In this document: positions 1 to 46,389 of the stretch, one piece after another
Position numbering within the stretch: position 1 is the stretch's first letter
Layout: each line of letters starts with the position of its first letter
From: a virus
Taxonomy: Duplodnaviria > Heunggongvirae > Uroviricota > Caudoviricetes
Direction: 5' to 3' (one strand)
IMG/VR virus record: IMGVR_UViG_2850808358_000009
DNA length: 46,389 bases
Notes under the pieces: model-generated
Database searches by the model: none
Told to the model about the DNA's origin: nothing
The model's input: the letters and a program-made list of their open reading frames with translations, nothing else
Translations under genes and position numbers: made by a program

Positions 1-10638: not shown

Positions 10639-12311
10639 CCTGTTACCCCGCTGGAATAAACCGACACAAGCGCCGAATTCGTGATACGCCGACGTGCGTC
10701 ATCGGTAATACCCTTCACATTGTCCGACGTTGTGGTGACATTCAGTGTCCCGATATGCGTGGTTTCCGTTACGGTGGACTGCGATACAGGCGCAGGATGG
10801 CGCGACCGTATGGCCATTGCCGCACCCGGATAAGGCAGGTTCGCCAGCACCCGCGGAATATAGTTGCGGGTCTCCTCCGGAGCAGCAGCCAGTCCCTTAC
10901 GCTGAACATTTCCCTCTCCCCAGTTATATGCCGCCAGAGCCTTAGCCAGATCGCCATGAAAAAAACGTATCAGGCCACCAAGTTTTCTCGCGGCGGCATC
11001 AGCGGCTTTTTCGGGATCAAAGGCATCGTTCCCCCTCAGACCAAATTCACTGGCCGTCTTCGGCATGAACTGAAACAGTCCCATCGCACCAGCAGGTGAG
11101 ACGGCAAACTGATTACCACGGGATTCGGTGATCGCAACGCTGCGCAGCAGTCCGGGCGGCAGGTTATATTTTTCCTCCAGTTGAGACAGTTTCGGTTGCA
11201 GCCAGCCTAACAGGGCTTCCCCGGTCTTCGTCGGTCGCTGGCGGTTTTGCATGGCATTACCGAGTTTTTCCTGCGTCGCACGCATACCCTGTAGCCAGGA
11301 TTCACCGAAGGCTGCTTCCCTCCCGGTTGCCTGAGAAGCCTGAGTATCCAGCATGCCCTGCTGCCATACTGTGGGTGATTGTGCCCGGGTGATGTTGCCA
11401 GGCTTTTCTCCGGCATCCAGTTTTGTCTGATACGTCTCCATCTCTTTCTTATTGAAAAAGAAAGTCCCGTCTGAAGCCCAGAAAAAACCATGTGAATCCA
11501 GCCAGTCCTTATTTTCCCTGCCAACAATGGATGTCAGTAATCCGTCAACAACCGGGTAAAGCGCCGTTATCGCAAAAAGAAGGCCTCCGGGGCCACTGAG
11601 GGCTTTTGTCAGCCCCCGCACCCATGACGCCACTTTCAGCCCGATCAGCGTAATAATGACATTCTGCCAGCCCCCCAGTTCTCCGGCAGCCTTATTCGCC
11701 AGGGAGGCCACTGACTCAACGTCATTCAGAAATGTGGTGATAAACCTGTTCACTTCCTCCGGATGTTGCTGCATCCAGTCACCGAGTGTCTCCAGCCAGT
11801 GGCTGAGCTTCAGCGCGTACGGCATCAACGTGGTGCTAATCGTCATCCCGATGCCGGACCAGGTCTGATCGAGCTCAACAAGCTCTTTTCGTAGCTTACG
11901 GGCCAGCGCTGTACGCCCCGGCGTAACCTGCGAACGGGAAGTAAATTCGTCCACATCTTTCAGCGCATGACCGGAGCCAAGAAACTGCTGTCCGGCATAA
12001 CTGAAGCCCAGCGCGTTGCCGTAGGCAGTTTGTTCGGACTTTGTCAGTCGCGGAAAAATAACCGCCAGCTTGCGCATGATGGCTTCAGTGCTGTCAGTAT
12101 TTAAATCAACACTAATGCCCGCCCTGGCTGCAACCTGAAACAAATCCTGTAACACAGGATCAAAGGACCTTCCGGCTCTGAAGGCCGCTTTTGCATTTGC
12201 AAGCCGGGAAAATGCCCCAGACATTTCCCCTTCATCAACATTATTTGCCCGCGCAGCCCGTAACCATCCGTCCAGATTTCTGGCCTTCATGCCAAAAGCA
12301 TCAGATTCCAC
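10635..12311 (-). CDS. Tape measure protein, main body with C-terminal lytic transglycosylase (SLT) domain; frame broken from its N-terminal part
   Basis: 558 aa; SLT motifs (ESRGNQFAVSPAGAMGLFQFMP...AYNWGEGNV) near the C-terminus; located between chaperone and baseplate genes. This frame is open upstream of the annotated start into the overlap with 12356..12655. Confidence 0.7.
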   Translation of the reverse strand: MESDAFGMKARNLDGWLRAARANNVDEGEMSGAFSRLANAKAAFRAGRSFDPVLQDLFQVAARAGISVDLNTDSTEAIMRKLAVIFPRLTKSEQTAYGNALGFSYAGQQFLGSGHALKDVDEFTSRSQVTPGRTALARKLRKELVELDQTWSGIGMTISTTLMPYALKLSHWLETLGDWMQQHPEEVNRFITTFLNDVESVASLANKAAGELGGWQNVIITLIGLKVASWVRGLTKALSGPGGLLFAITALYPVVDGLLTSIVGRENKDWLDSHGFFWASDGTFFFNKKEMETYQTKLDAGEKPGNITRAQSPTVWQQGMLDTQASQATGREAAFGESWLQGMRATQEKLGNAMQNRQRPTKTGEALLGWLQPKLSQLEEKYNLPPGLLRSVAITESRGNQFAVSPAGAMGLFQFMPKTASEFGLRGNDAFDPEKAADAAARKLGGLIRFFHGDLAKALAAYNWGEGNVQRKGLAAAPEETRNYIPRVLANLPYPGAAMAIRSRHPAPVSQSTVTETTHIGTLNVTTTSDNVKGITDDARRRITNSALVSVYSSGVTG

Positions 12312-12355
12312 GGACAGACGGTTCAGATCACGGGCAAAACCTGTTACCAGGTTCT

Positions 12356-12655
12356 TCAGCCCCCCAGCGTCAGACTGACACCCGCAAGAGCCAGAATCTC
12401 GCTACGGATCCCTGAAAAAAAACGGGACGCCCGTTTCCCGGCATCTTCCATTCGACGGGCCGTTTTATCAGCATCTTTTCCGGTTTTTTCCAGTGATTCA
12501 CTGGTTTTCTTCTGTCCCTGACTGAATGTGTCAGCGACACCTTCCATCACCGTCGTGAGCCGGTTAAGGGCAGCATGTACTGCCTGTTCCCCGGCAGTAA
12601 AGTCCCTGTCATCAATCCCGAGGGACAGAACAAGCTCATCAAGTACCTGCGCCAT
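12356..12655 (-). CDS. Tape measure protein N-terminal fragment
   Basis: 99 aa ending right after a G6 tract; typical TMP N-terminus; ATG overlaps the stop of the GT-extension frame. Confidence 0.55.
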   Translation of the reverse strand: MAQVLDELVLSLGIDDRDFTAGEQAVHAALNRLTTVMEGVADTFSQGQKKTSESLEKTGKDADKTARRMEDAGKRASRFFSGIRSEILALAGVSLTLGG

Positions 12656-12899
12656 TTCTGTTCTCCTGTATCACCTGTTCGTTATGGGCATCCACATGAA
12701 TTATTTCCAGCAGATCCCATAAGTCCTGCACACCAAGGACAGAATCCAGTTCAGCTTTTGAAGCCTTACCGGAGGAGATAACGGTCGCAATGGTACGGGG
12801 AACATTAACGTAATCCACCACCCCGAACGGTCTGTCGGGGTCGAGATAACGCGGGGGGATATCTAGCTGACGACGGTAGCGAAAAAATCCACATGCAGC
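12639..12899 (-). CDS. -1 frame extension of the tail assembly chaperone (gpT analogue; candidate G-T fusion product)
   Basis: ORF-track ORF 12639..12821 is in the -1 frame relative to 12863..13267; by my reading this frame is open from about 12899 and overlaps the chaperone 3' end across a GAUUUUUUC slippery-like sequence. Confidence 0.5.
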   Translation of the reverse strand, partial: AACGFFRYRRQLDIPPRYLDPDRPFGVVDYVNVPRTIATVISSGKASKAELDSVLGVQDLWDLLEIIHVDAHNEQVIQENRNGAGT

Positions 12900-13267
12900 T
12901 TAAAGACCTCCGCACGCAGATTAAGACGGGTAATGATTTCTTCAATATCCTCTTCAACAAGCGGTCTCCGGATGCTGCGTTTTTTCGGATCGGGAACAAA
13001 CTGCACACAGTCCATCATTTCATCCATCAACGGACGCGCCTCATCAGGCGGAATTTTCGATAATGCTTTCAGCCCTTCAAGGGCAAGCGCAGCCATCCCC
13101 AGACTACGAACATCATCCGGTAACTCCACGCCACCACGCCCCATTGCCATAATGGCACGCATCGCCCACCATTCCGCCTGTGAGGCAGACATTTCGGTAA
13201 GATGAAATACCTTGCCCTTATCCCGTCCCTGACCTTCAATAGTGATAAATTTCTCTTTACGGGCCAT
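12863..13267 (-). CDS. Tail assembly chaperone (lambda gpG analogue)
   Basis: 134 aa ORF between tail tube and tape measure; ends ...HVDFFATVVS just after a U-run. Confidence 0.6.
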   Translation of the reverse strand: MARKEKFITIEGQGRDKGKVFHLTEMSASQAEWWAMRAIMAMGRGGVELPDDVRSLGMAALALEGLKALSKIPPDEARPLMDEMMDCVQFVPDPKKRSIRRPLVEEDIEEIITRLNLRAEVFKLHVDFFATVVS

Positions 13268-13713
13268 CAGTTAAAAACCTCCGGAGTAATGGTTTCCCAC
13301 TCAATAACCGCCTGCCCTGGCTGCAACGTACGAGCTGCATCAGGCAGCGCTTTCCATTGTTTGAGTACGCCATTCACGCAGGTATATTTACGGCCAATCG
13401 CCGGAAGCAGGACGACAGCGTTACAACGGAATACAGCCCGACTGGCCCGGGATGTGGTTGACCAGGTATCAAAAATATCCCGGCTGGGGGAATCCGGCAT
13501 GATATGAAACGTCTGGATAATGTTGCTGTACACAAATCCCGCGGACAGTTTACCGTCAATACCGCGGGCAGTTTCCGCCAGTACCAGTGGATCGGTGCCA
13601 TAAACGTTATCTGTTGCAAATCCCTGAAGTCGTACGCCGGAGGGATACAGATTATTCACTGTCAGCGTGATAATGGCATCCGCCGCAGTGATGGTGTTGT
13701 TGTTACCCGACAT
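13267..13713 (-). CDS. Tail tube protein
   Basis: 148 aa ORF immediately downstream of the sheath gene. Confidence 0.55.
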   Translation of the reverse strand: MSGNNNTITAADAIITLTVNNLYPSGVRLQGFATDNVYGTDPLVLAETARGIDGKLSAGFVYSNIIQTFHIMPDSPSRDIFDTWSTTSRASRAVFRCNAVVLLPAIGRKYTCVNGVLKQWKALPDAARTLQPGQAVIEWETITPEVFN

Positions 13714-15198
13714 TTACTGGACCTCCGTGGATGCAATAACAAGTTTCTGGATACTACCGCCGTCACAGTACCAGAGCGTACAGGACGGACTGCTACGGGT
13801 TGCCCGCAAAGAGGGAAGCATATCGCCGATATACAGGTAATAGCCGGTGGCAAACAACGTTGAAGAAACATCTGCCCCCACAACATTGTTAATCTGTTTC
13901 TTCTGCGCCTCCGTCAGTGTCACCCCTTCACGGATCCCTCCCCAGCGTTTGTACTGCTGGATAACGTCACTCATTGACGCTGCAACCAGCGCCCGCCCTT
14001 CATTGTTGTAGGGGATCGTCTGGTTTGACTTGAATAACGCGATCACCGCCCCCTGCAAACTGGCATTCAGCCAGATTTGCCCGCAGAAACTGTCCAGCCA
14101 TTTAAAATCACCGGTAATAGTGCCATCCGCCCAGTAATCTTCCACCACACTGTTTTCCGCATATTTTCCGTAGAAATTGTAACCTGCGGCGATCAGCGCA
14201 TCATAATCGCTGCCACTGGTAACATCAGCGGCCAGCCCCTCATACTCGCGGAACTTGAATGATACACGCCCCTCTGGTCGGACAAAATCAAGGCACGCTG
14301 CATACCCCAGTACCGCTGCAGCCCGGTTACCATCAGTCGCGAAAACAGGTACAACAGAGCTGTAGTTATTGACAGCAATTATCTGGTAAGCGATGTGTTC
14401 AGTACTGCCTTTTACTCTGGCGTTGCCGCTGGTTGTCCATGCCACATAAAAGTAACGCTTGCCCTGCCCGTTTGCCCATGCAGAAAACGCCAGGTGTTGC
14501 TCGTCAGTGACCTCAGATACCGTGGAAAAACCCGCCCATTGCTGGGAAGCGGCCTTAATGGCTGCCATTGTGTCAGGGACATCAGATACAGGCGCGCCCC
14601 GGGATATCACCGCACCGGTGTTACTGGTCATCTTCAGGAGTTCTGCTGCCGATCCACTGCCGAACGTTATCGTGGTACTCCCGGGTTTCGCCCCGGCGAC
14701 AGTAATGACAAAAGCATTCTGTGTGGTATCGAATACCACTGTAGCCACTGCTGCGGTCAGCGCTGTCTGTAGTGCCGTTGCAGCAGCGGCGAAGCTGGCG
14801 ACACCGTTAAAATTCACTTCAATGCTGACGCTTTTCCCGTTAATACTCAGCATCAGCGTGCCGGAAAGTTTTTGTAGCTGTTCAACAGTCGCGCCCTTAA
14901 ACGAACCGCTACGTAACCAGGCCGCCGATGGGGCAGGACTGAAACGGGAAAACAACAATTGCCCCGGCGTCCTGGTGGCATTTTTGAAGCCCTGGAAATA
15001 AAGCTGAGCGCGTGCGTACTCATCGGATAATGCACCAAAATACGCGGCCACATCATCCGGAGAGGAAAACGGAACCACAGTGCCGACCGGAAGTAACGGA
15101 TTACTGGTCAACAGCAGGCCGTTAAGATCGACGGCATTACCCGCCACAGCCAGCACACCGGGATTTATCTGTACATCTTTACTGAGTGGAATTGGCAT
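13714..15198 (-). CDS. Tail sheath protein (contractile tail)
   Basis: 494 aa; size and position as the first gene of the tail block. Confidence 0.65.
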
Positions 15199-15724
15199 TA
15201 TCAGCCTCCGTTGTCCGGGTGATCACGTTGTCAAAAAACATCAGGGAAGTTGTGACCACAGGGTTAATCTGCATCTGAATATCAAGCGTCCAGCGCGGTT
15301 CATACTGTTGCTGACCGTTGGGGAATGTGGTGTTAAAGGGCTCTGAGCAATACAGCGGGGAAATCAGCCCACCGCCCTGCCGGAAAAGCCGTACGGAAAA
15401 TTCAGACCGGAAAAGCGTTGCCAGCACCTGCGCGTTATCTGCCGCGTGAGGGCCGTAGAAATCAAGCTGGCAACGCCATTTTGTGGTACGGGTGATATGC
15501 TGAGAGCCCTCACCAGCCTGCGCTGGCGCAGAATATGCCACTACCGCAGTGGATAATCCGGTAACATCAATGCCCGTCATGGTGATGAAATTCCCCTGAG
15601 GCATCGGGACCTGGTTCTGCTGCGTTCGTTCAATCCCGGCATCAGAAAAAAGCCCCCGGAGATAATCACCGAGGGCCTGATAAAGAGCGCTTTCCGTAAC
15701 GGAGAGGGTCACACCTGAAGGCAT
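15179..15724 (-). CDS. Hypothetical virion protein (head-tail joining / tail completion region)
   Basis: 181 aa ORF in the structural block. Confidence 0.35.
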
Positions 15725-16074
15725 ACAATAACCCTCGTCCAGTCAGGCCAGATTTCCGGTACCTCAATCACCAGCCACGTTTCATCGCCAATAACAAATT
15801 TATCGCCTCCCTGTTGCCGGGCACGGTTAAGCCCGCACCAGTTACCATCGGTATACAATGTGGCGAAAACTCCCTGCTGGTTAAGATTATCAAGATGACG
15901 TAAATCAGCCTGGGTGACAGCCTGCTTTTGCACCCTGACGGAAACCGGATCTTCATACTCAGGTACGCGGGAATAATCTGCCTGCTGTGTACTCCCGCGG
16001 GAACGATAAACCAGCGCGTCTGTAAAGGGATTTACCCGACGTACTGCGCCGGAAACAATACCGTGAAAGTTCAT
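15709..16074 (-). CDS. Hypothetical virion protein
   Basis: 121 aa ORF, overlapping coupling with neighbours. Confidence 0.35.
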   Translation of the reverse strand: MNFHGIVSGAVRRVNPFTDALVYRSRGSTQQADYSRVPEYEDPVSVRVQKQAVTQADLRHLDNLNQQGVFATLYTDGNWCGLNRARQQGGDKFVIGDETWLVIEVPEIWPDWTRVIVCLQV

Positions 16075-16604
16075 TTTTTGCCCCCGTCTACAGAATAATC
16101 AACGCTGTCCATCATATGTCCGGTTTCAATAAGCGGGTTGTTAAAACCCTTTTGCCGGGCAGTGGATGCAGCGTTGGGCGGACTTTCCCAGTCGCGAACA
16201 GACATCTGCAACTGCCCTTTGATATGTTCTCCCATACACACCAGAGCGGTCGCAGTATCAAAATCATTCGCCCGTAATAAGGTCGCCATTTTTTCGCCCC
16301 ATTCGGGACTTTTATGTTCGATCATCTTACGGAAGAACGGACGGGGGGGAATGGTGACCGTGTGCTCAGGAATAACCACATCCTGAACAAAATTCCCTTT
16401 ACCGGCTTTGACAAAGCGGTGCCCGGTTTCTCCCGTTTTTTCGTTATAGCGAAAGTGGAGCGTCTGCTCACGGGCGGGTATGACCGCTCTTCCACCAAAC
16501 TCCTGAACTGCGGCAATATAAGCCACTGACGTACCGTCAGGGTAAGTTGCTCCCTCAAGAAAACCCACTTTGAGTTTTTTTACCCAATGAAAGGTTCGCG
16601 GCAA
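16071..16604 (-). CDS. Head-tail region structural protein, apparently missing its N-terminus through a frameshift
   Basis: 177 aa with TTG start; the natural-looking N-terminus ([27 protein letters not shown]...) lies in another frame at about 16555..16657 and ends right after an A-tract. Confidence 0.45.
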   Translation of the reverse strand: MPRTFHWVKKLKVGFLEGATYPDGTSVAYIAAVQEFGGRAVIPAREQTLHFRYNEKTGETGHRFVKAGKGNFVQDVVIPEHTVTIPPRPFFRKMIEHKSPEWGEKMATLLRANDFDTATALVCMGEHIKGQLQMSVRDWESPPNAASTARQKGFNNPLIETGHMMDSVDYSVDGGKK

Positions 16605-16645
16605 CCTGTTTCAGCTTCTGCCGGAACTGTTTGCCACCTGTGACT

Positions 16646-17104
16646 TTATTTACCATCGACGCCCCTCCCGTATCCCCGGTAATAATGCCCCGGATATCGC
16701 GAAGGTGACCCCCCGGAATGATACTGCATTGAGCGGTATGGCGCTGTCGCCTGCCAGTAGTCAGCACCCCAGGGGGTCTGGAGATACCACCACGACGCAT
16801 CATTACTGCCGCTATTATCCACCGATACCGATACAGAACCTTCCGACGCACTGGTGATACGCCCCACCAGACCAGCCTGCCCGTCTCTCCCGTTTCCCAG
16901 CCCCCGCAATGCGCACAGATGCGCAACCAGCAGGAACAGAAGCTGTTCCCGCTCCTTCAGGTCGGTAACCGGACTGTCGTCCGTGTTATCCAGGTACAAC
17001 GCGGTCGCCTGGTTAAACACCGCCGTCAGTAGCTCCGGTGTCACCGTGGAAAACTCCGGGTACAGACTGACAAACATCCGACAGTCAAACGTCACCGTAC
17101 CCAT
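16646..17104 (-). CDS. Head-tail connector-like protein (DUF4054-like)
   Basis: 152 aa; N-terminal [13 protein letters not shown]...LLTAVFNQA pattern recalled from DUF4054 phage proteins. Confidence 0.45.
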
Positions 17105-17109
17105 AGCGT

Positions 17110-17457
17110 TTACTCCTGAGGTTTACCCATCACTTCATCATTGCGGTTAACGCCCGGAGCCGGATTTTTCTGCGGCAGCGGTTCAAGGCCGGATTTAACG
17201 GCTTTCTGCTCCGTAGCCTGCGAGACTGCACTGTTCGCCTTATCCTGCGCAAAAATAACGCCATTTTTCACATAAGGTTGCTGTCCGTGCTCCGCCAGCC
17301 AGGCGTCAAAAAACACCTTATCGACCTGCGTCAGACCATAGCCCCCCACAATTTTAACCGCGTTATTCCGCCAGCCTGCCACCTGAACCCGTTTCTGACC
17401 CACTTCCAGCACCAGACCGTTCGGCAGTTTGCAGCCCACTGTTACCATTTCAGCCAT
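17110..17457 (-). CDS. Hypothetical head protein
   Basis: 115 aa ORF downstream of the major capsid gene. Confidence 0.35.
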
Positions 17458-17460
17458 AAC

Positions 17461-18489
17461 TCACACCCCCAGCATTTGTGCATACGCCAGCGGCTGGCGA
17501 ATAATCGCCCCCCAGGTACCAGCGGATTTTTTCTGTTTCCAGGAAGACGTATCTGCCACTACCGCATGGGCGCGCATTTTTTCAGTGAAAGCGCAATAGC
17601 CTGTATCCTGTTCACCCAGACGCTCCGCGATAAGCTGTACCAGCTCGCCAGCGTCAGAGGTGTATTCCACCGCCGTTTCAATGGTCATCGCCGGGAAATT
17701 TTTCGCCAGCAGATCGGACACGTTAACCCTGTACTGGTTTGTTTTGGTGAGGTTCACCTCTGCCAGCGGCGACATGCACAGTTTCATTTTGTCGGTACGC
17801 TCAATATGACCGTTAGTCTGTTTCACCAGTTGCTTAAAGAGTTTCACGATATCGTCATACACGCCCTGTCCGTCCTTGTCGTCCCACTTCAGTTTACCAT
17901 CAACGGTATCCGGGGTGATTGGTGCAGATAACGACGGATCATTCAGCAAACCGTAGTTCGTCAGTCCGGCAATACCGTAGAAATAGGACTTATTCTGGAA
18001 CTTATTCAGCGTCAGTGCTGACGCCACGTTCAGCTCTGCCGCCCAGCCAATACGGGCTGCGCCGTACATCTCCAGCTCACGTTCGCCCCATACGGTGAAG
18101 GTCTGGAAGTGATAGCTCTGGCGCGGTACCCAGTTGACGTTTGCGCTTACCACCCCGTTGTTGCTGTAATCCCCGTAGGAACTCACCTCCCCGTCAGATT
18201 CTGCAATCGGGAATTGTGCCGACAGTGTCGTCCAGTCACCTTTTTTGGTTTCGCCCAGAATCTGAGCGGCTTTCATCGGCGTCACCAGCACGCGGATCAG
18301 TTCTGGCTCAACGTAATTGGTGAAATACGCAGGGATACCGCTGTTAGCCGCTGTGACCAGCGCAGGCTGCGCGTCCATCGCCAGTCCGTAATCGGCGGCG
18401 TACTCCTTCGGCAAATAAGCCTGTGCTCCGGGAAGAATAATCCCGTAGTCGCGACTTGCCGTCGCATAATGCTGTTTAAATTTATTCAT
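17461..18489 (-). CDS. Major capsid protein
   Basis: 342 aa; position after the scaffold-like gene, size and composition typical of a major capsid protein. Confidence 0.65.
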
Positions 18490-18971
18490 TATTTGCTCCA
18501 GGTACTGATCTTAATGACTTCTTTTGCCGCCGCAGCGCTGGCAACGGAAAACCAGGTTTCGACAAACCCCGCCATCGAGGTGCCAGCCGCCCCCGTGGCT
18601 ATCTCCCCGGTGGCCAGTGAGGCAAATACTTTCTGCCCGATCGTCGCAGTAGTGGTGGTCAGCGCCCAGAAATCCCCCGACACCATCAGGGTGCATTCAC
18701 GCCCCGGATAAATGGTGTTCGAGTCCCCGGCCAGCCATTCCACAATGGAAGCCTGCCCGTCACGAGGAACAAAACCCGCCGGTGCGCCGGCCCCCTTATT
18801 AGCGGCAACACCTTTGGTTACCCAGGCAAACCGGGCAATTACCAGCCCGTCAGGGCCGGTAATCAGCCCGCCATCTCCCGCCACATACGAGGCATGAGGG
18901 TTAGCACTGGCAAACGCCCCCGGAATACCCGGTGCCGGGTACTGGTTCATGTGTGTCTGAAAAGTATTCAT
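18489..18971 (-). CDS. Hypothetical head protein (possible decoration protein)
   Basis: 160 aa Gly/Ala-rich ORF between scaffold and capsid genes. Confidence 0.35.
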
Positions 18972-18972
18972 A

Positions 18973-19851
18973 TCAGTAACCTCGTTTCAGTTTTGCACCG
19001 GGGAAATCTGCCGCAAACGTCGATGCGCTGGCCTGATCCATCGCCACACGGGGAGAGGATTTGGCCGTCTGCTTCTGCTCAACGGCAAACTTCACCATGC
19101 TGCGGTACGCACCGGGGTGAATACCCTGGATATCGATCCCCGTCTGTTCCAGCGCGGTACGGTAAACATCTTCGGCGCAGTCCATCGCCACCACATCGCC
19201 AATCAGCGGTCGCACTTCAGCTTCAGCCACACGGACGGCGCGGAAATTTTCAGCAGCCCGTTTCGTTGCCTGGTCAGTTGCCAGCCTGATTGCTGCATCC
19301 ATCGCAGGTTTATCGACTTTCACATCGTCGGGTTTCACATCAGCCTCTTTTGTTTCGGGGGCTTCGTCGGTTGTCGGAGACAGTGCGGATTTAATTTTTT
19401 CCAGCACATCATCAGGAACTTTGCCGGACAGCAACGCCAGTACACTTTCCATCGGGCTGTCGGTATCAAATGCCTTCGACTCGTCAGTTAACCCGGTATC
19501 ATCATCCCCGACCAGCTCCGGTACGGCTTCTGCTGATTCCATCAGTTGCGCCAGCTCCGCCGGTTCAATATCCATATCCTGTGCCAGCCGTTCGCTGTAA
19601 GCAGTTTTTACCGCGCTGGCGATAGCTGCCGGACGCTTATACTGCGCCATCAGGCGTAACAAATCCCCGGGAGCCGCATCCTGCGCCAGACGCGGCGCAA
19701 GATAGGTTCCCAGCGCGGTAAGCACCGCCACTTCTTTTTTACTCAGTTTCATGCGTTTTAGCTCCTGAGGGAGAGAGTCCATAACAAGACAGTCCGACCC
19801 TACCCGGCCATCGCCGACCAGGGCCACATGATTTCCCACGATATTCCGCAT
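18973..19851 (-). CDS. Scaffolding-like protein
   Basis: Acidic, Ala/Glu-rich helical protein upstream of the capsid gene; true start may be the internal MKLSKKEV methionine. Confidence 0.5.
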
Positions 19852-20393
19852 AACGCCGTCATACGGCTCACCGTCGGGGTGGTTCCCGGCGTCATATCTG
19901 CCACATAGGCATATGACGATGAGATTTCCCGTTGTTCATCCGTTTCTATCCCCGCGATGGCGGAGTTGTCCCAGATGGACATGCCATTAACCAGATAGGT
20001 ACCGTCAAACTCGCTGTTGGCATGAGTCGTCCCCACCCGGTACTCGCGCGCGGGCGCGCCCGGATAATCGGGTTTGTGTCGGCACAGGACGGGAATATTG
20101 TTGAAGGTTGAAACTGCCTTGCGCAGTTCATCGGGGTCACGGTAAAGCTGATAAAGTTTTTTGGGGTCGAGTCCCAGCGCTTCCGCCCCCGGTATTTCAT
20201 ACCCGAAATAACCGCAGACGTTCGCCTTGCTGAGATTACTGCGCTCAATCTGGAGGCGACCGACTTTATCGAACTGCCTTACCGATGCCCGGTCAAACGC
20301 CAGCATTTCGGTAATAATCATTTTTTCTCCAGTCCGGGAATAACGGCCTCCCAGCCACACCGGCAGTTGATTTCTTCGCCCGGCAGTACCCAC
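19800..20393 (-). CDS. Hypothetical head-assembly protein
   Basis: 197 aa ORF between the Mu F-like gene and the scaffold gene. Confidence 0.35.
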
Positions 20394-21139
20394 TTACCAT
20401 CCAGAAACATCCCCTTTCGCAGGTCAAACCGTTTACCGTTCGCCTTCACATGCGACGGACGCCATGTTTTACCCGCGCGGGAATGCCTCCAGACACCTTC
20501 AGTGATACCCACCGAACGCTGTCTGGCGGCCTGCATTACCGACGTTGCCTTATTGTTCTGGTCGCGGGCAATCAGCGCCGCGCGCCGTCGTGTGATGCCG
20601 TAACGTTTTTCCAGTTCATCGGTCAGCGTTTTCAGGTCACGTCCCCGGCCAACAGACTGCATGACCAGTGTTTCCACCTGGGTGAGATGTTGCTGCGGGA
20701 TGGAGCGAATGAGGTTCACATTCTCCGTGATGCTGGCCTGAAGTGCGGTATTCATCTCCGTTGTCATACGGAAAGGAACCGTAAACCCGGCATCACGGAG
20801 CGCAGTGTACAGTGACGCATCGCTGTTTTTCAGGACATCACCGGCAAACCGCCTCGCCAGCCGCAGGGCCATTTCGTCAAAATTTTTCTGCCAGCGCCGG
20901 GCAAGTTGCTGCATGGCACCACGCATCAGGTTAACGGGGGACGCATCCTGCGCGAGGTCTGTTTTACGGTACTCAGCCCGCAGCCAGTAAAGTACACTGT
21001 TGTGCATCCCACTGACGGCATTATCCAGTTGTCTGCGGTACCAGGCCTCAATCCCCGCGTTGGGTGAAATCCGCCTCAGGGTCTGCATTCGGGCCTTGCG
21101 GCGGATTTTCTTCGGTGTTGTCAATTTCAGTGTCGTCAA
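20318..21139 (-). CDS. Head morphogenesis protein, Mu F-like / SPP1 gp7 family
   Basis: 273 aa; position after portal, with conserved C-terminal region typical of Mu F-like minor head proteins. Confidence 0.65.
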
Positions 21140-22598
21140 TTTCGATGTCCCCGCTCAGGTCAATACCGCTGTACGGGCTGTCCTGCGCAGTCGCCAGCCG
21201 TTCGCGTACTTCGTTATTGGTCACTGCTCCGGTGCTCTCATAAATCTGATCCGTTTCCGCCTCAGTTTTACGGATATTCGCCAGTTGCTCTCGCGTCAGC
21301 TCATGCAGGGGTTCAAATTCAAACGTGATATCAGGATCGATATCGCCGAACTCAGACAACTGGATAATATCCAGCACCTTTTTCAGCGGTTTCTTCAGAA
21401 GACGGGTGGCAAGTGCAGCAATGGTGTCGTAAAACACCCGGATTTCACCCTCACTCGACGCATTCAGTCCCGTTGGGCTCAGCCCGGCGAATTTTACGGA
21501 CGGTATGGCACTGACAAAGAACATGTGTTCCTGTGCCTGCGCCTGAAGGGTGTCGAGGCCGCTCAGGGGAGTGTTGAACTGGAAAAACTCTTCGTTCGTC
21601 TTGTCCAGCATCAGCAGCCCGCGGTTATCACGGGTACGGTTAAACAACTCCGCGCGTTTTGCGTAATTCGGGTCCCTTTTACCACTTAATACCTGTGTCA
21701 TATCCGTCTTAATCCCGCTCAGCGAAAACGAATGCAGCATATCGCCCACGCTGTCGCGTGTTCGCAGCCAGTTATCAACATAAGGCTCAGCAATCTGAAC
21801 CAGTGACAGGCCGCCAAAGTTGTAGGCCGGCTTCAGCATGTCCGGAACCGGACGGGAGATCAGATCAATCATGCGGCTGGCGTGAACCGTTTTTCCCATT
21901 ACGTACCATTCGGACGGACGGTAAAAATCATCACTCAGCGGATTATCCGCGTTATATATACCCGGATACGTCCAGACGGGTTCAATAACACGAAGCCCCA
22001 GCAGGGAACCTTTCGGGATTTTTTTGTCGGAAATAAACAGTCCGGATCCCAGCTCCGCCGGGTCAGTCCAGGCAGATATACCCGATGGCGAACGCACATC
22101 AATATAAATCTGCCCTCGCCCGAAAAAGCCGTCGTACTCAATCGCCAGTCTGAAAACGTCCTGTACGTTATAGTGCTCCAGTGCGTCAGTAAGCTGCGCT
22201 ATGCGTGACGCGTGGCTGTCGTCCCCTTCTCCGACCGCCTTAACCTTTATCCACTTACGGGTCATCTCCTCGGCAAGCACACTGACCATACGCCGGTACT
22301 CCGGTAACTGCGCCTGAAGTGCCAGATACGGATAGCCCGGGAAACCACCATAAACAAAATCAGGATAATGACTGTTCAGGGTGTCATACGGTGTTGCATC
22401 CATTGCCAGCACAGCGTCGCGAACCGGTGCCGGGATAACGCCCGGTGGTGGCTCATAGCGAACAAACTCCCTCCGTGGTTTCTGCCGGACGGAAGCGATC
22501 ACCTCATCGTTAATTTCCGGTGGCTGTGGTTCAGGTTGTTTGTCCGGTACCGCCGGCGCTGACGGTTCTTTTCGTTTAAACGGCCACATCAGATCCAC
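21048..22598 (-). CDS. Portal protein
   Basis: 516 aa directly downstream of the terminase large subunit; acidic C-terminal tail. Confidence 0.65.
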
Positions 22599-24208
22599 TC
22601 CATAAAGTCATCAGAAATTACGATGGGCATTTCCATCGGGGCATAAGCAATCATCACAGAATCAGCCAGGTTTGGAGATTTCGTTCCGTCAGGTTGCTTA
22701 TCCACAAGAATTTTTCCGGTGGCATTTTTTGACCAGGTAGGTTGTGACAGCTCCATCAACAACCGGTCTTTATTTTCCATTGTGCTGCTGATGGAAATAA
22801 TCTCATCCGGGTCATACTCCATACCCTGTAGTGCACGAAATGTATTGCGGAATAATTTGCGAAGATGCCACCACCCCTGGGCTTTGGCATTGACAAAAAA
22901 GTCCTTATTCAGACGAGCCGGTTTACCATTATCACCGGGAACAGCTTCATTTTCAGGATGAAACACGCTCCCGCTGCCCCGGAATGGAGTGGCGGTGATT
23001 TGACAGATGCCCTCCGCTTCACGCAGTTCGTTGATAGCGCGCGCATCACCACGAACGCCAGCACCCAATCCGTCCTCATCAAAGCGAAACTCATCGGCAC
23101 CAAAGTCATCGCACAGACCAAAAACCTTAACCACAGAGTCATAGATGTCACTCCCCTTACCTGACCACTCCTGTACGTCATTCAGCAGGATGCCATAACG
23201 GAGCGAACAGGCGTTTTTATCCCGCCCTTCGTCGGCGACATCCATTGCACCAAGCCGTTGGCCGCCGGGCTGAATGCCCAGTCTGATATGTGCATCAACC
23301 GCAGCCTGTACCCATTCTGAGGGGATCAGGATGCCTTCTGCTGATGCCTGGTAATTAAGATCCAGTTCCTGGGCAACGATGACTGGGTTATCAATTTTCT
23401 CGCACTCCTTGTGATACCACTCATCGTCTTTACGCGGATCGCTACGCCAGTGAAACGTAAACACCGGGATTTTTCCACTGTGCCGCTTCTGTGCGAAGGG
23501 GTTGTTCATGCCGTTAACCGATGAGAGATCGATACGACATCGGGTTGTCTGGGAAAGCGCGGCATCAATAAGTAATGGTCGCTGGAGAAAAGCAGCCTCA
23601 TCCACAAAATAAAGGGTCGTACGGTCACCACGACCGATATTATCGCCAGCCTCACCTTTGATAACCGCGCCAGTTTCAGGAAACTCAACACGCATATATG
23701 GCGCGTGCTTCTTCTCGCTCCACGAACCGCGAAACTCTACAGGTAGCGTTTCCACGAACTTGCGCGCCTTCCAGAACAATGCTTTCGGGTCACCGGTGCT
23801 GTCGACGTATTCCTCTTTACGGGAGCCGAAACCGATAACCATTTCTTTGTTGAAGAGACAAAGCGAGCAGGCCAGTCCGATCGCGGTCCAACTGAGCCCC
23901 ATTTCACGGGATTTTTCGGTAATACCATTCTCCCGATTGCTCCAGCGTTCCATAATCCAGTGGATCCACTCCTCCTGCTTAGGGAAGAGTAAAAACGGAA
24001 TGGTCACCGGCAGGCCATAATCAATATTACGCGGGTCCGTTGTCATGCCCCAGTCGATAATGAACTGAGCCGGGTTGGTACGGTAAAACTGTTTTAGTGC
24101 AGGCAATATTTCAGGATTCTGGCGAATGCGCTGTAGGCGTTCCATCCGCCATTCAAAAACCATCTGGTAATCAGGATGTTTAAAATCGAAGGGGAATGGT
24201 AACGGCAT
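22589..24208 (-). CDS. Terminase large subunit
   Basis: 539 aa; ATPase-like N-terminal and nuclease-like C-terminal halves; follows the small subunit. Confidence 0.8.
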
Positions 24209-24210
24209 AC

Positions 24211-24783
24211 TTAGCCCATCATTTTTCTATACACCTCTGCGGCCTGCTCAGGCGTTAATTTGGTAATTTCTGTTCTGACTGGTCCTCCGTCAGCGCCAGT
24301 CACTTCATTTTTGACGTTGTCTTTAAACGCCTGAACAGAAACATGGCGCCCAAGCAACTCAAGGTTTTTAACCTTATCAGGCCATTTAATCTTTTTAAGG
24401 ATCCCGACCATTTCTCTGTCATCTCCTCGCCCCTCAAACATTTCAGCGAGGTTAAATCCACTCAGGTACCGACGCCACGATTCCGGCCACGCAGACAGAG
24501 GCTTAATACTTAAATCGTCCTCCAGGATGTCAGCCACATCGAGCCTGTCGATCTCAACCAGTCGCATCAGCACATAATTCGCATCAATGCCCAGTTGATC
24601 AATACGCTCCTGCTTTAGCTCGTTAATACGGGCGCGTATCTCAGGTTTACCGTATAGTTCAGCCCCCGTAACATGTGCTCGCCTGGAGGCGTAGCCTGCG
24701 CGAATAGCTGCTTGTGTAGCATTCAGATCGACAAGAAACTCGCGACAAAACACCTCGTGTTTTGCTTTCAGCTTCTTAGTCAT
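24211..24783 (-). CDS. Terminase small subunit
   Basis: 190 aa; N-terminal [31 protein letters not shown] matches the terminase small-subunit family as recalled. Confidence 0.75.
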
Positions 24784-24844
24784 TTTATTTTCCAGTTATC
24801 AGGTCATTATCGAAGCCCCTCCAGGAAGAGCTTCTGTAATGCTA

Positions 24845-25369
24845 TTACCGGGACTGTTCTATTTGTCGGACACCAGCCAACTGGTTATTCGCCTTCTCGA
24901 TGGCTGCCAACAGTGGGTTAATCCACAGAACAGCCTGGCAATATGTCAACGTTCTGGTGGTAGTGGCACGATCACCGGCTGAGTCAATGTCCCCGGAATC
25001 GGAGTGCAATGCGCTGGCGCGTAAACGGTTCGCGTAGTTGAGCAACCCGACAGCAATATCAACAGGAACAGGGAAATCACAGTTCTTTTCACGGAGCAAA
25101 ACCTCACGGTATTTGATGACTGTCTTCTCGTGACCGATGTCGACCAGAGAATTTAATCGGCTTGCGTTTTCTGCTATCTGGTTAAAACGATTGAAGTTTA
25201 ATGCCTGATTAGCTATCACTTTCCCTTGATATTCAGCTTCACCTTCCGCTTTATCAGCCCGCAACTTTTCTGCCTGATACTTGCTGTGGTAATGGTTTGC
25301 AGACCAGACGAGCGCCCCAAAGACAGAGAAGAAAAATGCCGCGATGACAATCTTATAAGTCAGCTTCAT
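24845..25369 (-). CDS. Rz-like i-spanin
   Basis: 174 aa; N-terminal TM helix then coiled coil; immediately downstream of the endolysin. Confidence 0.7.
   Translation of the reverse strand: MKLTYKIVIAAFFFSVFGALVWSANHYHSKYQAEKLRADKAEGEAEYQGKVIANQALNFNRFNQIAENASRLNSLVDIGHEKTVIKYREVLLREKNCDFPVPVDIAVGLLNYANRLRASALHSDSGDIDSAGDRATTTRTLTYCQAVLWINPLLAAIEKANNQLAGVRQIEQSR
24946..25092 (-). CDS. Rz1-like o-spanin embedded in the +1 frame of Rz
   Basis: By manual translation: (GTG)-KRTVISLFLLILLSGC STTRTVYAPAHCTPIPGTLTQPVIVPLPPER, with lipobox LSGC and a Pro-rich mature part; about 48 aa, not in the ORF track. Confidence 0.5.
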   Translation of the reverse strand: MKRTVISLFLLILLSGCSTTRTVYAPAHCTPIPGTLTQPVIVPLPPER

Positions 25370-25829
25370 TTACCACCCCACCAGCATCTTTAAACCTGGA
25401 AATCAGGTCACCGATTTTATGTTCATACTGACCGTAACCTGCACCAGGTAACGACGCCCAGATATTGCTGCAACGGTCGATTGCCTGACGAATATCGCCA
25501 CGGTCAATCATCGGTAAAGCGCCACGCTCTTTAATCTGCTGCAGCGCCACAGCGTCCTGACTTTCTGGCGAAAAATCTTTCAGGCCAAGCTGCTTGCGGT
25601 AGGCATCCCACCAGCGTGAAAGAAGCTGATACCGGCCTGCGGCTGTTGATTTAAGCTTCGGGTTTAGCGTGACAAGTTTGCGAGGGTGATCGGAGTAATC
25701 AGTGAACAACTCACCTCCGACGATAACGTCATAACCGTGATTACGTGTCGGTTGTCGCCCGTTATCCGTTCCTTCTGACCATGCCACCATATCCAGGAAA
25801 GCTTTACGTTGGGAATTTAGTGTCTGCAT
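25353..25829 (-). CDS. Endolysin, lambda R-type lytic transglycosylase
   Basis: 158 aa; near-identical over most of its length to lambda R as I remember it (NSQRKAFLDMVAWSEGTDNGRQPTRNHGYDVIVGGELFTDY...). Confidence 0.9.
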   Translation of the reverse strand: MQTLNSQRKAFLDMVAWSEGTDNGRQPTRNHGYDVIVGGELFTDYSDHPRKLVTLNPKLKSTAAGRYQLLSRWWDAYRKQLGLKDFSPESQDAVALQQIKERGALPMIDRGDIRQAIDRCSNIWASLPGAGYGQYEHKIGDLISRFKDAGGVVNEADL

Positions 25830-25832
25830 GAA

Positions 25833-26174
25833 TTACTCCTTAGAGCCACCAAACTTGTTACCGATTACTCGCATTGCAGCCCCACGAATAGCATCGACAC
25901 CGATCAGCCCAACACCACCACCAAGGGCAACAGAAAGTGATTTAGGCCATCCGACATACTCAAGAGCGGATGCAAAAGTCAGCGTCAGAGCGCCACAGAG
26001 CAAAATCTCGAGCGTTTTTCGTTTCCAGCCGCCGCCACCGCCAAAATAGGCGATGCGCAAACCAGCCATAACAATTGACATAACCACTGCGCCCAACGGC
26101 GTATCTCCACGCCACCAACTTTGTAAGAGTTCCAGTAAGTCAGGCCAGGAATGAGGAGTATTGTGCATTTTCAT
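25833..26174 (-). CDS. Holin with Met-Lys-Met dual-start motif
   Basis: Membrane protein; start moved to the MKM motif preceded by GGAGGUG. The ORF-track start at 26192 adds MAEVGS. Confidence 0.65.
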   Translation of the reverse strand: MKMHNTPHSWPDLLELLQSWWRGDTPLGAVVMSIVMAGLRIAYFGGGGGWKRKTLEILLCGALTLTFASALEYVGWPKSLSVALGGGVGLIGVDAIRGAAMRVIGNKFGGSKE

Positions 26175-26275
26175 ACTTCCCACCTCCGCCATTACGGGGT
26201 GTTGTTGAAAGGCGGGCCCTGCGTATACGCCCGTAGGATTGGGTTATGAGCCGTCCTTCGGTGGGCCCTGAATAC

Positions 26276-26297
26276 AAAAAAGTTCGCCATAGCGAAC
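26276..26297 (-). terminator. Intrinsic terminator just upstream of the holin (candidate tR-prime)
   Basis: Perfect 6-bp stem gttcgc/gcgaac with a 4-nt loop; U6 follows on the minus strand. Confidence 0.55.
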
Positions 26298-26524
26298 CTT
26301 GTTAAATTTGTTAAAAAAGGAGGTTATTTAACATAATGTATGTTATAGGAACCACACGATCCCCGCTCGCAATAGATTTGCGATGAAAGGCCTATTTAAT
26401 CAACTTAAGTGGTCCAGAATGACGAAATTCGAGTGAATAAAAGGTGCATAAAAAAGGGCAAAAACTGCATAGCGTTTTTTCGCAGCGAAAGCCCTGTTTT
26501 ATTAACTTTTCCCCAGAATGGGGC

Positions 26525-26551
26525 AATAAAAAAGGCCCCCTTGCGGAAGCC
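26525..26551 (-). terminator. Intrinsic terminator downstream of the Q-region genes
   Basis: Minus-strand hairpin GGCUUCC-GCAA-GGGGGCC (GNRA loop, two G-U pairs) followed by UUUUUUAUU. Confidence 0.6.
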
Positions 26552-26618
26552 TCTTCGTGATGAACTGTTTTCAACGGATATCAGGCTAATCGGCTTTTTG
26601 GAATTCCACAACTATTTT

Positions 26619-26960
26619 TTATCTTACCTTGATGCCTGATGCCGTCAGATGTTTACGACAGTCCTGAATACCTTCGTTATAACCCGCATCGTAGAAGCTA
26701 TCCGGCTTTGCCTTCAGCGCAGGAAGCGTAACGCTGGTAGCTCTTCGTTCGGCCAGAACACCTGCCTGAAAGAGTGTCCACATCAACTGAACTGCTGAAT
26801 CACAGTAAGTAACATCTTCACTGTACAATTCTCGTTCAATCCTGATGCCAAGTTGAGCCTTCATTGATGCGCCAATATTACCTTTGACCTGCAACGACAG
26901 GTCTGGGTACCTCTGTTCCATGAAGCTTTCAAATCTGTTGCGAACGCTGATCAGAGCCAT
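26619..26960 (-). CDS. Hypothetical protein between Q and the lysis cassette
   Basis: 113 aa ORF with protein-like composition; no motif recognised. Confidence 0.45.
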   Translation of the reverse strand: MALISVRNRFESFMEQRYPDLSLQVKGNIGASMKAQLGIRIERELYSEDVTYCDSAVQLMWTLFQAGVLAERRATSVTLPALKAKPDSFYDAGYNEGIQDCRKHLTASGIKVR

Positions 26961-26991
26961 CTGGTTCCCTTACGTGATTGATTGCTGGATA

Positions 26992-27414
26992 TTATGCCGC
27001 CGAGCAGCTCCTACGCAAAGTCCTGATAGCCTGAGGCTTTGACTGAACCGACTGATCCATTTCGAGCACCACATCCAGCATGGCTAAGCAACCGTCAATA
27101 AATCCCTCTGCCGCCTGAAGCCTCTTCAGAACGTGGGTGTGAGATACGCCGAGCTTCTCACCCATCGCCCGCACGGGCATGGCCTGGACGTAATGCCACT
27201 CAAGGAGCGTGCACAGATACGGATCTTTTTTCTTCAGGCAGCTCATAGCGGAGTTGATGATAAGACCGTCATTGTCACTGCATTTCAGCCTTCCAGACTG
27301 CGTCGCGGGTAGCAGATTCTTAAACCCGGCTGCAACAGGAGGAAAGTAGACGCTACCACCTTCACTCGCAACCCAGCCACCCCAGCGCTCTAAAACCTGT
27401 TGAATATTACGCAT
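26992..27414 (-). CDS. Late-gene antiterminator Q (phage 82 / QuuD-like family)
   Basis: 140 aa; N-terminal MRNIQQVLERWGGW...AAGFK and LQAAEGFIDG region resemble QuuD-type Q proteins as recalled; sits upstream of the lysis and structural genes. Confidence 0.75.
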   Translation of the reverse strand: MRNIQQVLERWGGWVASEGGSVYFPPVAAGFKNLLPATQSGRLKCSDNDGLIINSAMSCLKKKDPYLCTLLEWHYVQAMPVRAMGEKLGVSHTHVLKRLQAAEGFIDGCLAMLDVVLEMDQSVQSKPQAIRTLRRSCSAA

Positions 27415-27459
27415 AGCTCTGACCTCTACGTTTTGCTACGTTTGGAAATTTTCTACTAC

Positions 27460-27690
27460 TCAATACTCGTTGAATGTCAGGTGGCCGCTAACACTGACGT
27501 TTGGCCCGTCAGATAACACAAGCTGGAAATTGTCGTCGCAAACAGAGCAGCCGAGGTCAATAACTACCGTTTTGTCGTGTTTATGCGCTCGCATGGCGAC
27601 ATCGCGAATAAACACGCTGTTACTAGCGCAGCGTGGGCAGGTAATTTCGTTATTTCCGTCGATATGATTTTTTAATCCTGAAACTTTCAT
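27460..27690 (-). CDS. Hypothetical small CxxC-containing protein
   Basis: 76 aa with CPRC ... CSVC pairs suggesting a zinc ribbon. Confidence 0.45.
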   Translation of the reverse strand: MKVSGLKNHIDGNNEITCPRCASNSVFIRDVAMRAHKHDKTVVIDLGCSVCDDNFQLVLSDGPNVSVSGHLTFNEY

Positions 27691-27712
27691 GTTGTTTACT
27701 CCAGCTAGTTAT

Positions 27713-28001
27713 TTGCAAATATTTGCAAGTTAATTTCCGGGTGGCAGTTAGGTGGCACTTAAATAGCTATCTGCCACCTCCTGAAACGCACGCCACGTAA
27801 GGTGCCGGGCTATTTTGGTGGCGGGTGGCAGATAGTTTTAGTTCTATATACATAAGAGATCGCATAATACATAAAATATAAGTTCTCGCGTATATAGTTT
27901 TAAATTCTATTGCCACCTGCCACCTTTTCACCGCTTCCAATTGATTTAATTGGTCTTTACCTGGTGGCAGTTAGTCGTTTATCTGCCACCTTACTGCCAC
28001 C
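27713..28001. repeat. Candidate replication origin: iterons flanking an AT-rich region, plus a 16-bp perfect palindrome
   Basis: At least nine copies of GGTGGCAG / CTGCCACC in both orientations around an AT-rich stretch of about 80 bp with a GATC; TTGCAAATATTTGCAA palindrome at about 27713..27728; directly downstream of the primase-helicase gene. Confidence 0.55.
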
Positions 28002-28004
28002 TTT

Positions 28005-30266
28005 TTACAATCCAGATTGCAAAATTTCGCAATTTTTATATATTTCACGCAATTCTTCGTTGCTGAAATCGGTATTTTTTACAAGTAACCACATGCGAAC
28101 AGTCATGCCGTCCACTTTTAGTTTCACTGCTTCACGTTTTGTTCTTTCTTTCAAAACGCGAGTAATATGCTTCTGGTTAATTTCTACATCCATTCCTGCT
28201 TCTGCCAGTATTGCGTTAACAATTTGTTGATAAGTCATTGCTGGCACAGGCGGATTATCCAGGATTTCAATAAGAGCAGCCTCCACATCGCTCTTATTGC
28301 TTTCAATCATCAGAAGGCGTTCTTTCGTCTCGGGGGCGCGCTGCCAGTTAAAGCGAGACAGGTCAACGCCCATCAGATACCAGTACACCTGGGCGATAAA
28401 GTCGCTGTCGCTTAGCGCACCGTACAGGCTGGCGTAATGCTCTTCAGTTGCGGCGAAGTCAGGGCCCCCCAGCACAGCGATACGTCGGTCTTCCTCTGGC
28501 AGCGCCAGCGCATCAAAGTGATTGGTGTAGAACAGAAAGCCAGTGTATATATCCATCGTTTTTTTACTGCCATATTTGCGGTTCACTTCAAACCGTGGTT
28601 CTGTCAGCACATCGCGGATCTTATCGTTCACCTCATACCGCTTATCATTTTCGCGCACCTCGTCAATGGTGCATAGAAGCGTATTGTACAGATAGTCATG
28701 GAACTGGTTATCGCACAGGATCTTCATGCGAGTACGAGCACAGTTCCACGGACCAAGCACGCGCTCCATTAACTGGCTGACCCATCCTCTGCCCGTACCA
28801 TGTGCGGTAGCCACATGCAGAATAGAAATCGGGCATCGACGCTCCGGACGCTGAACCATCCACCCCAGACGGGCGATGAAAAACTCGCGCTGCCAGGCAT
28901 CAGGTACCAGATACGCCATATGATTAAGGAACGTGGACACCTTACTTGTATCCGCTGTACGTGGATGCTCAGGCATATAAAATTCGTTTATCTCAAACCG
29001 CCCGTCGAAACGCTCGATAATACGTCCCGCACCGGGCTTATAGCCTGTCGTCTCAGCAATCTTCTTATGCCGATGCTCTATCCACCGTTTGGTTGCGGGA
29101 GTTGGTTGCCCTTTCCCTTCTGGCGGGAACTGGTAAGGCGCCATCAGGTTTTTGAACGACTTCATATCCATCATGCACTGATATGGCGGTCGGCTAAGAT
29201 CACATACCTGGTCACCCTCGATGACGTAGATAAAGCGTTCCAGAAAATGAGCTGTCATATCTGTATTAATATCGGTAAATTCAGGCTTATCGCCATCTTC
29301 AACCACCGTGAGATCTTCGAACAGGGATTGCGTATAGCCGTAGCCTTCCAGCCAGTCGGCATCAGTAAGCCCCGCATCGGTGTTGTGCATGCTTTTAAAA
29401 TGTCCCTGTTCAAATCCCCCCGTCCCTTTTGGGAAATACTTAATGGATGTTTCGCTGCAACCGTTGCTGTATTCTGACTCATCCCGAAACGGTTTCAGAT
29501 TGCGGGAACCATCAGAGCTGACTGACAGAGTCCACCCGTTCGCGTCAAGCCAGTCAGCGACATCATCTGTCGCGGAAGGATCAACACAGGAAAGGTCACG
29601 CTGACGTCCCGCACCTGCGGTATAGCTGTCTTTCACGGGTAAGTTATCCGCCAGGCGCTGCCACAGGCTTTCGAGCTGTTCAGATGTAATTTTCAGAGGT
29701 TCGCCGGGCAAACCGCAGTCCCACTGAATACGTTCGCCTGCCGGATGGGTACCACAAGCCACAAACTGCTGGCCCTTAGCGAGCAGCTCTATTTGTTTAT
29801 TTTCGCCTTCCAGGCGGTGACCACGTTTACGGTAGTCGCCATCAACAGCAATCAGGTACAGGCATTTATGACTGTCAGCCCGCCAGCGACGTGGCGGAAG
29901 TTCCCCCAGGCATGACAGGATAATATTGCGTACGATCTCCTGCATCCCGGCGTCATTGATATCGCAGTCCAGAGCCACCACCCCGTCGCCAGTACGAACG
30001 CAAATACCGTAATCGGGTTCGTTCGACCACCGGGCAAAATCGTTTTCCGTAACAACATAGTTAGCCCAGTCGGGGATACCAACGACCTTACGTTGGCCAT
30101 TGTAGCGACAGGGAGTTTTGCCGAAATTATGAGACAGCTTGCTATTAGGCGACAGTTCTGCACAGGGATTGGACACCACAGGTAAAAGCCTGTCTGTCAT
30201 CCCCAACACCAGATCGAAGTGGAACCACTCATCGGGCGTAGCTCCCCATGGTTTGTTATCAGCCAT
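28005..30266 (-). CDS. Replication protein: primase-polymerase N-terminal domain with D5/P4-alpha-type helicase C-terminal domain
   Basis: 753 aa; large single replication protein directly downstream of cro, adjacent to the iterons; domain call from recalled sequence character. Confidence 0.65.
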   Translation of the reverse strand: MADNKPWGATPDEWFHFDLVLGMTDRLLPVVSNPCAELSPNSKLSHNFGKTPCRYNGQRKVVGIPDWANYVVTENDFARWSNEPDYGICVRTGDGVVALDCDINDAGMQEIVRNIILSCLGELPPRRWRADSHKCLYLIAVDGDYRKRGHRLEGENKQIELLAKGQQFVACGTHPAGERIQWDCGLPGEPLKITSEQLESLWQRLADNLPVKDSYTAGAGRQRDLSCVDPSATDDVADWLDANGWTLSVSSDGSRNLKPFRDESEYSNGCSETSIKYFPKGTGGFEQGHFKSMHNTDAGLTDADWLEGYGYTQSLFEDLTVVEDGDKPEFTDINTDMTAHFLERFIYVIEGDQVCDLSRPPYQCMMDMKSFKNLMAPYQFPPEGKGQPTPATKRWIEHRHKKIAETTGYKPGAGRIIERFDGRFEINEFYMPEHPRTADTSKVSTFLNHMAYLVPDAWQREFFIARLGWMVQRPERRCPISILHVATAHGTGRGWVSQLMERVLGPWNCARTRMKILCDNQFHDYLYNTLLCTIDEVRENDKRYEVNDKIRDVLTEPRFEVNRKYGSKKTMDIYTGFLFYTNHFDALALPEEDRRIAVLGGPDFAATEEHYASLYGALSDSDFIAQVYWYLMGVDLSRFNWQRAPETKERLLMIESNKSDVEAALIEILDNPPVPAMTYQQIVNAILAEAGMDVEINQKHITRVLKERTKREAVKLKVDGMTVRMWLLVKNTDFSNEELREIYKNCEILQSGL

Positions 30267-30269
30267 GGG

Positions 30270-30509
30270 TTACACCTTTTGCTGCTCTGAATTTTCGCCG
30301 TTTAATAGCCAGTCAGGATCGCATTTCAGAACTTTTGCCAATTCAAGGATGAAACCGGTACGGGTGGCGCGTCCGGACTCAAGGTATTGAACAGACTGCT
30401 GGCGCATGCCAACACTTTCAGCCAATGAAGTTTGGGTTATACCTAAGGCTTTGCGGCGCTCCTTTATACGTGAAGCAAGGGTAGAACTGGTCATTGAGTA
30501 AGCCCTCAT
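30270..30509 (-). CDS. Cro-like HTH (XRE family) regulator
   Basis: HTH motif LGITQTSLAESVGMRQQSVQYLESG; divergent from cI; start moved to an internal ATG (30509, or 30494 which has a GAGGG SD). Confidence 0.7.
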   Translation of the reverse strand: MRAYSMTSSTLASRIKERRKALGITQTSLAESVGMRQQSVQYLESGRATRTGFILELAKVLKCDPDWLLNGENSEQQKV

Positions 30510-30510
30510 T

Positions 30511-30576
30511 ATTACAGGTTTACTTGTAATTACCTCACAGGCAACCTTGTTTGTCAAATACAGAAGTATCTGTAAT
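30511..30576. promoter_or_regulatory. Immunity operator region with two 20-bp near-palindromic operators and overlapping divergent promoters
   Basis: ATTACAGG-TTTA-CTTGTAAT (about 30511..30530) and AATACAGA-AGTA-TCTGTAAT (about 30557..30576); -35-like TTGTCA / TTGACA on opposite strands around 30551..30558; AAGGAG SD before the cI ATG. Confidence 0.55.
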
Positions 30577-30601
30577 CATCAATGACAGAAAAGGAGTCAA
30601 C

Positions 30602-31230
30602 ATGAATCTTGCCAACCGAGCTAAAAAACGCAGAACAGAACTAAACTTAACTCAGGTCGAAGTTGCGAAACGAGCGGGCATTAGCCAGCAGTCGATTGAA
30701 GCTATAGAGAATGGGAAAACACTTAAACCACGCAATCTTCTTGCTTTAGCGTCAGCTCTTGAATGCGATCCTAAATGGCTACTTCTTGGGGCGATGTTGT
30801 TACAGATTTCAACTACGGAGCCCGAAGGGTGCCTGTTCTAAGCTACGTACAAGCCGGGGCTTTCACAAGCGCTGAGCTACTTCGTGAAGAAGGCGATTTC
30901 GAATACATTCTCACCACGGCTGAGCTATCAGAAAGTTCATTTGCGCTACGTATACGTGGGGATTCAATGGAACCTGAATTTAAAGAGGGGGACATCGTTA
31001 TAATTGACACTGACGTATACCCTACTCCTGGTGAATTCGTTGCGGCATGTAACGGTAGCCACGAAGCAACGTTCAAAAAATACCGCCCGGTAGGGATTGG
31101 CGCTAAAGGTGAGGAAGACTTTGAACTTGTTCCATTGAATAGTGATTACCCTATTTGTCGCTCCTGGGAAAAACCAATTAAGATCATAGGGACAATGGTA
31201 GAACATCGCATATTCCGCAGAAAAAGATAA
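30602..31230 (+). pseudogene. CI-like repressor (HTH_XRE plus S24 LexA-type peptidase domain) interrupted by a frameshift between the domains
   Basis: ORF track has the HTH part (30551..30841) and the S24 part (30775..31230) in different frames overlapping by about 66 nt; the S24 part has the GDSMEP motif. Confidence 0.7.
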
Positions 31231-31252
31231 TCGCATCCTGACTACTAAACAA

Positions 31253-31276
31253 AGAGGGCTTAGGCCCTCTTTTTTA
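31253..31276 (+). terminator. Intrinsic terminator after the repressor gene
   Basis: Perfect 7-bp stem agagggc/gccctct with a 4-nt loop followed by T6. Confidence 0.65.
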
Positions 31277-31331
31277 TTACCCGTAAAAACAAGTAATTAG
31301 GTTAATAATGCATTTTATTACCAAAATACCT

Positions 31332-31361
31332 GTTGACGCATTTACAGGTTTGCTTGTATTT
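31332..31361 (+). promoter_or_regulatory. Third operator-like site overlapping a promoter-like TTGACG ... TATTTT (candidate OL/PL)
   Basis: TTTACAGGTTTGCTTGTATT matches the OR operator consensus at 17 of 20 positions; -35-like TTGACG sits just upstream. Confidence 0.4.
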
Positions 31362-31606
31362 TTAATCACAATAAGTAATCGCTCTTTAACAAACTGAACC
31401 GCGTGACAGGTAAGCCGCAGTACTCCTGGCAAAATGAAATGGCACCCGATGGGATCGAGGTAAGCGCCGAGTCCGTATGCGTACGGTAAGCGTAGAGGAC
31501 AACACCGCGACGAGCTGATAAGTCACGCAAGTTGAAACGCCCCGACGATGGGGCGCTTAGTTCCTTTAACTCTGGGCGGCCGGAAGGGTACCCATGCTTA
31601 AAGAAA

Positions 31607-32176
31607 TTACTGGTTGTAAGGATCGTAATCCGTGATTGCCTTCCCCGGATTTTCATCTTCAGAAGGCAGTCGGGCCTCTAAAGCATTTCGGTTGAACAGA
31701 TAGGAAGCCCTACAGTGCGAACAAACCATATTAACGGCTCGCCCAAGGCCTGGCTTAGTAACCAGACCTTCCGCTTGCAATATAGATTTTCTCTTTTGCT
31801 CGTAGCAATTGGGACAAATATAAACCGGAGATTGGTCAGCATCTGCAGAAAGCTTGCTGCGATAGACCAGAGTACCCCGCATAGGCTGGTAAAGTTCATA
31901 GCTCGCCGCTTCAGCGGCCCAGTTCTCTTGCTTTACTTTCTCATTTTCCAGTTCAACAATTTTCTCCTTAGCCGCAATCAGCAGCTCCTGAAGCGACATT
32001 TGCTGCATCTGAACATCCATTAACTTATCGAGTAAGGTGTGCGTCTTCTCTTTAACTGCATAGTCGACAGTCAGATTCTGAATCTCTCTTGCTGCTCCAA
32101 CCGCGCCTTTAATTGCTCCTCCCACGCCGGATAACGATTCAGTTATCCGGGAAAGAATTCCTTTTTCTTCAGACAT
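31607..32176 (-). CDS. Hypothetical coiled-coil protein with C-terminal CxxC...CxxC zinc ribbon (moron-like)
   Basis: 189 aa; opposite strand to the surrounding early operon; CPNC ... CSHC motifs; direct repeats upstream and a weak hairpin downstream. Confidence 0.5.
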   Translation of the reverse strand: MSEEKGILSRITESLSGVGGAIKGAVGAAREIQNLTVDYAVKEKTHTLLDKLMDVQMQQMSLQELLIAAKEKIVELENEKVKQENWAAEAASYELYQPMRGTLVYRSKLSADADQSPVYICPNCYEQKRKSILQAEGLVTKPGLGRAVNMVCSHCRASYLFNRNALEARLPSEDENPGKAITDYDPYNQ

Positions 32177-32315
32177 ATCTAATCTCTCTCAAACTGTAGG
32201 GGTGAAGAGATATTAGACGATTTCTCACTGTAGGGGTACAAGGAGAACCACCTCGCCTGATGTGGTTAAAAGCAGGCACTCGATGATATCCATGTAATTG
32301 CTGTGTGTAGTCTTT

Positions 32316-32342
32316 GCCCGCCGCAAGTGACGGGCTTTTTTA
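32316..32342 (+). terminator. Intrinsic terminator
   Basis: GCCCG ... CGGGC stem followed by T7. Confidence 0.55.
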
Positions 32343-32400
32343 TGTCTGAAAGCGCACTCGCAACAGCGTGCTCCCCGATATGAAAAAAGGAATACAACCG

Positions 32401-32550
32401 ATGAAACCTGAATACCTCCATCGACTGACGGGGCGCGATGTTCTCCGTTATCGCCGTAAAAACTTCGATTTGATGACCGGTCTGGCCGTTGCCACTGCGC
32501 TCGGTCTGATCATCACTTTCATTCTCCTTGTAGCGAGGACCACAGTATGA
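32401..32550 (+). CDS. Small membrane protein (C-terminal TM helix)
   Basis: About 49 aa from the ATG preceded by AAGGA; hydrophobic C-terminus; overlaps the next gene start (ATGA). Confidence 0.45.
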   Translation: MKPEYLHRLTGRDVLRYRRKNFDLMTGLAVATALGLIITFILLVARTTV

Positions 32551-33449
32551 GTTTAGAAACCAGTCTCGAACTTAATAATCAACTTCTGGCACAACATAAT
32601 GCGCTGCTTGAACGTCTTATCCGCACAATGGCATCAGGCATTGTTATGCATCCTGACACGATTTCACGAGTGCAGGAATGTCGGGATACAGCAACTGAAA
32701 CTGAAAATATGTCAGCGGCAATGACACTGGATGATCTGGAGTTCAGCGACGTTATCGCACTGGCTGGTTTCTACCCGGTAGCCACCCCTATCACAGAAGA
32801 CATGCTGCAACGTGCTGTTGCCTACCGTGATGCTGAAGGCGATAAACGAGTTGTTCAGATTGATGCTCTCGACAGCGCATTGCAGGGCGTCAAACGAGCC
32901 AGGGCGCTGCTTAAACCTGCTCTCCTGGACCTGTCCCGTAACATCCTTAAGTTCTGGGACGACCTGCCAACCGTCGGCGAGCGACGTGCTTTTGCCGAGC
33001 AGCTACTTGATGCACCTGCGGATGGGCGTGATGAAGTTAAGCCGAAAAAGGCCAGTAACAAGGATGGAGAACGCACGGGGCCGTTTTACGTCAAAAATGT
33101 ATCCGGCACAGCAGCCAGTGAACTCCACACCTTACGCAAGTTGAACGAGATGCTGAAAAAAGGCCATATCGAGATCAACCGTGTTGAGTACCTTCAGCTG
33201 CAGGAAGAATTTGCACGAAGAGACGCAGCAAATTCCAGCCAGAATAATGACGCCAAAGATGACCATACAATTGATTTCGCGGCACTACGCAAACAAGCTG
33301 AAGGGTTGATCCTCCAGTTAGCAAAAGGGGGCTACCGGGCAGAAGCTATTGCAATTCTGGAAAAACAGGGAGCCAGGAAACTTGGTGAAGTAACGGATGA
33401 AAATCTCGCTGAAGTAATCACCCTGGCTGAAAAAGCACTGGAGGGTTAA
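32547..33449 (+). CDS. Hypothetical protein of the PolA module
   Basis: 300 aa ORF translationally coupled to neighbours. Confidence 0.45.
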
Positions 33450-33451
33450 TC

Positions 33452-34753
33452 ATGCCAGACGTTCACGCACAACTTTCTCCATCATCAGCGCATCGATGGA
33501 TGCGCTGCCCAGGAAGTCTGGCGCTGGAGGCCACACAACCGGATAAAGAAACAACTTTTGCAATCGAGGGCACTGCAGCGCACGCGCTTGCTGAAAAAGT
33601 TCTACGAAACAGGCAAACCCACCCGGAACACTACGCCGGATGCAATGTTTCTATGTTTCTCGGCTCATACCCCCTTCGCGAAAATCCTGATGATACATCT
33701 GGCCCACAGGTGGATGATGAAATGGTCGAAGCCGTCGGCCGGTATGTTGATACGGTCTGGACTCTTGCAAAGAATAATGAACTATTGGTTGAACAACGTG
33801 TTGATTTCTCACATATAACGGGTGTGGAAGAATCTTTCGGAACTGCCGACGGCATAATCATCGCTGGTAACGAATTACAAATCCACGACCTGAAATATGG
33901 CAAAGGCGTCCGCATTGATGCAGAACAAAATGAGCAACTACAACTGTATGCTCTGGGTGCGCTTGAACAATTCAGCATGCTGTATGACTTTGAAACTGTA
34001 AGATTATTTATTCACCAACCAAGGCTCAACCACGTTTCAGAATGGTCGTTAACCGTACAGGAACTTCAGTCTTTCGGTGAACGGGCGCTGGAGGCCGCAA
34101 CCAGTGCGATCCTTGTTCTCAATATTGCTGAATGCGAAGGCATTGAGACACTACCGCTGGAAAACTTCATACCTGGAGAAAAACAGTGCCGCTTCTGTAA
34201 AGCAAAAGCTATTTGCACTGCCCAGAAAATGCAGCATTTACAAACAGCGGCCAGCGATTTTGAAGATCTGACAAAGCCTGTCAGCGAAATAATCACCAAT
34301 GCCAGCGCACGTGTACCTCTGTTAACCATTGAGCAGCTTGCAGAGATCTATAGCCAGGCCGACTTTATTGAATCCTGGCTAAAGGCAGTACGGGACCGGG
34401 TTCACAATGAACTCAATGCCGGACATCCGGTACCGGGGTTTAAACTGGTAACAGGAAAACAAGGTAACCGGGCCTGGAGTGACGAAGAGGCAGCTCGCGC
34501 ACTTCTGAAGGATCAGTTCAGGTACAAAACTGAAGAAGTATTCGACTTTAAACTTATTAGTCCCACAAAAGCCGAAAAACTTATCAAAAAGGCCAGTCCG
34601 CGCCGTTGGTCAAAAGTCGAGGCACTGATAACACGAGCTGATGGTAAACCCACCGTCGTTCCCGAGTCAGACCCACGCCCCGCACTCAATATCAACCCTG
34701 TAAATGATTTCGACGACGTATCCGACGATACGCTAACCGCAGACCTCATCTGA
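33452..34753 (+). CDS. DUF2800-like PD-(D/E)XK (RecB/Cas4-like) nuclease
   Basis: 433 aa; N-terminal [14 protein letters not shown] motif and C-terminal Cys cluster ([10 protein letters not shown]) as recalled for DUF2800 proteins of PolA modules. Confidence 0.6.
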
Positions 34754-34768
34754 TTTAAGGAAATCCCC

Positions 34769-35317
34769 ATGAAACTGAAGCTGAACAATGTTCGTCTGGC
34801 CTTCCCGTCTCTGTTTGAAGCTAAAACGGTAAACGGCGAAGGCGATCCGCGTTTCTCCGCAGTATTTTTAATGTCTCCCAAACACCCACAACTGGAAGAA
34901 ATCCGTAAAGCTATGAAGCAGGTAGCGAAGGAAAAATGGGGGGAGAAGTGGGAGTCCATTTATAACCAGCTGGAGAAAAAACTCAATCTGTGCCTGCATG
35001 ATGGTGATGAAAAAGCAGAGTATGAAGGCTTTCCCGGCAATTTCTTCCTGAACGCTGCTAACAAAGCGCGCCCAGCTGTTCTTGATCGCGATCGTTCGCC
35101 ACTAATTCAGGCTGATGGACGTCCCTATGCAGGGTGCTATGTAAACGCCGTTATCGATATCTGGGCACAGGACAATAATTTCGGTAAACGCATTAATGCC
35201 TCACTCGGCGGAGTCCAGTTCCTGCGAGACGGCGATGCATTCGCTGGCGGCGGAGTGGCAAGCGCTGACGATTTCGACGATATCAGCGAAGGTGCTGATG
35301 CTGAAGCACTAATTTAA
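34769..35317 (+). CDS. DUF2815-like protein (candidate ssDNA-binding protein)
   Basis: 182 aa with acidic C-terminal tail; position between DUF2800 and the polymerase. Confidence 0.5.
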   Translation: MKLKLNNVRLAFPSLFEAKTVNGEGDPRFSAVFLMSPKHPQLEEIRKAMKQVAKEKWGEKWESIYNQLEKKLNLCLHDGDEKAEYEGFPGNFFLNAANKARPAVLDRDRSPLIQADGRPYAGCYVNAVIDIWAQDNNFGKRINASLGGVQFLRDGDAFAGGGVASADDFDDISEGADAEALI

Positions 35318-35392
35318 CCCTTCTTCATAGACGCCCGGTTACACGCCGGGTGTTTTTGCAAAGGGGATGACAACCTTTTGCAAAAGCATACA

Positions 35393-35501
35393 TTGACATC
35401 CGCGATAACCAATGGGTATATTCCGCTTCATGGTGCTCAAAACACCTTTTCTACTAGCGGAAACCGCGCCCGTCAGTCATGCGGATTTTTTATGTCCATG
35501 A
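35393..35501 (+). promoter_or_regulatory. Promoter (TTGACA-N18-TATATT), leaderless micro-ORF and hairpin plus T6, upstream of Bro-N paralog 1
   Basis: Near-consensus sigma-70 hexamers; ATG within a few nt of the predicted start site; 23-codon ORF (about 35430..35501); GCGG-aaa-CCGC and a second small hairpin before T6. Conserved in copy 2. Confidence 0.5.
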
Positions 35502-35643
35502 TATTGAGAATTCAATGGTCGGGCGTGCGGCTAATACAACACCCTTCCGAAGGGAAATACGCCCGCCGACTAGTAGCGGTTTTGAGCGCCCGACCACCCT
35601 CTCAAAAAGGGTAAATTCAAAATATCTACTAGGGCATAAAACC

Positions 35644-36417
35644 ATGAGTACCCAACTCGTATTCAAATCCCACATTCTCGAAACGATCGAACATAACGGC
35701 AAATCTTGGTTCACCGCTGCCACTCTGGCGACCGCGCTGGAATACTCACGAACGGACTCAGTCGCTCGTATTTATGACCGTAATCGGGATGAGTTTTCAG
35801 TTGAAATGACAACGACCGTCAAATTGACGGTCGTTAGGAAAACCGGCTCCGTCCAAATGAATAACCGCATTTTCTCTCTACGCGGTGCTCACCTGGTAGC
35901 GATGTTCGCAACAACGCCAGTAGCAAAAGAATTTCGCCGTTGGGTGCTTGATCTTATAGAGAAAGAAACCGCTATTCCGCAGTCCTCCACGGTACTGGCG
36001 CCGCACAGGGAGTGTCTGCCGAAAATGGTTTACCACCACAGTAGCAAATACAACCCGTACAGAGCCTACGCATGGAACGGAGAGAAGAACGTTTACGTCG
36101 GGTGCTATCCAACCGTGGATGAGGCTGTCGCTGCGCAGAAGGACTTTTACCGGAACGGCAGCACAAAGCGTATTCAGAAAGTGCAGACAGCAATCAATGA
36201 CGCAGAGAAGGAAATGTTCATCAACAATCTCCGCGCCATCTGTCATAACTTCCGGCGCATCAATGAAATCTGGCGCTCGCAGTTAATGCCTGCCCTCGAA
36301 AAAATGGATTCGAAACTGGTTTACCAGTTGCATGATCGTTTCAGCGACAGCATGTGTGCTCTGCCGACCATAGAAGACCGCATCGGCAGATATATTCCAC
36401 CCACTTTACCTCGTTAA
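35644..36417 (+). CDS. Bro-N domain protein (antirepressor-like), paralog 1
   Basis: 258 aa; N-terminal Bro-N-like region; C-terminal two-thirds nearly identical to 39654..40430; start moved to the internal ATG. Confidence 0.65.
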   Translation: MSTQLVFKSHILETIEHNGKSWFTAATLATALEYSRTDSVARIYDRNRDEFSVEMTTTVKLTVVRKTGSVQMNNRIFSLRGAHLVAMFATTPVAKEFRRWVLDLIEKETAIPQSSTVLAPHRECLPKMVYHHSSKYNPYRAYAWNGEKNVYVGCYPTVDEAVAAQKDFYRNGSTKRIQKVQTAINDAEKEMFINNLRAICHNFRRINEIWRSQLMPALEKMDSKLVYQLHDRFSDSMCALPTIEDRIGRYIPPTLPR

Positions 36418-36483
36418 TCATTCAATCCGCCCCTGCTCAGCCAGGGGCTTTTTGTCACCGTTTAGTCCACGGAGGACACTGTC

Positions 36484-39411
36484 TTGTCTGAAAACATTCT
36501 ATGGGGCGACCTGGAAACCTATTGCGAAATCCCTATTACGAACGGTACCCATGCGTATGCCGAAGGCGTTGAAGTGATGCTGTTCGCATGGGCTATCAAC
36601 GACGGGCCCGTAAACGTGTGGGATATCACTGCCGGTGGTGGTATTCCACACGGCTTATACGAAGCAATCGCAGCCCCTGAGACCCTGCTTTATTTTCATA
36701 ACTCTCACTTCGACCGCACCGTCCTGCGTTATGCAATGCCGCGACTGGCACCGCCAGTCGAACGTTGGCGCGACACAATGGTGCAGGCGCTGGCGCACGG
36801 CCTCCCGGGGTCTCTGGGGGAACTCTGCGAAATACTCGGCGTCCCGCAAGACAAAGCGAAGGACAAAGAAGGTAAAGCGCTGATCCAGCTGTTCTGTAAG
36901 CCACGCCCGAAAAACAGCAAACTGCGTCGGGCCACCAGTAAAACCCACCCAGAAGAATGGCGGCGCTTTGTTGCTTACGCCGGGCTGGATATCGAGGCAA
37001 TGCGCGAAGTCTATAAACGTCTGCCGAAGTGGAATTATCAGGGGACAGAACTGGCGCTCTGGCATCGTGATCAGCAGATCAACGACCGGGGCGTCTGCAT
37101 GGACATTCAACTCGCGCGCGCTGCGATCGAAGCGGTAGACCAGGAGCAAAAGCGCCTGGCAAAGCGTACACAGGAAATGACTGATGGCGAAGTGCAGGCA
37201 GCCACACAACGGGACGCGTTGATTAAGCACATCGTTGAATCCTACGGTGTGGAGCTACCAGACATGCAACGCAGTACCCTGGAACGTCGTATAGCCGACC
37301 CCGATTTACCATCTGCCGTGAAAGAACTGCTGGCTATCCGCCAGCAAGCCAGTACTACCAGCACCAGTAAATACAAGGCACTGATGAAAGGCGTAAGCCA
37401 CGACGGGCGCTTACGCGGTACGCTACAGTTCTGCGGGGCGTCACGTACCGGGCGCTGGGCCGGACGGCTATTCCAGCCCCAGAATCTTCCCCGCCCTTCA
37501 CTAAAACAGGAACAAATAGACGAAGGCATCGAAGCACTGAAAGCCGGATGTGCAGACCTGCTGTTTGACAATATCATGGAACTAACCAGTTCAGCGTTAC
37601 GTGGCTGCATTATCGCGCCAACAGGTAAAAAACTGGTGGTAAGTGACTTGTCGAACATTGAAGGCCGTATGCTGGCATGGCTGGCGGGAGAAGAATGGAA
37701 ACTGAATGCATTCAGAGAGTACGACGCCGGAACGGGTCCGGACTTATATAAACTGGCGTATGCAAAAGCTTACGGAATTGAAGTTGAGCGCGTCACCAAA
37801 GACCAGCGCCAGATAGGTAAAGTGCTGGAATTGGCTTGCATAGCTCCGGATACTTTAGTGCTCACCGATAAAGGCTATAAGCCGCTTGTTAGTATTTCGG
37901 GCGCGGATTTGTTATGGGACGGAGAAGAATGGGTAAAACACGAAGGACTGATTTACAGGGGGTACAAAGCCTTAATATCACTGGACGGAGCAAAAATGAC
38001 CCCGGATCACCAGGTGCTAACCCCTACTGGATGGAAGCTGGCAAACCTTATCGCTTTAAACAAAAATACGCTTCACCAAAGCCTGGAACTTGCTTCGGAG
38101 AACTTACCGTTATCAAAGAACTGGAAAAAGTACCCGGAAAAGACCGAAGGATACTTGTCAAATGCAAATGTGGTGCAATGCCTCACACCGCAACAATCAG
38201 CAATCTCCTTAAAGGGAAAAGTACCCGATGTAACATTTGCGCAAAGAAAAAGCATAACGAGTATCGTAAAAAATTCTTATGCTATGCGGATGCTATTGCA
38301 GATGACGAAACCCGTCGCAGGCTACTTAACCGATTGTCTGCCGCAATCAGCCGTTGCCATAAACCCACCAACAGGTTGTTTCACAACTACGGCGGTCGGG
38401 GGATCTACGTTTGTCAGCTATGGCAGGAAGATAAAAGAGCTTTTTTGCTACACGTCAGGGAAATCAAAGGGTTTAATGACCCAAAGTTGGAAATGGATCG
38501 CATCGACAATAACAAAGGCTACGAACCGGGTAATATCCAGTTCGTCTCCAAAGCAGACAATAACCGCAACAGAAGAAAAATCGCAGACCTGCAAAAGCGT
38601 ATCGACGAGCTGGAGCGATGTTTACGACATTGCACATGCGGGGCCTCGAAACAGATTCACGATTAAAACCGACTCAGGACATTTAATCGTTCACAACTGC
38701 GGGTACGGTGGTGGTGTGTCGGCCTTCATCACTTTTGCACTGGTTTACAGTCTCGATCTCGACGAGCTGGCGAACGCCGCACTGCCAAACATTCCCCGCG
38801 ATGTTATCCGCGAGGCGAAAAGCTGGTACTACGAATCGGTTAAACGTAAGTCAACCTACGGCCTTTCTGAACGGGTATTTATCGCCTGCGACTCACTTAA
38901 ACGTCTCTGGCGCAGGGCGCACCCGGCGACCTGCGATTTCTGGTACGAACTGGAGCGCACCGTCCGCACTGCAATCGCCACACCGCAAAAAACATTGTAT
39001 TGCGGTTATCTTAAAATCCGCCGCGATGGCGCGTGGCTGCGCATACAGCTACCATCCGGACGCGCGGTATGCTACCCGTCTCCGGTTATCGAAAAAGGGA
39101 ATATCACCTACATGGGTGTTAACTCTTATTCGCGTAAATGGCAACGACTCAAAACCTACGGCGGAAAGCTGGTAGAGAACGTCACCCAGGCGGCCGCCCG
39201 CGACGTTCTGGCCGGAAACATGCCGCTTATCGAAGATGCCGGTTACAGCATTGTGCTGACGGTACACGATGAAATTATAAGTGAGGCCCCTGACTCACCC
39301 GATTACTCAGCAGAACATGTCAGCCAGTTACTGGCAACCGTTCCTGACTGGGCCACGAGCATTCCACTAAACGCCGGAGGATTCGAATCTTACAGATACC
39401 GGAAAGATTGA
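36484..39411 (+). CDS. Family A DNA polymerase (3'-5' exonuclease plus polymerase domains) containing an intein
   Basis: 975 aa single ORF, TTG start after a GGAGG SD; DLET exonuclease motif near the N-terminus; after removing 37837..38697 the junction reads [21 protein letters not shown], which fits PolA motif B. Confidence 0.75.
37837..38697 (+). other. Intein within polymerase motif B (Cys-initiated, ends His-Asn, next extein residue Cys)
   Basis: Starts [17 protein letters not shown] with a TPDHQVLT block-B-like motif; ends [27 protein letters not shown] followed by C; 287 codons in the polymerase frame. Confidence 0.7.
37914..38666 (+). CDS. HNH-type homing endonuclease in the -1 frame relative to the polymerase, nested inside the intein
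   Basis: Zinc-binding FGELTVIKE...CKCG...CNICAKK region and an HNH-like motif [27 protein letters not shown]. The protein-like part spans roughly 38073..38613; true start unknown. Confidence 0.6.
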
Positions 39412-39531
39412 CATCCGCGATGACCAATAGGTATATTCCGCTTCATGGTGCTGAACACACCTATACAAGCGGAAACCGCGCCCGTCAGTCATGCGGATTT
39501 TTTATGTCCATTTTCAGATATGGTCGGGTAG
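39408..39531 (+). promoter_or_regulatory. Second copy of the promoter / leaderless micro-ORF / terminator element, upstream of Bro-N paralog 2
   Basis: Same TTGACA-N18-TATATT and hairpin plus T6. The polymerase stop codon TGA lies inside the -35 hexamer. Micro-ORF about 39445..39531 (28 codons) differs from copy 1 by a frame-preserving 3-nt indel. Confidence 0.5.
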
Positions 39532-39653
39532 CGCGTATACCGAAAAACAGCCGAAAGGCTAAGGATACGGGCCGTTCTTGTATGCGGTGTTCAAGTACCT
39601 GACCGCCCTGCTGAACACAGGGATTCTGAACAAAAATACAAGGACATAAAACT

Positions 39654-40430
39654 ATGAGTACTCAACCCGTATTCAAATCCCACGTTCTCGAAACGATCGA
39701 ACACAACGGTAAGCAGTGGTTCACCGCCGCGACTTTGGCTACTGCACTGGAATATTCGCGCGGCGATAAAATCACCCAGATATACAACCGCAACTCGGAT
39801 GAGTTTACTCCTTGCATGTCAATCAACCTCAAAATGAGGTTCAACGGGATCAACAATAGCTTACGAGAAAAAGATGTGCGTATTTTCTCCCTACGCGGTG
39901 CCCACCTGGTAGCGATGTTCGCAACAACGCCGGTAGCAAAAGAATTTCGCCGTTGGGTGCTTGATCTTATAGAGAAAGAAACCGCTATTCCGCAGTCCTC
40001 CACGGTACTGGCGCCGCACAGGGAGTGTCTGCCGAAGATGGTTTACCATCACCGGAGCAAATACAACCCGTACAGAGCCTACGCATGGAACGGAGAGAAA
40101 AGCGTTTACGTAGGGTGTTATCCATCCGTGGATGAGGCTGTCGCTGCCCAGGAACGCTTCTACCGGAATGGCAGCACGAAACGCATTCAGAAAGCACAGA
40201 CCGGAATCAGTGACGCAGAAAAGGAAATGTTCATCAACAATCTCCGCGCCGTCTGTCATAACTTCCGACGTATTAATGAAATCTGGCGAGCGCAGTTAAT
40301 GCCTGCTCTCGAAAAAATGGATTCGAAACTGGTCTACAAACTGCATGACCGCTTTAACGACAGCATGTGCATTCTGCCGACCATAGAAGACCGCATCGGC
40401 AGATATATTCCACCAGAGTTACCCCGTTAA
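39654..40430 (+). CDS. Bro-N domain protein (antirepressor-like), paralog 2
   Basis: 258 aa, highly similar to 35644..36417 outside a divergent segment after the Bro-N domain. Confidence 0.65.
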   Translation: MSTQPVFKSHVLETIEHNGKQWFTAATLATALEYSRGDKITQIYNRNSDEFTPCMSINLKMRFNGINNSLREKDVRIFSLRGAHLVAMFATTPVAKEFRRWVLDLIEKETAIPQSSTVLAPHRECLPKMVYHHRSKYNPYRAYAWNGEKSVYVGCYPSVDEAVAAQERFYRNGSTKRIQKAQTGISDAEKEMFINNLRAVCHNFRRINEIWRAQLMPALEKMDSKLVYKLHDRFNDSMCILPTIEDRIGRYIPPELPR

Positions 40431-40482
40431 TCCTTCAATTCGCCCCTGCTCAGTCAGGGGCTTTTTACAGGACTCGAAAGCT

Positions 40483-40698
40483 ATGTCATTTAAATATCGG
40501 GACAGCCCACTTTATTACCGGGCTGCGAGGGAGGCCTTGCGCCTTGAGCAGTCCGGCGAATATGACCGGGCAGCGAAGGCCTGGGCAAAAGCCAACCGCG
40601 AATCACATCACGAACTGAATCAGGAATGGAGTGAACGCAGATCTGATTTTTGCCTGATGCAGAATATGCGTGAAAAGCGTAAGGCGGTCGAAGAATGA
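40483..40698 (+). CDS. Small helical protein (ANR-like)
   Basis: 71 aa ORF; family assignment tentative. Confidence 0.4.
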   Translation: MSFKYRDSPLYYRAAREALRLEQSGEYDRAAKAWAKANRESHHELNQEWSERRSDFCLMQNMREKRKAVEE

Positions 40699-40994
40699 TC
40701 GTTTACGTTGCCGGGCCGATGAGCGGTTACGAGCAATTTAACCGCCCGGCTTTTCATTCCGCAGCAAAGAGGCTAACGGACAAGGGATATGTTGTGCTTA
40801 ACCCCGCAACTTTACCCAATGGTTTGACACAGGCTCAGTATATGGACATCTGCCTCGCAATGCTTCGCTGTGCCGATACGATTTATATGCTCAAAGAGTG
40901 GGAGTACTCTGCTGGCGCACGTGCAGAAAACGCGTTGGCAGAGAAACTGGAATTGAATGTGCTTTTTGAAGAGTGGGATTCAGATGGCCTATGA
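40695..40994 (+). CDS. DUF4406-like (nucleoside 2-deoxyribosyltransferase-like) protein
   Basis: 99 aa; N-terminal MIVYVAGPMSG motif typical of this family as recalled. Confidence 0.5.
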   Translation: MIVYVAGPMSGYEQFNRPAFHSAAKRLTDKGYVVLNPATLPNGLTQAQYMDICLAMLRCADTIYMLKEWEYSAGARAENALAEKLELNVLFEEWDSDGL

Positions 40995-41253
40995 ACGTGA
41001 AAGCCTTATCGAAAAGCACCTCGTCGCTGAAGTGAAAAAAGCTGGCGGAGTGGCCTTTAAGTTTGTATCTCCCGGTCACCGCTCGGTACCGGATCGCATT
41101 GTCCTGCTACCAGGTGGTCGTATCGTTTTCGTTGAATGTAAATCTCCCGGCAAGCCACCACGGCCTGACCAATTGCGCGAACATGAACGTCTGCGAAAAC
41201 TGGGCTTTACCGTAGTGGTGCTGGATAGCAAAAATCTGGAGGGAATATTGTGA
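40984..41253 (+). CDS. VRR-NUC domain nuclease
   Basis: About 89 aa from the internal ATG; PDRIVLLPGGRIVFVECKSPGKPPRPDQ resembles the VRR-NUC core. Confidence 0.6.
   Translation: MAYERESLIEKHLVAEVKKAGGVAFKFVSPGHRSVPDRIVLLPGGRIVFVECKSPGKPPRPDQLREHERLRKLGFTVVVLDSKNLEGIL

Positions 41254-46389: not shown

Follow-up and report, generated by a model that had tools for sequence, protein, structure and literature searches.

A tape-measure gene split at a G6 tract in an ipaH-linked prophage probably reflects a homopolymer under-call

The closest counterparts of the locus described here are the phage tail tape-measure proteins that carry a C-terminal SLT domain. In the tail modules of phages, the tail assembly chaperone genes reportedly share a conserved −1 programmed frameshift of the lambda G/GT type. 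A comparison of another kind is offered by unpolished PacBio RS-era assemblies: the historical Shigella PacBio genomes of Kim et al., 2018 were never short-read polished and are described as containing "numerous indels in the homopolymers" (Yassine et al.; PMC8795385).

Here we analyze a 46,389-nt stretch of DNA (the window; IMG/VR record IMGVR_UViG_2850808358_000009) in which a tape-measure gene is read as two ORFs that part at a run of six Gs. With one G restored, its product is like the SLT-bearing tape-measure proteins in profile match, domain and gene position, and the missing G that breaks the window ORF is the sole difference. The initial annotation had left three causes standing side by side, namely a defective prophage, a phase-variable tract or a homopolymer error; our analysis favors the error, to which we would give a probability of roughly three in four, makes a real deletion unlikely and speaks against phase variation.

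The tape-measure gene and its tail module

Both parts of the split gene are encoded by the minus strand. A 99-aa N-terminal fragment of a tape-measure/lytic tail protein, whose exact product is WP_077788320.1, occupies 12356..12655 and ends in GVSLTLGG, with CTG GGG GGC TGA as its last codons; its frame closes, as had been stated from the outset, directly after the G6 tract (12360..12365, C6 on the plus strand, corresponding to CP026877.1:2031338-2031343), which is G7 in relatives. The gene goes on in the −1 frame (10635..12401), which is open from 12401 to a stop at 10635 and has its first start codon, a GTG, at 12311, giving a 558-aa ORF. The overlap between the two frames, first estimated at about 45 nt, measures 46 nt (12401..12356). 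Inserting one G into the tract yields a single ORF of 673 aa, in line with the roughly 670 aa that had been foreseen for the fusion, and this repaired protein is 100% identical to P0016, the commonest intact allele, which is found on 188 contigs.

A second G6 run lies inside the tape-measure gene at 11671..11676 (C6 on the plus strand). It is unaltered in the window and varies among sister PacBio assemblies, being contracted in four of them (L017, L021, L023 and L024), where the contraction splits the C-terminal part of the protein into pieces of 169 and 332 aa.

The restored 673-aa protein aligns through residues 1-672 with positions 1-656 of the 657 in the phrog_2013 profile, ‘lytic tail protein’ (E 8e-246), while the 99-aa piece alone matches only profile positions 1-76. 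Because the fused protein matches this profile end to end, a chance juxtaposition of two ORFs can be dismissed. The restored protein also matches tape-measure PHROGs, the related phrog_2276 and phrog_9570 being annotated as ‘tail length tape measure protein’. Within the main body of the protein, where an SLT domain had been expected, residues 493-598 match PF01464 (E 8.7e-26; 90 bits against a cutoff of 21), which places the predicted SLT lytic transglycosylase domain at 10863..11180 on the minus strand when protein positions are converted into window coordinates.

Gene order agrees with this assignment. Upstream of the tape measure lie a sheath gene (494 aa, E217_gp31-like), a tube gene (148 aa), a 134-aa tail assembly chaperone (12863..13267, minus strand, phrog_1932) immediately upstream, and a 60-aa ORF (12639..12821, minus strand) that lies in the −1 frame relative to the chaperone and shares 17 nt with the beginning of the tape-measure gene; baseplate and hub genes follow downstream, as judged by neighbor annotations and Pfam matches. 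The order is that of a tape-measure gene (sheath, tube, chaperone pair, tape measure, baseplate), and it is the chaperone upstream that supplies the context for reading the split gene as one. By profile, domain and position, then, the gene is identified as the tape measure of a contractile-tailed prophage, with a predicted C-terminal SLT lytic transglycosylase domain.

At its tail-fibre end the prophage is followed, just beyond its border, by ipaH, which encodes an IpaHb-type T3SS effector E3 ligase (window 1..1812, plus strand), and its integrase end adjoins yfhL (44.7-46.4 kb), of which about 260 nt fall within the window. EIEC genomes each contain 2-5 copies of the same prophage family, and many of these copies are full of IS600, IS2, IS1, IS66 or IS4 insertions. 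Hundreds of unrelated E. coli prophages carry counterparts of the tail-fibre and fibre-assembly genes at 2016..5100, though at no more than 78-83% identity, while very few genomes contain the remaining structural genes; the tail-fibre region is a mosaic cassette.

The chaperone pair deserves a separate comment. An in-phase slippery heptamer, T_TTT_TTC (12881..12887, minus strand), precedes the chaperone stop codon by six codons, and a −1 shift at this site runs open into the 60-aa ORF, which would then serve as the extension of a 209-aa fusion. The arrangement is like that of lambda G/GT, and the heptamer is likely to be a genuine programmed frameshift site of this tail module. Both ORFs are annotated as separate ‘hypothetical proteins’ in all RefSeq relatives, and this unannotated frameshift is a practically useful by-product of the analysis. 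The lambda comparison does not apply to the tape-measure split, where neither the split architecture nor a slippery site is conserved.

It might nonetheless be proposed that the tape-measure gene is itself recoded, with G6 as the true sequence and the full-length product arising through −1 frameshifting on G_GGG_GGC before the UGA or through G-adding transcriptional slippage. The sequence CT G_GGG_GGC TGA at 12367..12356 formally fits the X_XXY_YYZ pattern with a stop codon directly after it, the −1 frame is open across the heptamer, and an 8-bp hairpin starts about 4 nt downstream. The RNA downstream of the heptamer has a minimum free energy of −24.2 kcal/mol, with z = −1.21, and 23 of 200 shuffled sequences fold as well. 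G_GGG_GGC is not known as an efficient heptamer. Moreover, the fused ORF is the norm of the family, both among close relatives and among homologues of 32-38% identity, the heptamer and the two-ORF architecture are missing from the distant homologues, and the canonical frameshift of the tail module is already found one gene upstream. We therefore regard recoding of the tape measure as extremely improbable.

Tract length among relatives

Comparison of the tract with homologous prophages, which had been put forward at the initial annotation as a check on the split, gave a clear pattern. Of 36 tracts typed (34 independent other copies, plus the window itself counted twice among the G6 tracts), 24 are G7, 12 are G6 and none is G8. 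The G7 tracts come from 14 copies in nine complete RefSeq E. coli genomes, from the LT-68 draft and from all nine IMG/VR contigs. In the nine complete genomes, which are of the EIEC type, the locus is present at an identity of at least 99.7% and every match is one base longer than the query; the extra base lies in the tract, and 14 of the 15 copies fetched read G7. Where the annotated G7 copies are free of IS insertions, the tape measure is one 2022-nt CDS, and the gene that appears as two ORFs in the window is a single uninterrupted ORF in the 24 other, G7 copies. Some of these have no other difference from the window over 2.3 kb: four G7 copies (L001, L004, L005 and L013) show 0 further differences over 2301 nt. 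At the initial annotation, a G7 tract with a continuous ORF on resequencing had been named as the outcome that would mark the split as an assembly error, and these other copies, together with the contraction problem of the source batch, point to that outcome indirectly.

Outside this group of near-identical copies the tract is not kept. An exact-pattern scan for the tract context, allowing G5 to G9, found no match in GTDB species representatives or JGI metagenomes and matched in IMG/VR only. A protein search of contigs for distant homologues returned almost exclusively SLT-domain-only matches and one usable full-length homologue (L034). In the distant homologues, from a Klebsiella phage (38% identity) and Paraburkholderia (32%), the protein is uninterrupted, with conservation to either side of the junction, and the Gly-Gly codons at the junction are written GGC GGC or GCG GGT, with no G run. 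The G run is therefore incidental codon usage of this lineage.

The G6 form has a narrower distribution. Its 99-aa product, WP_077788320.1, is present on 13 contigs, nine of which are megabase chromosomes, and G6 is confined to long-read chromosome assemblies and one short Logan contig of unstated platform. The contig (SRR34940150) is 1.6 kb long. A protein record, EPM6537252.1, likewise of unstated platform, also represents the G6 form. For the S. dysenteriae haplotype, 132 contigs encode the exact repaired G7 protein and 3 the G6-derived 506-aa piece. The E. coli genome CFSAN029787, which we take to be PacBio-only, carries both forms, with G7 in copy 1 and G6 in copy 2; copy 2 (CP011416.1:4684460-4686480) is otherwise clean, with no frameshifting indel over 21 kb apart from the G6 tract, and the gene is recorded by PGAP as a frameshifted pseudogene.

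The occurrence of two tract lengths in near-identical copies, even within CFSAN029787, is what would be expected if the tract were a contingency locus in which frequent changes between an ON state (G7) and an OFF state (G6) toggle tail production. Several observations speak against such phase variation. No G8 was seen among the 36 typed tracts (34 independent copies), G6 occurs only in long-read-only assemblies and the one contig of unstated platform, none of them demonstrably short-read or polished, and the tract is not maintained in the Klebsiella phage and Paraburkholderia homologues. There is also no obvious selective logic in switching a tape-measure gene. For a contingency locus in an enterobacterium with proficient mismatch repair, a G7 run is short. 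A phase-variable tract is thus scarcely credible here, and even phase variation and programmed frameshifting taken jointly are very unlikely to account for the split.

Source assembly and its error signature

Positions 2356..22655 of the window are identical to GenBank record CP026877.1, which is therefore its source. Most of the other chromosomes that encode the 99-aa product share the accession and assembly block of this record (CP0268xx / PSSx). One accession of this block, CP026832, is a PacBio genome of Kim et al., 2018, and from the accession and assembly-number block we infer that CP026877 belongs to the same unpolished PacBio project; a literature search for papers naming CP026877 found none.

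Six sister assemblies share the same IS-riddled prophage remnant, which allowed their consensus sequences to be compared directly. Two of them (L017 and L021) have 0 mismatches and 18 one-base indels over 20,306 aligned nt, all of the indels in runs of 3-7, and the other pairs differ by 6-21 one-base indels each. These differences depend strongly on base and run length. A/T runs of 4-8 nt never deviate from the majority (0/1139), while G/C runs deviate in 2% of cases at a length of 4, 13% at 5, 12.5% at 6 and 42% (5/12) at 7, mostly by contraction. Indels that are base-specific and biased towards contraction, and that come without substitutions, point to consensus error and not to mutation. 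The window resembles unpolished PacBio RS-era assemblies of this kind (Kim et al., 2018; PMC8795385) in its one-base G/C contraction, in its many indels with few substitutions, and in that its sequence, once repaired, equals the common allele.

The tape-measure tract is not the only such change in the window. Against relatives that agree with one another, six further one-base indels are private to it: C5>C4 at 7956 and C3>C2 at 8058, both in the sheath-initiator gene, T6>T7 at 16575 in a 194-aa virion gene, G5>G4 at 19876 in a DUF2213 gene, G5>G4 at 30788 in the LexA-like repressor region, and a 1-bp deletion outside any homopolymer at 38155. They break the sheath-initiator gene (twice), the 194-aa virion gene and the DUF2213 gene. 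Four of the six are G/C-run contractions typical of the batch; the changes at 16575 and 38155 fall outside this profile, and some real decay of the prophage is therefore possible. Over 8.3 kb the window differs from two of the G7 copies (L001/L005) by 3 substitutions and 3 indels, and in the 32.7 kb compared, 5 G/C-run miscalls were observed where the batch rates predict about 9.8.

Two candidate lines of independent support for alleles of the window were considered and rejected. The T7 at 16575 appeared to be a real inherited allele, in view of an exact match to its 165-aa product, but the matching contigs read T6: short draft contigs with 0 mismatches to the window have T6 where the window has T7. 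The exact match was misleading because these short contigs start inside the gene, so that the gene caller picked the same internal ATG. The second candidate was CP091398.1 (L016, 2594960-2615259), which has three indels in common with the window, the equivalents of 12360, 16575 and 19876. With 33 indels and 18 mismatches in 16 kb, this sequence has an extreme load of errors, and around the three common indels it shares no SNP with the window, so we do not take it as independent support for G6; indels in common but no SNPs suggest that tracts prone to error changed recurrently, and speak against descent from a common ancestor.

By a hand estimate, a three-indel coincidence between the window and CP091398.1 would arise by chance about 1% of the time, and it is not fully explained. 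A difference of another kind is seen in the DUF2213 gene, where a 15-nt direct-repeat unit (TTTCACATCGTCGGG) at window 19318 is present once in the window and twice in RMDEC465 (L010), leaving the frame intact.

A real deletion or an under-call

The alternative that has to be weighed most carefully is that the tract really did shorten from G7 to G6, through 1-bp replication slippage that inactivated the tape measure of a decaying Shigella/EIEC prophage; such a prophage would be tail-defective and retained only for its ipaH cargo. The family certainly decays, since other copies have IS insertions in their sheath, tube, baseplate and tape-measure genes, including two sites within the tape-measure gene itself (nt 83-85 and nt 545). 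These verified lesions, however, are insertions that lie elsewhere in the gene and not changes in the tract, and in the window there is no second lesion, the gene being otherwise identical to the intact allele. A G7 run belongs to the longest G/C-run class in the prophage and would be the likeliest site of real slippage, but the same class is where the batch miscalls about 42% of the time. The sole frameshift in the clean copy 2 of CFSAN029787 and the G6 of the Logan short contig are consistent with a real deletion, as are the two window indels (16575 and 38155) that do not fit the G/C-contraction profile. On the other side, all chromosomal observations of G6 come from long-read assemblies, and the same haplotypes are G7 by a wide margin, with 188 and 132 contigs compared with 13 for the 99-aa fragment. 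On balance we consider a genuine deletion unlikely.

The account that we favor is that an unpolished long-read assembly under-called the homopolymer. The true tract would most likely be G7, with the codons CTG GGG GGG CTG specifying Leu-Gly-Gly-Leu, and in the real DNA the gene would be an ordinary single-ORF tape measure of 673 aa in an ipaH-linked prophage of the Shigella/EIEC type. CP026877.1, a long-read sequence with apparently no short-read polishing, would have read this G7 as G6, and an under-call of that kind would create an artificial frameshift. From the sequence comparisons presented here, the tape-measure split is most likely not a real feature of the prophage.

A caution follows for the use of this record. 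G/C runs are systematically shortened in the batch to which the source assembly belongs, so it is not safe, without reads, to treat the split tape-measure gene or the other broken phage genes in the window as recoding sites, as pseudogenes or as loci of phase variation. We think it highly improbable that the G7 tract is a hot spot of real slippage through which tail production in Shigella and EIEC is turned off in a recurrent and reversible way, or that low-level frameshifting at G_GGG_GGC-UGA leaks full-length protein; if either were true, it would mark a stage in the domestication of prophages that carry effectors. Should G6 simply prove to be the true sequence, it would be just one more inactivating lesion in a prophage family that is known to decay in Shigella and EIEC.

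Follow-up and report, generated by a model that had tools for sequence, protein, structure and literature searches.

The tail module of a myovirus-like prophage that carries an ipaH gene very probably uses a programmed -1 ribosomal frameshift like those of lambda (G/GT) and P2 (E/E+E′), as judged from sequence comparison. The site lies in a 46,389-nucleotide stretch of DNA, hereafter called the window, whose numbering is used throughout; genes are on its minus strand unless stated otherwise. According to the mechanism that we propose, most ribosomes would read the chaperone gene to its TAG and produce a G protein of 134 aa. A minority would pause with tRNA-Phe on UUU in the P site and on UUC in the A site of the heptamer U UUU UUC, after which both tRNA-Phe would re-pair one base back, on UUU UUU. 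Translation in the -1 frame would then pass the G stop and add 80 more codons, giving a GT protein of 209 aa. Lambda suggests roles for the two parts: the G part common to both products would serve to coat the tape-measure protein and the T extension to recruit the tube protein, and both G and GT would be absent from the virion. We infer that the slip is ribosomal in nature and that the G and T parts have these roles. By its anatomy and predicted function, the site belongs to the known G/GT (P2 E/E+E′) class, of which it is an ordinary and so far unannotated member, and we count it as a further case of a known kind because the frameshift of its homologue, E/E′ of Burkholderia phage BcepB1A, is already annotated.

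Anatomy of the slippery site and of the overlapping frames

The gene for the zero-frame product, a G-type tail assembly chaperone of 134 aa, occupies 12863..13267 (minus strand), and its ATG overlaps the TGA of the tube gene by one base. On the minus strand its 3′ end reads CTG CAT GTG GAT TTT TTC GCT ACC GTC GTC AGC TAG, exactly as quoted in the initial annotation of this DNA. The T run consists of six bases (12887..12882). Because its first T falls at position 3 of the GAT codon, T TTT TTC (12887..12881) forms an in-phase heptamer of the X XXY YYZ pattern. The slippery heptamer U UUU UUC (12881..12887, minus strand) thus spans the codons GAU UUU UUC, which encode D127, F128, and F129, and it lies 18 nt before the G stop, with 5 zero-frame codons in between. 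The -1 frame is open over 12639..12899 (minus strand) and contains the listed 12639..12821 ORF, with a TGA stop at 12641..12639. Its nearest upstream stop is located four codons before the heptamer, and none occurs between the heptamer and 12821. The initial annotation had proposed that the -1 frame is open across this region and continues as the 12639..12821 ORF, and that U UUU UUC fits the slippery pattern; both proposals hold. A -1 stop before 12821 and a T run of a length that does not form a heptamer, which it had named as observations that would speak against a shift, were both looked for, and neither was present.

The overlap between G and the -1 frame measures 37 nt (12899..12863) and is the only place where a slip could occur. 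With the -1 frame open down to 12639, a slip here would yield a fusion of 209 aa. This predicted GT protein (12639..13267, minus strand) comprises G residues 1-129 (13267..12881) followed by 80 residues read in the -1 frame from 12881, and its junction reads ...KLHVDFF/RYRRQLDIPP..., with the slash at the shift. The T extension after the slip corresponds to 80 codons (12881..12642), 73 of which lie beyond the G stop. In the ORFs of the window, in-phase heptamers occur at a rate of 0.005 per codon, which corresponds to a chance of about 6% for the 12-codon overlap. Taken alone, the heptamer is thus a moderate case, and the site is judged to be more than chance because of the comparative evidence presented below. 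The T run is six bases long in every near-identical locus and in nearly every relative, and its length is reliable despite homopolymer differences elsewhere in the window. A +1 frame was also considered and rejected, for it lacks conservation and ends 18 codons beyond the G stop.

Gene order of the tail module

The window represents a prophage with an integrase, a replication module (PolA, primase-polymerase, and DUF2800 nuclease), a head and tail module, and tail fibres. A tyrosine integrase gene (44517..45920, minus strand) lies at the end opposite ipaH; the gene for an ipaH-type T3SS effector, with LRR_TTSS and NEL E3 ligase domains (1..1812, plus strand), is found at the tail-fibre end. 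Within the tail module, the sheath gene (494 aa; 13714..15198, minus strand) matches Pfam DUF3383 (E=2e-140) and phrog_205, "tail sheath". The tube gene (148 aa; 13267..13713, minus strand), directly upstream of G, matches Pfam PF22764, E217_Gp32 (E=1.8e-17). On the other side of the T frame lies the tape-measure/lytic transglycosylase gene (10635..12655, minus strand), which carries an SLT domain and is present in two pieces, both matched by phrog_2013. This gene, also labelled "lytic tail protein", starts with an ATG at 12655 that overlaps with the last part of the T frame, and it is followed by baseplate genes. The order is therefore sheath, tube, G, T frame, and tape measure, with a gene pair between tube and tape measure. 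The initial annotation had likened the site to the conserved G-GT type frameshift between the tube and tape-measure genes of long-tailed phages, and this likeness is supported by the gene order and by the sequence comparisons.

The 148-aa product is named "tail fiber protein" by both Pfam (PF22764) and RefSeq, a naming error that is propagating in annotations. We read it as the tail tube because of its size, its position, and the comparison with the related Pbunavirus Pa193, in which a 150-aa tube stands beside a 504-aa sheath (PMC11456595).

With regard to the chaperone itself, phrog_1932, "tail assembly chaperone", matches G residues 1-131 (E=3e-59). Residues 149-208 of the fusion match phrog_3976 (E=4.5e-31), a PHROG of unknown function, and phrog_18181 (170 aa) covers both the G and T parts (E=5e-8). 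Searches with G/GT returned no family from Pfam at E<=0.01, no family from NCBIfam at E<=0.1, and no match among PDB sequences. This G/GT pair is thus predicted to function like the curated lambda and P2 chaperone families but is not a sequence member of them.

The heptamer is conserved at the nucleotide level

When 50,697 phage records were searched by tblastn with the predicted fusion, 134 of them gave a match, and in the best 40 of these the match was split over two frames at the same junction. A megablast search against phages gave no match. Among the best 120 of 345 matches to the fusion, all were G-only proteins of about 134 aa and none was a fusion; fusion proteins were found instead by tblastn in the phage collection. 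Loci were gathered from phages (13), genomic records (12), and IMG/VR (80), and 107 loci were examined, which gave 65 unique -1 ORF sequences. An in-phase heptamer was present within the G/-1 overlap in 62 of these 65 sequences. TTTTTTC was by far the most frequent type (50 sequences), followed by TTTTTTA (4), TTTTTTT (3), GGGTTTT (2), and TTTTTTG (1), and two sequences had two overlapping or adjacent heptamers. The GGGTTTT heptamer occupies the aligned site in Burkholderia, Aeromonas, and Acetobacter relatives and obeys the X XXY YYZ rule without a long homopolymer. Across 73 unique homologous loci (33-100% identity), the in-phase heptamer lies at the same aligned codons, the Klebsiella lineage excepted. 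The overlap and slippery site, for which a search in homologous tail modules had been suggested, do therefore recur. The slip is pinned to this site by several relatives in which the heptamer is the very point where the -1 frame opens, leaving an overlap of only 25 nt.

Of the three sequences that lack a heptamer, one (locus L087) has a premature stop in G and keeps the same GATTTTTTC junction. The other two belong to Klebsiella phages RCIP0114 (L006) and ST15-VIM1phi2.1 (L007), which have GCT TTT GTA around positions 1950..1977 of these loci. Only a U_UUU tetramer is left in this lineage, yet its -1 T frame is intact and conserved. The U_UU.U tetramer class is weakly shift-prone in E. coli (PMC4066793). 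The G protein of the Klebsiella lineage also has an insertion of about 26 aa.

Codon usage around the site was compared in the 73 unique sequences. Within the heptamer, the D127 codon was GAT in 66 sequences and GAC in none, and the F128 codon was TTT in 72 and TTC in none. Six codons upstream, F122 was encoded by TTC in 60 sequences and by TTT in 8. The intervening positions were similarly variable: H125 was CAT in 41 and CAC in 30, six different codons were used for L124, and all four Val codons were found at V126. Synonymous sites are frozen inside the heptamer and neighbouring sites vary freely, a pattern that argues for selection on the heptamer nucleotides themselves, beyond protein coding.

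The distance to the G stop was also recorded. In 64 of the 73 unique sequences, exactly 18 nt separate the heptamer from this stop, which is TAG in 63; in more distant relatives it is located 57-105 nt downstream. In the window, the G stop (12863..12865) is embedded in the conserved -1 codons CTA GAT, which encode Leu-Asp of the LDIPP motif.

A G/T split caused by a sequencing error or by pseudogene formation was considered and rejected, as 60+ independent sequences share the split together with the G stop and the heptamer.

The T frame as part of a fusion or as a separate gene

RefSeq annotates the -1 frame as a 60-aa ORF (WP_000228829.1; 12639..12821, minus strand) with a GTG start at 12821, and leaves as intergenic the stretch at 12822..12862 (minus strand), a 41-nt gap between the G stop and this GTG. 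Near-identical copies of the prophage are present in nine complete E. coli genomes, where RefSeq likewise gives two separate hypothetical proteins. An annotation of this kind amounts to two independent genes: the 60-aa ORF would be translated from a start of its own, the GTG at 12821, or by ribosomes that reinitiate past the G stop, and the presence of the heptamer would be incidental. RefSeq and 13 of 14 inspected phage records agree with it insofar as they give separate ORFs or leave the region empty; the short ORF forms a PHROGs family of its own, phrog_3976; and a heptamer is expected in the overlap by chance in about 6% of cases.

The variation upstream of the GTG tells against such an arrangement. 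Over the 14 codons of 12822..12862, the mean pairwise differences among 44 unique sequences were 0.26, 0.27, and 0.54 at -1 codon positions 1, 2, and 3, respectively. The 60-aa ORF showed a comparable third-position excess (0.28, 0.17, and 0.49). The motif R..LDIPP, which spans the G stop, is at least 90% conserved, and in nearly all loci the -1 frame runs without a stop from the heptamer to the T stop. This pattern suggests that 12822..12862, including LDIPP, codes in the -1 frame, and that 12639..12821 would be the C-terminal part of a T domain and not an independent gene. In an alignment of 12 fusions, residues N155, L174, D182, E188, and N196 of the T part are conserved.

The lack of signals for separate initiation also tells against two genes. 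An SD-like motif before the first possible T start was found in none of 62 unique sequences. The distance from the G stop to this first possible start ranges from 2 to 131 nt, the start often falls among conserved residues, and in two loci a start is lacking altogether. The frozen synonymous sites of the heptamer also speak against an incidental role, as do natural fusions in one frame. Such single-frame G+T proteins occur in Burkholderia phages Bcep781, Bcep43, and Bcep1 and in four Ralstonia phages. The predicted fusion is colinear through the junction with Bcep781 gp47 (E=3e-9) and with 2B_00022 of Ralstonia phage Bakoly (E=7e-16), and at the junction LHVDFFRYRRQLDIP aligns with LHVAFLTDREPLDIP in the single-frame homologues. 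Two independent genes are thus extremely improbable, and we read the T frame as the C-terminal extension of a frameshift product.

Efficiency and nature of the proposed slip

A downstream RNA stimulator was looked for in two ways. The fold of a 91-nt segment (12790..12880) was no better than that of shuffled sequences (z=-0.28), and RNAalifold predicted no pairs for 17 homologues. Upstream, a GGAGG motif was considered as an SD-like stimulator and rejected, being 19 nt away and absent from Pantoea PA-1 and others. The absence of a stimulator fits the low-efficiency slip that is typical of lambda G/GT, in which the G:GT ratio is approximately 30:1 (PMC5009743). In E. coli, U_UU.U_UU.C is a functional heptamer that gives more than 0.1% frameshifting without stimulators and is used by IS elements, and the class H_HH.U_UU.Y is among the most efficient (PMC4066793). 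As no stimulator was detected, the slip efficiency here would probably be a few per cent.

The same GT fusion would also result from transcriptional slippage, in which RNA polymerase stutters on the T6 run and some mRNAs receive one extra U. The site is indeed a homopolymer, a few relatives have T7, and E. coli genes contain fewer U7 and A7 runs than expected, an effect that may stem from such slippage (PMC4066793). A run of six, however, is shorter than the usual productive runs and falls below the length by which sites of this kind are recognized, a homopolymeric A/T run of about 8-9 or more in any codon phase. Productive slippage by bacterial RNA polymerase reportedly needs runs of about 8-9 as a rule (Baranov et al. 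2005). Furthermore, the base before the run is constrained here, as the X XXY rule demands, and the GGGTTTT sequence of some relatives is a canonical tandem-slip heptamer and a poor site for stuttering. Because the run is short, and because GGGTTTT replaces T6 in some lineages, transcriptional slippage appears very unlikely, and a ribosomal slip remains the reading that we prefer.

Comparison with known systems

Lambda is a siphovirus whose slippery site is G GGA AAG. The prophage differs from it in having a contractile tail and U UUU UUC as its heptamer, and sequence similarity between the two systems is not detectable (no Pfam match). The lambda G and GT chaperones are reportedly the subject of work by Levin, Hendrix, and Casjens (1993) and by Xu, Hendrix, and Duda (2004, 2013, and 2014). 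In both systems, two overlapping ORFs separate the major tail (tube) gene from that for the tape measure. They also share a second ORF without a start of its own, the lack of a strong RNA stimulator, and a short and a long product, predicted in the prophage, with a common N-terminal part (PMC5009743).

The resemblance to P2 includes the contractile tail, the order of sheath, tube, E/E′, and tape measure, and the lack of an initiation site for E′. The -1 slip in P2 takes place on a T-rich heptamer, TTTTTTG. E and E+E′ are said to have been described by Christie et al. in 2002. The sheath and tube of P2 belong to a different family (those here are DUF3383 and E217-like), and the searches gave no sequence match to P2 E. 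The efficiency of P2-type frameshifting is 2-3 times higher than that of lambda (PMC5009743).

A true homologue with the same gene order is found in Burkholderia phage BcepB1A. In its record (GenBank AY616033.2), gp15 E is labelled "pre-tape measure frameshift protein" and gp15′ E′ its "alternative C terminus". An in-phase AGT TTT TTC marks the start of the E′ feature, at the homologous spot and in the same phase as in the prophage. When the BcepB1A E+E′ protein is reconstructed, it can be aligned through the junction with the predicted GT (28% identity, E=4e-12). BcepB1A is nonetheless highly diverged, as only the C-terminal 125 residues align, and its E continues in the zero frame for 36 codons past the heptamer, compared with 5 here. 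Unlike the frameshift of BcepB1A, those of the E. coli prophage and of most relatives are not annotated.

Bcep781 gp47 and Bakoly 2B_00022 have G-like and T-like parts in a single ORF and need no frameshift; both lie just upstream of the tape-measure region. In Bcep781, the adjacent gp46 is a G-only paralogue with 27% identity to G residues 15-113 (E=7e-7). The Bcep781 genes gp47 and gp46 were examined at 2022..2941 of our locus L108 and the Ralstonia phage Bakoly at 1995..2962 of L110. In Bcep781, gp46 may supply the short form, so that two genes would replace the frameshift. In Bakoly, the ORF 2B_00021 lies at the position of gp46 and has the same length.

We tentatively suggest, while considering it doubtful, that this chaperone clade, found in DUF3383-sheath myoviruses and prophages, has three interchangeable ways of making short and long forms. 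Most lineages, including the present one, would use a stimulator-free tandem-slip heptamer; the Klebsiella lineage would rely on a bare U_UUU tetramer; and Bcep781 and the Ralstonia phages would dispense with recoding by means of an in-frame G-T gene beside a G-only paralogue. If true, the clade would be a natural experiment in the setting of the G:GT ratio and in the gain and loss of recoding.

A similar case has been made for the TAC-N/TAC-NC chaperones of Pakpunavirus and Andersonviridae, in which a downstream "hypothetical protein" is the C terminus of the long chaperone and GTTTTT is conserved near the 3′ end of TAC-N (PMC12846349). The kind of comparative argument is the same; the phages are unrelated large lytic myoviruses with another motif.

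Consequences for annotation

Our literature search found no description of a frameshift for the E. coli/Shigella prophage, Obolenskvirus, or the BcepB1A-like clade. The putative frameshift was missed in 13 of 14 inspected phage records and in the RefSeq annotation of E. coli. The main consequence therefore concerns annotation, as the second "hypothetical protein" would form the C-terminal domain in a frameshift product of 209 aa. A corrected annotation would assign a function to phrog_3976 and to the matching hypothetical proteins encoded by prophages of E. coli/Shigella, Salmonella, Serratia, Pantoea, Xenorhabdus, and Photorhabdus. The same applies to lytic phages under study for therapy, i.e., the Acinetobacter Obolenskvirus group and phages of Aeromonas, Edwardsiella, and Burkholderia. 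The understanding of tail assembly or of recoding is unchanged.

State of this prophage copy

The tape-measure gene of the window is split into ORFs of 99 aa and 558 aa at a G6 run (12360..12365, minus strand) that is one nucleotide short. E. coli CFSAN029787 and six other near-identical loci have G7 at this run and an intact CDS of 673 aa; no other difference from CFSAN029787 was found in the tape-measure region over 2.1 kb. Overall, the window is 99.46% identical to the CFSAN029787 prophage over 20.4 kb and differs from it by seven single-base homopolymer indels. Besides that in the tape-measure gene, homopolymer lengths differ at six positions (7955, 8057, 16343, 16575, 19875, and 24391 of the window). 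The genes split or altered by these six differences are a small one in the baseplate region, one that carries the RefSeq flag "frameshifted" in CFSAN029787, and the head gene with DUF2213, which is split into ORFs 18973..19851 and 19800..20393. The indels represent either sequencing errors or prophage decay. Because its tape-measure gene is split, this copy may be defective and perhaps no longer builds tails.

The frameshift site could then be a relic, i.e., a genuine G/GT site by descent that has no role in this host, its tail module being already inactivated. The seven indels in 20 kb, which split the tape-measure gene, the DUF2213 gene, and others, are in line with this, as is the attached ipaH effector gene. 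An ipaH cargo is typical of Shigella/EIEC prophage remnants. All of the indels, on the other hand, lie in homopolymers, which is also a signature of sequencing error, and the intact G, T, and heptamer do not differ from their counterparts in the other near-identical loci, including several E. coli genomes. A relic is thus possible, if rather unlikely, and it bears on the current activity of the element and not on its identity as a G/GT site. As for the ipaH effector gene, only its C-terminal part matches the ipaHa gene beside the CFSAN029787 prophage (97.8% identity), and the effector cargo of the two prophages therefore differs in the N-terminal LRR region.

Follow-up and report, generated by a model that had tools for sequence, protein, structure and literature searches.

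SaPI origins comprise 6-12 iterons placed right after the rep gene, with an AT-rich centre between them and at least two opposed iterons on each side (PMC9371898). The SaPI initiator is a self-loading helicase which recognises the iterons via a C-terminal winged helix, and two hexamers are thought to load flanking the centre (PMC9371898). Gram-negative PICIs share this layout, and a rep-ori fragment of one of them, EcCICFT073, supported plasmid maintenance (PMC6092414). For pRN1 ORF904 and Bordetella phage BIP-1, a large stem-loop downstream of the replication gene was proposed as the origin by Berkner et al. (PMC4234260). P4 has two separated cis elements, ori and crr, in which one and the same octamer occurs; crr consists of two direct 120-bp repeats. 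In SV40 and the papillomaviruses, the SF3 helicase (large T antigen and E1, respectively) uses an origin-binding domain of its own to bind short inverted repeats which flank or adjoin an AT-rich segment that melts easily, and forms a double hexamer.

The sequence described here lies in a stretch of 46,389 nucleotides, the whole of which was analysed and which we refer to as the window. The window is a lambdoid-organised E. coli prophage, full rather than a satellite island. The region at 27713-28032 (core 27740-28001) is, with a probability which we put at about 0.8 from the sequence comparisons below, the vegetative replication origin of this prophage, of the iteron type and bound by the adjacent Prim-Pol/SF3-helicase protein (Rep). 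Arrays of this kind are already well known; the member found here is unannotated. The features on which the argument draws are the following, in order of position.

27713-27728: TTGCAAATATTTGCAA, a perfect palindrome which borders the array on its outer side, ~150 bp away from the centre of the dyad
27740-27778: outer iteron triplet, rep-distal, with sites at 27740(+), 27751(+) and 27771(-); mirror of 27963-28001, the 39-nt arms being 82% complementary
27817-27831, plus strand: two inner iterons beyond the AT-rich core as seen from rep, GGTGGCGG and GGTGGCAG with a one-base overlap
27832-27909: AT-rich core, 78 bp, 23% GC, with an inverted repeat and one GATC inside; proposed DNA-unwinding element
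27910-27924, minus strand: two inner iterons between the AT-rich core and rep, GGTGGCAA and GGTGGCAG with a one-base overlap
27963-28001: outer iteron triplet, rep-proximal, with sites at 27963(+), 27983(-) and 27994(-); in rep orientation these run +3, +14 and +35 from the stop codon
28005-30266, minus strand: rep, encoding a 753-aa protein with an N-terminal Prim-Pol (AEP) primase-polymerase, an SF3 helicase core (DUF5906) and a predicted C-terminal winged-helix domain
28014-28295, minus strand: predicted winged-helix domain, the proposed origin-binding domain (Rep residues 658-751)
28017-28032: mirror partner TTGCGAAATTTTGCAA of the palindrome, within the last rep codons, ~154 bp from the dyad centre
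28089-28133, minus strand: wing hairpin codons, EAVKLKVDGMTVRMW (Rep 712-726), strands b2-turn-b3 of the model; co-varies with the iteron core

On the minus strand, the gene order is a cI-like repressor (divergent), a Cro-type HTH gene, rep, the array, a 76-aa ORF, antiterminator Q, lysis genes and terminase. Besides cI/cro and Q, the window carries genes for holin, endolysin, Rz, TerS and TerL, with an integrase located at its end, and over 3 kb separate the terminase genes from the array. A divergent early-left operon (32547-39411 and 42929-44323, plus strand) encodes a DUF2800 PD-(D/E)XK nuclease, an Enc34-type ssDNA-binding protein, a family A DNA polymerase and an SNF2 helicase, so that the phage carries much of its own replication machinery. 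The Pol A ORF has 975 aa and a partial family A DNA polymerase match, and the relative ON470582 annotates a polymerase of 688 aa. Two Rfam sRNA-Xcc1 (RF02221) matches above the gathering score (70 and 66 bits) flank the Pol A gene in the early-left region, on the plus strand, at 35517-35603 and 39522-39612. The segment containing the array is 95% identical to the E. coli phages vB_EcoM-689R2, 611R5, 683R1 and 606R2, and two complete E. coli chromosomes (O121 201805972 and VL40) carry the array at 100% identity, with no RefSeq feature beneath it. A search of the literature on the iteron motif and on the phage names found nothing relevant. If the region is indeed the origin, it has been located for an unannotated prophage family of E. 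coli, Salmonella and relatives.

The array occupies a gap of 314 bp (27691-28004) between two minus-strand ORFs, rep and the 76-aa ORF (27460-27690). Its ten GGTGGCA(G) sites form a cluster of 262 bp (27740-28001), in which seven are exact 8-mers and three have one mismatch (27751, GGTGGCAC; 27817, GGTGGCGG; 27910 on the minus strand, GGTGGCAA); nine of the ten contain the exact 7-mer GGTGGCA. The first-pass annotation had reported at least nine copies of an 8-bp motif, a count which holds for the 7-mer core and is slightly generous for the 8-mer. Similar motif density elsewhere, which that annotation had named as an argument against its own reading, was not found: the exact 8-mer (GGTGGCAG/CTGCCACC) occurs seven times in 27740-28001 and only once more in the 46-kb window (17376). 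The chance expectation is 1.65 per 46-kb window, and none of 100 shuffles reached eight. The repeat cluster is real and strongly non-random.

Read along the plus strand, the sites are ordered 27740+, 27751+, 27771- and 27817+, 27824+ on one side of the AT-rich core (27832-27909), and 27910-, 27917- and 27963+, 27983-, 27994- on the other. The array is a dyad centred near 27870, mirror-symmetric, with five sites on each side; the symmetry reaches partly into the spacers (53% identity against ~27% expected from composition, a value inflated by optimal alignment). The iteron nearest to rep ends 3 nt from the stop codon (28005-28007). Thus the earlier description of motifs in both orientations flanking an AT-rich region of about 80 bp, directly downstream of the primase-helicase gene, is borne out, the core being 78 bp long with 23% GC and the gene being the 753-aa ORF. 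No second iteron cluster able to serve as a separate ori was found in the 46-kb window. Four one-mismatch iterons (GGTAGCAG, GGTGGTAG, GGTGGCTG and GGTGGCCG) lie within 180 bp at 27308-27487, over the start of Q and the 76-aa ORF; as a second set of sites they were rejected, the enrichment being mild and not significant when the number of windows is allowed for.

The AT-rich core is thermodynamically weak. Of all 60-bp duplexes in the 46 kb, only one is less stable than its segment 27845-27905 (nearest-neighbour dG -65.5 kcal/mol; mean -85.7, sd 5.3), about equally AT-rich stretches being present elsewhere in the window. Within the core lies a class-conserved inverted repeat, CTATATAC (27844-27851) and GTATATAG (27890-27897), and CTATATACGCGAGA and TAYGTATATAGAAC are kept across all specificity types of class A (a class of relatives defined below). 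A GATC noted previously in the AT-rich region is present, as a single copy (27858-27861), and is missing in several relatives (L008, L016, L017 and L019); it is therefore not a defining feature, and control through GATC/Dam was rejected on the same grounds. The 16-bp perfect palindrome that had been reported nearby is TTGCAAATATTTGCAA at 27713-27728. Together with its partner at 28017-28032 it accounts for the only two occurrences of TTGCRAAWWWTTGCAA palindromes in the 46-kb window, and the two bracket the array symmetrically. A related TTGCA-N6-TGCAAATAAC is kept in relatives, irrespective of the next gene. The TTGCGAAATTTTGCAA partner is conserved in class A, where the same DNA encodes ..CEILQ.., so that constraint on the DNA and on the protein are inseparable at this site. 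The TTGC palindromes resemble neither the iterons nor the cI/cro operators.

Scans of the gap for sites of other kinds were largely empty. Neither a DnaA box (within one mismatch) nor an IHF consensus is present in 27691-28004, the terminator scan found none in the array, and an Rfam search returned no RNA family there. Promoter-like matches in the AT-rich core are weak and within about 2 sd of chance; with these at chance level and a terminator absent from the array, a promoter or terminator reading was dropped. Binding of CI or Cro at the array was also rejected, as the cI-cro operators (ATTACAGGT/ACTTGTAAT) are unlike the iterons and unlike the TTGC palindromes. The likely cI/cro operators themselves are found at 30505-30585, between the divergent repressor and the cro-like gene, as ATTACAGGTTTACTTGTAAT and a CTGTAATCAT arm which forms an inverted repeat with ATTATTACAG at 30508-30517.

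Rep matches PHROG 1156 'DNA primase' (1.5e-85), and its Pfam matches are Prim-Pol (PF09250) at residues 65-185 and DUF5906 (PF19263) at residues 488-595; PDB entries 6k9e/6k9c ('Primase') match residues 456-659, in the helicase part. For the C-terminus, an hmmsearch of the profile against the PDB gave nothing informative, and hhalign found no match to the C-termini of P4 alpha and EcCICFT073. These sequence searches being uninformative, the winged-helix assignment is taken from a fold model, namely an AlphaFold2 model of the last 150 residues based on a shallow alignment of 14 sequences. The model has a mean pLDDT of 67, rising to about 76-85 from model residue 60 onwards, and a strand-helix-helix-strand-strand-helix topology. 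It matches winged-helix domains in a generic manner only: Foldseek against the PDB gave weak, generic winged-helix matches, none with E<0.01, and did not recover the P4 origin-binding domain. The helix which precedes the wing (INQKHIT...) is invariant in the alignment.

We compared the window with the described systems in turn. As in SaPI/PICI Rep-ori systems, the putative origin is directly 3' of rep (3 nt in the window, and the same in 21 distinct class A relatives), and its ten sites, five per side, around a 78-bp core agree with the number of iterons, their opposed orientation on the two sides and the AT-rich centre of those systems. An AAA+/SF3-type helicase with a C-terminal winged helix is likewise predicted for the window Rep. 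SaPI/PICI initiators are often fused to a primase and host initiator sites are absent from their origins; both are as in the window. The carrier, however, differs, as the SaPI/PICI carrier is a satellite island whereas that of the window is a full prophage, in which cI/cro and Q are present along with genes for lysis and terminase. The proteins differ too: Pri-Rep of EcCICFT073 (locus L081) is composed of D5_N, DUF5906 and Pox_D5 while the window Rep has a Prim-Pol primase. DUF5906 is the only Pfam family shared, and BLASTP between the two showed no significant similarity (E = 4.9).

P4 alpha resembles the window Rep in combining a primase and an SF3 helicase (DUF5906) with a C-terminal DNA-binding domain, which in the window Rep is a predicted one, and P4 also has octamers in both orientations and a ten-iteron block right after the gene. 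In contrast, alpha has a Zn-ribbon and Toprim primase (PF08273 and PF13362), D5_N and Pox_D5, whereas the window Rep has Prim-Pol PF09250; no Pfam match to D5_N, Pox_D5, Zn-ribbon or Toprim was found in it, and BLASTP against alpha showed no significant similarity (E = 0.36). A further difference is that the two cis elements of P4 are separated, while the window has a single mirror-symmetric cluster. The P4 iteron, AGGTGAACAG, is very similar to the AGGTGGCAG of the window and one inserted base apart from the GGTGACAG variant found in L016. The iteron of the EcCICFT073 array (L081:28997-29284) is AGGTAGACAG; given these three iterons, the window, EcCICFT073 and P4 share an AGGT..CAG frame. The comparison with P4-alpha-type origins proposed in the first-pass annotation is apt for the iteron and for the ten-iteron block after the gene, and fails in that Rep is not an alpha homologue and the gene-adjacent block of P4 is crr, not ori. 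By analogy, the window element would work like the SaPI/PICI and P4 systems, with which it shares the iteron frame, its Rep being outside the sequence families of P4 alpha and the known PICI Pri-Reps. This suggests that a PICI-type origin layout is not exclusive to satellites and is found in complete temperate phages, which bears on where satellite replicons came from.

pRN1 ORF904 and BIP-1/BPP-1 share with the window the order of Prim-Pol, SF3 helicase and (in the window, modelled) winged helix, and a cis element just downstream of the replication gene, essential in those systems and putative in the window, and the window region is predicted to fold as a long hairpin; the pRN1 origin, however, was described without iterons, whereas the dyad of the window is built from ten repeats which co-vary with the wing. 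SV40 T antigen and E1 differ from the window Rep in an unrelated fold of the origin-binding domain, in their eukaryotic hosts and in having no fused primase. DnaA-dependent iteron origins (lambda ori, theta plasmids) have DnaA boxes and/or IHF sites, direct iterons and a host helicase recruited by a loader, whereas 27691-28004 has none of those sites, the iterons here form inverted sets and Rep has a helicase of its own.

Relatives provide evidence which ties the array to Rep. A scan of viral contigs with Rep gave 78 loci, of which 77 had enough flanking sequence. A 7-mer is present at 4-10 copies within 450 bp after the rep stop in all but one of the 77, the exception being L026, where the reading frame tracked is not the full-length rep; in the rest of each locus (~6-8 kb) the same 7-mer occurs only 0-3 times. 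Reps of 748-754 aa with a DUF5906 core (21 distinct sequences) were treated as class A. Across these 21 sequences, site positions and orientations are essentially fixed, with shifts of 1-3 bp: from the stop codon they run +3(+), +14(+), +35(-), +80(+), +87(+), the AT-rich core, ~+174(-), +181(-), +227(+), +248(-) and +259(-). The motif is AGGTnnCnG, with GGCAG, GACGG, AACAG, GTCAG or GACAG as its core, and the ten copies within a genome share one version. In all class A relatives the iteron core is predicted by a 15-residue Rep segment located 28-42 residues from the C-terminus, with the following pairs.

Wing EAVKLK[VI]DG[ML]TVRMW or ETAKVKIGGDTLRFW: iteron GGTGGCAG
Wing EPVRVKIDGFVYRIW: iteron GGTGACGG
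Wing (P)TDLVK[IV].G[MI]GYRFW: iteron GGTAACAG
Wing ..DG[CF]TNRFW or STQRFW: iteron GGTGTCAG
Wing ..DGIAQRFW: iteron GGTGACAG

These pairs do not depend on the remainder of the protein. When class A Reps are grouped by identity to the window Rep over residues 1-690, three wing/iteron types are found on the backbone at 99-100%, four on that at 78-80% and three on that at 69-70%. Identical pairs recur across the three backbones and with different downstream genes, and the switch of iteron tracks neither the rest of Rep nor the downstream gene. In the window, the first gene after the array is the 76-aa ORF on the minus strand, which has two CxxC pairs (zinc-ribbon-like) and no match in Pfam or PHROG; in relatives which share the array, this place is taken by unrelated genes (N-termini MSKIFRQCM, MQNNT.. 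and MQKIQVSKM). As the ten dispersed copies change in concert and are tied to a short segment of Rep, the repeats are best read as binding sites for Rep. In the predicted structure, the recognition helix would probably read the constant AGGT and the wing hairpin the variable iteron core.

The pair formed by the window and L005 shows how local the exchange is. Counted from the stop codon, identity between the two is 97-100% over -900 to -150 and again over +270 to +690, and their divergence is confined to a cassette of ~420 bp (-150 to +270) which contains the wing codons and the array and has 47-87% identity (47-83% at the wing codons). Since the wing codons are ~85-130 bp from the array, the wing-iteron association could be partly due to linkage inside one recombination cassette. 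Linkage alone, however, would not homogenise ten copies; together with this concerted change, the ~85 bp between the wing codons and the array (encoding the C-terminal helix), which stay 87-97% identical between the window and L005, argue against a reading by linkage only. The cognate specificity of Rep for its iterons is accordingly to be understood as suggested by co-variation.

The first-pass annotation had taken the array for an origin bound by the adjacent replication protein, a reading which gains support from the co-variation of ten copies with a 15-residue wing on three backbones and from the SaPI/PICI-like layout. From these features we infer physical binding, double-hexamer loading, melting, priming and initiation at the array. 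Rep would be translated from the cro-rep early-right operon, and its C-terminal winged helix would bind the ten AGGTGGCAG iterons. A pair of Rep hexamers would form, flanking the 78-bp AT-rich core, an arrangement proposed because the iteron sets are mirror images, and the self-loading SF3 helicase would melt the core without DnaA or a helicase loader. The N-terminal Prim-Pol would prime on the exposed strands, and phage Pol A with the Enc34-type SSB, or the host replisome, would carry out bidirectional extension.

A different possibility is that Rep binds the array while replication starts elsewhere, the array serving as a cis enhancer in the manner of crr, as an element for copy control or handcuffing, or as a roadblock or site of autoregulation by which read-through from rep into orf76 and Q is coupled to Rep occupancy. 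P4 offers a precedent, as its ten type-1 repeats right after alpha are crr, a cis-required enhancer, and its ori is 2.1 kb upstream of alpha. The position of the array is also compatible with such a function: it precedes Q within the early operon cro-rep-[array]-orf76-Q, where bound Rep could affect the timing of late genes. However, the 46-kb window holds no second iteron cluster as a separate ori, a mere enhancer needs no unstable AT-rich core between inverted sites, and the equivalently placed arrays of SaPIs and EcCICFT073 are origins (PMC9371898, PMC6092414). We regard a start site elsewhere as unlikely.

Somewhat less probable again is that Rep recognises not the duplex iterons but an extruded structure downstream of rep, a large stem-loop or cruciform, in which case the region would still be an origin with another mode of recognition. 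The layout of Prim-Pol, SF3 helicase and winged helix is as in pRN1 ORF904 and BIP-1 (PMC4234260); folded as single-stranded DNA, 27700-28040 gives one long hairpin (-68 kcal/mol, z = -7.3); and the spacer symmetry noted above points the same way, subject to its inflation by the alignment. A hairpin, however, needs complementarity only between its arms, whereas the direct copies within one arm (+3/+14 and +80/+87) are identical and switch in concert, and both orientations occur inside a single arm. Nor does a purely structural element predict co-variation with wing residues. As the direct repeats within an arm are identical, switch together and co-vary with Rep, sequence-specific binding to the duplex is the better explanation, and extrusion may contribute besides it.

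That the repeats are unrelated to Rep, and are instead operators for CI/Cro, Q or a host factor, a packaging or partition site, or an RNA element, is suggested by little besides the intergenic location upstream of Q and the weak promoter-like matches, and is very improbable given that the cI-cro operators differ, the promoter matches are near chance, terminator and Rfam matches are lacking, over 3 kb lie between the array and the terminase genes, and the iteron core co-varies with the Rep wing though both flanks are 97-100% identical.

The scan also returned sister classes of Rep. One group (L030-L079) comprises proteins of 722-736 aa with the same Prim-Pol N-terminus (~60% identity), and a second (L027-L029, rep at 3001-5220) comprises 739-aa proteins whose first 330 residues (Prim-Pol) are 96-97% identical to the window Rep. 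The C-terminal region of both groups differs from that of the window Rep, and a VapE-like helicase is present in L031 and L027, on which Pfam was run as group representatives. Sister-class genes are followed by downstream arrays with motifs of their own, including TGGAACCACCT, TGTAACCAC, GGTGGTAACAG, AGGTTGTCTA, AGGTTGGTACAG and AGGTTGAGTAA, and these track a short C-terminal segment, GYKRxxRRxxGKxxxVW. In L030-L079 the AT-rich core is a different one (ACCCCATATATATATATAAGTCG), with two to three tandem sites on each side; L027-L029 have AGGTTGAGTAA as iteron and an AT-rich core which is different again. These arrays indicate that the type of origin follows the helicase and winged-helix half of Rep and not the primase half, and the switch in L027-L029 after the first 330 residues indicates a recombination joint between the two halves.

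The main value added by these relatives is a natural series of matched wing/iteron cassettes, which shows how the specificity of such origins changes. Matched variants on near-identical backbones amount to a natural experiment on how the wing of a winged helix reads DNA, and the series is usable for designing orthogonal replicons which are independent of the host initiator. It is conceivable, if rather doubtful, that wing and iterons form a freely exchangeable module of replicon specificity (incompatibility), of which one Rep scaffold carries at least five variants and the VapE-type sister scaffold about nine others, and that its diversification is driven by avoiding or exploiting cross-recognition between co-resident prophages and satellites. 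Were this so, the series would be a readable wing-to-DNA code (MTV/DTL for GGCAG, FVY for GACGG, MGY for AACAG, CTN/STQ for GTCAG and IAQ for GACAG), and this code would predict which phages and satellites fire or titrate one another's origins. As a separate observation on the sister classes, L031 and L030 have a perfect DnaA box (TTATCCACA) within GCGTTATCCACACCCACGGATAAAC, ~100-130 bp downstream of their arrays and upstream of Q.

What the first reader, a model, noticed from the sequence alone, without database searches (positions are those of the whole stretch)
30775..30841. CI-like repressor broken between its DNA-binding and autocleavage domains
The HTH part and the S24 LexA-type peptidase part are in frames offset by -1 and overlap around a G4 tract; one extra G would give a contiguous ...KWLLLGGDVVTDF... 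repressor. As it stands, the HTH-only product would lack the dimerisation and RecA-cleavage domain, and the S24 domain could be made separately from an internal ATG. That would alter SOS inducibility and immunity, or mark the prophage as cryptic.
Basis: partly seen in the sequence, partly recalled or inferred. Interest (0 to 1): 0.6.

Follow-up and report, generated by a model that had tools for sequence, protein, structure and literature searches.

The report
Repressor frameshift is an assembly error
The prophage's CI-type repressor gene looks split in this sequence only because one G is missing from a run of five, almost certainly an uncorrected long-read sequencing error, so the gene is ordinary and intact in the organism.

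Summary
A 79-aa HTH ORF (30602-30841) and an S24 peptidase ORF (30775-31230) overlap at a G4 tract (30788-30791), and one extra G gives ...KWLLLGGDVVTDF.... The biological reading is not supported. All six fetched E. coli relatives (86-99.9% identical) have G5 and one 209-aa gene. That intact protein is on at least 1000 contigs, while the 79-aa fragment is on exactly one, the source record CP026877.1. An independent assembly of the same clone (GCA_003572525.1) differs from the source over 20,777 bp by that one G and nothing else, and encodes the intact repressor. The window has five more single-base homopolymer changes that split conserved phage structural genes. Two of these are contradicted by a short-read assembly of the same lineage. 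Loci from the same accession batch differ by 0-2 SNPs but 9-18 single-base homopolymer indels, almost all in G/C runs, per 17-20 kb. A published study excluded these uncorrected PacBio Shigella genomes because of 'numerous indels in the homopolymers'. Repaired, the gene is a canonical lambda-CI-like, SOS-cleavable repressor. Verdict: artefact, low interest.

The parts
30602..31230 (+). CI/LexA-type prophage repressor gene. It is 629 nt here and 630 nt (209 aa) in all relatives. As written it is split into two overlapping ORFs.
   Evidence: The repaired protein aligns end to end with lambda CI (3bdn, E 1.8e-14), and its HTH resembles 434 Cro and the 434 repressor.
30602..30841 (+). N-terminal fragment ORF of 79 aa: the HTH_3 domain, then a 16-residue out-of-frame tail (AMLLQISTTEPEGCLF) after Gly63, then a stop.
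   Evidence: This exact protein is on only one contig in the ~15-billion-protein collection, CP026877.1.
30788..30791 (+). G4 tract. Relatives have G5 (Gly63-Gly64 codons GGG GGC). This is the missing base.
   Evidence: Alignment A1. The same-clone sister assembly has G5, and this is its only difference in 20,777 bp.
30775..31230 (+). C-terminal fragment ORF with the S24 peptidase domain. It is 151 aa from ATG 30775, and was called as 133 aa from GTG 30829 in the source record. It contains the VQAG|AF cleavage site, the GDSM catalytic Ser and the FKKY catalytic Lys.
   Evidence: The 133-aa product is on one contig only.
30270..30494 (-). Divergent Cro-like HTH gene (74 aa), first gene of the leftward operon (primase, Q antiterminator, lysis, structural genes).
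   Evidence: HTH_3, E 1.3e-13. Annotated as a 225-nt HTH gene in all relatives.
30512..30529 (.). Operator-like 18-bp palindrome TTACAGGTTTACTTGTAA in the divergent promoter region.
   Evidence: Function is inferred.
30558..30575 (.). Second operator-like palindrome ATACAGAAGTATCTGTAA. It overlaps the promoter-like site in front of the repressor gene (TTGTCA-17-AATCAT, 30551-30579).
   Evidence: Function is inferred.
31251..31272 (+). Terminator-like hairpin after the repressor gene.
   Evidence: (I13).
31342..31359 (.). Third operator-like palindrome TTACAGGTTTGCTTGTAT. It overlaps a rightward promoter-like site (TTGACG-18-TATTTT, 31333-31362).
   Evidence: (D1). Function is inferred.
7956..7959 (.). 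C4 run (C5 in relatives). One of five further homopolymer length changes. It lies in the sheath-initiator gene.
   Evidence: Logan SRR6049580 of the same lineage has the longer allele.
8058..8059 (.). C2 run (C3 in relatives), a second change in the sheath-initiator gene.
12360..12365 (.). C6 run (C7 in relatives). It splits the tape-measure/SLT gene into a 99-aa N-terminal product and a C-terminal remainder (called as 506 aa) instead of 673 aa.
16575..16581 (.). T7 run (T6 in relatives). It splits a 194-aa head/neck gene.
19876..19879 (.). G4 run (G5 in relatives). It splits the DUF2213 head gene into a 173-aa N-terminal product and a 259-aa C-terminal call instead of 449 aa.

Best explanation
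The split is a sequencing/assembly artefact. The deposited chromosome from which the window was cut is NCBI GCA_002950035.1, CP026877.1, probably Shigella boydii. It undercalls a G5 homopolymer as G4 in the linker codons Gly63-Gly64 of an otherwise normal repressor gene. In the organism the gene is most likely a single 209-aa lambda-CI/LexA-type repressor with these parts: (a) an N-terminal 434-like HTH domain that binds TTACAG-N6-CTGTAA-type operators at the divergent cro/cI promoters and at a rightward early promoter; (b) a linker; (c) a C-terminal S24 domain with a Ser-Lys dyad that dimerises and self-cleaves at Ala-Gly (VQAG|AF) when stimulated by RecA*, which induces the prophage. Shown here: the G4/G5 difference, its uniqueness to one assembly, its absence from an independent assembly of the same clone, the batch-wide homopolymer error signature, and conservation of the domains and motifs. 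Inferred: operator function, RecA-dependent cleavage, and that the assembly comes from uncorrected PacBio data.
For: (1) All six fetched E. coli relatives (86-99.9% nt identity) have G5 and a 630-nt 'LexA family protein' gene. All 26 E. coli hits are annotated the same way. (2) By exact look-up, the 79-aa and 133-aa fragments are each on one contig, CP026877.1, while the intact 209-aa protein is on at least 1000 contigs. (3) Contig QWSJ01000013.1 of GCA_003572525.1 shares with the source a 258-aa Bro-N protein found on only these two contigs. It is identical to the source over 21,395 bp. Over the 20,777 bp that span the repressor it differs by 0 substitutions and 1 gap, which is this G, and it encodes the intact 209-aa gene. 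(4) The window carries five more 1-nt homopolymer length changes relative to O121 and VL40, each splitting a conserved structural gene. In 17 further relatives the source is the odd one out at every covered site, apart from one long-read genome copy (CP011416 copy 2) at the C7 site. A Logan assembly of SRR6049580, 100% identical to the source elsewhere, has the longer, ORF-preserving alleles at two of these sites. (5) Homologous loci from the same accession batch (CP026805, 815, 823, 825, 832 and PSST01) differ by 0-2 SNPs but 9-18 single-base homopolymer indels, almost all in G/C runs, per 17-20 kb. For example, L052 vs L056 shows 0 SNPs and 18 indels. (6) PMC8795385 states that the Kim et al. 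[quoted passage not shown] It reports 29-288 cgMLST allele differences between PacBio and Illumina genomes of identical strains. CP026832 and CP026878, which bracket CP026877, are attributed to that study. (7) The repaired protein keeps the lambda-CI cleavage site, catalytic Ser and catalytic Lys.
Against: No reads could be inspected, so the error is inferred from comparisons and not seen directly. I could not show that GCA_003572525.1 or SRR6049580 come from the very same culture as CP026877.1; identity of clone is inferred from 0 SNPs over about 25 kb and a shared unique gene. CP026877 itself is not named in any paper I could read, so its membership of the Kim et al. batch rests on accession adjacency. 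G/C homopolymers are also genuine mutational hot spots. Shigella prophages do decay: the O121 and VL40 copies are riddled with IS elements. The tape-measure C6 allele also occurs in a few assemblies outside the batch, including one Logan contig.
Confidence: 0.93

Rival explanations
1. A real, very recent frameshift mutation (G5 to G4 slippage) in the sequenced culture. The repressor would then be genuinely split. The HTH-only product would give weak, non-inducible immunity or none, and the prophage would survive only because it is also defective.
For: Homopolymer slippage is a common real mutation. The window also shows frameshifts in structural genes, which would fit a dead prophage that tolerates repressor loss. 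Related copies in O121 and VL40 are clearly decaying through IS insertions.
Against: An independent assembly of the same clone has G5 with zero other differences in 20.8 kb. A same-lineage short-read assembly has intact alleles at two other 'broken' sites. Six homopolymer indels, with no IS insertion and no large deletion, are not how the related copies decay. The accession batch shows the same signature between loci that differ by 0-2 SNPs, and this problem is documented in the literature. The fragment proteins are on a single contig worldwide.
Confidence: 0.05
2. A phase-variable (contingency) G tract that switches the repressor between full-length and split forms.
For: The break lies exactly in a homopolymer, and the frame change is the minimal one.
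Against: The tract is only 5 nt and encodes Gly-Gly. It is G5 in every relative examined, including those at 86% identity, and the intact protein is on at least 1000 contigs against one for the fragment. No length polymorphism is seen outside one error-prone assembly.
Confidence: 0.01
3. A naturally two-gene arrangement or a programmed -1 frameshift that yields both an HTH-only and a full-length repressor.
For: The two ORFs overlap by 67 nt, and an ATG (30775) and a GTG (30829) could start the S24 part.
Against: No homolog has the two-ORF layout. All have one in-frame gene. There is no conserved slippery heptamer. The shift would require GGG to re-pair on UGG, and the tract differs from the relatives by a simple deletion.
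Confidence: 0.005

Closest known systems
Phage lambda CI repressor (PDB 3bdn) and the LexA/UmuD S24 autocleaving repressor family
   Same: The repaired 209-aa protein aligns with full-length lambda CI over residues 8-198 (E 1.8e-14). It has an N-terminal HTH, a linker, the VQAG|AF cleavage motif (lambda VQAG|MF), the catalytic Ser in GDSM (lambda GNSM) and the catalytic Lys in FKKY (lambda FKKL). A divergent cro-like gene and palindromic operator-like sites are present.
   Different: It is shorter than lambda CI (209 vs 236 aa). The HTH is closer to 434 Cro and the 434 repressor (E about 1e-14). A third operator-like site lies after the gene's terminator, at a rightward promoter, unlike the OL/OR layout. 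The phage backbone is a myovirus-type element integrated next to yfhL, with PolA, DUF2800 and DUF2815 replication genes. As written in the window, the gene is frameshifted.
Uncorrected PacBio homopolymer indel errors in the Kim et al. 2018 Shigella reference genomes
   Same: It is a single-base contraction of a G/C run, unique to one assembly, absent from an independent assembly of the same clone, and accompanied by similar changes elsewhere in the window and across the batch. The problem is described in PMC8795385.
   Different: Direct attribution of CP026877.1 to that study and platform is inferred from accession adjacency. It was not read from the record or the paper, which is not held.
Escherichia phages vB_EcoM-606R2, -611R5 and -689R2 (ON470579 and related records) and yfhL-integrated E. 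coli prophages
   Same: They share the gene order and 94-99% identity over the replication, lysis and packaging modules, with a divergent HTH/repressor pair in the same position.
   Different: Those phage records carry a different immunity allele (a 224-aa repressor with a 66-aa cro-like gene). BLAST shows no match across window 30282-31380. Their structural modules also differ.

Membership tests
Lambda CI / LexA-type S24 autocleaving repressor | N-terminal HTH DNA-binding domain | tested here: met
   HTH_3, E 1.1e-15. 434 Cro and 434 repressor match at E about 1e-14.
Lambda CI / LexA-type S24 autocleaving repressor | C-terminal S24 peptidase domain with a Ser-Lys dyad | tested here: met
   Peptidase_S24 over the full profile, E 1.1e-18. 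GDSM Ser and FKKY Lys align with lambda Ser149 and Lys192 (residue numbers from my own knowledge).
Lambda CI / LexA-type S24 autocleaving repressor | Ala-Gly self-cleavage site in the linker or at the start of the C-terminal domain | tested here: met
   PVLSYVQAGAF aligns with lambda PVFSHVQAGMF.
Lambda CI / LexA-type S24 autocleaving repressor | Both domains on one polypeptide | tested here: inconclusive
   Not met in the window as written. Met in the same-clone sister assembly and in all relatives. The failure is attributed to a base-calling error.
Lambda CI / LexA-type S24 autocleaving repressor | RecA*-stimulated autocleavage leading to prophage induction | not testable with these tools
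   Needs a mitomycin C or UV induction and cleavage assay.
Lambda CI / LexA-type S24 autocleaving repressor | Divergent cro-like gene with repeated palindromic operators between the two genes | tested here: met
   Cro-like HTH gene at 30270-30494. Three TTACAG-N6-CTGTAA-like sites cluster at 30512, 30558 and 31342, out of 5 in the window against 1.2 expected. Binding was not tested.
Long-read homopolymer assembly artefact | Single-base length change in a homopolymer that is unique to one assembly | tested here: met
   G4 vs G5. The fragment proteins are on one contig only. The exact G4 44-mer is absent from 185,579 species-representative genomes.
Long-read homopolymer assembly artefact | An independent assembly of the same strain or clone lacks the change | tested here: met
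   QWSJ01000013.1 vs CP026877.1: 20,777 bp, 0 mismatches, 1 gap, which is this G. That the two are the same clone is inferred.
Long-read homopolymer assembly artefact | The same kind of change recurs in the assembly and its batch far more often than substitutions | tested here: met
   Five more sites in the window. Batch loci show 0-2 SNPs against 9-18 single-base homopolymer indels, almost all in G/C runs. Supported by the literature.
Long-read homopolymer assembly artefact | Raw reads disagree with, or are ambiguous about, the consensus at the site | not testable with these tools
   No access to reads.
Programmed frameshift or natural split-gene arrangement | The frame change is conserved in homologs, with a slippery motif | tested here: not met
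   All homologs are in frame with G5.
Phase-variable homopolymer contingency locus | Tract length is polymorphic among strains or populations | tested here: not met
   G5 in all relatives. The intact protein is on at least 1000 contigs against one for the fragment.

The most novel reading that the evidence does not exclude
The G4 allele is real in the archived strain: a fresh slippage mutation has split a CI-type repressor into a free HTH domain and a free S24 domain in a prophage that is kept anyway. This would be a natural experiment on whether an HTH-only CI fragment can hold lysogeny without dimerisation or SOS cleavage.
Probability: 0.04. Interest if true: 0.3.

Novelty: not a real feature. 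Interest (0 to 1): 0.05.

Why it matters
It matters mainly as a caution. The record from which the window was cut carries uncorrected homopolymer errors at roughly one per 7 kb in this window. Apparent pseudogenes in it, including this 'broken' repressor and five 'broken' structural genes, should not be read as prophage decay, loss of SOS inducibility or crypticity. With the six bases restored, this yfhL-integrated, ipaH-adjacent prophage has no IS insertions and may be far more intact than its IS-riddled relatives in EIEC strains. That bears on whether it could still be induced and move the neighbouring ipaH effector gene.

Tried and rejected
These attempts led nowhere or were rejected:
- An exact 44-mer spanning the G4 allele, scanned against the species-representative genomes, gave 0 hits.
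- Paper searches for CP026877, GCA_002950035, SRR6049580 and QWSJ01 gave 0 hits. They are also absent from the held supplements.
- The Kim et al. 2018 announcement is not held, so platform and strain are inferred from citing papers.
- The ratio of window-specific SNPs to indels (about 24 SNPs to 6 indels in the 31.6-kb core) was suggestive but not decisive. My first automated indel tally also failed, because BLAST places gaps differently within homopolymer runs.
- Several look-ups meant to reach the sister assembly failed. DUF2815 was swamped by a common allele. The 300-aa gene look-up did not list the sister contig. The exact baseplate-J protein is only in the source, because of a private SNP at 7497. 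The 236-aa gene look-up did not list the Logan sample. The Bro-N and wedge-protein anchors worked.
- The repaired tape-measure protein with A276T was tested as a strain marker, but it is on 188 contigs and so is not specific.
- Programmed frameshifting, phase variation and a natural two-gene layout were considered and rejected, because every homolog is in frame with G5.
- I could not obtain same-lineage independent sequence for sites 12360, 16575 and 19876. For those three the evidence is only that relatives carry the other allele.

Full report
**Observation.**
- An ORF from ATG 30602 to the stop at 30839-30841 encodes 79 aa with an HTH_3 domain (E 1.1e-15).
- An ORF in the frame offset by one base, from ATG 30775 to 31230, encodes 151 aa that cover the whole Peptidase_S24 profile (E 1.1e-18).
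- The two overlap at 30775-30841, around a GGGG tract at 30788-30791.
- Adding one G gives a 209-aa protein with both domains that reads ...KWLLLGGDVVTDF....

**What relatives show.**
- A megablast of 30450-31350 against complete E. coli genomes found 26 chromosomes. All are annotated there with one 'LexA family protein'.
- I fetched six of them, spanning 86-99.9% identity. Each has a 630-nt, 209-aa gene.
- In the DNA alignment, the only indel in the gene is G4 in the window against G5 in all six.
- There is no sign of a natural two-gene layout or a conserved frameshift. Further relatives also have a single gene.
- The one exception is an older draft assembly (L039, GCA_000211975.2), which is broken at other places in the gene.

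**Context.**
- The window is a roughly 44-kb myovirus-type prophage integrated next to yfhL. The integrase is at 44517-45920 on the minus strand.
- An ipaH-type effector gene (1-1812; LRR_TTSS plus NEL) sits at the tail-fibre end.
- The closest complete genomes are E. coli O121 201805972 and VL40, at 99.7-100% identity. Their copies are interrupted by several IS elements yet keep an intact repressor.
- Related induced phages (vB_EcoM-606R2 and others) share the replication, lysis and packaging modules but carry another immunity allele.

**The repressor lesion is not alone.** Against O121 and VL40 the window has six single-base homopolymer length changes:

| Window position | Window run | Run in relatives | Gene affected |
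|---|---|---|---|
| 7956 | C4 | C5 | sheath initiator |
| 8058 | C2 | C3 | sheath initiator |
| 12360 | C6 | C7 | tape measure/SLT |
| 16575 | T7 | T6 | 194-aa head/neck gene |
| 19876 | G4 | G5 | DUF2213 head gene |
| 30788 | G4 | G5 | CI-type repressor |

Each one splits a conserved gene:
- The sheath initiator (118 aa in relatives) is called as an 81-aa remnant.
- The tape measure/SLT (673 aa) is split into a 99-aa N-terminal product and a remainder called as 506 aa.
- The 194-aa head/neck gene is cut after 33 aa.
- DUF2213 (449 aa) is split into 173-aa and 259-aa calls.

In 17 further relatives the source is the odd one out at every covered site. The only exception is one copy in another long-read genome, at the C7 site.

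**Source and uniqueness.**
- Exact-sequence look-up places the 79-aa and 133-aa repressor fragments on one contig only in a collection of about 15 billion proteins. That contig is NCBI GCA_002950035.1, CP026877.1 (5.13 Mb), which is evidently the window's source.
- The intact 209-aa protein is on at least 1000 contigs.
- The window's helicase allele is named Shigella boydii by its sources.
- The exact G4 44-mer is absent from the species-representative genome set.

**The decisive comparison.**
- A 258-aa Bro-N protein of the window occurs on only two contigs: the source, and QWSJ01000013.1 of GCA_003572525.1.
- These two records are 100.000% identical over 21,395 bp, including 8 kb of host genes.
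- Over the 20,777 bp that include the repressor, they differ by 0 substitutions and one gap. That gap is the G of this tract.
- The sister assembly therefore encodes the intact 209-aa repressor.
- Contigs of Logan sample SRR6049580 are 100% identical to the source over 5.8 and 3.1 kb. A third contig from that sample differs over 4,143 bp only by the longer, ORF-preserving alleles at 7956 and 8058, plus one SNP at 7497.
- Thus three of the six contractions are contradicted by independent assemblies of the same lineage.

**Batch signature.**
- The 99-aa tape-measure fragment is found almost only in assemblies with neighbouring accessions (CP026805, 815, 823, 825, 832 and 877), plus a few others.
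- Homologous loci from those assemblies differ pairwise by 0-2 SNPs (up to 19 in more distant pairs) but by 6-18 indel events per 15-20 kb. Nearly all are single bases in G/C runs of 3-8. For example, L052 vs L056 shows 0 SNPs and 18 indels.
- This is not how real divergence looks. It is what uncorrected long-read consensus errors look like.
- The literature agrees. Yassine et al. (PMC8795385) excluded the closed PacBio Shigella genomes of Kim et al. [quoted passage not shown] They tabulate 29-288 allele differences between PacBio and Illumina genomes of identical strains.
- CP026832 and CP026878, which bracket CP026877, are attributed to that study. That CP026877 belongs to it is my inference.

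**What the gene is once read correctly.**
- The repaired protein aligns with full-length lambda CI (3bdn, E 1.8e-14). Its HTH aligns with 434 Cro and the 434 repressor.
- The cleavage motif PVLSYVQAG|AF, the catalytic Ser (GDSM) and the catalytic Lys (FKKY) are all conserved.
- A divergent 74-aa Cro-like HTH gene (30270-30494) heads the leftward operon of primase, Q, lysis and structural genes.
- Three TTACAG-N6-CTGTAA-like palindromes cluster in the immunity region, out of five in the window against 1.2 expected. Two lie between the divergent genes (30512, 30558). One (31342) overlaps a rightward promoter-like site just after the repressor's terminator.
- The inferred mechanism is the standard CI switch. 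Dimers bind these operators and shut the lytic promoters, and RecA* triggers self-cleavage at Ala-Gly and so induction. These functional steps are inferred from family knowledge and were not tested.

**Rivals.**
- A real, very recent slippage mutation in the sequenced culture cannot be excluded without reads. It would have to coincide with five other private homopolymer changes, with no other difference from a sister assembly, and with a batch known for this artefact. I give it about 5%.
- Phase variation and programmed frameshifting are contradicted by the invariance of G5 in all homologs.

**Verdict.** The gene identification and the proposed repair are right. The biological interpretation (a broken repressor, altered SOS inducibility, a cryptic prophage) is not supported. 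The feature is an assembly artefact in an otherwise ordinary, well-known kind of repressor, so interest is low. The useful by-product is a warning about pseudogene calls in this record. With six bases restored, this ipaH-adjacent prophage looks intact.

Noticed in passing
window 7956-7959, 8058-8059, 12360-12365, 16575-16581, 19876-19879: Five further single-base homopolymer length changes relative to all relatives. Each splits a conserved phage structural gene (sheath initiator twice, tape measure/SLT, a 194-aa head/neck gene, DUF2213). They are the same kind of artefact as the repressor G tract.
   Followed up: yes
window 35517-35603 and 39522-39612 (+): Two copies of the Rfam family sRNA-Xcc1 (RF02221; 70 and 66 bits, above the gathering score of 53). 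Each lies just upstream of a Bro-N domain gene (35644-36417 and 39654-40430). The two Bro-N modules are about 83% identical duplicates.
   Followed up: no
window 31333-31362 and 31363-31600: A third operator-like palindrome overlaps a rightward sigma-70-like promoter immediately after the repressor's terminator. It is followed by about 240 nt with no convincing ORF and a GC-rich hairpin near 31540-31560. This could be a repressor-controlled early rightward promoter with a leader or small RNA. There is no Rfam match at the gathering threshold.
   Followed up: partly
window 1-1812 (+): An ipaH-type type III effector (LRR_TTSS plus NEL E3 ligase, 603 aa) sits directly beside the tail-fibre end of the prophage. 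The same is seen in EIEC strain VL40 and in CP011416/CP065615 relatives, which suggests prophage-linked carriage of ipaH.
   Followed up: partly
window 7497 (baseplate J gene, 6497-7738, minus strand): A substitution private to the source record. The same-lineage Logan contig (L069) and the relatives have the other base, and the exact 413-aa protein exists only in CP026877.1. It may be a consensus substitution error.
   Followed up: partly
window 36484-39411 (+): The family-A DNA polymerase is 975 aa (944 aa as annotated in O121), against 687 aa in many otherwise collinear relatives. Pfam matches only residues 275-449. The extra roughly 290 aa could be an insertion, an intein or an extra domain, and were not examined.
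   Followed up: no
L050 19573-20420 (CP026877.1, about 3 kb left of the window): The host yfhH (MurR/RpiR-type, HTH_6 plus SIS) gene is called as two pieces (183 and 81 aa) in the source record. This is either a real Shigella pseudogene or another homopolymer error. It was not checked.
   Followed up: no
L039 7723-8684 (GCA_000211975.2, AFGE01000046.1): An older draft assembly of a related prophage also shows the cro-like gene and this repressor broken (45-aa and 87-aa calls) at other positions. This is probably another platform's homopolymer errors and not biology.
   Followed up: no
L008 (E. coli O121 201805972) and L009 (VL40), whole prophage: The nearest complete-genome copies of this prophage carry 5-7 IS insertions (IS1, IS2, IS600, IS421, IS66, ISEc11) in tail, sheath, polymerase, Q and integrase regions. 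They nevertheless retain an intact repressor and cro-like gene. This is consistent with selection to keep immunity in defective prophages.
   Followed up: partly

Follow-up and report, generated by a model that had tools for sequence, protein, structure and literature searches.

The locus considered here raises two questions, namely what is encoded by a gene that lies antisense to the surrounding early operon of a prophage, and how such a gene is expressed and controlled from within that operon. The window, by which we mean the whole stretch of viral DNA analysed (46,389 nucleotides, IMGVR_UViG_2850808358_000009), is a complete E. coli prophage. A sequence-only reading had placed in its immunity-proximal region an opposite-strand, moron-like gene for a 189-aa protein, preceded by two direct repeats, and had suggested that genes in this position often serve superinfection exclusion or defence. 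We conclude that the gene is very probably a single-protein abortive-infection defence of the Rip1 family, expressed by the prophage from a sieB-type promoter and possibly subject to a sas-like shut-off. The locus is in this sense largely explained: the identity of the gene already has a published answer, and the promoter/antisense cassette had been recognised before at sieB in lambda and P22. The practical gain is modest, consisting of better annotation of prophage defence and of another natural Rip1 variant for specificity studies.

A Rip1-family protein encoded on the minus strand

The antisense reading frame was confirmed at positions 31607..32176 of the minus strand, with an ATG start and a product of 189 aa. 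From the N-terminus, this product is made up of an amphipathic helix rich in Gly and Ala, then a long coiled-coil helix, a beta/zinc-ribbon domain in the C-terminal part and a disordered tail; the earlier description as a coiled coil plus zinc ribbon was a fair one, as two long predicted helices are joined to a beta-rich domain with an invariant set of four cysteines. Remote homology and structure prediction had been proposed as a check on the gene, and phmmer, BLASTP and Foldseek all give Rip1. A phmmer search against PDB sequences returned entry 9oox, 'ring interacting pore 1 (Rip1)' (E=3.4e-47, residues 3-166), which is the cryo-EM structure of Rip1 of phage HK446 in complex with the small terminase of T6. 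By BLASTP, the protein is 52% identical to HK446 gp37 over residues 1-166 (E=6e-59) and 28% identical to gp30 of Pseudomonas phage JBD30 (E=1e-16). The gene for JBD30 gp30 is flanked by those for the small and the large terminase, on the strand opposite to theirs, and this antisense position fits the founding Pseudomonas Rip1 as described in PMC13434031. An AlphaFold model built on 14 homologues, of moderate confidence (mean pLDDT 69.7), has two helices (residues 4-34 and 39-90) and, after them, a C-terminal domain rich in beta structure. In Foldseek, this model matched 9oox_M with E=1.3e-10, a target-normalised TM score of 0.91 and an rmsd of 2.0 A over 128 columns, and the matches ranking after it were noise.

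The residues that are conserved in the family point in the same direction. Two CxxC motifs (C121, C124 and C152, C155) contribute four cysteines that are invariant in the 14 homologues, and W86, Y93, Y105-R106 and S131-x-L133-Q134 are likewise invariant in close homologues. The CxxC...CxxC arrangement recurs in 153 of the 166 family proteins collected. Residues 5-38 are Gly/Ala-rich, have a hydrophobic moment of 0.35-0.45 and are nearly identical in HK446 Rip1. The family is a large one, with 1,275 representatives at E<=0.001 in a library clustered at 50% identity, and thus at least that many clusters. The features by which a Rip1 protein can be tested here, namely sequence similarity, fold, an N-terminal amphipathic helix, CxxC...CxxC and encoding by a prophage, were all found. 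The opposite-strand gene is a clear member of the Rip1 family, and a further member of it rather than a new kind of system; its family membership, its anatomy and the homology of its promoter/antisense cassette are established by the present analysis. A functional name is thereby given to a gene for which Pfam, NCBIfam and PADLOC recognise no family, PHROGs offers only phrog_1244 ('unknown function') and RefSeq uses the label 'hypothetical protein'.

The Rip1 ('ring interacting pore 1') proteins form a prophage defence family that was reportedly described, recently, by Patel et al. in Nature (651:1060, 2026). In published work, Rip1 is an experimentally studied anti-phage pore former carried by prophages (PMC13434031). 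According to three secondary sources, Rip1 is non-toxic alone; escape mutants fall in the portal in the case of Pseudomonas phages, and within the small terminase in that of E. coli phages; 12 Rip1 subunits encircle the 11-mer small-terminase ring, the C-terminal half touching the ring and the N-terminal amphipathic helices making the pore; and liposomes lose dye through this pore, which also damages the inner membrane, whereby infection is aborted (PMC13434031, PMC12908700, PMC13601566).

By analogy with this literature on HK446 and Pseudomonas Rip1, the protein of the window, which shares only 52% identity with the characterised HK446 protein, would act by the same pore mechanism. In a lysogen, rip1 would be transcribed on its own from the sieB-type promoter, starting at about 32203 and ending at the hairpin at 31558-31529, and the resulting protein would be harmless by itself, as its homology with HK446 Rip1 suggests. 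Once a superinfecting phage reaches its late phase, its small-terminase or portal ring would template a Rip1 ring of about 12 subunits via the C-terminal zinc-ribbon domain. In this ring, the N-terminal amphipathic helices would then gather into an inner-membrane pore, and cell death would precede the completion of the superinfecting phage's progeny. Of the earlier suggestion of superinfection exclusion or defence, the second part stands, through membership in the Rip1 family, and exclusion at entry does not: by homology, the action would be abortive infection by a pore that late phage ring proteins trigger.

On a different reading, the protein would work for the phage's own cycle, for instance as a regulator of the terminase or of lysis timing, and not in defence. 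Family members do bind small-terminase and portal rings, and Pseudomonas Mu-like phages have the gene between their terminase genes. Here and in lambdoid phages, however, it lies in the immunity-proximal moron slot, antisense to early genes and behind a lysogen-type promoter, and both defence phenotypes and escape mutants are reported in the literature (PMC13434031). Moreover, the copy of the prophage in strain VL40 (L003) is broken by four IS elements (IS1, ISEc11, IS600 and IS2) and several of its structural genes are broken, yet its rip1 locus is intact and 100% identical to that of the window, which is consistent with a defence gene kept in a decaying prophage. We regard a role in the phage's own cycle as very improbable, and a Rip1-type defence remains the preferred reading.

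Comparison with the nearest known systems shows what is shared and what is particular to the window. With HK446 Rip1 (gp37), the protein has in common the N-terminal amphipathic helix, the coiled coil and the Cys4 zinc ribbon, and the two genes have in common the upstream cassette with both repeats and an antisense position in the early-left operon. HK446, however, is a lambdoid siphovirus with rip1 just downstream of N, whereas the window phage is non-lambdoid and carries rip1 directly after the early-left promoter leader; unlike in HK446, an RprA-like terminator comes next to the cassette, and the protein bears an extra C-terminal tail of 23 residues (..TDYDPYNQ). The Rip1 proteins of Pseudomonas Mu-like prophages (JBD30 gp30, D3112 orf25) are homologous, of the same length class and encoded on the strand opposite to their neighbours, but they belong to the late region between the small- and large-terminase genes and come without a sieB-type cassette. 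HkaP of HK620 (also of HK629 and HK630), labelled 'putative superinfection exclusion protein', is a Rip1-family member of about 29% identity in the same slot and with the same cassette, although the protein is far more diverged. Like HK446 rip1, HK620 hkaP is located inside the PL operon downstream of N.

The upstream repeats and the sieB-type promoter

The direct repeats claimed upstream of the start codon exist as two exact 11-nt copies of ACTGTAGGGGT at 32193-32203 and 32227-32237, spaced by 34 nt from start to start, and no further exact copy occurs in the 46-kb window. The 'TCTCA' prefix attributed to them is imperfect, one copy having TCTCAAACTG and the other TCTCACTG. The proximal repeat (32193..32203, minus strand; ACCCCTACAGT on the gene strand) would form positions +1 to +11 of the mRNA, and the distal repeat (32227..32237, minus strand) overlaps a weak -35 position (TACCCC, 17-nt spacer). 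Alignment to P22 places the -10 hexamer of a sieB-type promoter, TAATAT, at 32210..32215 and predicts a 5' UTR of 27 nt at 32177..32203, both on the minus strand. Transcription would accordingly be expected to start at about 32203, with the A that opens the proximal repeat; in the P22 record NC_002371.2, the sieB promoter and a 'sieB RNA start site' are annotated at the equivalent A. At the other end of the gene, a 9-bp GC-rich hairpin followed by UUUCAACUU (31529..31558, minus strand; fold z=-2.97) forms the predicted terminator of the rip1 transcript and is bidirectional. The claim that the gene is transcribed independently is supported by these two elements, a promoter homologous to the annotated P22 sieB promoter and a minus-strand hairpin downstream of the stop codon.

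The repeats belong to a longer conserved unit. A cassette of about 95 nt that holds both of them is 81-86% identical to the upstream regions of lambda and P22 sieB. Both repeats, with their 34-nt period, are kept upstream of HK446 rip1, HK620 hkaP, lambda sieB and P22 sieB and of the gene for a Rip1 homologue (61% protein identity) in a Yersinia prophage remnant, and the spacer between them diverges. Conservation of the repeats across phages in which the spacer diverges indicates that they are more than chance. When IMG/VR was searched for the two repeats, at least 120 viral contigs were obtained; among the matches listed, the gene directly downstream of the cassette is of SieB type in 83, of Rip1 or HkaP type in 24 and of another type in 9. 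Across 47 distinct cassette variants, again among the matches listed, the repeats, a -10 of the form T-A-n-n-n-T and an upstream block are conserved and the spacer is variable. Two relatives of the same phage type as the window (L004 and L005), whose Rip1-family proteins are 51-64% identical, have only one degenerate copy of the repeat and retain the gene, so that the second repeat unit looks like an old 34-nt duplication. From these comparisons, we read the repeats as conserved parts of the known sieB promoter and sas antisense-RNA cassette and not as a new operator-like element. Within it, the repeated decamer could act as core promoter sequence, as a protein-binding site or as an RNA-level element. 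A LexA box was considered and rejected, as the CTGT within the repeats lacks a palindromic partner.

It may also be asked whether the repeats are binding sites of a phage or host transcription factor that regulates the sieB-type promoter, one lying over the -35 and the other over +1. Such sites would agree with the invariance of both repeats at a fixed 34-nt period in the 47 distinct variants among the matches listed, in which the spacer varies, and with the non-consensus -35 (TACCCC), which is typical of factor-dependent promoters. On the other hand, no candidate regulator accompanies the cassette, which functions in lambdoid phages as well as here, against an unrelated replication-module background and with different repressors. 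The repeats are also inside the sas RNA, so their conservation could be RNA-level, and the relatives with a single degenerate copy (L004 and L005) still keep the gene. We therefore consider dedicated factor sites possible but doubtful, and continue to treat the repeats as parts of the sieB-type cassette.

The placement of the gene also agrees with what had been proposed, a moron of the opposite strand close to the immunity region: the gene fills the slot that sieB takes in lambda and P22, antisense inside the early-left unit. In two relatives (L005 and L006), early genes of the opposite strand flank rip1 on either side. Two general points emerge: in enterobacterial phages, Rip1 genes are found in the classical sieB slot with the sieB promoter/sas cassette ahead of them, and the cassette has also found its way into a non-lambdoid phage.

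The SieB/Esc/sas system of P22 and lambda is said to have been treated by Ranade and Poteete in 1993. It shares with the window the genomic slot together with the promoter, the start-site repeat, the distal repeat, the upstream helices and the antisense region, which are 81-86% identical, and both it and Rip1 are prophage-expressed abortive systems against superinfecting phages. The two proteins themselves are unrelated. This bears on a further reading, in which the window protein would be a SieB analogue working by the SieB mechanism, that is, as a membrane protein that stops macromolecular synthesis. The position and the promoter/antisense cassette are indeed those of lambda and P22 sieB, and a short C-terminal YDPYN matches lambda SieB; the protein homology, however, is limited to a local match of 29 residues to lambda SieB, and the coding regions show no DNA similarity, on which grounds homology to SieB was rejected. 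Furthermore, SieB starts with hydrophobic membrane segments, whereas the window protein combines a soluble-type helix with a zinc ribbon and has clear homology to Rip1. Action by the SieB mechanism is thus largely refuted by the sequence and appears to us to have almost no probability, which leaves pore formation of the Rip1 type as the reading we follow. A search of rip1 for an Esc-like internal start gave in-frame Met53, Met57 and Met60, which lack a recognisable ribosome-binding site and are not conserved.

The C-terminal tail that contains the YDPYN match (residues 167-189, 31607-31675 on the minus strand) is 23 residues long and disordered, and ends in TDYDPYNQ. A YDP[YF] motif is also found in the tails of L004, L005, one distant family member and JBD30 gp30, whose YDPF resembles the YDPY of the window protein, and a YDPY tail is present in only 6 of the 166 family proteins. 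The unrelated lambda SieB has ..SYDPYN near its C-terminus, without DNA similarity to the rip1 tail, and the likeness may be due to chance.

Within the rip1 coding region, a third copy of the repeat occurs in inverted orientation with one mismatch (31706-31721, minus strand), at the codons of the second CxxC. It has a 14-nt complementarity (13/14) to the distal-repeat region. This copy is probably a chance occurrence, because the encoded residues are not conserved.

A predicted antisense RNA, early-left transcription and the RprA-like terminator

On the plus strand, the region 32168..32300 (ends approximate) is homologous to the sas antisense RNA of P22, which is the reverse complement of the cassette. 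The rip1 5' UTR and start codon have their complement in this sas-like region, which also holds both repeats and a pseudoknot. The published P22 sas sequence (P22A-sas), of 127 nt, contains CUGUAGGGGU twice (PMC13397905 Table 2). In the literature on this system, sas is reported to block translation of SieB while still allowing Esc.

The pseudoknot-type structure is indicated by covariation and consists of two interleaved helices, AACCAC/GTGGTT and GCCTG/CAGGC, at 32246..32277, upstream of the promoter and within the 3' part of the sas-like RNA. Among the 21 distinct IMG/VR variants in the matches listed, 5 of the 11 base pairs change on both sides. The helix cells are paired in 85.7% of cases, as against 20-45% with the partners slid, and none of 500 shuffles reached the covariation score. 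RNAalifold, run on six sas-region sequences, detected no covariation, which was seen only with the 21 distinct variants. To our knowledge, these interleaved helices of the sieB-type cassette have no published description.

The gene had been placed between the cI terminator and a plus-strand terminator, and both are there: the former was found by terminator scan (31251..31280, plus strand, comprising 31251-31272 and a T run) and the latter by alignment to the RprA model. Just past the cI terminator, the promoter scan gave TTGACG-18-TATTTT at 31333..31362 (plus strand), in the position of an early-left or PL-equivalent promoter. Between its hexamers, at 31342-31358, a sequence match identifies a putative copy of the cI operator, TTACAGGTTTGCTTGTA, which agrees at 16/17 positions with the palindromic OR copy between cro and cI (30512-30528). 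We take 31333-31362 as the early-left promoter and operator; it sits in the immunity-specific module, left of a mosaic boundary at 31381. A boxA-like element, CGCTCTTTAACAA, lies at that boundary (31380..31392, plus strand), about 12 nt past the predicted early-left start, and its exact 12-mer occurs once in the window. Judged by the rrn and lambda consensus, CGCTCTTTAACAA is presumably a near-perfect boxA, and no N-like gene that might use it was recognised. The leader at 31369-31606 was considered as a structured RNA and rejected, since its folding does not exceed that of shuffled sequences (z=+0.5) and Rfam gave no match; a GGTAAGCG motif is repeated within it.

Early-left transcripts would cross the bidirectional hairpin at 31529-31558, then the whole of rip1 in antisense and then the cassette, beyond which they would meet the plus-strand terminator and, after it, the early genes from 32401 onward. 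A promoter scan gave no promoter for a plus-strand sas-like or RprA-like RNA, and inspection was likewise unconvincing; the antisense RNA would therefore have to come from read-through of the early operon. By analogy with P22 sas, we infer that rip1 may be shut off in antisense. Upon induction, early transcripts crossing rip1 would yield the sas-like RNA over its 5' UTR and start codon, and this RNA would stop new Rip1 synthesis. Thus rip1 would be on in the lysogen and turned down at induction, by transcriptional interference together with the sas-like RNA. The antisense RNA would leave pre-existing Rip1 protein in place, and self-compatibility may instead arise from the prophage's own terminase or portal going unrecognised. 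The locus suggests a means for a prophage to restrict self-targeting by the abortive-infection gene that it carries.

The plus-strand intrinsic terminator (32296..32341, plus strand) is at the same time a look-alike of the 3' domain of the sRNA RprA (Rfam RF00034). The 24-nt AATTGCTGTGTGTAGTCTTTGCCC is an exact match to the Rfam RprA consensus, and a hairpin, GCCCGCC/GACGGGC, is followed by T6 and ends near 32341. The RF00034 match as a whole (32232-32345) scores 47.5 bits (E=3e-5), below the gathering score of 70, and true similarity is confined to the 3' seed and the terminator. A simple terminator scan did not detect this hairpin, the stem of which covaries in L004 and L005, and in L005 the RprA-like element is conserved at about 5870-5915 on the minus strand. 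By blastn, the element is 82.6% identical to the rprA annotated on the chromosome of about all E. coli genomes, and some 180 genomes have a full prophage copy. Similar RprA-like modules were noticed in Erwinia Ea9-2-like and Aeromonas phages.

The likeness to RprA thus concerns the 3' seed region of 24 nt and the layout of the terminator; in contrast to the sRNA, the window element is prophage-borne, its 5' two-thirds are non-homologous and it has no visible promoter of its own. No phage-internal targets of the RprA-like seed were found. A broader proposal would be that the sieB-type cassette, with its pseudoknot, its two 10-nt repeats of 34-nt period and its -10 element, is a portable module, expressed in the lysogen and silenced during the phage's own lytic growth, into which different abortive-infection cargo (SieB, Rip1, HkaP) is swapped, and that it is fused in this phage lineage to a mimic of the RprA 3' domain, whereby early transcripts would terminate in an Hfq-binding sRNA, which would silence rip1 and at the same time disturb the host's RprA regulon (rpoS, csgD). 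We offer this as speculation of low probability.

The prophage and its mosaic setting

Of 5,426 complete E. coli genomes, 169 have DNA matches to the locus. Besides its complete identity to the region of strain VL40, the rip1 locus has 99%-identical counterparts in three induced phages, vB_EcoM-606R2, 689R2 and 611R5. The structural module of the prophage is of myovirus type, including the tail genes, and a Q antiterminator and lambda-type lysis genes are encoded as well. Its replication module comprises a DUF5906 primase, DUF2800, DUF2815 and PolA. Identity to phage 606R2 begins abruptly at 31381, and 31381-35350 is therefore a module travelling with different immunity regions.

Several further features of the prophage were observed. 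The cI gene (30602-31230), which encodes a LexA-family protein with an S24 peptidase domain, has a 1-nt deletion at 30787, in a G5 run, relative to VL40. Through the deletion, the HTH domain is left in one ORF (30551-30841) and the peptidase domain in another (30775-31230), which reflects either a sequencing error or a truncated and possibly non-inducible repressor.

The PolA reading frame (36484-39411, plus strand), which encodes a family A DNA polymerase, contains an in-frame insertion of about 287 aa at 37837-38697, which ends in LIVHN|C; both of its ends are what we take to be typical intein ends. The insertion has no Pfam match and is absent from phage 606R2, and in RefSeq the PolA gene of VL40 is given as two partial pseudogenes. 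An ORF of 250 aa with an HNH-like motif (37914-38666) overlaps the insertion in another frame.

Finally, the Rfam family sRNA-Xcc1 has two matches above threshold on the plus strand, at 35517-35603 and 39522-39612, with 70 and 66 bits, respectively. The first lies inside the ORF 35479-36417, the VL40 counterpart of which is annotated as 'BRO-N domain-containing protein'. The two matches fall one in each of two regions that correspond to the same stretch of the VL40 prophage, at 99.9% and 82.6% identity.

Follow-up and report, generated by a model that had tools for sequence, protein, structure and literature searches.

In the immI region of P1/P7, as far as it is set out in supplement 1 of PMC2864571, the order of the elements is a1,b1 - c4 - a2,b2 - icd/ant (Citron and Schuster 1990), and the upstream sites were proposed to compete with the downstream sites for c4. 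In the prophage Gifsy-1, the short RNA IsrK acts in trans and switches on the translation of an antirepressor (Hershko-Shalev et al. 2016, PMC4825925); a fraction of the transcripts continues past the IsrK terminator, and STnc1160 is a stable RNA processed from the read-through (PMC4825925). For P4, the citation in PMC4825925 gives a CI RNA that causes premature transcription termination, with the sites seqA/seqC. sRNA-Xcc1 of Xanthomonas campestris is a stable 88-nt RNA (Chen et al. 2011; PMC2996969) and figures in the literature as a virulence-linked sRNA that acts in trans, with targets predicted on the chromosome (PMC2996969, PMC12189769). In a study of the APSE phages, c4 a'/b' matches were reported in two places, the 3' end of the DNA polymerase gene and the region ahead of a BRO gene, and sRNA-Xcc1 was reported upstream of an ORF6N gene. 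In the literature searched, no paper was found that ties sRNA-Xcc1 to c4-type control or describes its upstream partner.

The locus described here lies in the window, that is, the whole 46,389-nt stretch of DNA that was analysed (IMG/VR record IMGVR_UViG_2850808358_000009). It derives from a temperate E. coli phage with a backbone about 97% identical to vB_EcoM-606R2 and its relatives, and it is identical at the Bro-N locus to a prophage of E. coli O121. An element found twice in the window, upstream of each of two Bro-N paralogs, is read here, with a probability of roughly 0.7, as the 5' portion of an RNA switch cassette that has three parts and is complete in itself, in which a short bait RNA acts against an antisense RNA and Bro-N translation is controlled.

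No Rfam family overlapping the duplicated element was found at E values up to 10 in the regions 35300-35700 and 39330-39700, and within the same regions and limit neither isrK (RF01394) nor C4 (RF01695) was matched by its covariance model; c4-a1b1 (RF03163) likewise gave no Rfam match at either element. A c4-a1b1 model of our own, built from the published alignment and run with filters off, gave no match at either element, with a control score of 51 bits. Membership of the element in isrK, c4-a1b1, C4 or another Rfam family was ruled out by these absent matches, so function can be transferred from those systems only by analogy. In the control, the E. coli Sakai prophage Sp5, isrK (75.5 bits) overlaps c4-a1b1 (50.5 bits) and is followed by C4 (66.7 bits) and then by an antirepressor gene, and IsrK is thus the a1b1 RNA plus its terminator. 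Elsewhere in the window, our model gave a weak match at 27309-27349 on the minus strand (16 bits, rough E = 0.002), which was without the first hairpin and is probably noise. The Rfam scan of the window gave two matches above threshold, both full-length and both to sRNA-Xcc1 (RF02221, gathering score 53), at 35517-35603 (70.3 bits) and 39522-39612 (65.6 bits), respectively. This membership belongs to the adjacent antisense RNA, termed X below, and lies outside the duplicated element's own coordinates.

The duplicated cassette and its features

A conserved element of about 100 bp had been reported in the preliminary description, and by pairwise alignment 98 of the 108 columns are identical between 35393-35500 and 39408-39512; the near-identical block of copy 2 ends at about 39512 and not, as had been given, at 39531. 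The duplication is real and far beyond chance. The 93 nt 5' of the two copies are only 48% identical (alignment), that is, unrelated, so the repeat starts exactly at the -35. Past the near-identical block, a lower homology runs on through the structured RNA (65%), the leader (67%) and the Bro-N genes (85% in DNA and 83% in protein), and the repeat unit is therefore a cassette of about 1.1 kb. In both copies, a T6 run lies about 55 nt 3' of an ATG, and the X RNA follows the T-run at about 25 nt and precedes the Bro-N start codon by about 40 nt. The short RNA upstream of X is termed U, and the features of the two modules are as follows.

35393..35422, + strand: promoter of module 1 (-35 TTGACA at 35393-35398, 18-nt spacer, -10 TATATT at 35417-35422; 11/12 consensus)
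About 35429-35431, + strand: predicted transcript start of module 1, placed near the ATG by analogy with IsrK
35432..35446, + strand: hairpin GGTG/CACC with a1 in its 7-nt loop (folding; site mapping)
35435-35443, + strand: a1 of copy 1, GCTCAAAAC, complementary to a' at 35579-35587
35451..35460, + strand: b1 of copy 1, CTACTAG (35451-35457), complementary to the b' loop, then the invariant CGG
35464..35491, + strand: weak terminator-like hairpin CCGCG/TGCGG of module 1 with the conserved loop CCCGTCAGTCA and T6 at 35486-35491, predicted leaky 3' end of U (folding)
35517..35603, + strand: X1, sRNA-Xcc1 family (RF02221), closing stem 35517-35525 with 35587-35595, ACCC tail
35570-35576, + strand: b' of copy 1, CTAGTAG, terminal loop of X
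35579-35587, + strand: a' of copy 1, GTTTTGAGC, 3' junction of X
35597..35646, + strand: leader of Bro-N 1, hairpin CCCT/AGGG presenting a2, Shine-Dalgarno AGGG, ATG at 35644
35601-35607, + strand: a2 of copy 1, CTCAAAA, in the leader hairpin loop
35617-35622, + strand: second a-like site of leader 1, TCAAAA
35626-35632, + strand: b2 of copy 1, CTACTAG, overlapping the Shine-Dalgarno AGGG
35644..36417, + strand: Bro-N paralog 1, 257 aa, putative regulated gene (PF02498, 44.7 bits)
39408..39437, + strand: promoter of module 2 (-35 at 39408-39413, -10 at 39432-39437)
39447..39503, + strand: short RNA U2 of module 2 (hairpin GGTG/CACC, a1, b1 with CGG, terminator-like hairpin 39476-39496, T6 39498-39503)
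39452-39458, + strand: a1 of copy 2, TGAACAC, loop of the GGTG/CACC hairpin
39463-39469, + strand: b1 of copy 2, ATACAAG
39522..39612, + strand: X2, sRNA-Xcc1 family (RF02221)
39577-39583, + strand: b' of copy 2, CTTGTAT, terminal loop of X
39587-39593, + strand: a' of copy 2, GTGTTCA, 3' junction of X
39606..39656, + strand: leader of Bro-N 2, hairpin CCCTG/CAGGG presenting a2, Shine-Dalgarno AAGGA, ATG at 39654
39612-39618, + strand: a2 of copy 2, TGAACAC, in the leader hairpin loop
39627-39632, + strand: second a-like site of leader 2
39636-39642, + strand: b2 of copy 2, ATACAAG, overlapping the Shine-Dalgarno AAGGA
39654..40430, + strand: Bro-N paralog 2, 258 aa, 83% identical to paralog 1 (Bro-N domain)

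Several parts of the preliminary description were borne out. The near-consensus TTGACA-N18-TATATT hexamers (35393-35422 and 39408-39437, promoter scan) are the only sites with at least 11 of 12 matches to the sigma-70 consensus on either strand of the 46-kb window; the ATG stands 7 nt after each -10 (35430 and 39445, respectively), close to the predicted start; the small hairpins and the T6 runs are present; and the TGA of the DNA polymerase gene (39409-39411; ORF 36484-39411) lies inside the -35 hexamer of module 2. Module 1 is preceded by a hairpin and T-run (35320-35384) that close the operon of the ssDNA-binding protein, and a weak STnc310-like match (E = 0.05) was seen on the minus strand of the same interval. 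Module 2 is without such an insulator hairpin upstream, because the polymerase gene ends inside its -35. A search of the window for an operator shared by the promoter spacer gave nothing beyond chance 12-mers, and no control by a C1-type repressor was found in it.

Domain search identified the neighbours of the cassettes as a family A DNA polymerase, an Enc34-type ssDNA-binding protein and an S24/LexA-type repressor (30775-31230), and the Bro-N genes themselves are antirepressor-like. Both Bro-N cassettes (35393-36480 and 39408-40493 of the window) are missing from vB_EcoM-606R2, 611R5 and 689R2, and the slots of these relatives hold other genes, one of which, placed behind the polymerase, has a TIR-like domain; the behaviour of the cassettes is that of exchangeable morons. 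GC-rich hairpins just past each Bro-N stop (36429-36448 and 40442-40461), which are also partial matches of the a1b1 model, are probably terminators closing each cassette. In the RefSeq annotation of the identical prophage, the BRO-N CDS starts at an ATG that takes in the 5'-terminal base of the Xcc1-type RNA (window 35515-35643; L196 5623-5751). The CDS has thus been drawn across the RNA gene, with no ncRNA annotated, which is an annotation error; the equivalent ATG of copy 2 (39520) meets a stop after 3 codons, so the N-terminal extension is not conserved.

Covariation of the three sites and survey of related loci

The 10 columns that differ between the copies are distributed over the promoter spacer (2), one hairpin loop (2) and the word that follows (6, as a 3-nt indel and 3 substitutions), so that 8 of the 10 sit within two short words, a1 in the hairpin loop and b1. 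These words are complementary to two unpaired segments of the adjacent X, and the same words are found again at the Bro-N ribosome-binding site as a2 and b2. In the whole window, CTACTAG occurs only as b1 and b2, with its complement at b', and composite a..b sites are confined to the two modules. The preliminary description had counted only a frame-preserving indel with one synonymous and one conservative change, and had taken these as a sign of selection on a peptide. That count falls short of the 10 columns, the ORFs end differently (after 23 and 28 codons, respectively), and what looked frame-preserving is the pair of words a1/b1, whose sequences vary together with the loop and junction of X and with the ribosome-binding site of Bro-N.

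Scanning viral contigs for the pattern yielded 21 unique modules. Homologues were found between antirepressor genes of Stx phages, and distant examples in Acinetobacter phage 4316 (upstream of a KilA-N gene) and in E. coli phage Rac-SA53 (upstream of an ant gene), which together with seven E. coli-type classes make up nine specificity classes. In 9/9 classes, U and the leader each contain the b' loop in reverse complement, with a match of 7 nt at both sites in 7 classes and of 6 nt at one site (Acinetobacter) or at both (Rac-SA53), compared with mostly 2-4 nt for non-cognate b' matches; a' has its matching a1 and a2 in the nine classes as well. The duplex energies of cognate and non-cognate pairs were -32.5 and -24.2 kcal/mol for U-X and -22.5 and -17.0 kcal/mol for leader-X, respectively, the cognate duplexes being about 6-8 kcal/mol better (permutation p ~5e-5). 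Where modules are 91-94% identical, their differences are coordinated at the three sites, as when CG is replaced by GC in b1, b' and b2 alike. Across the nine phage classes the three sites vary in concert, a pattern that points to selection on RNA-RNA pairing. As the two cassettes of the window differ in both words, independent (heteroimmune) switches are predicted for the two Bro-N paralogs.

The upstream element is a conserved RNA in itself, with its promoter / hairpin / terminator architecture kept. Among the matches listed, TTGAC stands at a fixed distance, with a median of 42 nt 5' of a1, in 53 of 66 related loci, and the distance is the same here; among those from diverse loci, a stem of at least 3 bp encloses a1 in 89% and a hairpin adjoining the T-run is found about 27 nt 3' of b1. 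When a MAFFT alignment of U was submitted to RNAalifold, only an invariant CGG:CCG pair was recovered, because the stems are out of register in the alignment; for this reason, a named structure was used to test the terminator helix, and the first hairpin was tested by parsing each sequence. In 54 sequences among the matches listed, 74.7% of the cells of the terminator stem were paired, compared with 27-45% in slid controls. The covariation score of the stem, measured on an alignment not fitted to the structure, was 0.279, compared with 0.045-0.137 in slid controls, and was reached by 0 of 500 shuffles. The stem occurs in 23 variants, in 60 of 66 loci among the matches listed. The terminator loop of the diverse loci is 8-13 nt long and starts with the conserved YCCGNNA (consensus YCCGNNAR).

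In the window, folding gives a weak terminator-like hairpin of 4-5 bp with an 11-nt loop. No call was made for the hairpin before the T-run in either copy by a simple terminator scan of the plus strand, since the loop is too long; a weak, long-looped hairpin that is missed by the scan fits a leaky terminator. A CGG follows b1 directly (35458-35460; 39470-39472) and a CCG starts the terminator loop (35470-35472; 39482-39484). These invariant triplets may take part in a pseudoknot or an antiterminator, may be bound by a protein, or may pair with the 5' strand of X, which is conserved.

The end of the T-run with the next 6 nt, UUUUAUGUCC, is complementary to the Shine-Dalgarno region of Bro-N (GGGCAUAAAA / GGACAUAAAA). 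The pairings, 35488-35497 with 35632-35641 and 39500-39509 with 39642-39651, are of 10 bp and form a long-range helix that encloses X in the predicted fold, and one-sided changes in relatives preserve the pairing through wobble. A general anti-Shine-Dalgarno pairing of the sequence after the T-run was rejected, with no cognate-specific signal in 42 diverse loci (p = 0.44), and the 10-bp complementarity is only an unexplained local feature of the E. coli-type modules.

For a survey of diverse bacteria, the conserved Xcc1 core was searched with one genome per species, and at least 120 loci were obtained; among the matches listed are loci from Pseudomonas, Xanthomonas, Neisseria, Haemophilus, Bartonella, Azospirillum, Desulfovibrio and MAGs outside Proteobacteria. 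In the same listed matches, the cognate a1+b1 was found at most 260 nt upstream in 73, and the cognate a2+b2 at most 130 nt downstream in 52, of 77 distinct (b', a') classes. Also among the matches listed, 46 of 51 loci have an SD-like triplet in contact with b2, the sites of U are longer than those of the leader (26 versus 7; Wilcoxon p = 0.001), and all 10 of the downstream genes sampled were Phage_pRha, ORF6N, Bro-N, P22_AR_N or KilA-N.

Loci of Xanthomonas and Rhodanobacter (L076, L080, L082, L108 and others) hold a bait RNA and an Xcc1 RNA and mostly have no a2/b2 within 130 nt downstream. In the literature, symE is placed downstream in a Xanthomonas integron cassette, so the target in Xanthomonadaceae may be a toxin mRNA or lie further away. 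At one locus (L162, 5310-5500 and 7157-7350), two modules about 1.8 kb apart share the same a site and have different b sites, and five tandem Xcc1 homologues have been described in Xylella; multi-module arrays with distinct specificities recur.

It is about an even chance that the upstream element represents a widespread RNA family not in Rfam, the obligatory partner of sRNA-Xcc1 RNAs in many bacterial phyla. sRNA-Xcc1 would then supply the antisense RNA of a programmable switch with three sites (the bait in U, X itself and the ribosome-binding site of the mRNA). Dozens of natural orthogonal specificities of this switch would exist, its targets would be phage antirepressors and perhaps also the toxin SymE of integron cassettes, and CGG/CCG may make the terminator of U responsive to X. 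If this is true, sRNA-Xcc1 is not a Xanthomonas virulence sRNA. On the main reading, sRNA-Xcc1 appears as the antisense arm of a c4/IsrK-like switch, with partner and target readable from the sequence, and an unannotated, strongly conserved phage element is given a concrete proposed role in controlling, at the RNA level, genes of the antirepressor type, on which prophage induction and the cross-talk between prophages depend. The natural matched triplets a1b1 / a'b' / a2b2, with two modules predicted to be orthogonal in one phage, offer ready-made orthogonal RNA regulators and a clean system for the evolution of specificity via coordinated changes at three sites.

Proposed switch and alternative readings

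In the switch proposed here, the strong sigma-70 promoter would start a short RNA, U, of about 60 nt, which would display a1 in a hairpin loop and b1 as a single strand and would end at the weak hairpin and U6 terminator. Polymerases that read through would make the tRNA-like antisense RNA X and then the Bro-N mRNA. X, which by analogy may be released from the read-through transcript through processing, would pair by its terminal loop b' and 3' junction a' with a1/b1 in U and with a2/b2 in the leader. By analogy with P1/P7 c4 and Gifsy-1 IsrK, X on a2/b2, with b2 over the Shine-Dalgarno, would be expected to block the translation of Bro-N. U has a slightly better match to X than the leader has and would be produced in excess upon firing of the promoter; it would titrate X so that Bro-N is made, and the balance between the output of U and the stable pool of X would decide Bro-N synthesis. 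The start site, the efficiency of termination, the processing of X and the direction of regulation at the locus would likewise be as analogy suggests. The two modules would be orthogonal, with no cross-talk expected, as the word differences and the duplex energies suggest.

A serious, if rather unlikely, alternative or additional role is feedback control of the synthesis of X and of Bro-N mRNA. U would then be mainly an X-responsive transcription attenuator, similar to P4 CI-seqA/seqC, in which X on nascent a1/b1 refolds CGG...CCG and sets termination, with the decoy function secondary. A pure decoy role leaves the invariant CGG/CCG of U unexplained: in 54 diverse homologues among the matches listed, the terminator stem is free to covary, yet the two triplets are at least 90% invariant, and b1 directly abuts the CGG. 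The pairing of CGG with CCG by RNAalifold also speaks for attenuation, although this pair, being invariant, is without covariation. In E. coli-type U, folding gives competing pairings, GCGG-AAA-CCGC against the CCGCG/TGCGG hairpin, with no tie to any conserved codons. The same idea was raised for STnc1160 by the authors of the IsrK study, in which co-expression of STnc1160 nevertheless left the effect of IsrK unreduced (PMC4825925).

It is improbable that a1/b1 act in cis only, as a folding or processing guide in the read-through precursor that keeps a'/b' covered up to the excision of X, the short RNA having no role in trans. Such a guide would suit the arrangement of U and X, always on one transcript and 20-110 nt apart among the matches listed, as well as the Gifsy-1 long transcript, which is inactive via IsrK-orf45 pairing (PMC4825925). 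However, in the minimum-energy fold of the whole leader no U-X pairing in cis was found in either copy, the predicted folds holding U and X apart, and cis pairing of U with X was rejected on this ground. In addition, the conserved terminator and U-run straight after b1 (68 of 76 loci among the matches listed) argue for a discrete short RNA, and action in trans has been shown for IsrK.

The element had also been proposed to encode a leaderless micro-peptide, or a leader peptide steering a downstream attenuator and Bro-N expression, and this is hardly tenable: the ATG stands 7 nt after the -10 in 21/21 E. coli-type elements, the ORF is open for 23 and 28 codons in the window copies and the indel is of 3 nt, but the variable codons are exactly the a1/b1 words covarying with their RNA partners, the ORF is without a run of regulatory codons, and the comparison of ORFs among homologues ruled the peptide out. 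In 23 related elements, the ORF has 6, 8, 23, 28, 29, 61 or 67 codons, one frameshift, or no ATG: it stops at codon 7 in Nil2/P13374 and at codon 9 in the L011 type, is frameshifted internally in L004 and is read through to 61-67 codons in other homologues, and the Acinetobacter and Rac-SA53 homologues have no ATG, yet keep a1, b1 and the terminator. Of the control element for Bro-N that the preliminary description had envisaged, the promoter-proximal regulatory unit with its promoter, terminator-like hairpin and U-run stands, and the peptide does not.

Comparison with known systems

The element has the isrK-type features of its own promoter, a (weak) 3' hairpin with U-run, and a place directly upstream of an antisense RNA and an antirepressor-type gene, and, as in c4-a1b1, it presents a1 in a hairpin loop with b1 following closely on the 3' side, each of them complementary to the antisense RNA that lies downstream. 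The C4-like features of X, judged from the structure line of the RF02221 alignment, folds and target mapping, are a closing stem with an NCC tail, two inner hairpins, a recognition loop with a single-stranded junction, and targets at ribosome-binding sites. The 5' end of P1 c4, an RNase P substrate, is made by RNase P, and the closing stem of X with its ACCC/GCCC tail appears similar.

With the Gifsy-1 isrK locus (IsrK, orf45/STnc1160, anrP), the cassette shares a short promoter-proximal RNA with a leaky Rho-independent terminator (predicted here), read-through into a structured RNA and then an antirepressor-type gene, and the complementarity of the short RNA to the structured RNA; the -10 and the 5' end CTATATTCC of isrK systems are shared by the Stx-phage versions of the element. 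It differs in that U has one hairpin before b1 whereas isrK has two, in that the partner RNA is of the sRNA-Xcc1 type and not of the C4 type, and in that b2 lies on the Bro-N ribosome-binding site itself, with no conserved upstream ORF for translational coupling.

With P1/P7 immI, as far as supplement 1 of PMC2864571 describes it, the cassette shares an antisense RNA from the target's own transcript, two recognition segments with sites upstream and downstream, a downstream site at a ribosome-binding site, an antirepressor-type controlled gene, and specificity alleles with compensatory changes, as in the heteroimmunity of P1 and P7. In contrast to immI within the same description, the target here is the Bro-N ribosome-binding site directly and not an icd-like ORF. 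The C4 and c4-a1b1 models miss the locus, yet match the Sakai control; a1 lies in the second of two hairpins in c4-a1b1 and in the only hairpin of U here; and control via a C1-type repressor was not found in the operator search of the window.

P4 CI, to the extent that it is cited in PMC4825925, is likewise a processed antisense RNA flanked by upstream and downstream complementary sites on one transcript; unlike the termination caused by P4 CI, the downstream site here covers the Shine-Dalgarno, which makes translational control the simplest reading. As for sRNA-Xcc1, X is a bona fide member and U lies outside the family. The c4/IsrK-like switch layout is known from P1/P7 and Gifsy-1, and the version built here on an RNA of the sRNA-Xcc1 family appears, from its sequence, to be a new variant of it.

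Follow-up and report, generated by a model that had tools for sequence, protein, structure and literature searches.

The stretch of viral DNA analysed here (the window; 46,389 nt) harbours a gene for a family-A DNA polymerase (PolA; 36484–39411, + strand; Pfam DNA_pol_A), which is directly preceded and followed by two similar units that both abut it. A first-pass annotation had described a pair of Bro-N paralogs flanking PolA, with near-identical C-terminal parts and similar Bro-N N-termini, and both genes, their likeness and their placement were confirmed. The segments 35391–36453 (cassette A) and 39406–40466 (cassette B), both on the + strand, are predicted to be complete, paralogous transcription units, each consisting of a promoter, a leader, a Bro-N gene and a terminator. 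Cassette A lies between a DUF2815 ssDNA-binding gene and PolA (slot A), and cassette B lies between PolA and an ANR/PerC-like gene (40483–40698), its 3' neighbour (slot B).

The Bro-N genes (35644–36417, 257 aa, in cassette A; 39654–40430, 258 aa, in cassette B; both + strand) encode proteins with 83% overall identity. With a curated gathering cutoff of 25.6 bits, Pfam Bro-N (PF02498) matched residues 13–103 of protein A (44.7 bits, E = 2.1e-11) and residues 13–104 of protein B (37.4 bits, E = 3.9e-09). In protein A the Bro-N domain is accompanied by an AP2-like segment and a C-terminal module.

Sigma-70-type promoters were recognised on the + strand at 35393–35422 (TTGACA, 18 nt, TATATT) and 39408–39437, each agreeing with the consensus at 11 of 12 positions, and this promoter type was kept in related cassettes. 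The PolA stop codon (TGA, 39409–39411) is located inside the -35 hexamer TTGACA of cassette B. Intrinsic terminators close both units on the + strand, at 36429–36453 (a 7-pair stem followed by a T-run) and, from the terminator scan, at 40442–40466. A leader hairpin with U-run, of the same sequence in both cassettes (35457–35491 and 39469–39503, + strand), is the presumed leader terminator; it was not called by a simple terminator scan and is weak, with a short stem and a bulge or large loop. This 35-nt hairpin and a 41-nt promoter pattern each occurred exactly twice in the window (0 expected from shuffled sequences), and an exact scan of viral contigs for the hairpin returned only 8 loci.

The PolA gene contains a 288-aa intein (37837–38700), delimited by alignment with an intein-less allele. 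The insertion runs from CIAPD to IVHN and the next residue is C, a position at which the intein-less allele carries Leu; it has the N-terminal Cys, the C-terminal His-Asn and the +1 Cys of an intein, and no Pfam or NCBIfam intein profile matched it. An out-of-frame ORF at 37914–38666 matched an HNH PHROG (E = 4.7e-37). NCBIfam provided no name for the intein, this HNH ORF or the Bro-N proteins.

Comparison of the two cassettes

Alignment of the two cassettes revealed direct repeats spaced approximately 4013 nt apart: 35392–35499 with 39407–39511 (93–98% identical), 35627–35832 with 39637–39842 (74%) and 35866–36165 with 39879–40178 (93%). In a global alignment the homology extended from the -35 hexamer (35393 and 39408) to the T-run of the terminator (36453 and 40466), and identity was mosaic: approximately 95% over promoter and leader hairpin, approximately 45% over 35500–35625, approximately 85% at the start of the ORF, 63–70% over 35722–35865 and 90.6% over 35866–36417. 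Each cassette does have its own promoter-leader element, but the leader is not a plain repeat, as its central 90 nt differ between the copies. Both diverged versions nevertheless fitted the same RNA family model, sRNA-Xcc1.

A patch of 153 nt was 97% identical between the cassettes and included a block of 104 identical nucleotides (35920–36023 and 39933–40036), which hints at local gene conversion. Outside this short patch, gene conversion was rejected as the main cause of the similarity on the basis of the segment-wise identities.

Leader RNAs and their complementary sites

The sRNA-Xcc1-family RNAs (Rfam RF02221) were located on the + strand at 35517–35603 (RNA A, 70.3 bits) and 39522–39612 (RNA B, 65.6 bits); the gathering cutoff is 53 bits and both matches covered model positions 1–87 of 87. 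No separate promoter for the sRNA was found. In both cassettes the loop of hairpin 2 (segment b') was exactly complementary to a heptamer approximately 60–66 nt upstream, and the same heptamer recurred 11 nt before the ATG. The upstream copy adjoins the hairpin and U-run, and the second copy lies on the Bro-N Shine-Dalgarno sequence. A junction segment (a') was complementary to sites beside each heptamer.

In cassette A, b' is CUAGUAG (35570–35576) and a' is GUUUUGAGC (35579–35587). The upstream target sites, complementary to a' and b' (35432–35457, + strand), comprise a1 (GCUCAAAAC, 35435–35443), held in the loop of a hairpin with the stem GGUG/CACC, and b1 (CUACUAG, 35451–35457). The downstream sites (35601–35634, + strand) comprise a2, in two parts (CUCAAAA, 35601–35607; UCAAAA, 35617–35622), and b2 (CUACUAG, 35626–35632), which overlaps the Shine-Dalgarno AGGG (35631–35634). 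In cassette B, b' is CUUGUAU (39577–39583) and a' is GUGUUCA (39587–39593). Its upstream sites, which together with the leader hairpin span 39447–39503 (+ strand), are a1 (UGAACAC, 39452–39458) and b1 (AUACAAG, 39463–39469). Its downstream sites (39613–39644, + strand) are a2 (GAACAC, 39613–39618; UGAACA, 39627–39632) and b2 (AUACAAG, 39636–39642), which overlaps the Shine-Dalgarno AGGA.

The loop and both of its sites changed together in a compensatory manner, from CUAGUAG with CUACUAG in cassette A to CUUGUAU with AUACAAG in cassette B. For the Shine-Dalgarno target, duplexes of -15.1 kcal/mol (A) and -20.0 kcal/mol (B) were predicted for the cognate pairs, against -6.2 and -9.0 kcal/mol for the crossed pairs.

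This layout is that of c4-type RNAs, in which a' and b' are complementary to a1 and b1 upstream and to a2 and b2 downstream, with the downstream site over the ribosome-binding site of the first regulated ORF. In the cassettes, b2 ends in the AG of the AGGA or AGGG Shine-Dalgarno sequence. The Rfam models C4 (RF01695), isrK (RF01394) and c4-a1b1 (RF03163) did not match the window leaders at E values up to 10. Membership of clan CL00128 is therefore not claimed, and the kinship with c4 rests on architecture rather than on a profile match. The succession of a1 hairpin, b1, and hairpin with U-run in the window leaders is analogous to the isrK or c4-a1b1 element.

Conservation of the pattern in related cassettes

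Thirty-six distinct cassettes from IMG/VR and E. coli were compared. Sites of at least 7 nt complementary to the loop were present at fixed distances both upstream and downstream in 30 of them, and one of the two sites was missing in the other 6. Twenty different heptamers were represented. Cognate pairs reached 7 nt in 84% of cases upstream and 80% downstream, whereas non-cognate pairs did so in 1.5% and 1.2%, respectively, with the limit that many cassettes are related by descent and the trials are not independent. The gap between b2 and the ATG was 9–11 nt in 28/36 cassettes, with the AGGA coming after b2, and a T-run of at least five preceded the sRNA in all 36.

The 5' G of the sRNA was preceded by AU (U at -1) in 34/36 cassettes, and a purine followed by CCC came after the closing stem, also in 34/36. 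Processing of c4 by RNase P is known, and both signals fit it. Support for the structure came from the Rfam model alignments and from a direct count of closing-stem pairs. Among 34 distinct RNAs, a set pre-filtered for at most one mismatch in that same stem, covariation was seen at pair 3 (UA, CG, GC), pair 8 (CG, UA, AU) and pair 9 (GC, AU). MAFFT with RNAalifold misaligned two length variants of the sRNAs and recovered their structure only partly. When genome contigs were scanned with the sRNA pattern, everything that passed the closing-stem filter was a GC-rich chance match, mostly from actinomycetes; none had paired b1 and b2 sites, and these matches served as a negative control.

As an alternative, sRNA-Xcc1 elements might work only in cis as structured leaders, for example by binding a protein or ligand, by sensing temperature or by stabilising the mRNA, with no antisense pairing. 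The elements are co-transcribed 5' leaders lacking a promoter of their own, as this explanation would have it, and Rfam gives the family as an sRNA only, without a target. It would leave unexplained, however, why a 7-nt loop and two external sites at fixed positions covary in 20 ways, and why the arrangement parallels that of C4 modules. We regard it as highly improbable, and pairing of the loop with the flanking sites is the reading followed below.

Slots beside PolA and shuffling of modules

Gene order was the same in every relative examined: DUF2800-DUF2815-[slot A]-PolA-[slot B]-ANR. PolA was always present in the related prophages, with 94–100% protein identity, and the slots beside it were empty or held Ant, AntA/B, TIR, Nmad5 or one Bro-N cassette; HNH genes were also among the cargo. 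A Bro-N cassette was found in slot A only in one relative (L004) and in slot B only in another (L006), while L009, L010 and phage 606R2 had PolA and no Bro-N cassette. Slot B was empty in L004 and L010, where the sequence consisted of the PolA stop, 5 nt and the ANR start. The region was matched by 263 of 5426 complete E. coli genomes, mostly via PolA, and only 14 carried the Bro-N 3' module.

These data bear on the proposal of the first-pass annotation that the polymerase gene was inserted by homologous recombination, of which the two repeats would be the traces. Direct repeats of approximately 1 kb do bracket PolA, and the length of the 104-nt identical block would be sufficient for RecA-dependent exchange. 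Such exchange between direct repeats would, however, lead to loss of PolA and not to its insertion, and PolA was found in the same order in relatives with neither cassette, with one or with different ones. The PolA–ANR junction of the empty slot B and the rarity of the Bro-N module among genomes matched through PolA argue in the same direction. Relatives with a single Bro-N gene or without the polymerase had been suggested as a comparison; single-cassette forms were found, and all had PolA. Recombinant variants, to which the same annotation had looked for a decision, were abundant, but they displayed shuffling of modules and not capture of a polymerase. Insertion of PolA through the repeats is extremely unlikely. 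Since PolA and the gene order are kept with neither, one or different cassettes, it is the cassettes, and not PolA, that are identified as the inserted elements.

The other earlier proposal, duplication of a regulatory cassette, was correct in that two copies of one kind of cassette are present. A recent duplication within this genome, across PolA and followed by divergence of the middle segment, would account for the identical boundaries of the two units, for the 93–98% identity of promoter and leader hairpin and for the patch containing the 104-nt block. It is at odds with an sRNA segment only approximately 45% identical between the copies. The 5' part of the ORF in B shared 66% identity with that in A, but 90% with the allele in slot B of strain L005 / LH50-c, and the 91% identity between the two 3' modules was within the range seen against alleles from other genomes (85–93%). 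One and the same Bro-N allele was found in slot A in STEC1590 and in slot B in GF4, and behind either a C4 or an sRNA-Xcc1 leader. Moreover, loop and target sites had all been altered in concert, a pattern better explained by swapping of complete modules than by drift. We consequently judge a simple duplication within this genome very unlikely.

Leader, N-terminal and C-terminal modules reassorted independently among the relatives. The cassettes would then be independently assorted mobile modules with RNA gates that do not cross-react. They have the properties of morons, or cargo, in that each has its own promoter and terminator, lies between core genes and is missing from relatives or has other cargo in its place. 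Both intergenic junctions next to PolA are cargo hot spots in this prophage family, and this would be the reason why the cassettes lie beside PolA. The family is present in approximately 5% of complete E. coli genomes.

Comparison with known immunity systems

The closest likeness was to the immI region of P1 and P7 (c4, icd, ant; C4 RF01695 and c4-a1b1 RF03163, clan CL00128). In P1/P7, c4 pairs around the ribosome-binding site and blocks translation of ant, which is the basis of their heteroimmunity (PMC12197685, PMC6906374). There, as in the window, RNA and target share one promoter, the RNA has a closing stem and two hairpins, the loop b' and junction a' are complementary to a1/b1 on the upstream side and to a2/b2 on the downstream side, b2 covers the ribosome-binding site of the controlled gene (in P1/P7 the one that leads to the antirepressor, in the window that of a putative antirepressor), and the specificity would depend on a few nucleotides. 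Sister prophages carry C4 modules in the very same slots. In these relatives isrK (overlapping c4-a1b1) and C4 precede Ant, AntA or Bro-N genes at the same position, with a1 at -77, b1 at -60, a2 at +5 and b2 at +33 to +38, on the Shine-Dalgarno sequence. The window RNAs differ from c4 in belonging to another Rfam family (RF02221), with a closing stem of 9 bp rather than approximately 17 and a longer hairpin 1, and their b' pairs with 5 variable nucleotides plus the Shine-Dalgarno AG, not with GAGG itself. In contrast to immI, the regulated gene is of the Bro-N/AP2-like type and there are two modules per prophage. The stretch from the sRNA to the Bro-N gene contained no icd-like or orf45-like leader ORF, in which it differs from P1 and Gifsy-1.

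A second parallel is offered by isrK-orf45-anrP of Gifsy-1 (isrK RF01394). There, a leader terminator sets the end of a short RNA made next to the promoter, and the read-through transcript is the antirepressor mRNA; the short RNA is complementary to STnc1160, an RNA processed from further downstream, and controls translation (PMC4825925). Control of the antirepressor AnrP by short IsrK is exerted in trans, with its own read-through mRNA as the target (PMC4825925). In the relatives, isrK lies directly before C4, the position occupied in the window by the segment from a1 to the hairpin and U-run. The window cassettes differ in having no isrK model match, no orf45 and no translational coupling. 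The CI RNA of P4 is likewise a processed immunity RNA with complementary sites, seqA and seqC, on either side (PMC4825925); pairing in P4 leads to premature termination of replication genes, whereas the downstream site in the window is on a Shine-Dalgarno sequence.

The sRNA-Xcc1 of Xanthomonas campestris (RF02221) is described by the same covariance model, which both window copies matched above the gathering score. In Xanthomonas it has been described as trans-acting, controlled by HrpG/HrpX and virulence-linked, with no defined target, and the family is at present annotated as a trans-acting sRNA linked to virulence and located in integrons and islands of Xanthomonas/Xylella. It has been noted upstream of symE in integron cassettes (10.1101/2025.06.18.660453) and of an ORF6N gene in APSE phages (10.1101/2020.03.17.996009). 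In the searched literature on sRNA-Xcc1, no link to c4 or to flanking target sites was found.

With phage morons and accessory-gene hot spots the cassettes share the promoter-gene-terminator unit between core genes and the alternative cargo in relatives; they differ in that the cargo has its own putative RNA-based translational lock and that two related units reside in one genome. The 24B_1 'microRNA' of the Stx phage Phi24B, proposed to repress an antirepressor gene, was considered as a possible fragment of this RNA and rejected, because the lom region, which encodes it, is far away from d_ant.

Proposed mechanism

Each cassette is likely to be a self-contained module of the P1 immI / Gifsy-1 isrK type that has been shuffled horizontally, and the two cassettes are apparently a doubled form of this known phage immunity switch, not a trace of PolA acquisition. 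The strong sigma-70 promoter would give a leader starting with a1, in its hairpin loop, and b1. At the hairpin and U-run, which is placed like that of isrK, part of the transcription would probably stop and release a short RNA of approximately 62 nt carrying a1 and b1. Transcripts reading through would carry the structured RNA of approximately 87 nt, the 5' end of which is probably cut by RNase P, followed by the second target set with b2 on the Bro-N Shine-Dalgarno sequence. The b' loop and single-stranded junction a' would pair with a2 and b2, perhaps in trans rather than, or as well as, within one transcript, and block translation, keeping the antirepressor-like Bro-N protein off in the lysogen. 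The sites a1 and b1 would compete for the same segment of the sRNA, either as a decoy or activator, as with IsrK, or in termination control, as with P4 CI. The 5-nt specificity cores differ between the cassettes; each RNA should therefore gate only its own gene.

Possible function of the Bro-N proteins

Both Bro-N proteins matched PHROG anti-repressor families, down to E = 1.6e-30 for protein A, and these were their best PHROG matches. Residues 127–170 of protein A matched part of an HNH-endonuclease PHROG. The window itself encodes an HTH/S24 repressor (30551–31230). A gate of the kind described might also control accessory (moron) proteins that are not antirepressors, for example toxins, regulators that bind DNA or factors of defence or anti-defence, similar to other slot cargo. 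Among the TIR-domain, Nmad5 and HNH genes carried by the slots of relatives, TIR and Nmad5 are not regulatory; sRNA-Xcc1 precedes symE, a toxin gene, in the Xanthomonas integron cassettes (10.1101/2025.06.18.660453); and no function is assigned to the AP2-like and C-terminal modules from Pfam, PHROG or NCBIfam. Against this, 22 of 24 proteins encoded downstream of an sRNA-Xcc1-family RNA had Bro-N, Rha, AntA, ORF6N or KilA-N domains, which are typical of antirepressors. In addition, genes annotated as Ant or AntA/B are found in these slots, preceded by the same RNA or a sister RNA, and the Bro-N C-terminal module recurs in some of them. A purely accessory role is thus rather unlikely, and an antirepressor function of the Bro-N proteins is suggested by these matches.

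Implications for the sRNA-Xcc1 family

The whole sRNA-Xcc1 family may well form a second branch of phage immunity RNAs of the c4/CI type, a portable translational lock that is orthogonal when doubled; we lean slightly towards this wider interpretation. If it is true, a programmable 5-nt code would be present in three copies, one each in the loop, the upstream decoy and the site near the Shine-Dalgarno sequence. Elements with two locks would be selected for orthogonality, and each antirepressor would be an independent, heteroimmune induction switch. A mechanism and a target are thereby suggested for sRNA-Xcc1, which has so far been considered in connection with virulence or even as an sRNA acting across kingdoms.

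At the level of this locus, an unexplained repeat becomes readable as a putative regulatory device, with a leader that can be annotated base by base as promoter, decoy sites, leader terminator, antisense RNA and Shine-Dalgarno-proximal target. The approximately 20 natural, probably orthogonal RNA-target pairs, five nucleotides apart, are potentially useful as riboregulators and make heteroimmunity of antirepressor modules directly testable. The annotation also leads to a correction of a gene model, as the RefSeq protein WP_001343697.1 (300 aa) extends the Bro-N ORF through the RNA.

Cassette organisation

The two Bro-N genes of the first-pass annotation were confirmed at 35644-36417 (257 aa) and 39654-40430 (258 aa); both products matched Pfam Bro-N and were 83% identical overall. 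Three collinear direct repeats with a spacing of approximately 4013 nt were detected by a repeat finder, and in a global alignment the homology extended from the -35 hexamer (35393 and 39408) to the T-run of the intrinsic terminator (36453 and 40466). As it is bounded by these elements, the repeat, about 1.06 kb long, comprises an entire transcription unit. Cassette A (35391-36453) occupies slot A, between DUF2815 and the family-A DNA polymerase gene PolA (36484-39411), and cassette B (39406-40466) occupies slot B, between PolA and ANR. As had been proposed, both units abutted PolA and each gene had its own promoter, agreeing with the sigma-70 consensus at 11 of 12 positions in both copies; both terminators were also called. 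The paired repeat units are a real observation and cannot be the result of chance.

The identity between A and B was mosaic. It was approximately 95% in the promoter and first leader hairpin, 45% in 35500-35625, 85% in the first 80 nt of the ORF and 63-70% in 35722-35865. The remainder of the unit was 90.6% identical and included a 104-nt identical block.

Leader RNA and target sites

Exactly two Rfam matches above the gathering score were found in the window, both to sRNA-Xcc1 (RF02221; 35517-35603 in A, 70.3 bits, and 39522-39612 in B, 65.6 bits), and both within the sequence-diverged part of the leaders. Models of the C4 clan had no match in the window. The predicted leader terminator was weak.

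Target sites were located by a complementarity search of each RNA against its own flanks. The loop of hairpin 2 (b'; CUAGUAG in A, CUUGUAU in B) is complementary to an upstream site, b1 (CUACUAG, 35451-35457; AUACAAG, 39463-39469), with a conserved hairpin and U-run directly 3' of it, and to a downstream site, b2 (CUACUAG, 35626-35632; AUACAAG, 39636-39642), which overlaps the Shine-Dalgarno sequence, with 11 nt between its end and the ATG. On the 3' side of hairpin 2, the single-stranded junction (a'; GUUUUGAGC in A, GUGUUCA in B) has complementary sites, a1 and a2, adjoining b1 and b2. As loop, junction and flanking sites all differ between A and B with complementarity kept, the RNA has changed in concert with four or five sites outside it. 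Cognate duplexes on the Shine-Dalgarno target were predicted to be favoured over crossed ones by 6-14 kcal/mol. The functions proposed for the RNAs, like those of the proteins, are inferred from sequence.

Conservation in related cassettes

IMG/VR was scanned with a pattern of the conserved hairpin-2 stem and 3' strand, and matches were retained if the 5' strand completed the closing stem. With E. coli loci added, this gave 36 distinct cassettes, chosen independently of the flanking sites. In 30 of the 36, sites complementary to the loop over 7 nt or more were present on both sides, upstream at about -60 and downstream at about +25. Twenty distinct heptamers occurred, and b2 was followed by AGGA and placed 9-11 nt 5' of the ATG. 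Among these phylogenetically related cassettes, an RNA matched its own leader over at least 7 nt in 84% of cases upstream and 80% downstream; against the leader of another cassette, the figures were 1.5% and 1.2%. Paired sites were absent from GC-rich chance matches to the same RNA pattern in the genome collection. By complementarity, the variable core of the loop comprises 5 nt, and the conserved loop CU pairs with the AG of the Shine-Dalgarno sequence.

The c4 RNA undergoes RNase P processing. In the related cassettes, AU preceded the first G of the RNA in 34 of 36, and a purine followed by CCC stood 3' of the closing stem, also in 34 of 36; we take these to be the signals expected of such processing.

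Relation to c4 and isrK control

In sister prophages, the RNA upstream of the slot genes was sRNA-Xcc1, isrK plus C4, or all three in a row. The Rfam family c4-a1b1 ('a1, b1 targets of C4 antisense RNA') overlapped isrK, directly 5' of C4. When the same complementarity search was applied to the C4 modules, a1 was found at -77, b1 at -60, a2 at +5 and b2 at +33 to +38, on the Shine-Dalgarno sequence, and two C4 variants were set apart by compensatory differences, as A is from B. Because the C4 modules have the same site layout, the window cassettes share the architecture of the P1 c4 and Gifsy-1 isrK control regions, the place of c4 being taken by an RNA of another family.

On the ant message, c4 RNA pairs with sequence around the ribosome-binding site, and it is the basis of P1/P7 heteroimmunity (PMC12197685, PMC6906374). 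Short IsrK, stopped at the leader terminator, controls the antirepressor AnrP in trans via its own read-through mRNA, and the P4 CI RNA has complementary sites to either side of itself (PMC4825925). The sRNA-Xcc1 has been described as preceding symE in integron cassettes of Xanthomonas or an ORF6N gene of APSE phages (10.1101/2025.06.18.660453; 10.1101/2020.03.17.996009), and its published discussion centres on virulence roles; a link to c4 was not found in the literature searched on sRNA-Xcc1. In X. fastidiosa Temecula1, five copies lie in one island (1,313,466-1,315,082) at a spacing of ~381 nt, and strain De Donno has a row of C4, isrK and sRNA-Xcc1 at 1,323,982-1,324,381 (PMC12189769), the same trio as in slot B of relative locus L002. 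In that work, the Xylella RNAs figure as effectors delivered by vesicles, and no phage-immunity reading is raised (PMC12189769).

Genes probably regulated by the RNAs

Twenty-four distinct proteins were encoded directly behind such RNAs, including 10 Bro-N, 5 Rha, 5 AntA, 1 ORF6N and 1 KilA-N, several ending in P22_AR_C or ORF6C tails. Residues 1-111 of the window Bro-N proteins matched PHROG anti-repressor families, residues 127-170 form an AP2-like stretch with a match to part of an HNH-endonuclease PHROG, and beyond these lies a C-terminal module. The same leader precedes an annotated antirepressor in an Stx-converting phage. Given these domains, the PHROG matches and the Stx-phage leader, an antirepressor role for the window proteins is a reasonable inference.

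The RefSeq model of the slot-A Bro-N gene (L002 4216-5118, WP_001343697.1, 300 aa) corresponds to window 35515-36417. It starts 2 nt 5' of the sRNA-Xcc1 element, so that this model reads the RNA as coding sequence. Three features indicate that the true ORF is that of 257 aa: the conserved MSTQ start, the spacing of b2 and the Shine-Dalgarno sequence and, in cassette B, an upstream frame that is closed.

Slots and origin of the pair

The gene order DUF2800, DUF2815, slot A, PolA, slot B, ANR was common to 11 genomes, including the window. Slot A held a Bro-N cassette in the window, L002-L004 and L007, AntA/B in L005, a reverse-strand ORF in L001 and L006, and Nmad5 with a small ORF in L008-L010. 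Slot B held a Bro-N cassette in the window and L006, TIR plus a Bro-N cassette in L005, Ant in L002, L003 and L008, TIR in L001 and a 67-aa ORF in L007 and L009, and was empty (stop, 5 nt, start) in L004 and L010. On this comparison, PolA is the constant element, with the cassettes as cargo. The earlier suggestion that the repeats mediated insertion of the polymerase gene was not supported, as PolA is constant in the 11 genomes while slot contents vary; the 104-nt identical block could rather permit PolA deletion.

The PolA stop TGA (39409-39411) lies within the -35 hexamer TTGACA of cassette B (39408-39413). The stop is TAA in L004 and L010, with slot B empty, and in L009, and the last ~40 nt of PolA differ too, so cassette B arrived together with the PolA 3' end.

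The 5' ORF segment of B was 90% identical to the slot-B allele of strain LH50-c (L005) and 66% to A. The slot-B allele of strain GF4 was 90% identical to the slot-A allele of STEC1590, with different leaders, one sRNA-Xcc1 and the other C4. The 3' modules of A and B (91%) were no closer than between-genome pairs (85-93%), and this module was also found fused to Ant or AntA N-termini. Only 14 complete E. coli genomes of the 5426 had this module, against 263 with a match to the region, mainly PolA. Two IMG/VR contigs carried two such genes about 4 kb apart, with C4-type and sRNA-Xcc1-type leaders, and the RNA gates differed within every co-resident pair seen. The segment-wise identities show free reassortment, and any conversion tract between A and B would be at most short (97% over 153 nt). 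The proposed duplication of a regulatory cassette was thus right in kind, there being two like units, while their history is one of module assortment from a shared pool.

In slot B of several strains, orphan gates were observed, consisting of an sRNA-Xcc1 unit with a1/b1 and without a2/b2, followed 3' by a new promoter, isrK, C4 and Ant. The L033 cassette has lost the match between its loop and the site that precedes a truncated ORF. Gates of both kinds, orphan or mismatched (L002 8223-8311, L008 5164-5249, L033 3643-3729), seem either to have arisen by recombination or to be cassettes in decay. Gene junctions in the vicinity of the replication genes were cargo hot spots whose contents vary by strain, including TIR (L001, L005), the nucleotide-modification protein Nmad5 (L008-L010) and, in different strains, methyltransferases. 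Free-standing endonucleases were HNH, between DUF2800 and DUF2815 (L002, L004, L006), and NUMOD4 (L007, L008).

PolA intein and other window genes

The PolA intein (37837-38700) has a Cys start, a His-Asn end and a +1 Cys. Inside it, in another frame, lies a 250-aa HNH endonuclease ORF (37914-38666; PHROG E 4.7e-37), through which the PolA frame stays open. Both frames were open again in L272, a diverged homologue (833-3748 and 2269-2991). The HNH frames were 65% identical at the amino acid level, with 53, 34 and 102 substitutions at codon positions 1, 2 and 3, and the PolA-frame translation of the same stretch was only 37% identical. These comparisons show a signature of purifying selection on the HNH frame, and the intein looks like one holding an overlapping, out-of-frame homing endonuclease.

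A CI/LexA-like repressor was apparently split into an HTH ORF (30551-30841, 96 aa) and a Peptidase_S24 ORF (30775-31230, 151 aa), which overlap in different frames; a single gene encodes the repressor (225 aa) in the related phage 606R2. The split may be a frameshift or a sequencing error, and a frameshift would part repressor DNA binding from RecA-dependent cleavage. A third antirepressor-type gene, of the Rha family (42037-42885, plus strand, 282 aa), lies beside a divergent Arc-like repressor gene (41384-41737, minus strand), a pair resembling the protein-based control of P22 immI, alongside the two RNA-gated modules.

Follow-up and report, generated by a model that had tools for sequence, protein, structure and literature searches.

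The window (the whole stretch analysed, 46,389 nucleotides of Caudoviricetes DNA, IMG/VR record IMGVR_UViG_2850808358_000009) contains a prophage family A DNA polymerase gene that is interrupted in motif B by a class-1 intein. The interior of the intein appears to be kept open by selection in two frames, that of the polymerase and the -1 frame, in which an HNH-like open reading frame is nested. Such dual coding had been suggested by an original prediction made from the sequence of the window, and it is supported here by the conservation of the layout, by a switch in the most variable codon position, by the avoidance of stop codons, by the stops present in the free-standing homologues and by AlphaFold models. 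As a whole, the locus is quite likely to represent a mobile class-1 intein that carries a nested, separately read homing endonuclease gene. All features described are on the plus strand.

The polymerase and its intein

The polymerase precursor is encoded by an open reading frame at 36484..39411 that yields 975 amino acids from the first TTG; in the RefSeq copies, which are named "DNA polymerase," the start is placed at the equivalent of position 36577. The reading frame matches the Pfam family DNA_pol_A (E 5.5e-13). It had been predicted that this 975-aa PolA frame has a 287-codon insert of the intein type, and both the boundaries of the insert (37837..38697, 861 nt) and its hallmarks were borne out. 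The first residue is Cys (37837..37839), as it is in 27 of 27 relatives. Block A occupies 37837..37866, and block B (37999..38010) has the sequence TPDH, with T55 and H58 invariant in the alignment of the relatives. The insert ends with HLIVHN immediately before a Cys (38698), and in all of the relatives the terminal HN is followed by Cys or Ser. In the C-terminal Hint splicing domain (blocks F and G, 38599..38697), residues V262, Y263, D264, G269, R273, F274, H286, and N287 are invariant.

In the AlphaFold (AF2) model of the intein, residues 1–92 and 255–288 have pLDDT values of 77–90; the first segment is the N-terminal Hint splicing domain (37837..38112, pLDDT 77–90), and the C-terminal domain has values of 85–87. 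The top 38 matches of the model in a Foldseek comparison with the PDB are all inteins (best E 8e-4, probability up to 1.0). The NCBIfam intein_Nterm match is weak (E 0.021) and lies below the cut-off, Pfam gave no intein match for the insert in the polymerase frame, and a search of the insert for RNA families, group I introns included, found none. By its Cys1, TPDH, HN, and +1 Cys residues, its Hint fold and its clean insertion, the insert is a class-1 intein. Because the catalytic residues are conserved in polymerases on which phage replication presumably depends, this intein would be expected to undergo protein splicing.

The insert is an exact 861-nt presence/absence polymorphism. A comparison with homologues that lack it, which had been proposed as a check, showed that the insert is absent and the junction contiguous in 155 of the 159 E. 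coli genomes that have this polymerase, the other four being carriers. Three Escherichia phages also have contiguous intein-less alleles at the insertion point, and the intein-less allele of locus L045 reads ...GGTAAAGTCATGGAACTCGGTCTGGGTTATGGTGGT... As these alleles indicate, removal of the insert rejoins motif B, in agreement with the prediction. The Pfam DNA_pol_A match of the spliced sequence is prolonged over the junction, and the joined exteins match, residue for residue, motif B of the Klenow enzyme, RRSAKAINFGLIYG.

In the junction alignment, the C-extein opens with CGYGGG (38698..38715), which comprises the +1 Cys and the latter half of motif B, whereas the intein-less E. coli alleles have Leu at the +1 position (RQIGKVMELG LGYGGG). 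Mismatches with the intein-less E. coli sequences are concentrated from ~65 nt upstream to ~10 nt downstream of the junction, and the flanks outside this cluster are near-identical (90 nt per side compared). The clustered divergence resembles a co-conversion tract, and the ~65 nt at the end of the N-extein that include the first half of motif B (37772..37836) are designated the putative tract.

Two open frames in the intein interior

The polymerase frame between the two Hint segments (intein residues 93–254, 38113..38598) is a linker that is open, unconserved as protein and unmodellable, with pLDDT values of 20–33 in the AF2 model. The nested frame is in the -1 register relative to the polymerase (36484 mod 3 = 1 and 37914 mod 3 = 0, position 37914 being its first ATG). 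Codon variability was analysed in 20 representatives with a median nucleotide identity of 54%. From 37837 to ~38007 and again at 38613..38697, the most variable codon position is position 3 of the polymerase frame; at 38022..38610 it is position 3 of the HNH frame, which is position 2 of the polymerase frame. This pattern shows purifying selection, which acts near the two termini of the intein on the Hint protein and in its centre on the -1-frame protein.

The earlier observation that the polymerase frame stays open over the off-frame codons extends to the relatives: over ~197 such codons there are no stops in 20 of 20 representatives, as compared with 1.2–6.7 expected. In the same 197 codons of the window, stops number 14 in the third frame and 5–13 in the antisense frames; across the 20 representatives, the third frame has 3–24. 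When the -1-frame open reading frame was shuffled synonymously, the probability of obtaining no stop was 0.0004 for the window and ranged from 0 to 0.23 per sequence for the 20 representatives. For the window, recoding with the codon usage of the polymerase itself gave no stop-free sequence in 3000 trials, and recoding of the representatives with extein codon usage gave a mean of 4.6 stops expected. The corresponding frame of the free-standing homologues contains 3–17 stops. Selection for a hydrophilic linker was considered and rejected because in 18 of the 20 representatives the share of hydrophobic residues equals or exceeds expectation. The absence of stop codons appears to be the sole detectable constraint on the linker.

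The same layout is found in three other E. coli genomes, in Vibrio phage 97.13 and Pseudomonas phage MR14 (loci L001 and L002) and in many Salmonella phages of the Jersey type. It is conserved over ~20 divergent lineages, with the -1-frame open reading frame intact in all 20 representatives. A search with the HNH-frame protein identified the layout at 27 loci. A search of viral sequences with the polymerase-frame intein gave 433 loci, ranked by a similarity that includes the centre, so that in-frame or other variants lower down would escape. Among the best 80 of these 433, the polymerase frame is open in 80 of 80, the host gene is a single uninterrupted open reading frame in every case, as in the window, and, of 67 distinct sequences that were scored, 65 have a -1-frame open reading frame of 200 aa or more. 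The protein search with the polymerase-frame intein gave only eight matches because the word index is unable to track the non-conserved centre. Among the 120 best protein matches, all of which have 334 aa or fewer, there is no in-frame relative. In a mini-intein relative that lacks the nested gene (L126), the -1 frame is closed and the ATG is missing from the corresponding position. An intein of this Hint family that is located in a helicase (L033) has a related open reading frame in the +1 frame together with a stop-free host frame. A split-intein reading of two short open reading frames, P0127 and P0128, was rejected as a contig-edge or gene-calling artefact.

These relatives bear on the concern, raised with the original prediction, that the endonuclease is really in frame and has been shifted by two compensating indel errors in sequencing or assembly. 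Homopolymer errors do occur at the locus, as the E. coli assembly VL40 has a 1-nt difference in the A-run at 38155, but the frame relation is the same in the three other E. coli genomes, in the Vibrio, Pseudomonas, and Jersey-type Salmonella phages and in ~80 viral contigs (the best 80 of 433), and the 20 representatives share it in spite of their divergence. On these comparative data, an artefact has a negligible probability and is already refuted. It is also highly improbable that the nested frame is a decaying relic, i.e. an ancestral in-frame HNH domain that was frameshifted and is non-functional, with selection on the polymerase frame alone. Homing endonucleases do decay after fixation, the element is present in only four E. 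coli genomes, and the -1 frame has a nonsense codon in L063 and an early stop in L114, the polymerase frame being intact in both. A relic, however, would not account for the central codon-position variability that tracks the HNH frame, for a -1-frame open reading frame that is intact almost throughout (65/67 and 20/20, see above), for the confident model of its product or for the lack of an in-frame relative among the 120 best protein matches.

The nested reading frame and its product

From its first ATG, the nested open reading frame extends over 37914..38666 and would encode 250 aa; these coordinates are those of the original prediction. The frame and the end of that assignment hold, but the start does not: stops are present between the first and second ATG in several relatives (L006 and the L010 group), and the second ATG, at 37929, is most likely the start. 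The resulting HNH-like open reading frame, nested in the intein, covers 37929..38666 (245 aa and a TAA codon). A start at the Met40 column (38031) was rejected since this codon reads CTG in three lineages and AAA in another. Ahead of the 37929 ATG, the HNH frame contains 38 stops in 600 codons; from this ATG to the conserved core, it has none in 679. A Shine-Dalgarno-like sequence, GGGACGGAG, is located at 37916..37924, 4 nt upstream of the ATG, and the pairing energy of this site with the anti-Shine-Dalgarno sequence has a mean of -8.05 kcal/mol in the 20 representatives as compared with a background of -2.9. The bases of the site double as codons for the conserved W-D-G of the Hint domain. 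Conservation of the ATG and of the Shine-Dalgarno-like site is only partly independent evidence because these bases are fixed by the Hint motif W-D-G-x-[E/K]-W, in which the E and K codons force an A or G before TGG. No internal promoter-like site for the nested open reading frame was found. We infer that the -1-frame protein is translated independently from 37929.

A different route to the -1-frame protein would be programmed -1 ribosomal frameshifting, which would give a fusion of the N-extein, the N-terminal Hint domain and the HNH protein. The nested frame is indeed the -1 frame, and a canonical T_TTA_AAC heptamer is located in the polymerase frame of the window, at 38055..38061. However, this heptamer is situated downstream of the onset of HNH-frame conservation, and only 3 of the 20 representatives have any X_XXY_YYZ heptamer in the region. 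Moreover, the HNH frame is stop-free after the 37929 ATG and not before it, and the relative L033 uses the +1 frame, so that frameshifting is very unlikely.

The best PHROG match of the -1-frame protein is phrog_374, "HNH endonuclease" (E 4.7e-37). The protein also matches the HNH families phrog_2081 and phrog_3377, a restriction endonuclease family and, weakly, phrog_1035, "endonuclease VII" (E 3.1e-7). Profile searches had been suggested as a check of the HNH assignment, and of the profile sets compared only PHROG gave support, with phrog_374 in first place; Pfam and NCBIfam returned nothing usable in either frame. In Pfam, NCBIfam, and PDB sequence searches, there was no match for the -1-frame protein or its free-standing relatives. 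A profile of 91 sequences, when compared with the PDB, showed a resemblance to Zn-ribbons only, and Foldseek with the HNH-frame model gave weak fold matches in the PDB, none of them significant.

The AF2 model of the -1-frame protein is confident (pLDDT 85.7). The first ~40 residues, the part that is overprinted on the N-terminal Hint domain, are disordered. They are followed by a Zn-ribbon-like CxC...CxxC arrangement (C79, C81, C101, and C104; 38163..38240) that is invariant in the 91 sequences and by a putative β-β-α nuclease motif, D190-R191...Y198...N202...N211/N214 (38496..38570). Asp190-Arg191, also invariant in the 91 sequences, is at the position of the catalytic His in HNH_3-type proteins, and there is no His; Tyr198, Asn202, and Asn211/214 are conserved in the family (91 sequences). 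The protein had been described as a clear HNH endonuclease. The assignment is supported by PHROG families only, and "clear" is too strong for a protein that has no Pfam, NCBIfam, or PDB match, Arg in place of the catalytic His and weak fold matches. PacI is an HNH enzyme that uses Tyr in catalysis, and by analogy the -1-frame protein could be a PacI-like HNH variant.

A total of 1001 homologues of the -1-frame protein were found, among which typical free-standing phage "HNH endonuclease" genes are abundant, and the protein is designated a putative homing endonuclease. It might be real and under selection and still have some other role, for example as a DNA-binding or regulatory protein or as a nuclease that serves the phage. 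Such a role is unlikely in view of the several matching PHROG nuclease families (HNH, restriction endonuclease, and endonuclease VII), the predicted β-β-α layout with conserved Asp, Asn, and Tyr that resembles PacI, the free-standing "HNH endonuclease" genes among the relatives and the association of the open reading frame with a sporadic intein that has a co-conversion-like flank.

Origin and relation to known systems

With the nested gene read as that of a homing endonuclease, ribosomes from the polymerase start codon would traverse the insert without interruption. Intein residues 1–92 and 255–287 would form the Hint splicing domain, and the 162 residues between them would be an arbitrary unstructured linker. 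Splicing through Cys1, TPDH, the terminal His-Asn and the +1 Cys would restore motif B. Other ribosomes would initiate at the 37929 ATG, one base out of register, behind the Shine-Dalgarno-like site, and the predicted product of 245 aa would comprise a disordered head, the Zn-ribbon, a helical domain and the β-β-α HNH-like motif. This protein presumably cleaves intein-less polymerase alleles, and repair would then copy the intein together with a short extein flank, including the Leu-to-Cys change needed at +1.

The proposal that the locus is an intermediate between a classical intein-endonuclease fusion and a split gene was not upheld, as the state is ancient and stable. Because of this stability, the lack of an in-frame relative among the 120 best matches and the abundance of free-standing relatives, invasion of a mini-intein fits better. 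Most likely, a free-standing HNH-like gene settled in a mini-intein; the combination has been passed on stably since then and has reached numerous phage polymerases as well as at least one helicase. That the out-of-frame layout is adaptive and defines a distinct mobile intein class, each member being an obligate partnership of a mini-intein with a nuclease translated on its own, is possible but doubtful. If so, overprinting would uncouple the dosage and timing of the nuclease from polymerase expression, the excised intein would stay small and fast-splicing, and one Hint scaffold could acquire various nucleases, whether these are read in the -1 frame, as here, or in the +1 frame, as in L033. 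A class of this kind would account for the spread of the intein to two motif B sites, to no fewer than two host genes and to numerous phages of Gram-negative bacteria.

The architecture is not unprecedented: inteins with out-of-frame homing endonucleases are already described in preprints of 2025–26, the first of them in 2025. Gosselin et al. (2025) reported non-canonical inteins with an out-of-frame endonuclease gene on the same strand and proposed that they arose from a free-standing endonuclease gene invading an intein. In that preprint, the extein frame encodes the Hint domain, the same-strand endonuclease open reading frame is in "frame 3" (-1) between the blocks, and the in-frame centre has no recognisable structure, all as described here; an endonuclease VII-like nuclease is the only same-strand case presented there. 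In that case, the endonuclease VII match covers residues 1–67, whereas the nuclease motif in the present protein is C-terminal (188–214) and its best match is phrog_374. The hosts in their account are actinophages, in contrast to the phages and prophages of Gram-negative bacteria considered here, and the extein differs from the family A polymerase motif B of the present intein. The codon-position analysis, stop-avoidance statistics and start-site mapping given here are not known to have a counterpart in that preprint. The Synechocystis dnaX intein is reported to have an endonuclease gene on the opposite strand (Gorbalenya 1998), and inteins with antisense or out-of-frame LAGLIDADG genes are also reported (bioRxiv 10.64898/2026.09.14.751524). 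In these inteins, the endonuclease gene is nested and outside the intein polypeptide, as in this study, but the nuclease family and the host gene differ.

Other systems share some of these features. Canonical bifunctional inteins (LAGLIDADG or, in some phage inteins, HNH) have the same splicing residues, insertion at a catalytic motif, sporadic distribution and presumed homing cycle; their endonuclease is in the same polypeptide, whereas here the in-frame filler is non-conserved and it is the -1 frame that encodes the nuclease-like protein. Fractured genes (Dassa et al. 2009, PMC2677866) resemble the present locus in that a nuclease linked to intein splicing is a product of its own, but their host gene is split, in contrast to the one continuous open reading frame in all loci examined here. 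The ShiLan mycobacteriophage methylases (Arsenault et al. 2025, PMC11855218) have an HNH open reading frame out of frame with an open host frame; they have no detectable splicing domain, whereas the nested gene of the present intein lies between the two parts of a complete Hint domain.

The "intein-containing DNA polymerase precursor" of the Jersey-type Salmonella phages (vB_SenS-Ent1, HE775250.1) belongs to the same intein family and is also interrupted in motif B, with a nested open reading frame whose product is 52% identical to the -1-frame protein of the window (tblastn). Its insertion site is four codons upstream of that in the window (between GK and CELxLGY), and its annotation refers only to an intein "encoding splicing domains," with no endonuclease. 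The new element is a nested nuclease-like gene in an intein that GenBank annotates without a nuclease; the "splicing-only" intein of the Jersey-type phages and E. coli prophages hides an unannotated nested gene. For the origin of inteins, the locus supports the invasion of splicing elements by free-standing endonuclease genes. It also provides a deep and well-sampled natural case of overlapping genes in which one frame is only kept open and the other is constrained as protein. Work with the Jersey-type phages and E. coli prophages is straightforward, and frame-specific silent mutations are feasible for testing translation and homing. Annotators and gene callers overlook the nested gene, call the whole polymerase an "endonuclease" or put a "hypothetical protein" in its place. 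In the Ijeoma record, the polymerase coding sequence is labelled "endonuclease," and other records show a "hypothetical protein" at the matching place.

Intein structure and distribution

The DNA polymerase ORF (975 residues; 36484..39411, plus strand), matched by Pfam DNA_pol_A up to residue 449 when unspliced, is interrupted by an intein insert of 287 codons (37837..38697, plus strand) that includes an MTPDHQVLT block and is followed by Cys as the +1 residue. When the insert is deleted in silico, the N-extein is joined directly to CGYGGG, and the joined exteins around CGYGGG match Klenow motif B of the family A polymerases, RRSAKAINFGLIYG, at every residue. In three Escherichia phages only the flanks of the insert were matched, at ~94% identity; among 5426 complete E. 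coli genomes searched, the polymerase is present in 159 and the insert in only four of these, at at least 99.7% identity. The original prediction of an insert with intein hallmarks, accompanied by an off-frame ORF (250 residues as first listed; 37914..38666, plus strand) one base out of register with the polymerase ORF, is confirmed: its boundaries are exact, intein-less alleles have the flanks only, and the Pfam match is lengthened past the motif B junction by splicing.

Members of this intein family occupy two sites in motif B that are four codons apart: GKVxELA|C-GYGG in the window, Vibrio phage 97.13 (L001) and related loci L006-L008, and GK(x)|C-ELxLGY in Pseudomonas phage MR14 (L002), loci L009-L022 (including L018), L030 and Jersey-type phages. 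The +1 residue is Cys or Ser at both sites, and the two insertion points suggest that the insertion site has shifted inside a single motif. Outside polymerases, the family is present in at least one extein, which has a helicase-like LTGTP motif (L028/L029).

A low-stringency DNA search matched the same insert in Vibrio phage 97.13 (68% identity); in Pseudomonas phage MR14 it matched the 3' end of the insert. Both phages have an open polymerase ORF over a non-conserved centre and an ORF of ~250 residues in the other frame. Searching viral contigs with the -1-frame protein yielded 36 loci, of which 27 contain the intein in the identical frame relation. When the polymerase-frame intein was the query instead, 433 viral loci matched, and the best 80 of these were read: the polymerase frame is open in all 80, an ORF of at least 200 residues occupies the -1 frame in 65 of the 67 distinct sequences scored, and the third frame contains 8-46 stops. 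In tblastn searches most listed records of Jersey-type Salmonella phages have the nested protein under the polymerase CDS, whose name is given as "intein-containing DNA polymerase precursor" or plain DNA polymerase, and Salmonella phages account for 149 of the 323 phage records matched. Comparison with homologous polymerases has yielded both intein-less alleles and relatives with the same out-of-frame layout, and the recurrence of this layout in Vibrio, Pseudomonas and Salmonella phages and in viral contigs rules out a sequencing artefact. The copy in E. coli VL40 (L004) has one extra A in an A-run, at the equivalent of window position 38155, that breaks both frames, and its polymerase appears in RefSeq as two pseudogene fragments; the extra A may reflect misassembly or a genuine inactivation.

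The two encoded proteins

In an AlphaFold model of the intein, built on a 9-sequence alignment only, residues 1-92 and 255-288 are confidently modelled (pLDDT 77-90) and residues 93-254 are not modellable (pLDDT 20-33). Each of the top 38 Foldseek matches of this model is an intein, among them the Ssp DnaB mini-intein, gp41-1, NpuDnaE, and RecA.

The -1-frame protein has 1001 database homologues at E ≤1e-5; the best 120 are each at most 334 residues long and include no in-frame polymerase fusion. Its model has a mean pLDDT of 85.7, exceeding 90 over most of residues 50-230, and the first ~40 residues, which are disordered in the model, correspond to the part overprinted on the N-terminal domain of the Hint splicing domain. 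Four Cys (CxC...CxxC), D190, R191, Y198, and N202 are invariant in the family, and H128, N211, and N214 are nearly so. The description of this protein as a clear HNH endonuclease is overstated: it has PHROG matches to HNH endonuclease, restriction endonuclease and endonuclease VII families (phrog_374, E 4.7e-37), whereas Pfam, NCBIfam, and PDB sequence searches gave no match for it or for its free-standing relatives, a Foldseek search with its model returned nothing significant, and an invariant Arg occupies the usual position of the catalytic His. The defensible wording is HNH-like putative nuclease.

Constraint and translation of the overlapping frames

When 20 representatives, with a median nucleotide identity of 54% between pairs, are aligned by codon, position 3 of the polymerase frame is most variable from 37837 to ~38007 and from ~38613 to 38697, whereas between 38022 and 38610 the most variable position is position 3 of the HNH frame, equivalent to position 2 of the polymerase frame. 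This switch places the protein-level constraint on the Hint domain in the two terminal parts and on the -1-frame protein across the centre, where the polymerase frame, judged from the alignment, is without conservation as a protein. Over the ~197 codons of the centre, all 20 representatives have 0 stops in the polymerase frame, with 3-24 in the third frame and 1-19 in the antisense frames. Synonymous shuffling of the HNH codons gave a probability of 0 to 0.23 per sequence for a stop-free polymerase frame; recoding with the extein codon usage of each locus gave 1.2-6.7 expected stops (mean 4.6), with a probability of none of at most ~0.02 in 19 of the 20, and the corresponding frame of free-standing homologues contains 3-17 stops. 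The recoding test on these representatives revealed no trace of selection for a hydrophilic linker in the polymerase-frame centre. Dual coding of the intein centre, as originally proposed, is strongly supported by the codon-position pattern, the stop-free polymerase frame and the wide conservation of the layout, and we infer that the nested ORF is independently translated, that the intein splices, and that DNA is cleaved.

A natural control is provided by a 139-residue mini-intein of the same Hint family in the polymerase of a Burkholderiaceae MAG (L126, 2501-2917; site GKT|CILGLGYG), which has no nested gene and a -1 frame full of stops; at the position of the nested start (E/K-W) it has Asp-Trp, with CTG and no start codon. 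Comparison with it also shows that polymerase-frame block F generates the HNH tail "RLRHCxCGA" as a by-product.

The originally proposed start of the nested ORF, the ATG at 37914, has a stop after it in several relatives and is rejected in favor of the ATG at 37929; over the 30 codons before the latter, the HNH frame of the representatives contains 38 stops per 600 codons, with 0 per 679 codons from there to the conserved core. The codon at 37929 is ATG in all 27 first-set loci, and in the wider set it is ATG in 50, GTG in 16, and CTG in one. It is preceded by GGGAYGGNG, with a mean anti-Shine-Dalgarno pairing energy of -8.05 kcal/mol versus a background of -2.9, but this support is only partly independent because these bases double as codons for the Hint domain's conserved W-D-G-x-[E/K]-W. 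No promoter-like site was found inside the polymerase gene, so the nested ORF is presumably translated from the polymerase mRNA. Within the overlap, the polymerase frame of the window also contains T_TTA_AAC (38055..38061), a canonical -1 slippery heptamer at which a slip would fuse Hint-N with the HNH-frame protein. In the HNH frame this heptamer corresponds to Phe-Lys codons, from which it derives. It is missing from 17 of 20 representatives, making frameshifting unlikely as a general route to the nested protein.

Origin, mobility and related inteins

Free-standing relatives of the -1-frame protein are common (for example, locus L032 and mycobacteriophage Sebata gp146). A SNF2-like helicase, assigned by motif (L033, host ORF 2399-4720), contains an intein of the same Hint family with a nested HNH-like ORF (3474-4169; 29% identity) that lies in the +1 frame and starts directly at the conserved N terminus; over this nested ORF the host frame is free of stops, versus 13 in the remaining frame. 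Together with the mini-intein relative, these observations fit capture by a mini-intein better than an in-frame domain that became frameshifted. Free-standing HNH-like genes would thus have been captured by a mini-intein, as in the model of Dassa et al. 2009 (PMC2677866) and Gosselin et al. 2025. The original prediction had viewed the arrangement as an intermediate between fusion and split gene; the nested-gene state is instead ancient and stable rather than transient. Two viral contigs, L063 (2501-3376; AKK*SGYW) and L114, have an open polymerase frame and a premature stop in the nested ORF and may be cases of endonuclease decay.

Over 90 nt on each side of the junction, the window extein is nearly identical to the intein-less allele of E. 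coli strain 97-3250 except for differences clustered in the ~65 nt upstream and the ~10 nt downstream of the junction, and the +1 codon is Cys in the window versus Leu in 97-3250. This cluster is consistent with the trace expected of co-conversion during homing from a diverged donor, which would explain how a site without the +1 nucleophile could have been colonised. The co-conversion-like flank and the presence in four of 159 E. coli genomes with this polymerase support a mobile element, whose DNA cleavage is presumed.

The polymerase gene is bracketed by two direct repeats of ~1 kb (35392-36417 and 39407-40430), 4.0 kb apart, with segments 74-98% identical. Each contains a sigma70-like element (TTGACA-18 nt-TATATT), matches sRNA-Xcc1 of Rfam (35517-35603, 70.3 bits; 39522-39612, 65.6 bits) and carries a gene with a BRO-N domain (35479-36417; 39654-40430). 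Neither cassette is present in the intein-less prophage of E. coli 97-3250.

The architecture is of the same kind as that recently described for actinobacteriophage inteins, in which an endonuclease VII-like ORF lies "in frame 3", said in the preprint to be the first report; antisense-strand endonuclease genes and the same origin model are also described there (Gosselin et al. 2025). The present inteins have a nuclease of another family, another host gene and another group of hosts, and are unusually widespread and deeply conserved. An out-of-frame HNH has been reported in a methylase insertion without a splicing domain (Arsenault et al. 2025, PMC11855218), and the title of a 2026 preprint indicates an out-of-frame endonuclease in a cyanobacterial dnaX intein (bioRxiv 10.64898/2026.09.14.751524). 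In the incomplete literature covered, no publication describing the nested gene of this polymerase intein was found; in the GenBank record of Salmonella phage vB_SenS-Ent1, an intein of the same family carries the label "intein: encoding splicing domains" and no nuclease is annotated. In that phage (L042, 4661 onward), the helicase gene, ~600 nt downstream of the polymerase, is host to a second intein whose LAGLIDADG endonuclease is in frame, so canonical and nested-gene inteins coexist in one replication module. Automatic annotation appears to have been misled by the nested gene: the record of Salmonella phage Ijeoma gives the name 'endonuclease' to the entire polymerase CDS, intein included (L043, 969-4067), and other phage records have 'hypothetical protein' or 'ssDNA-binding protein' under the nested-protein match.
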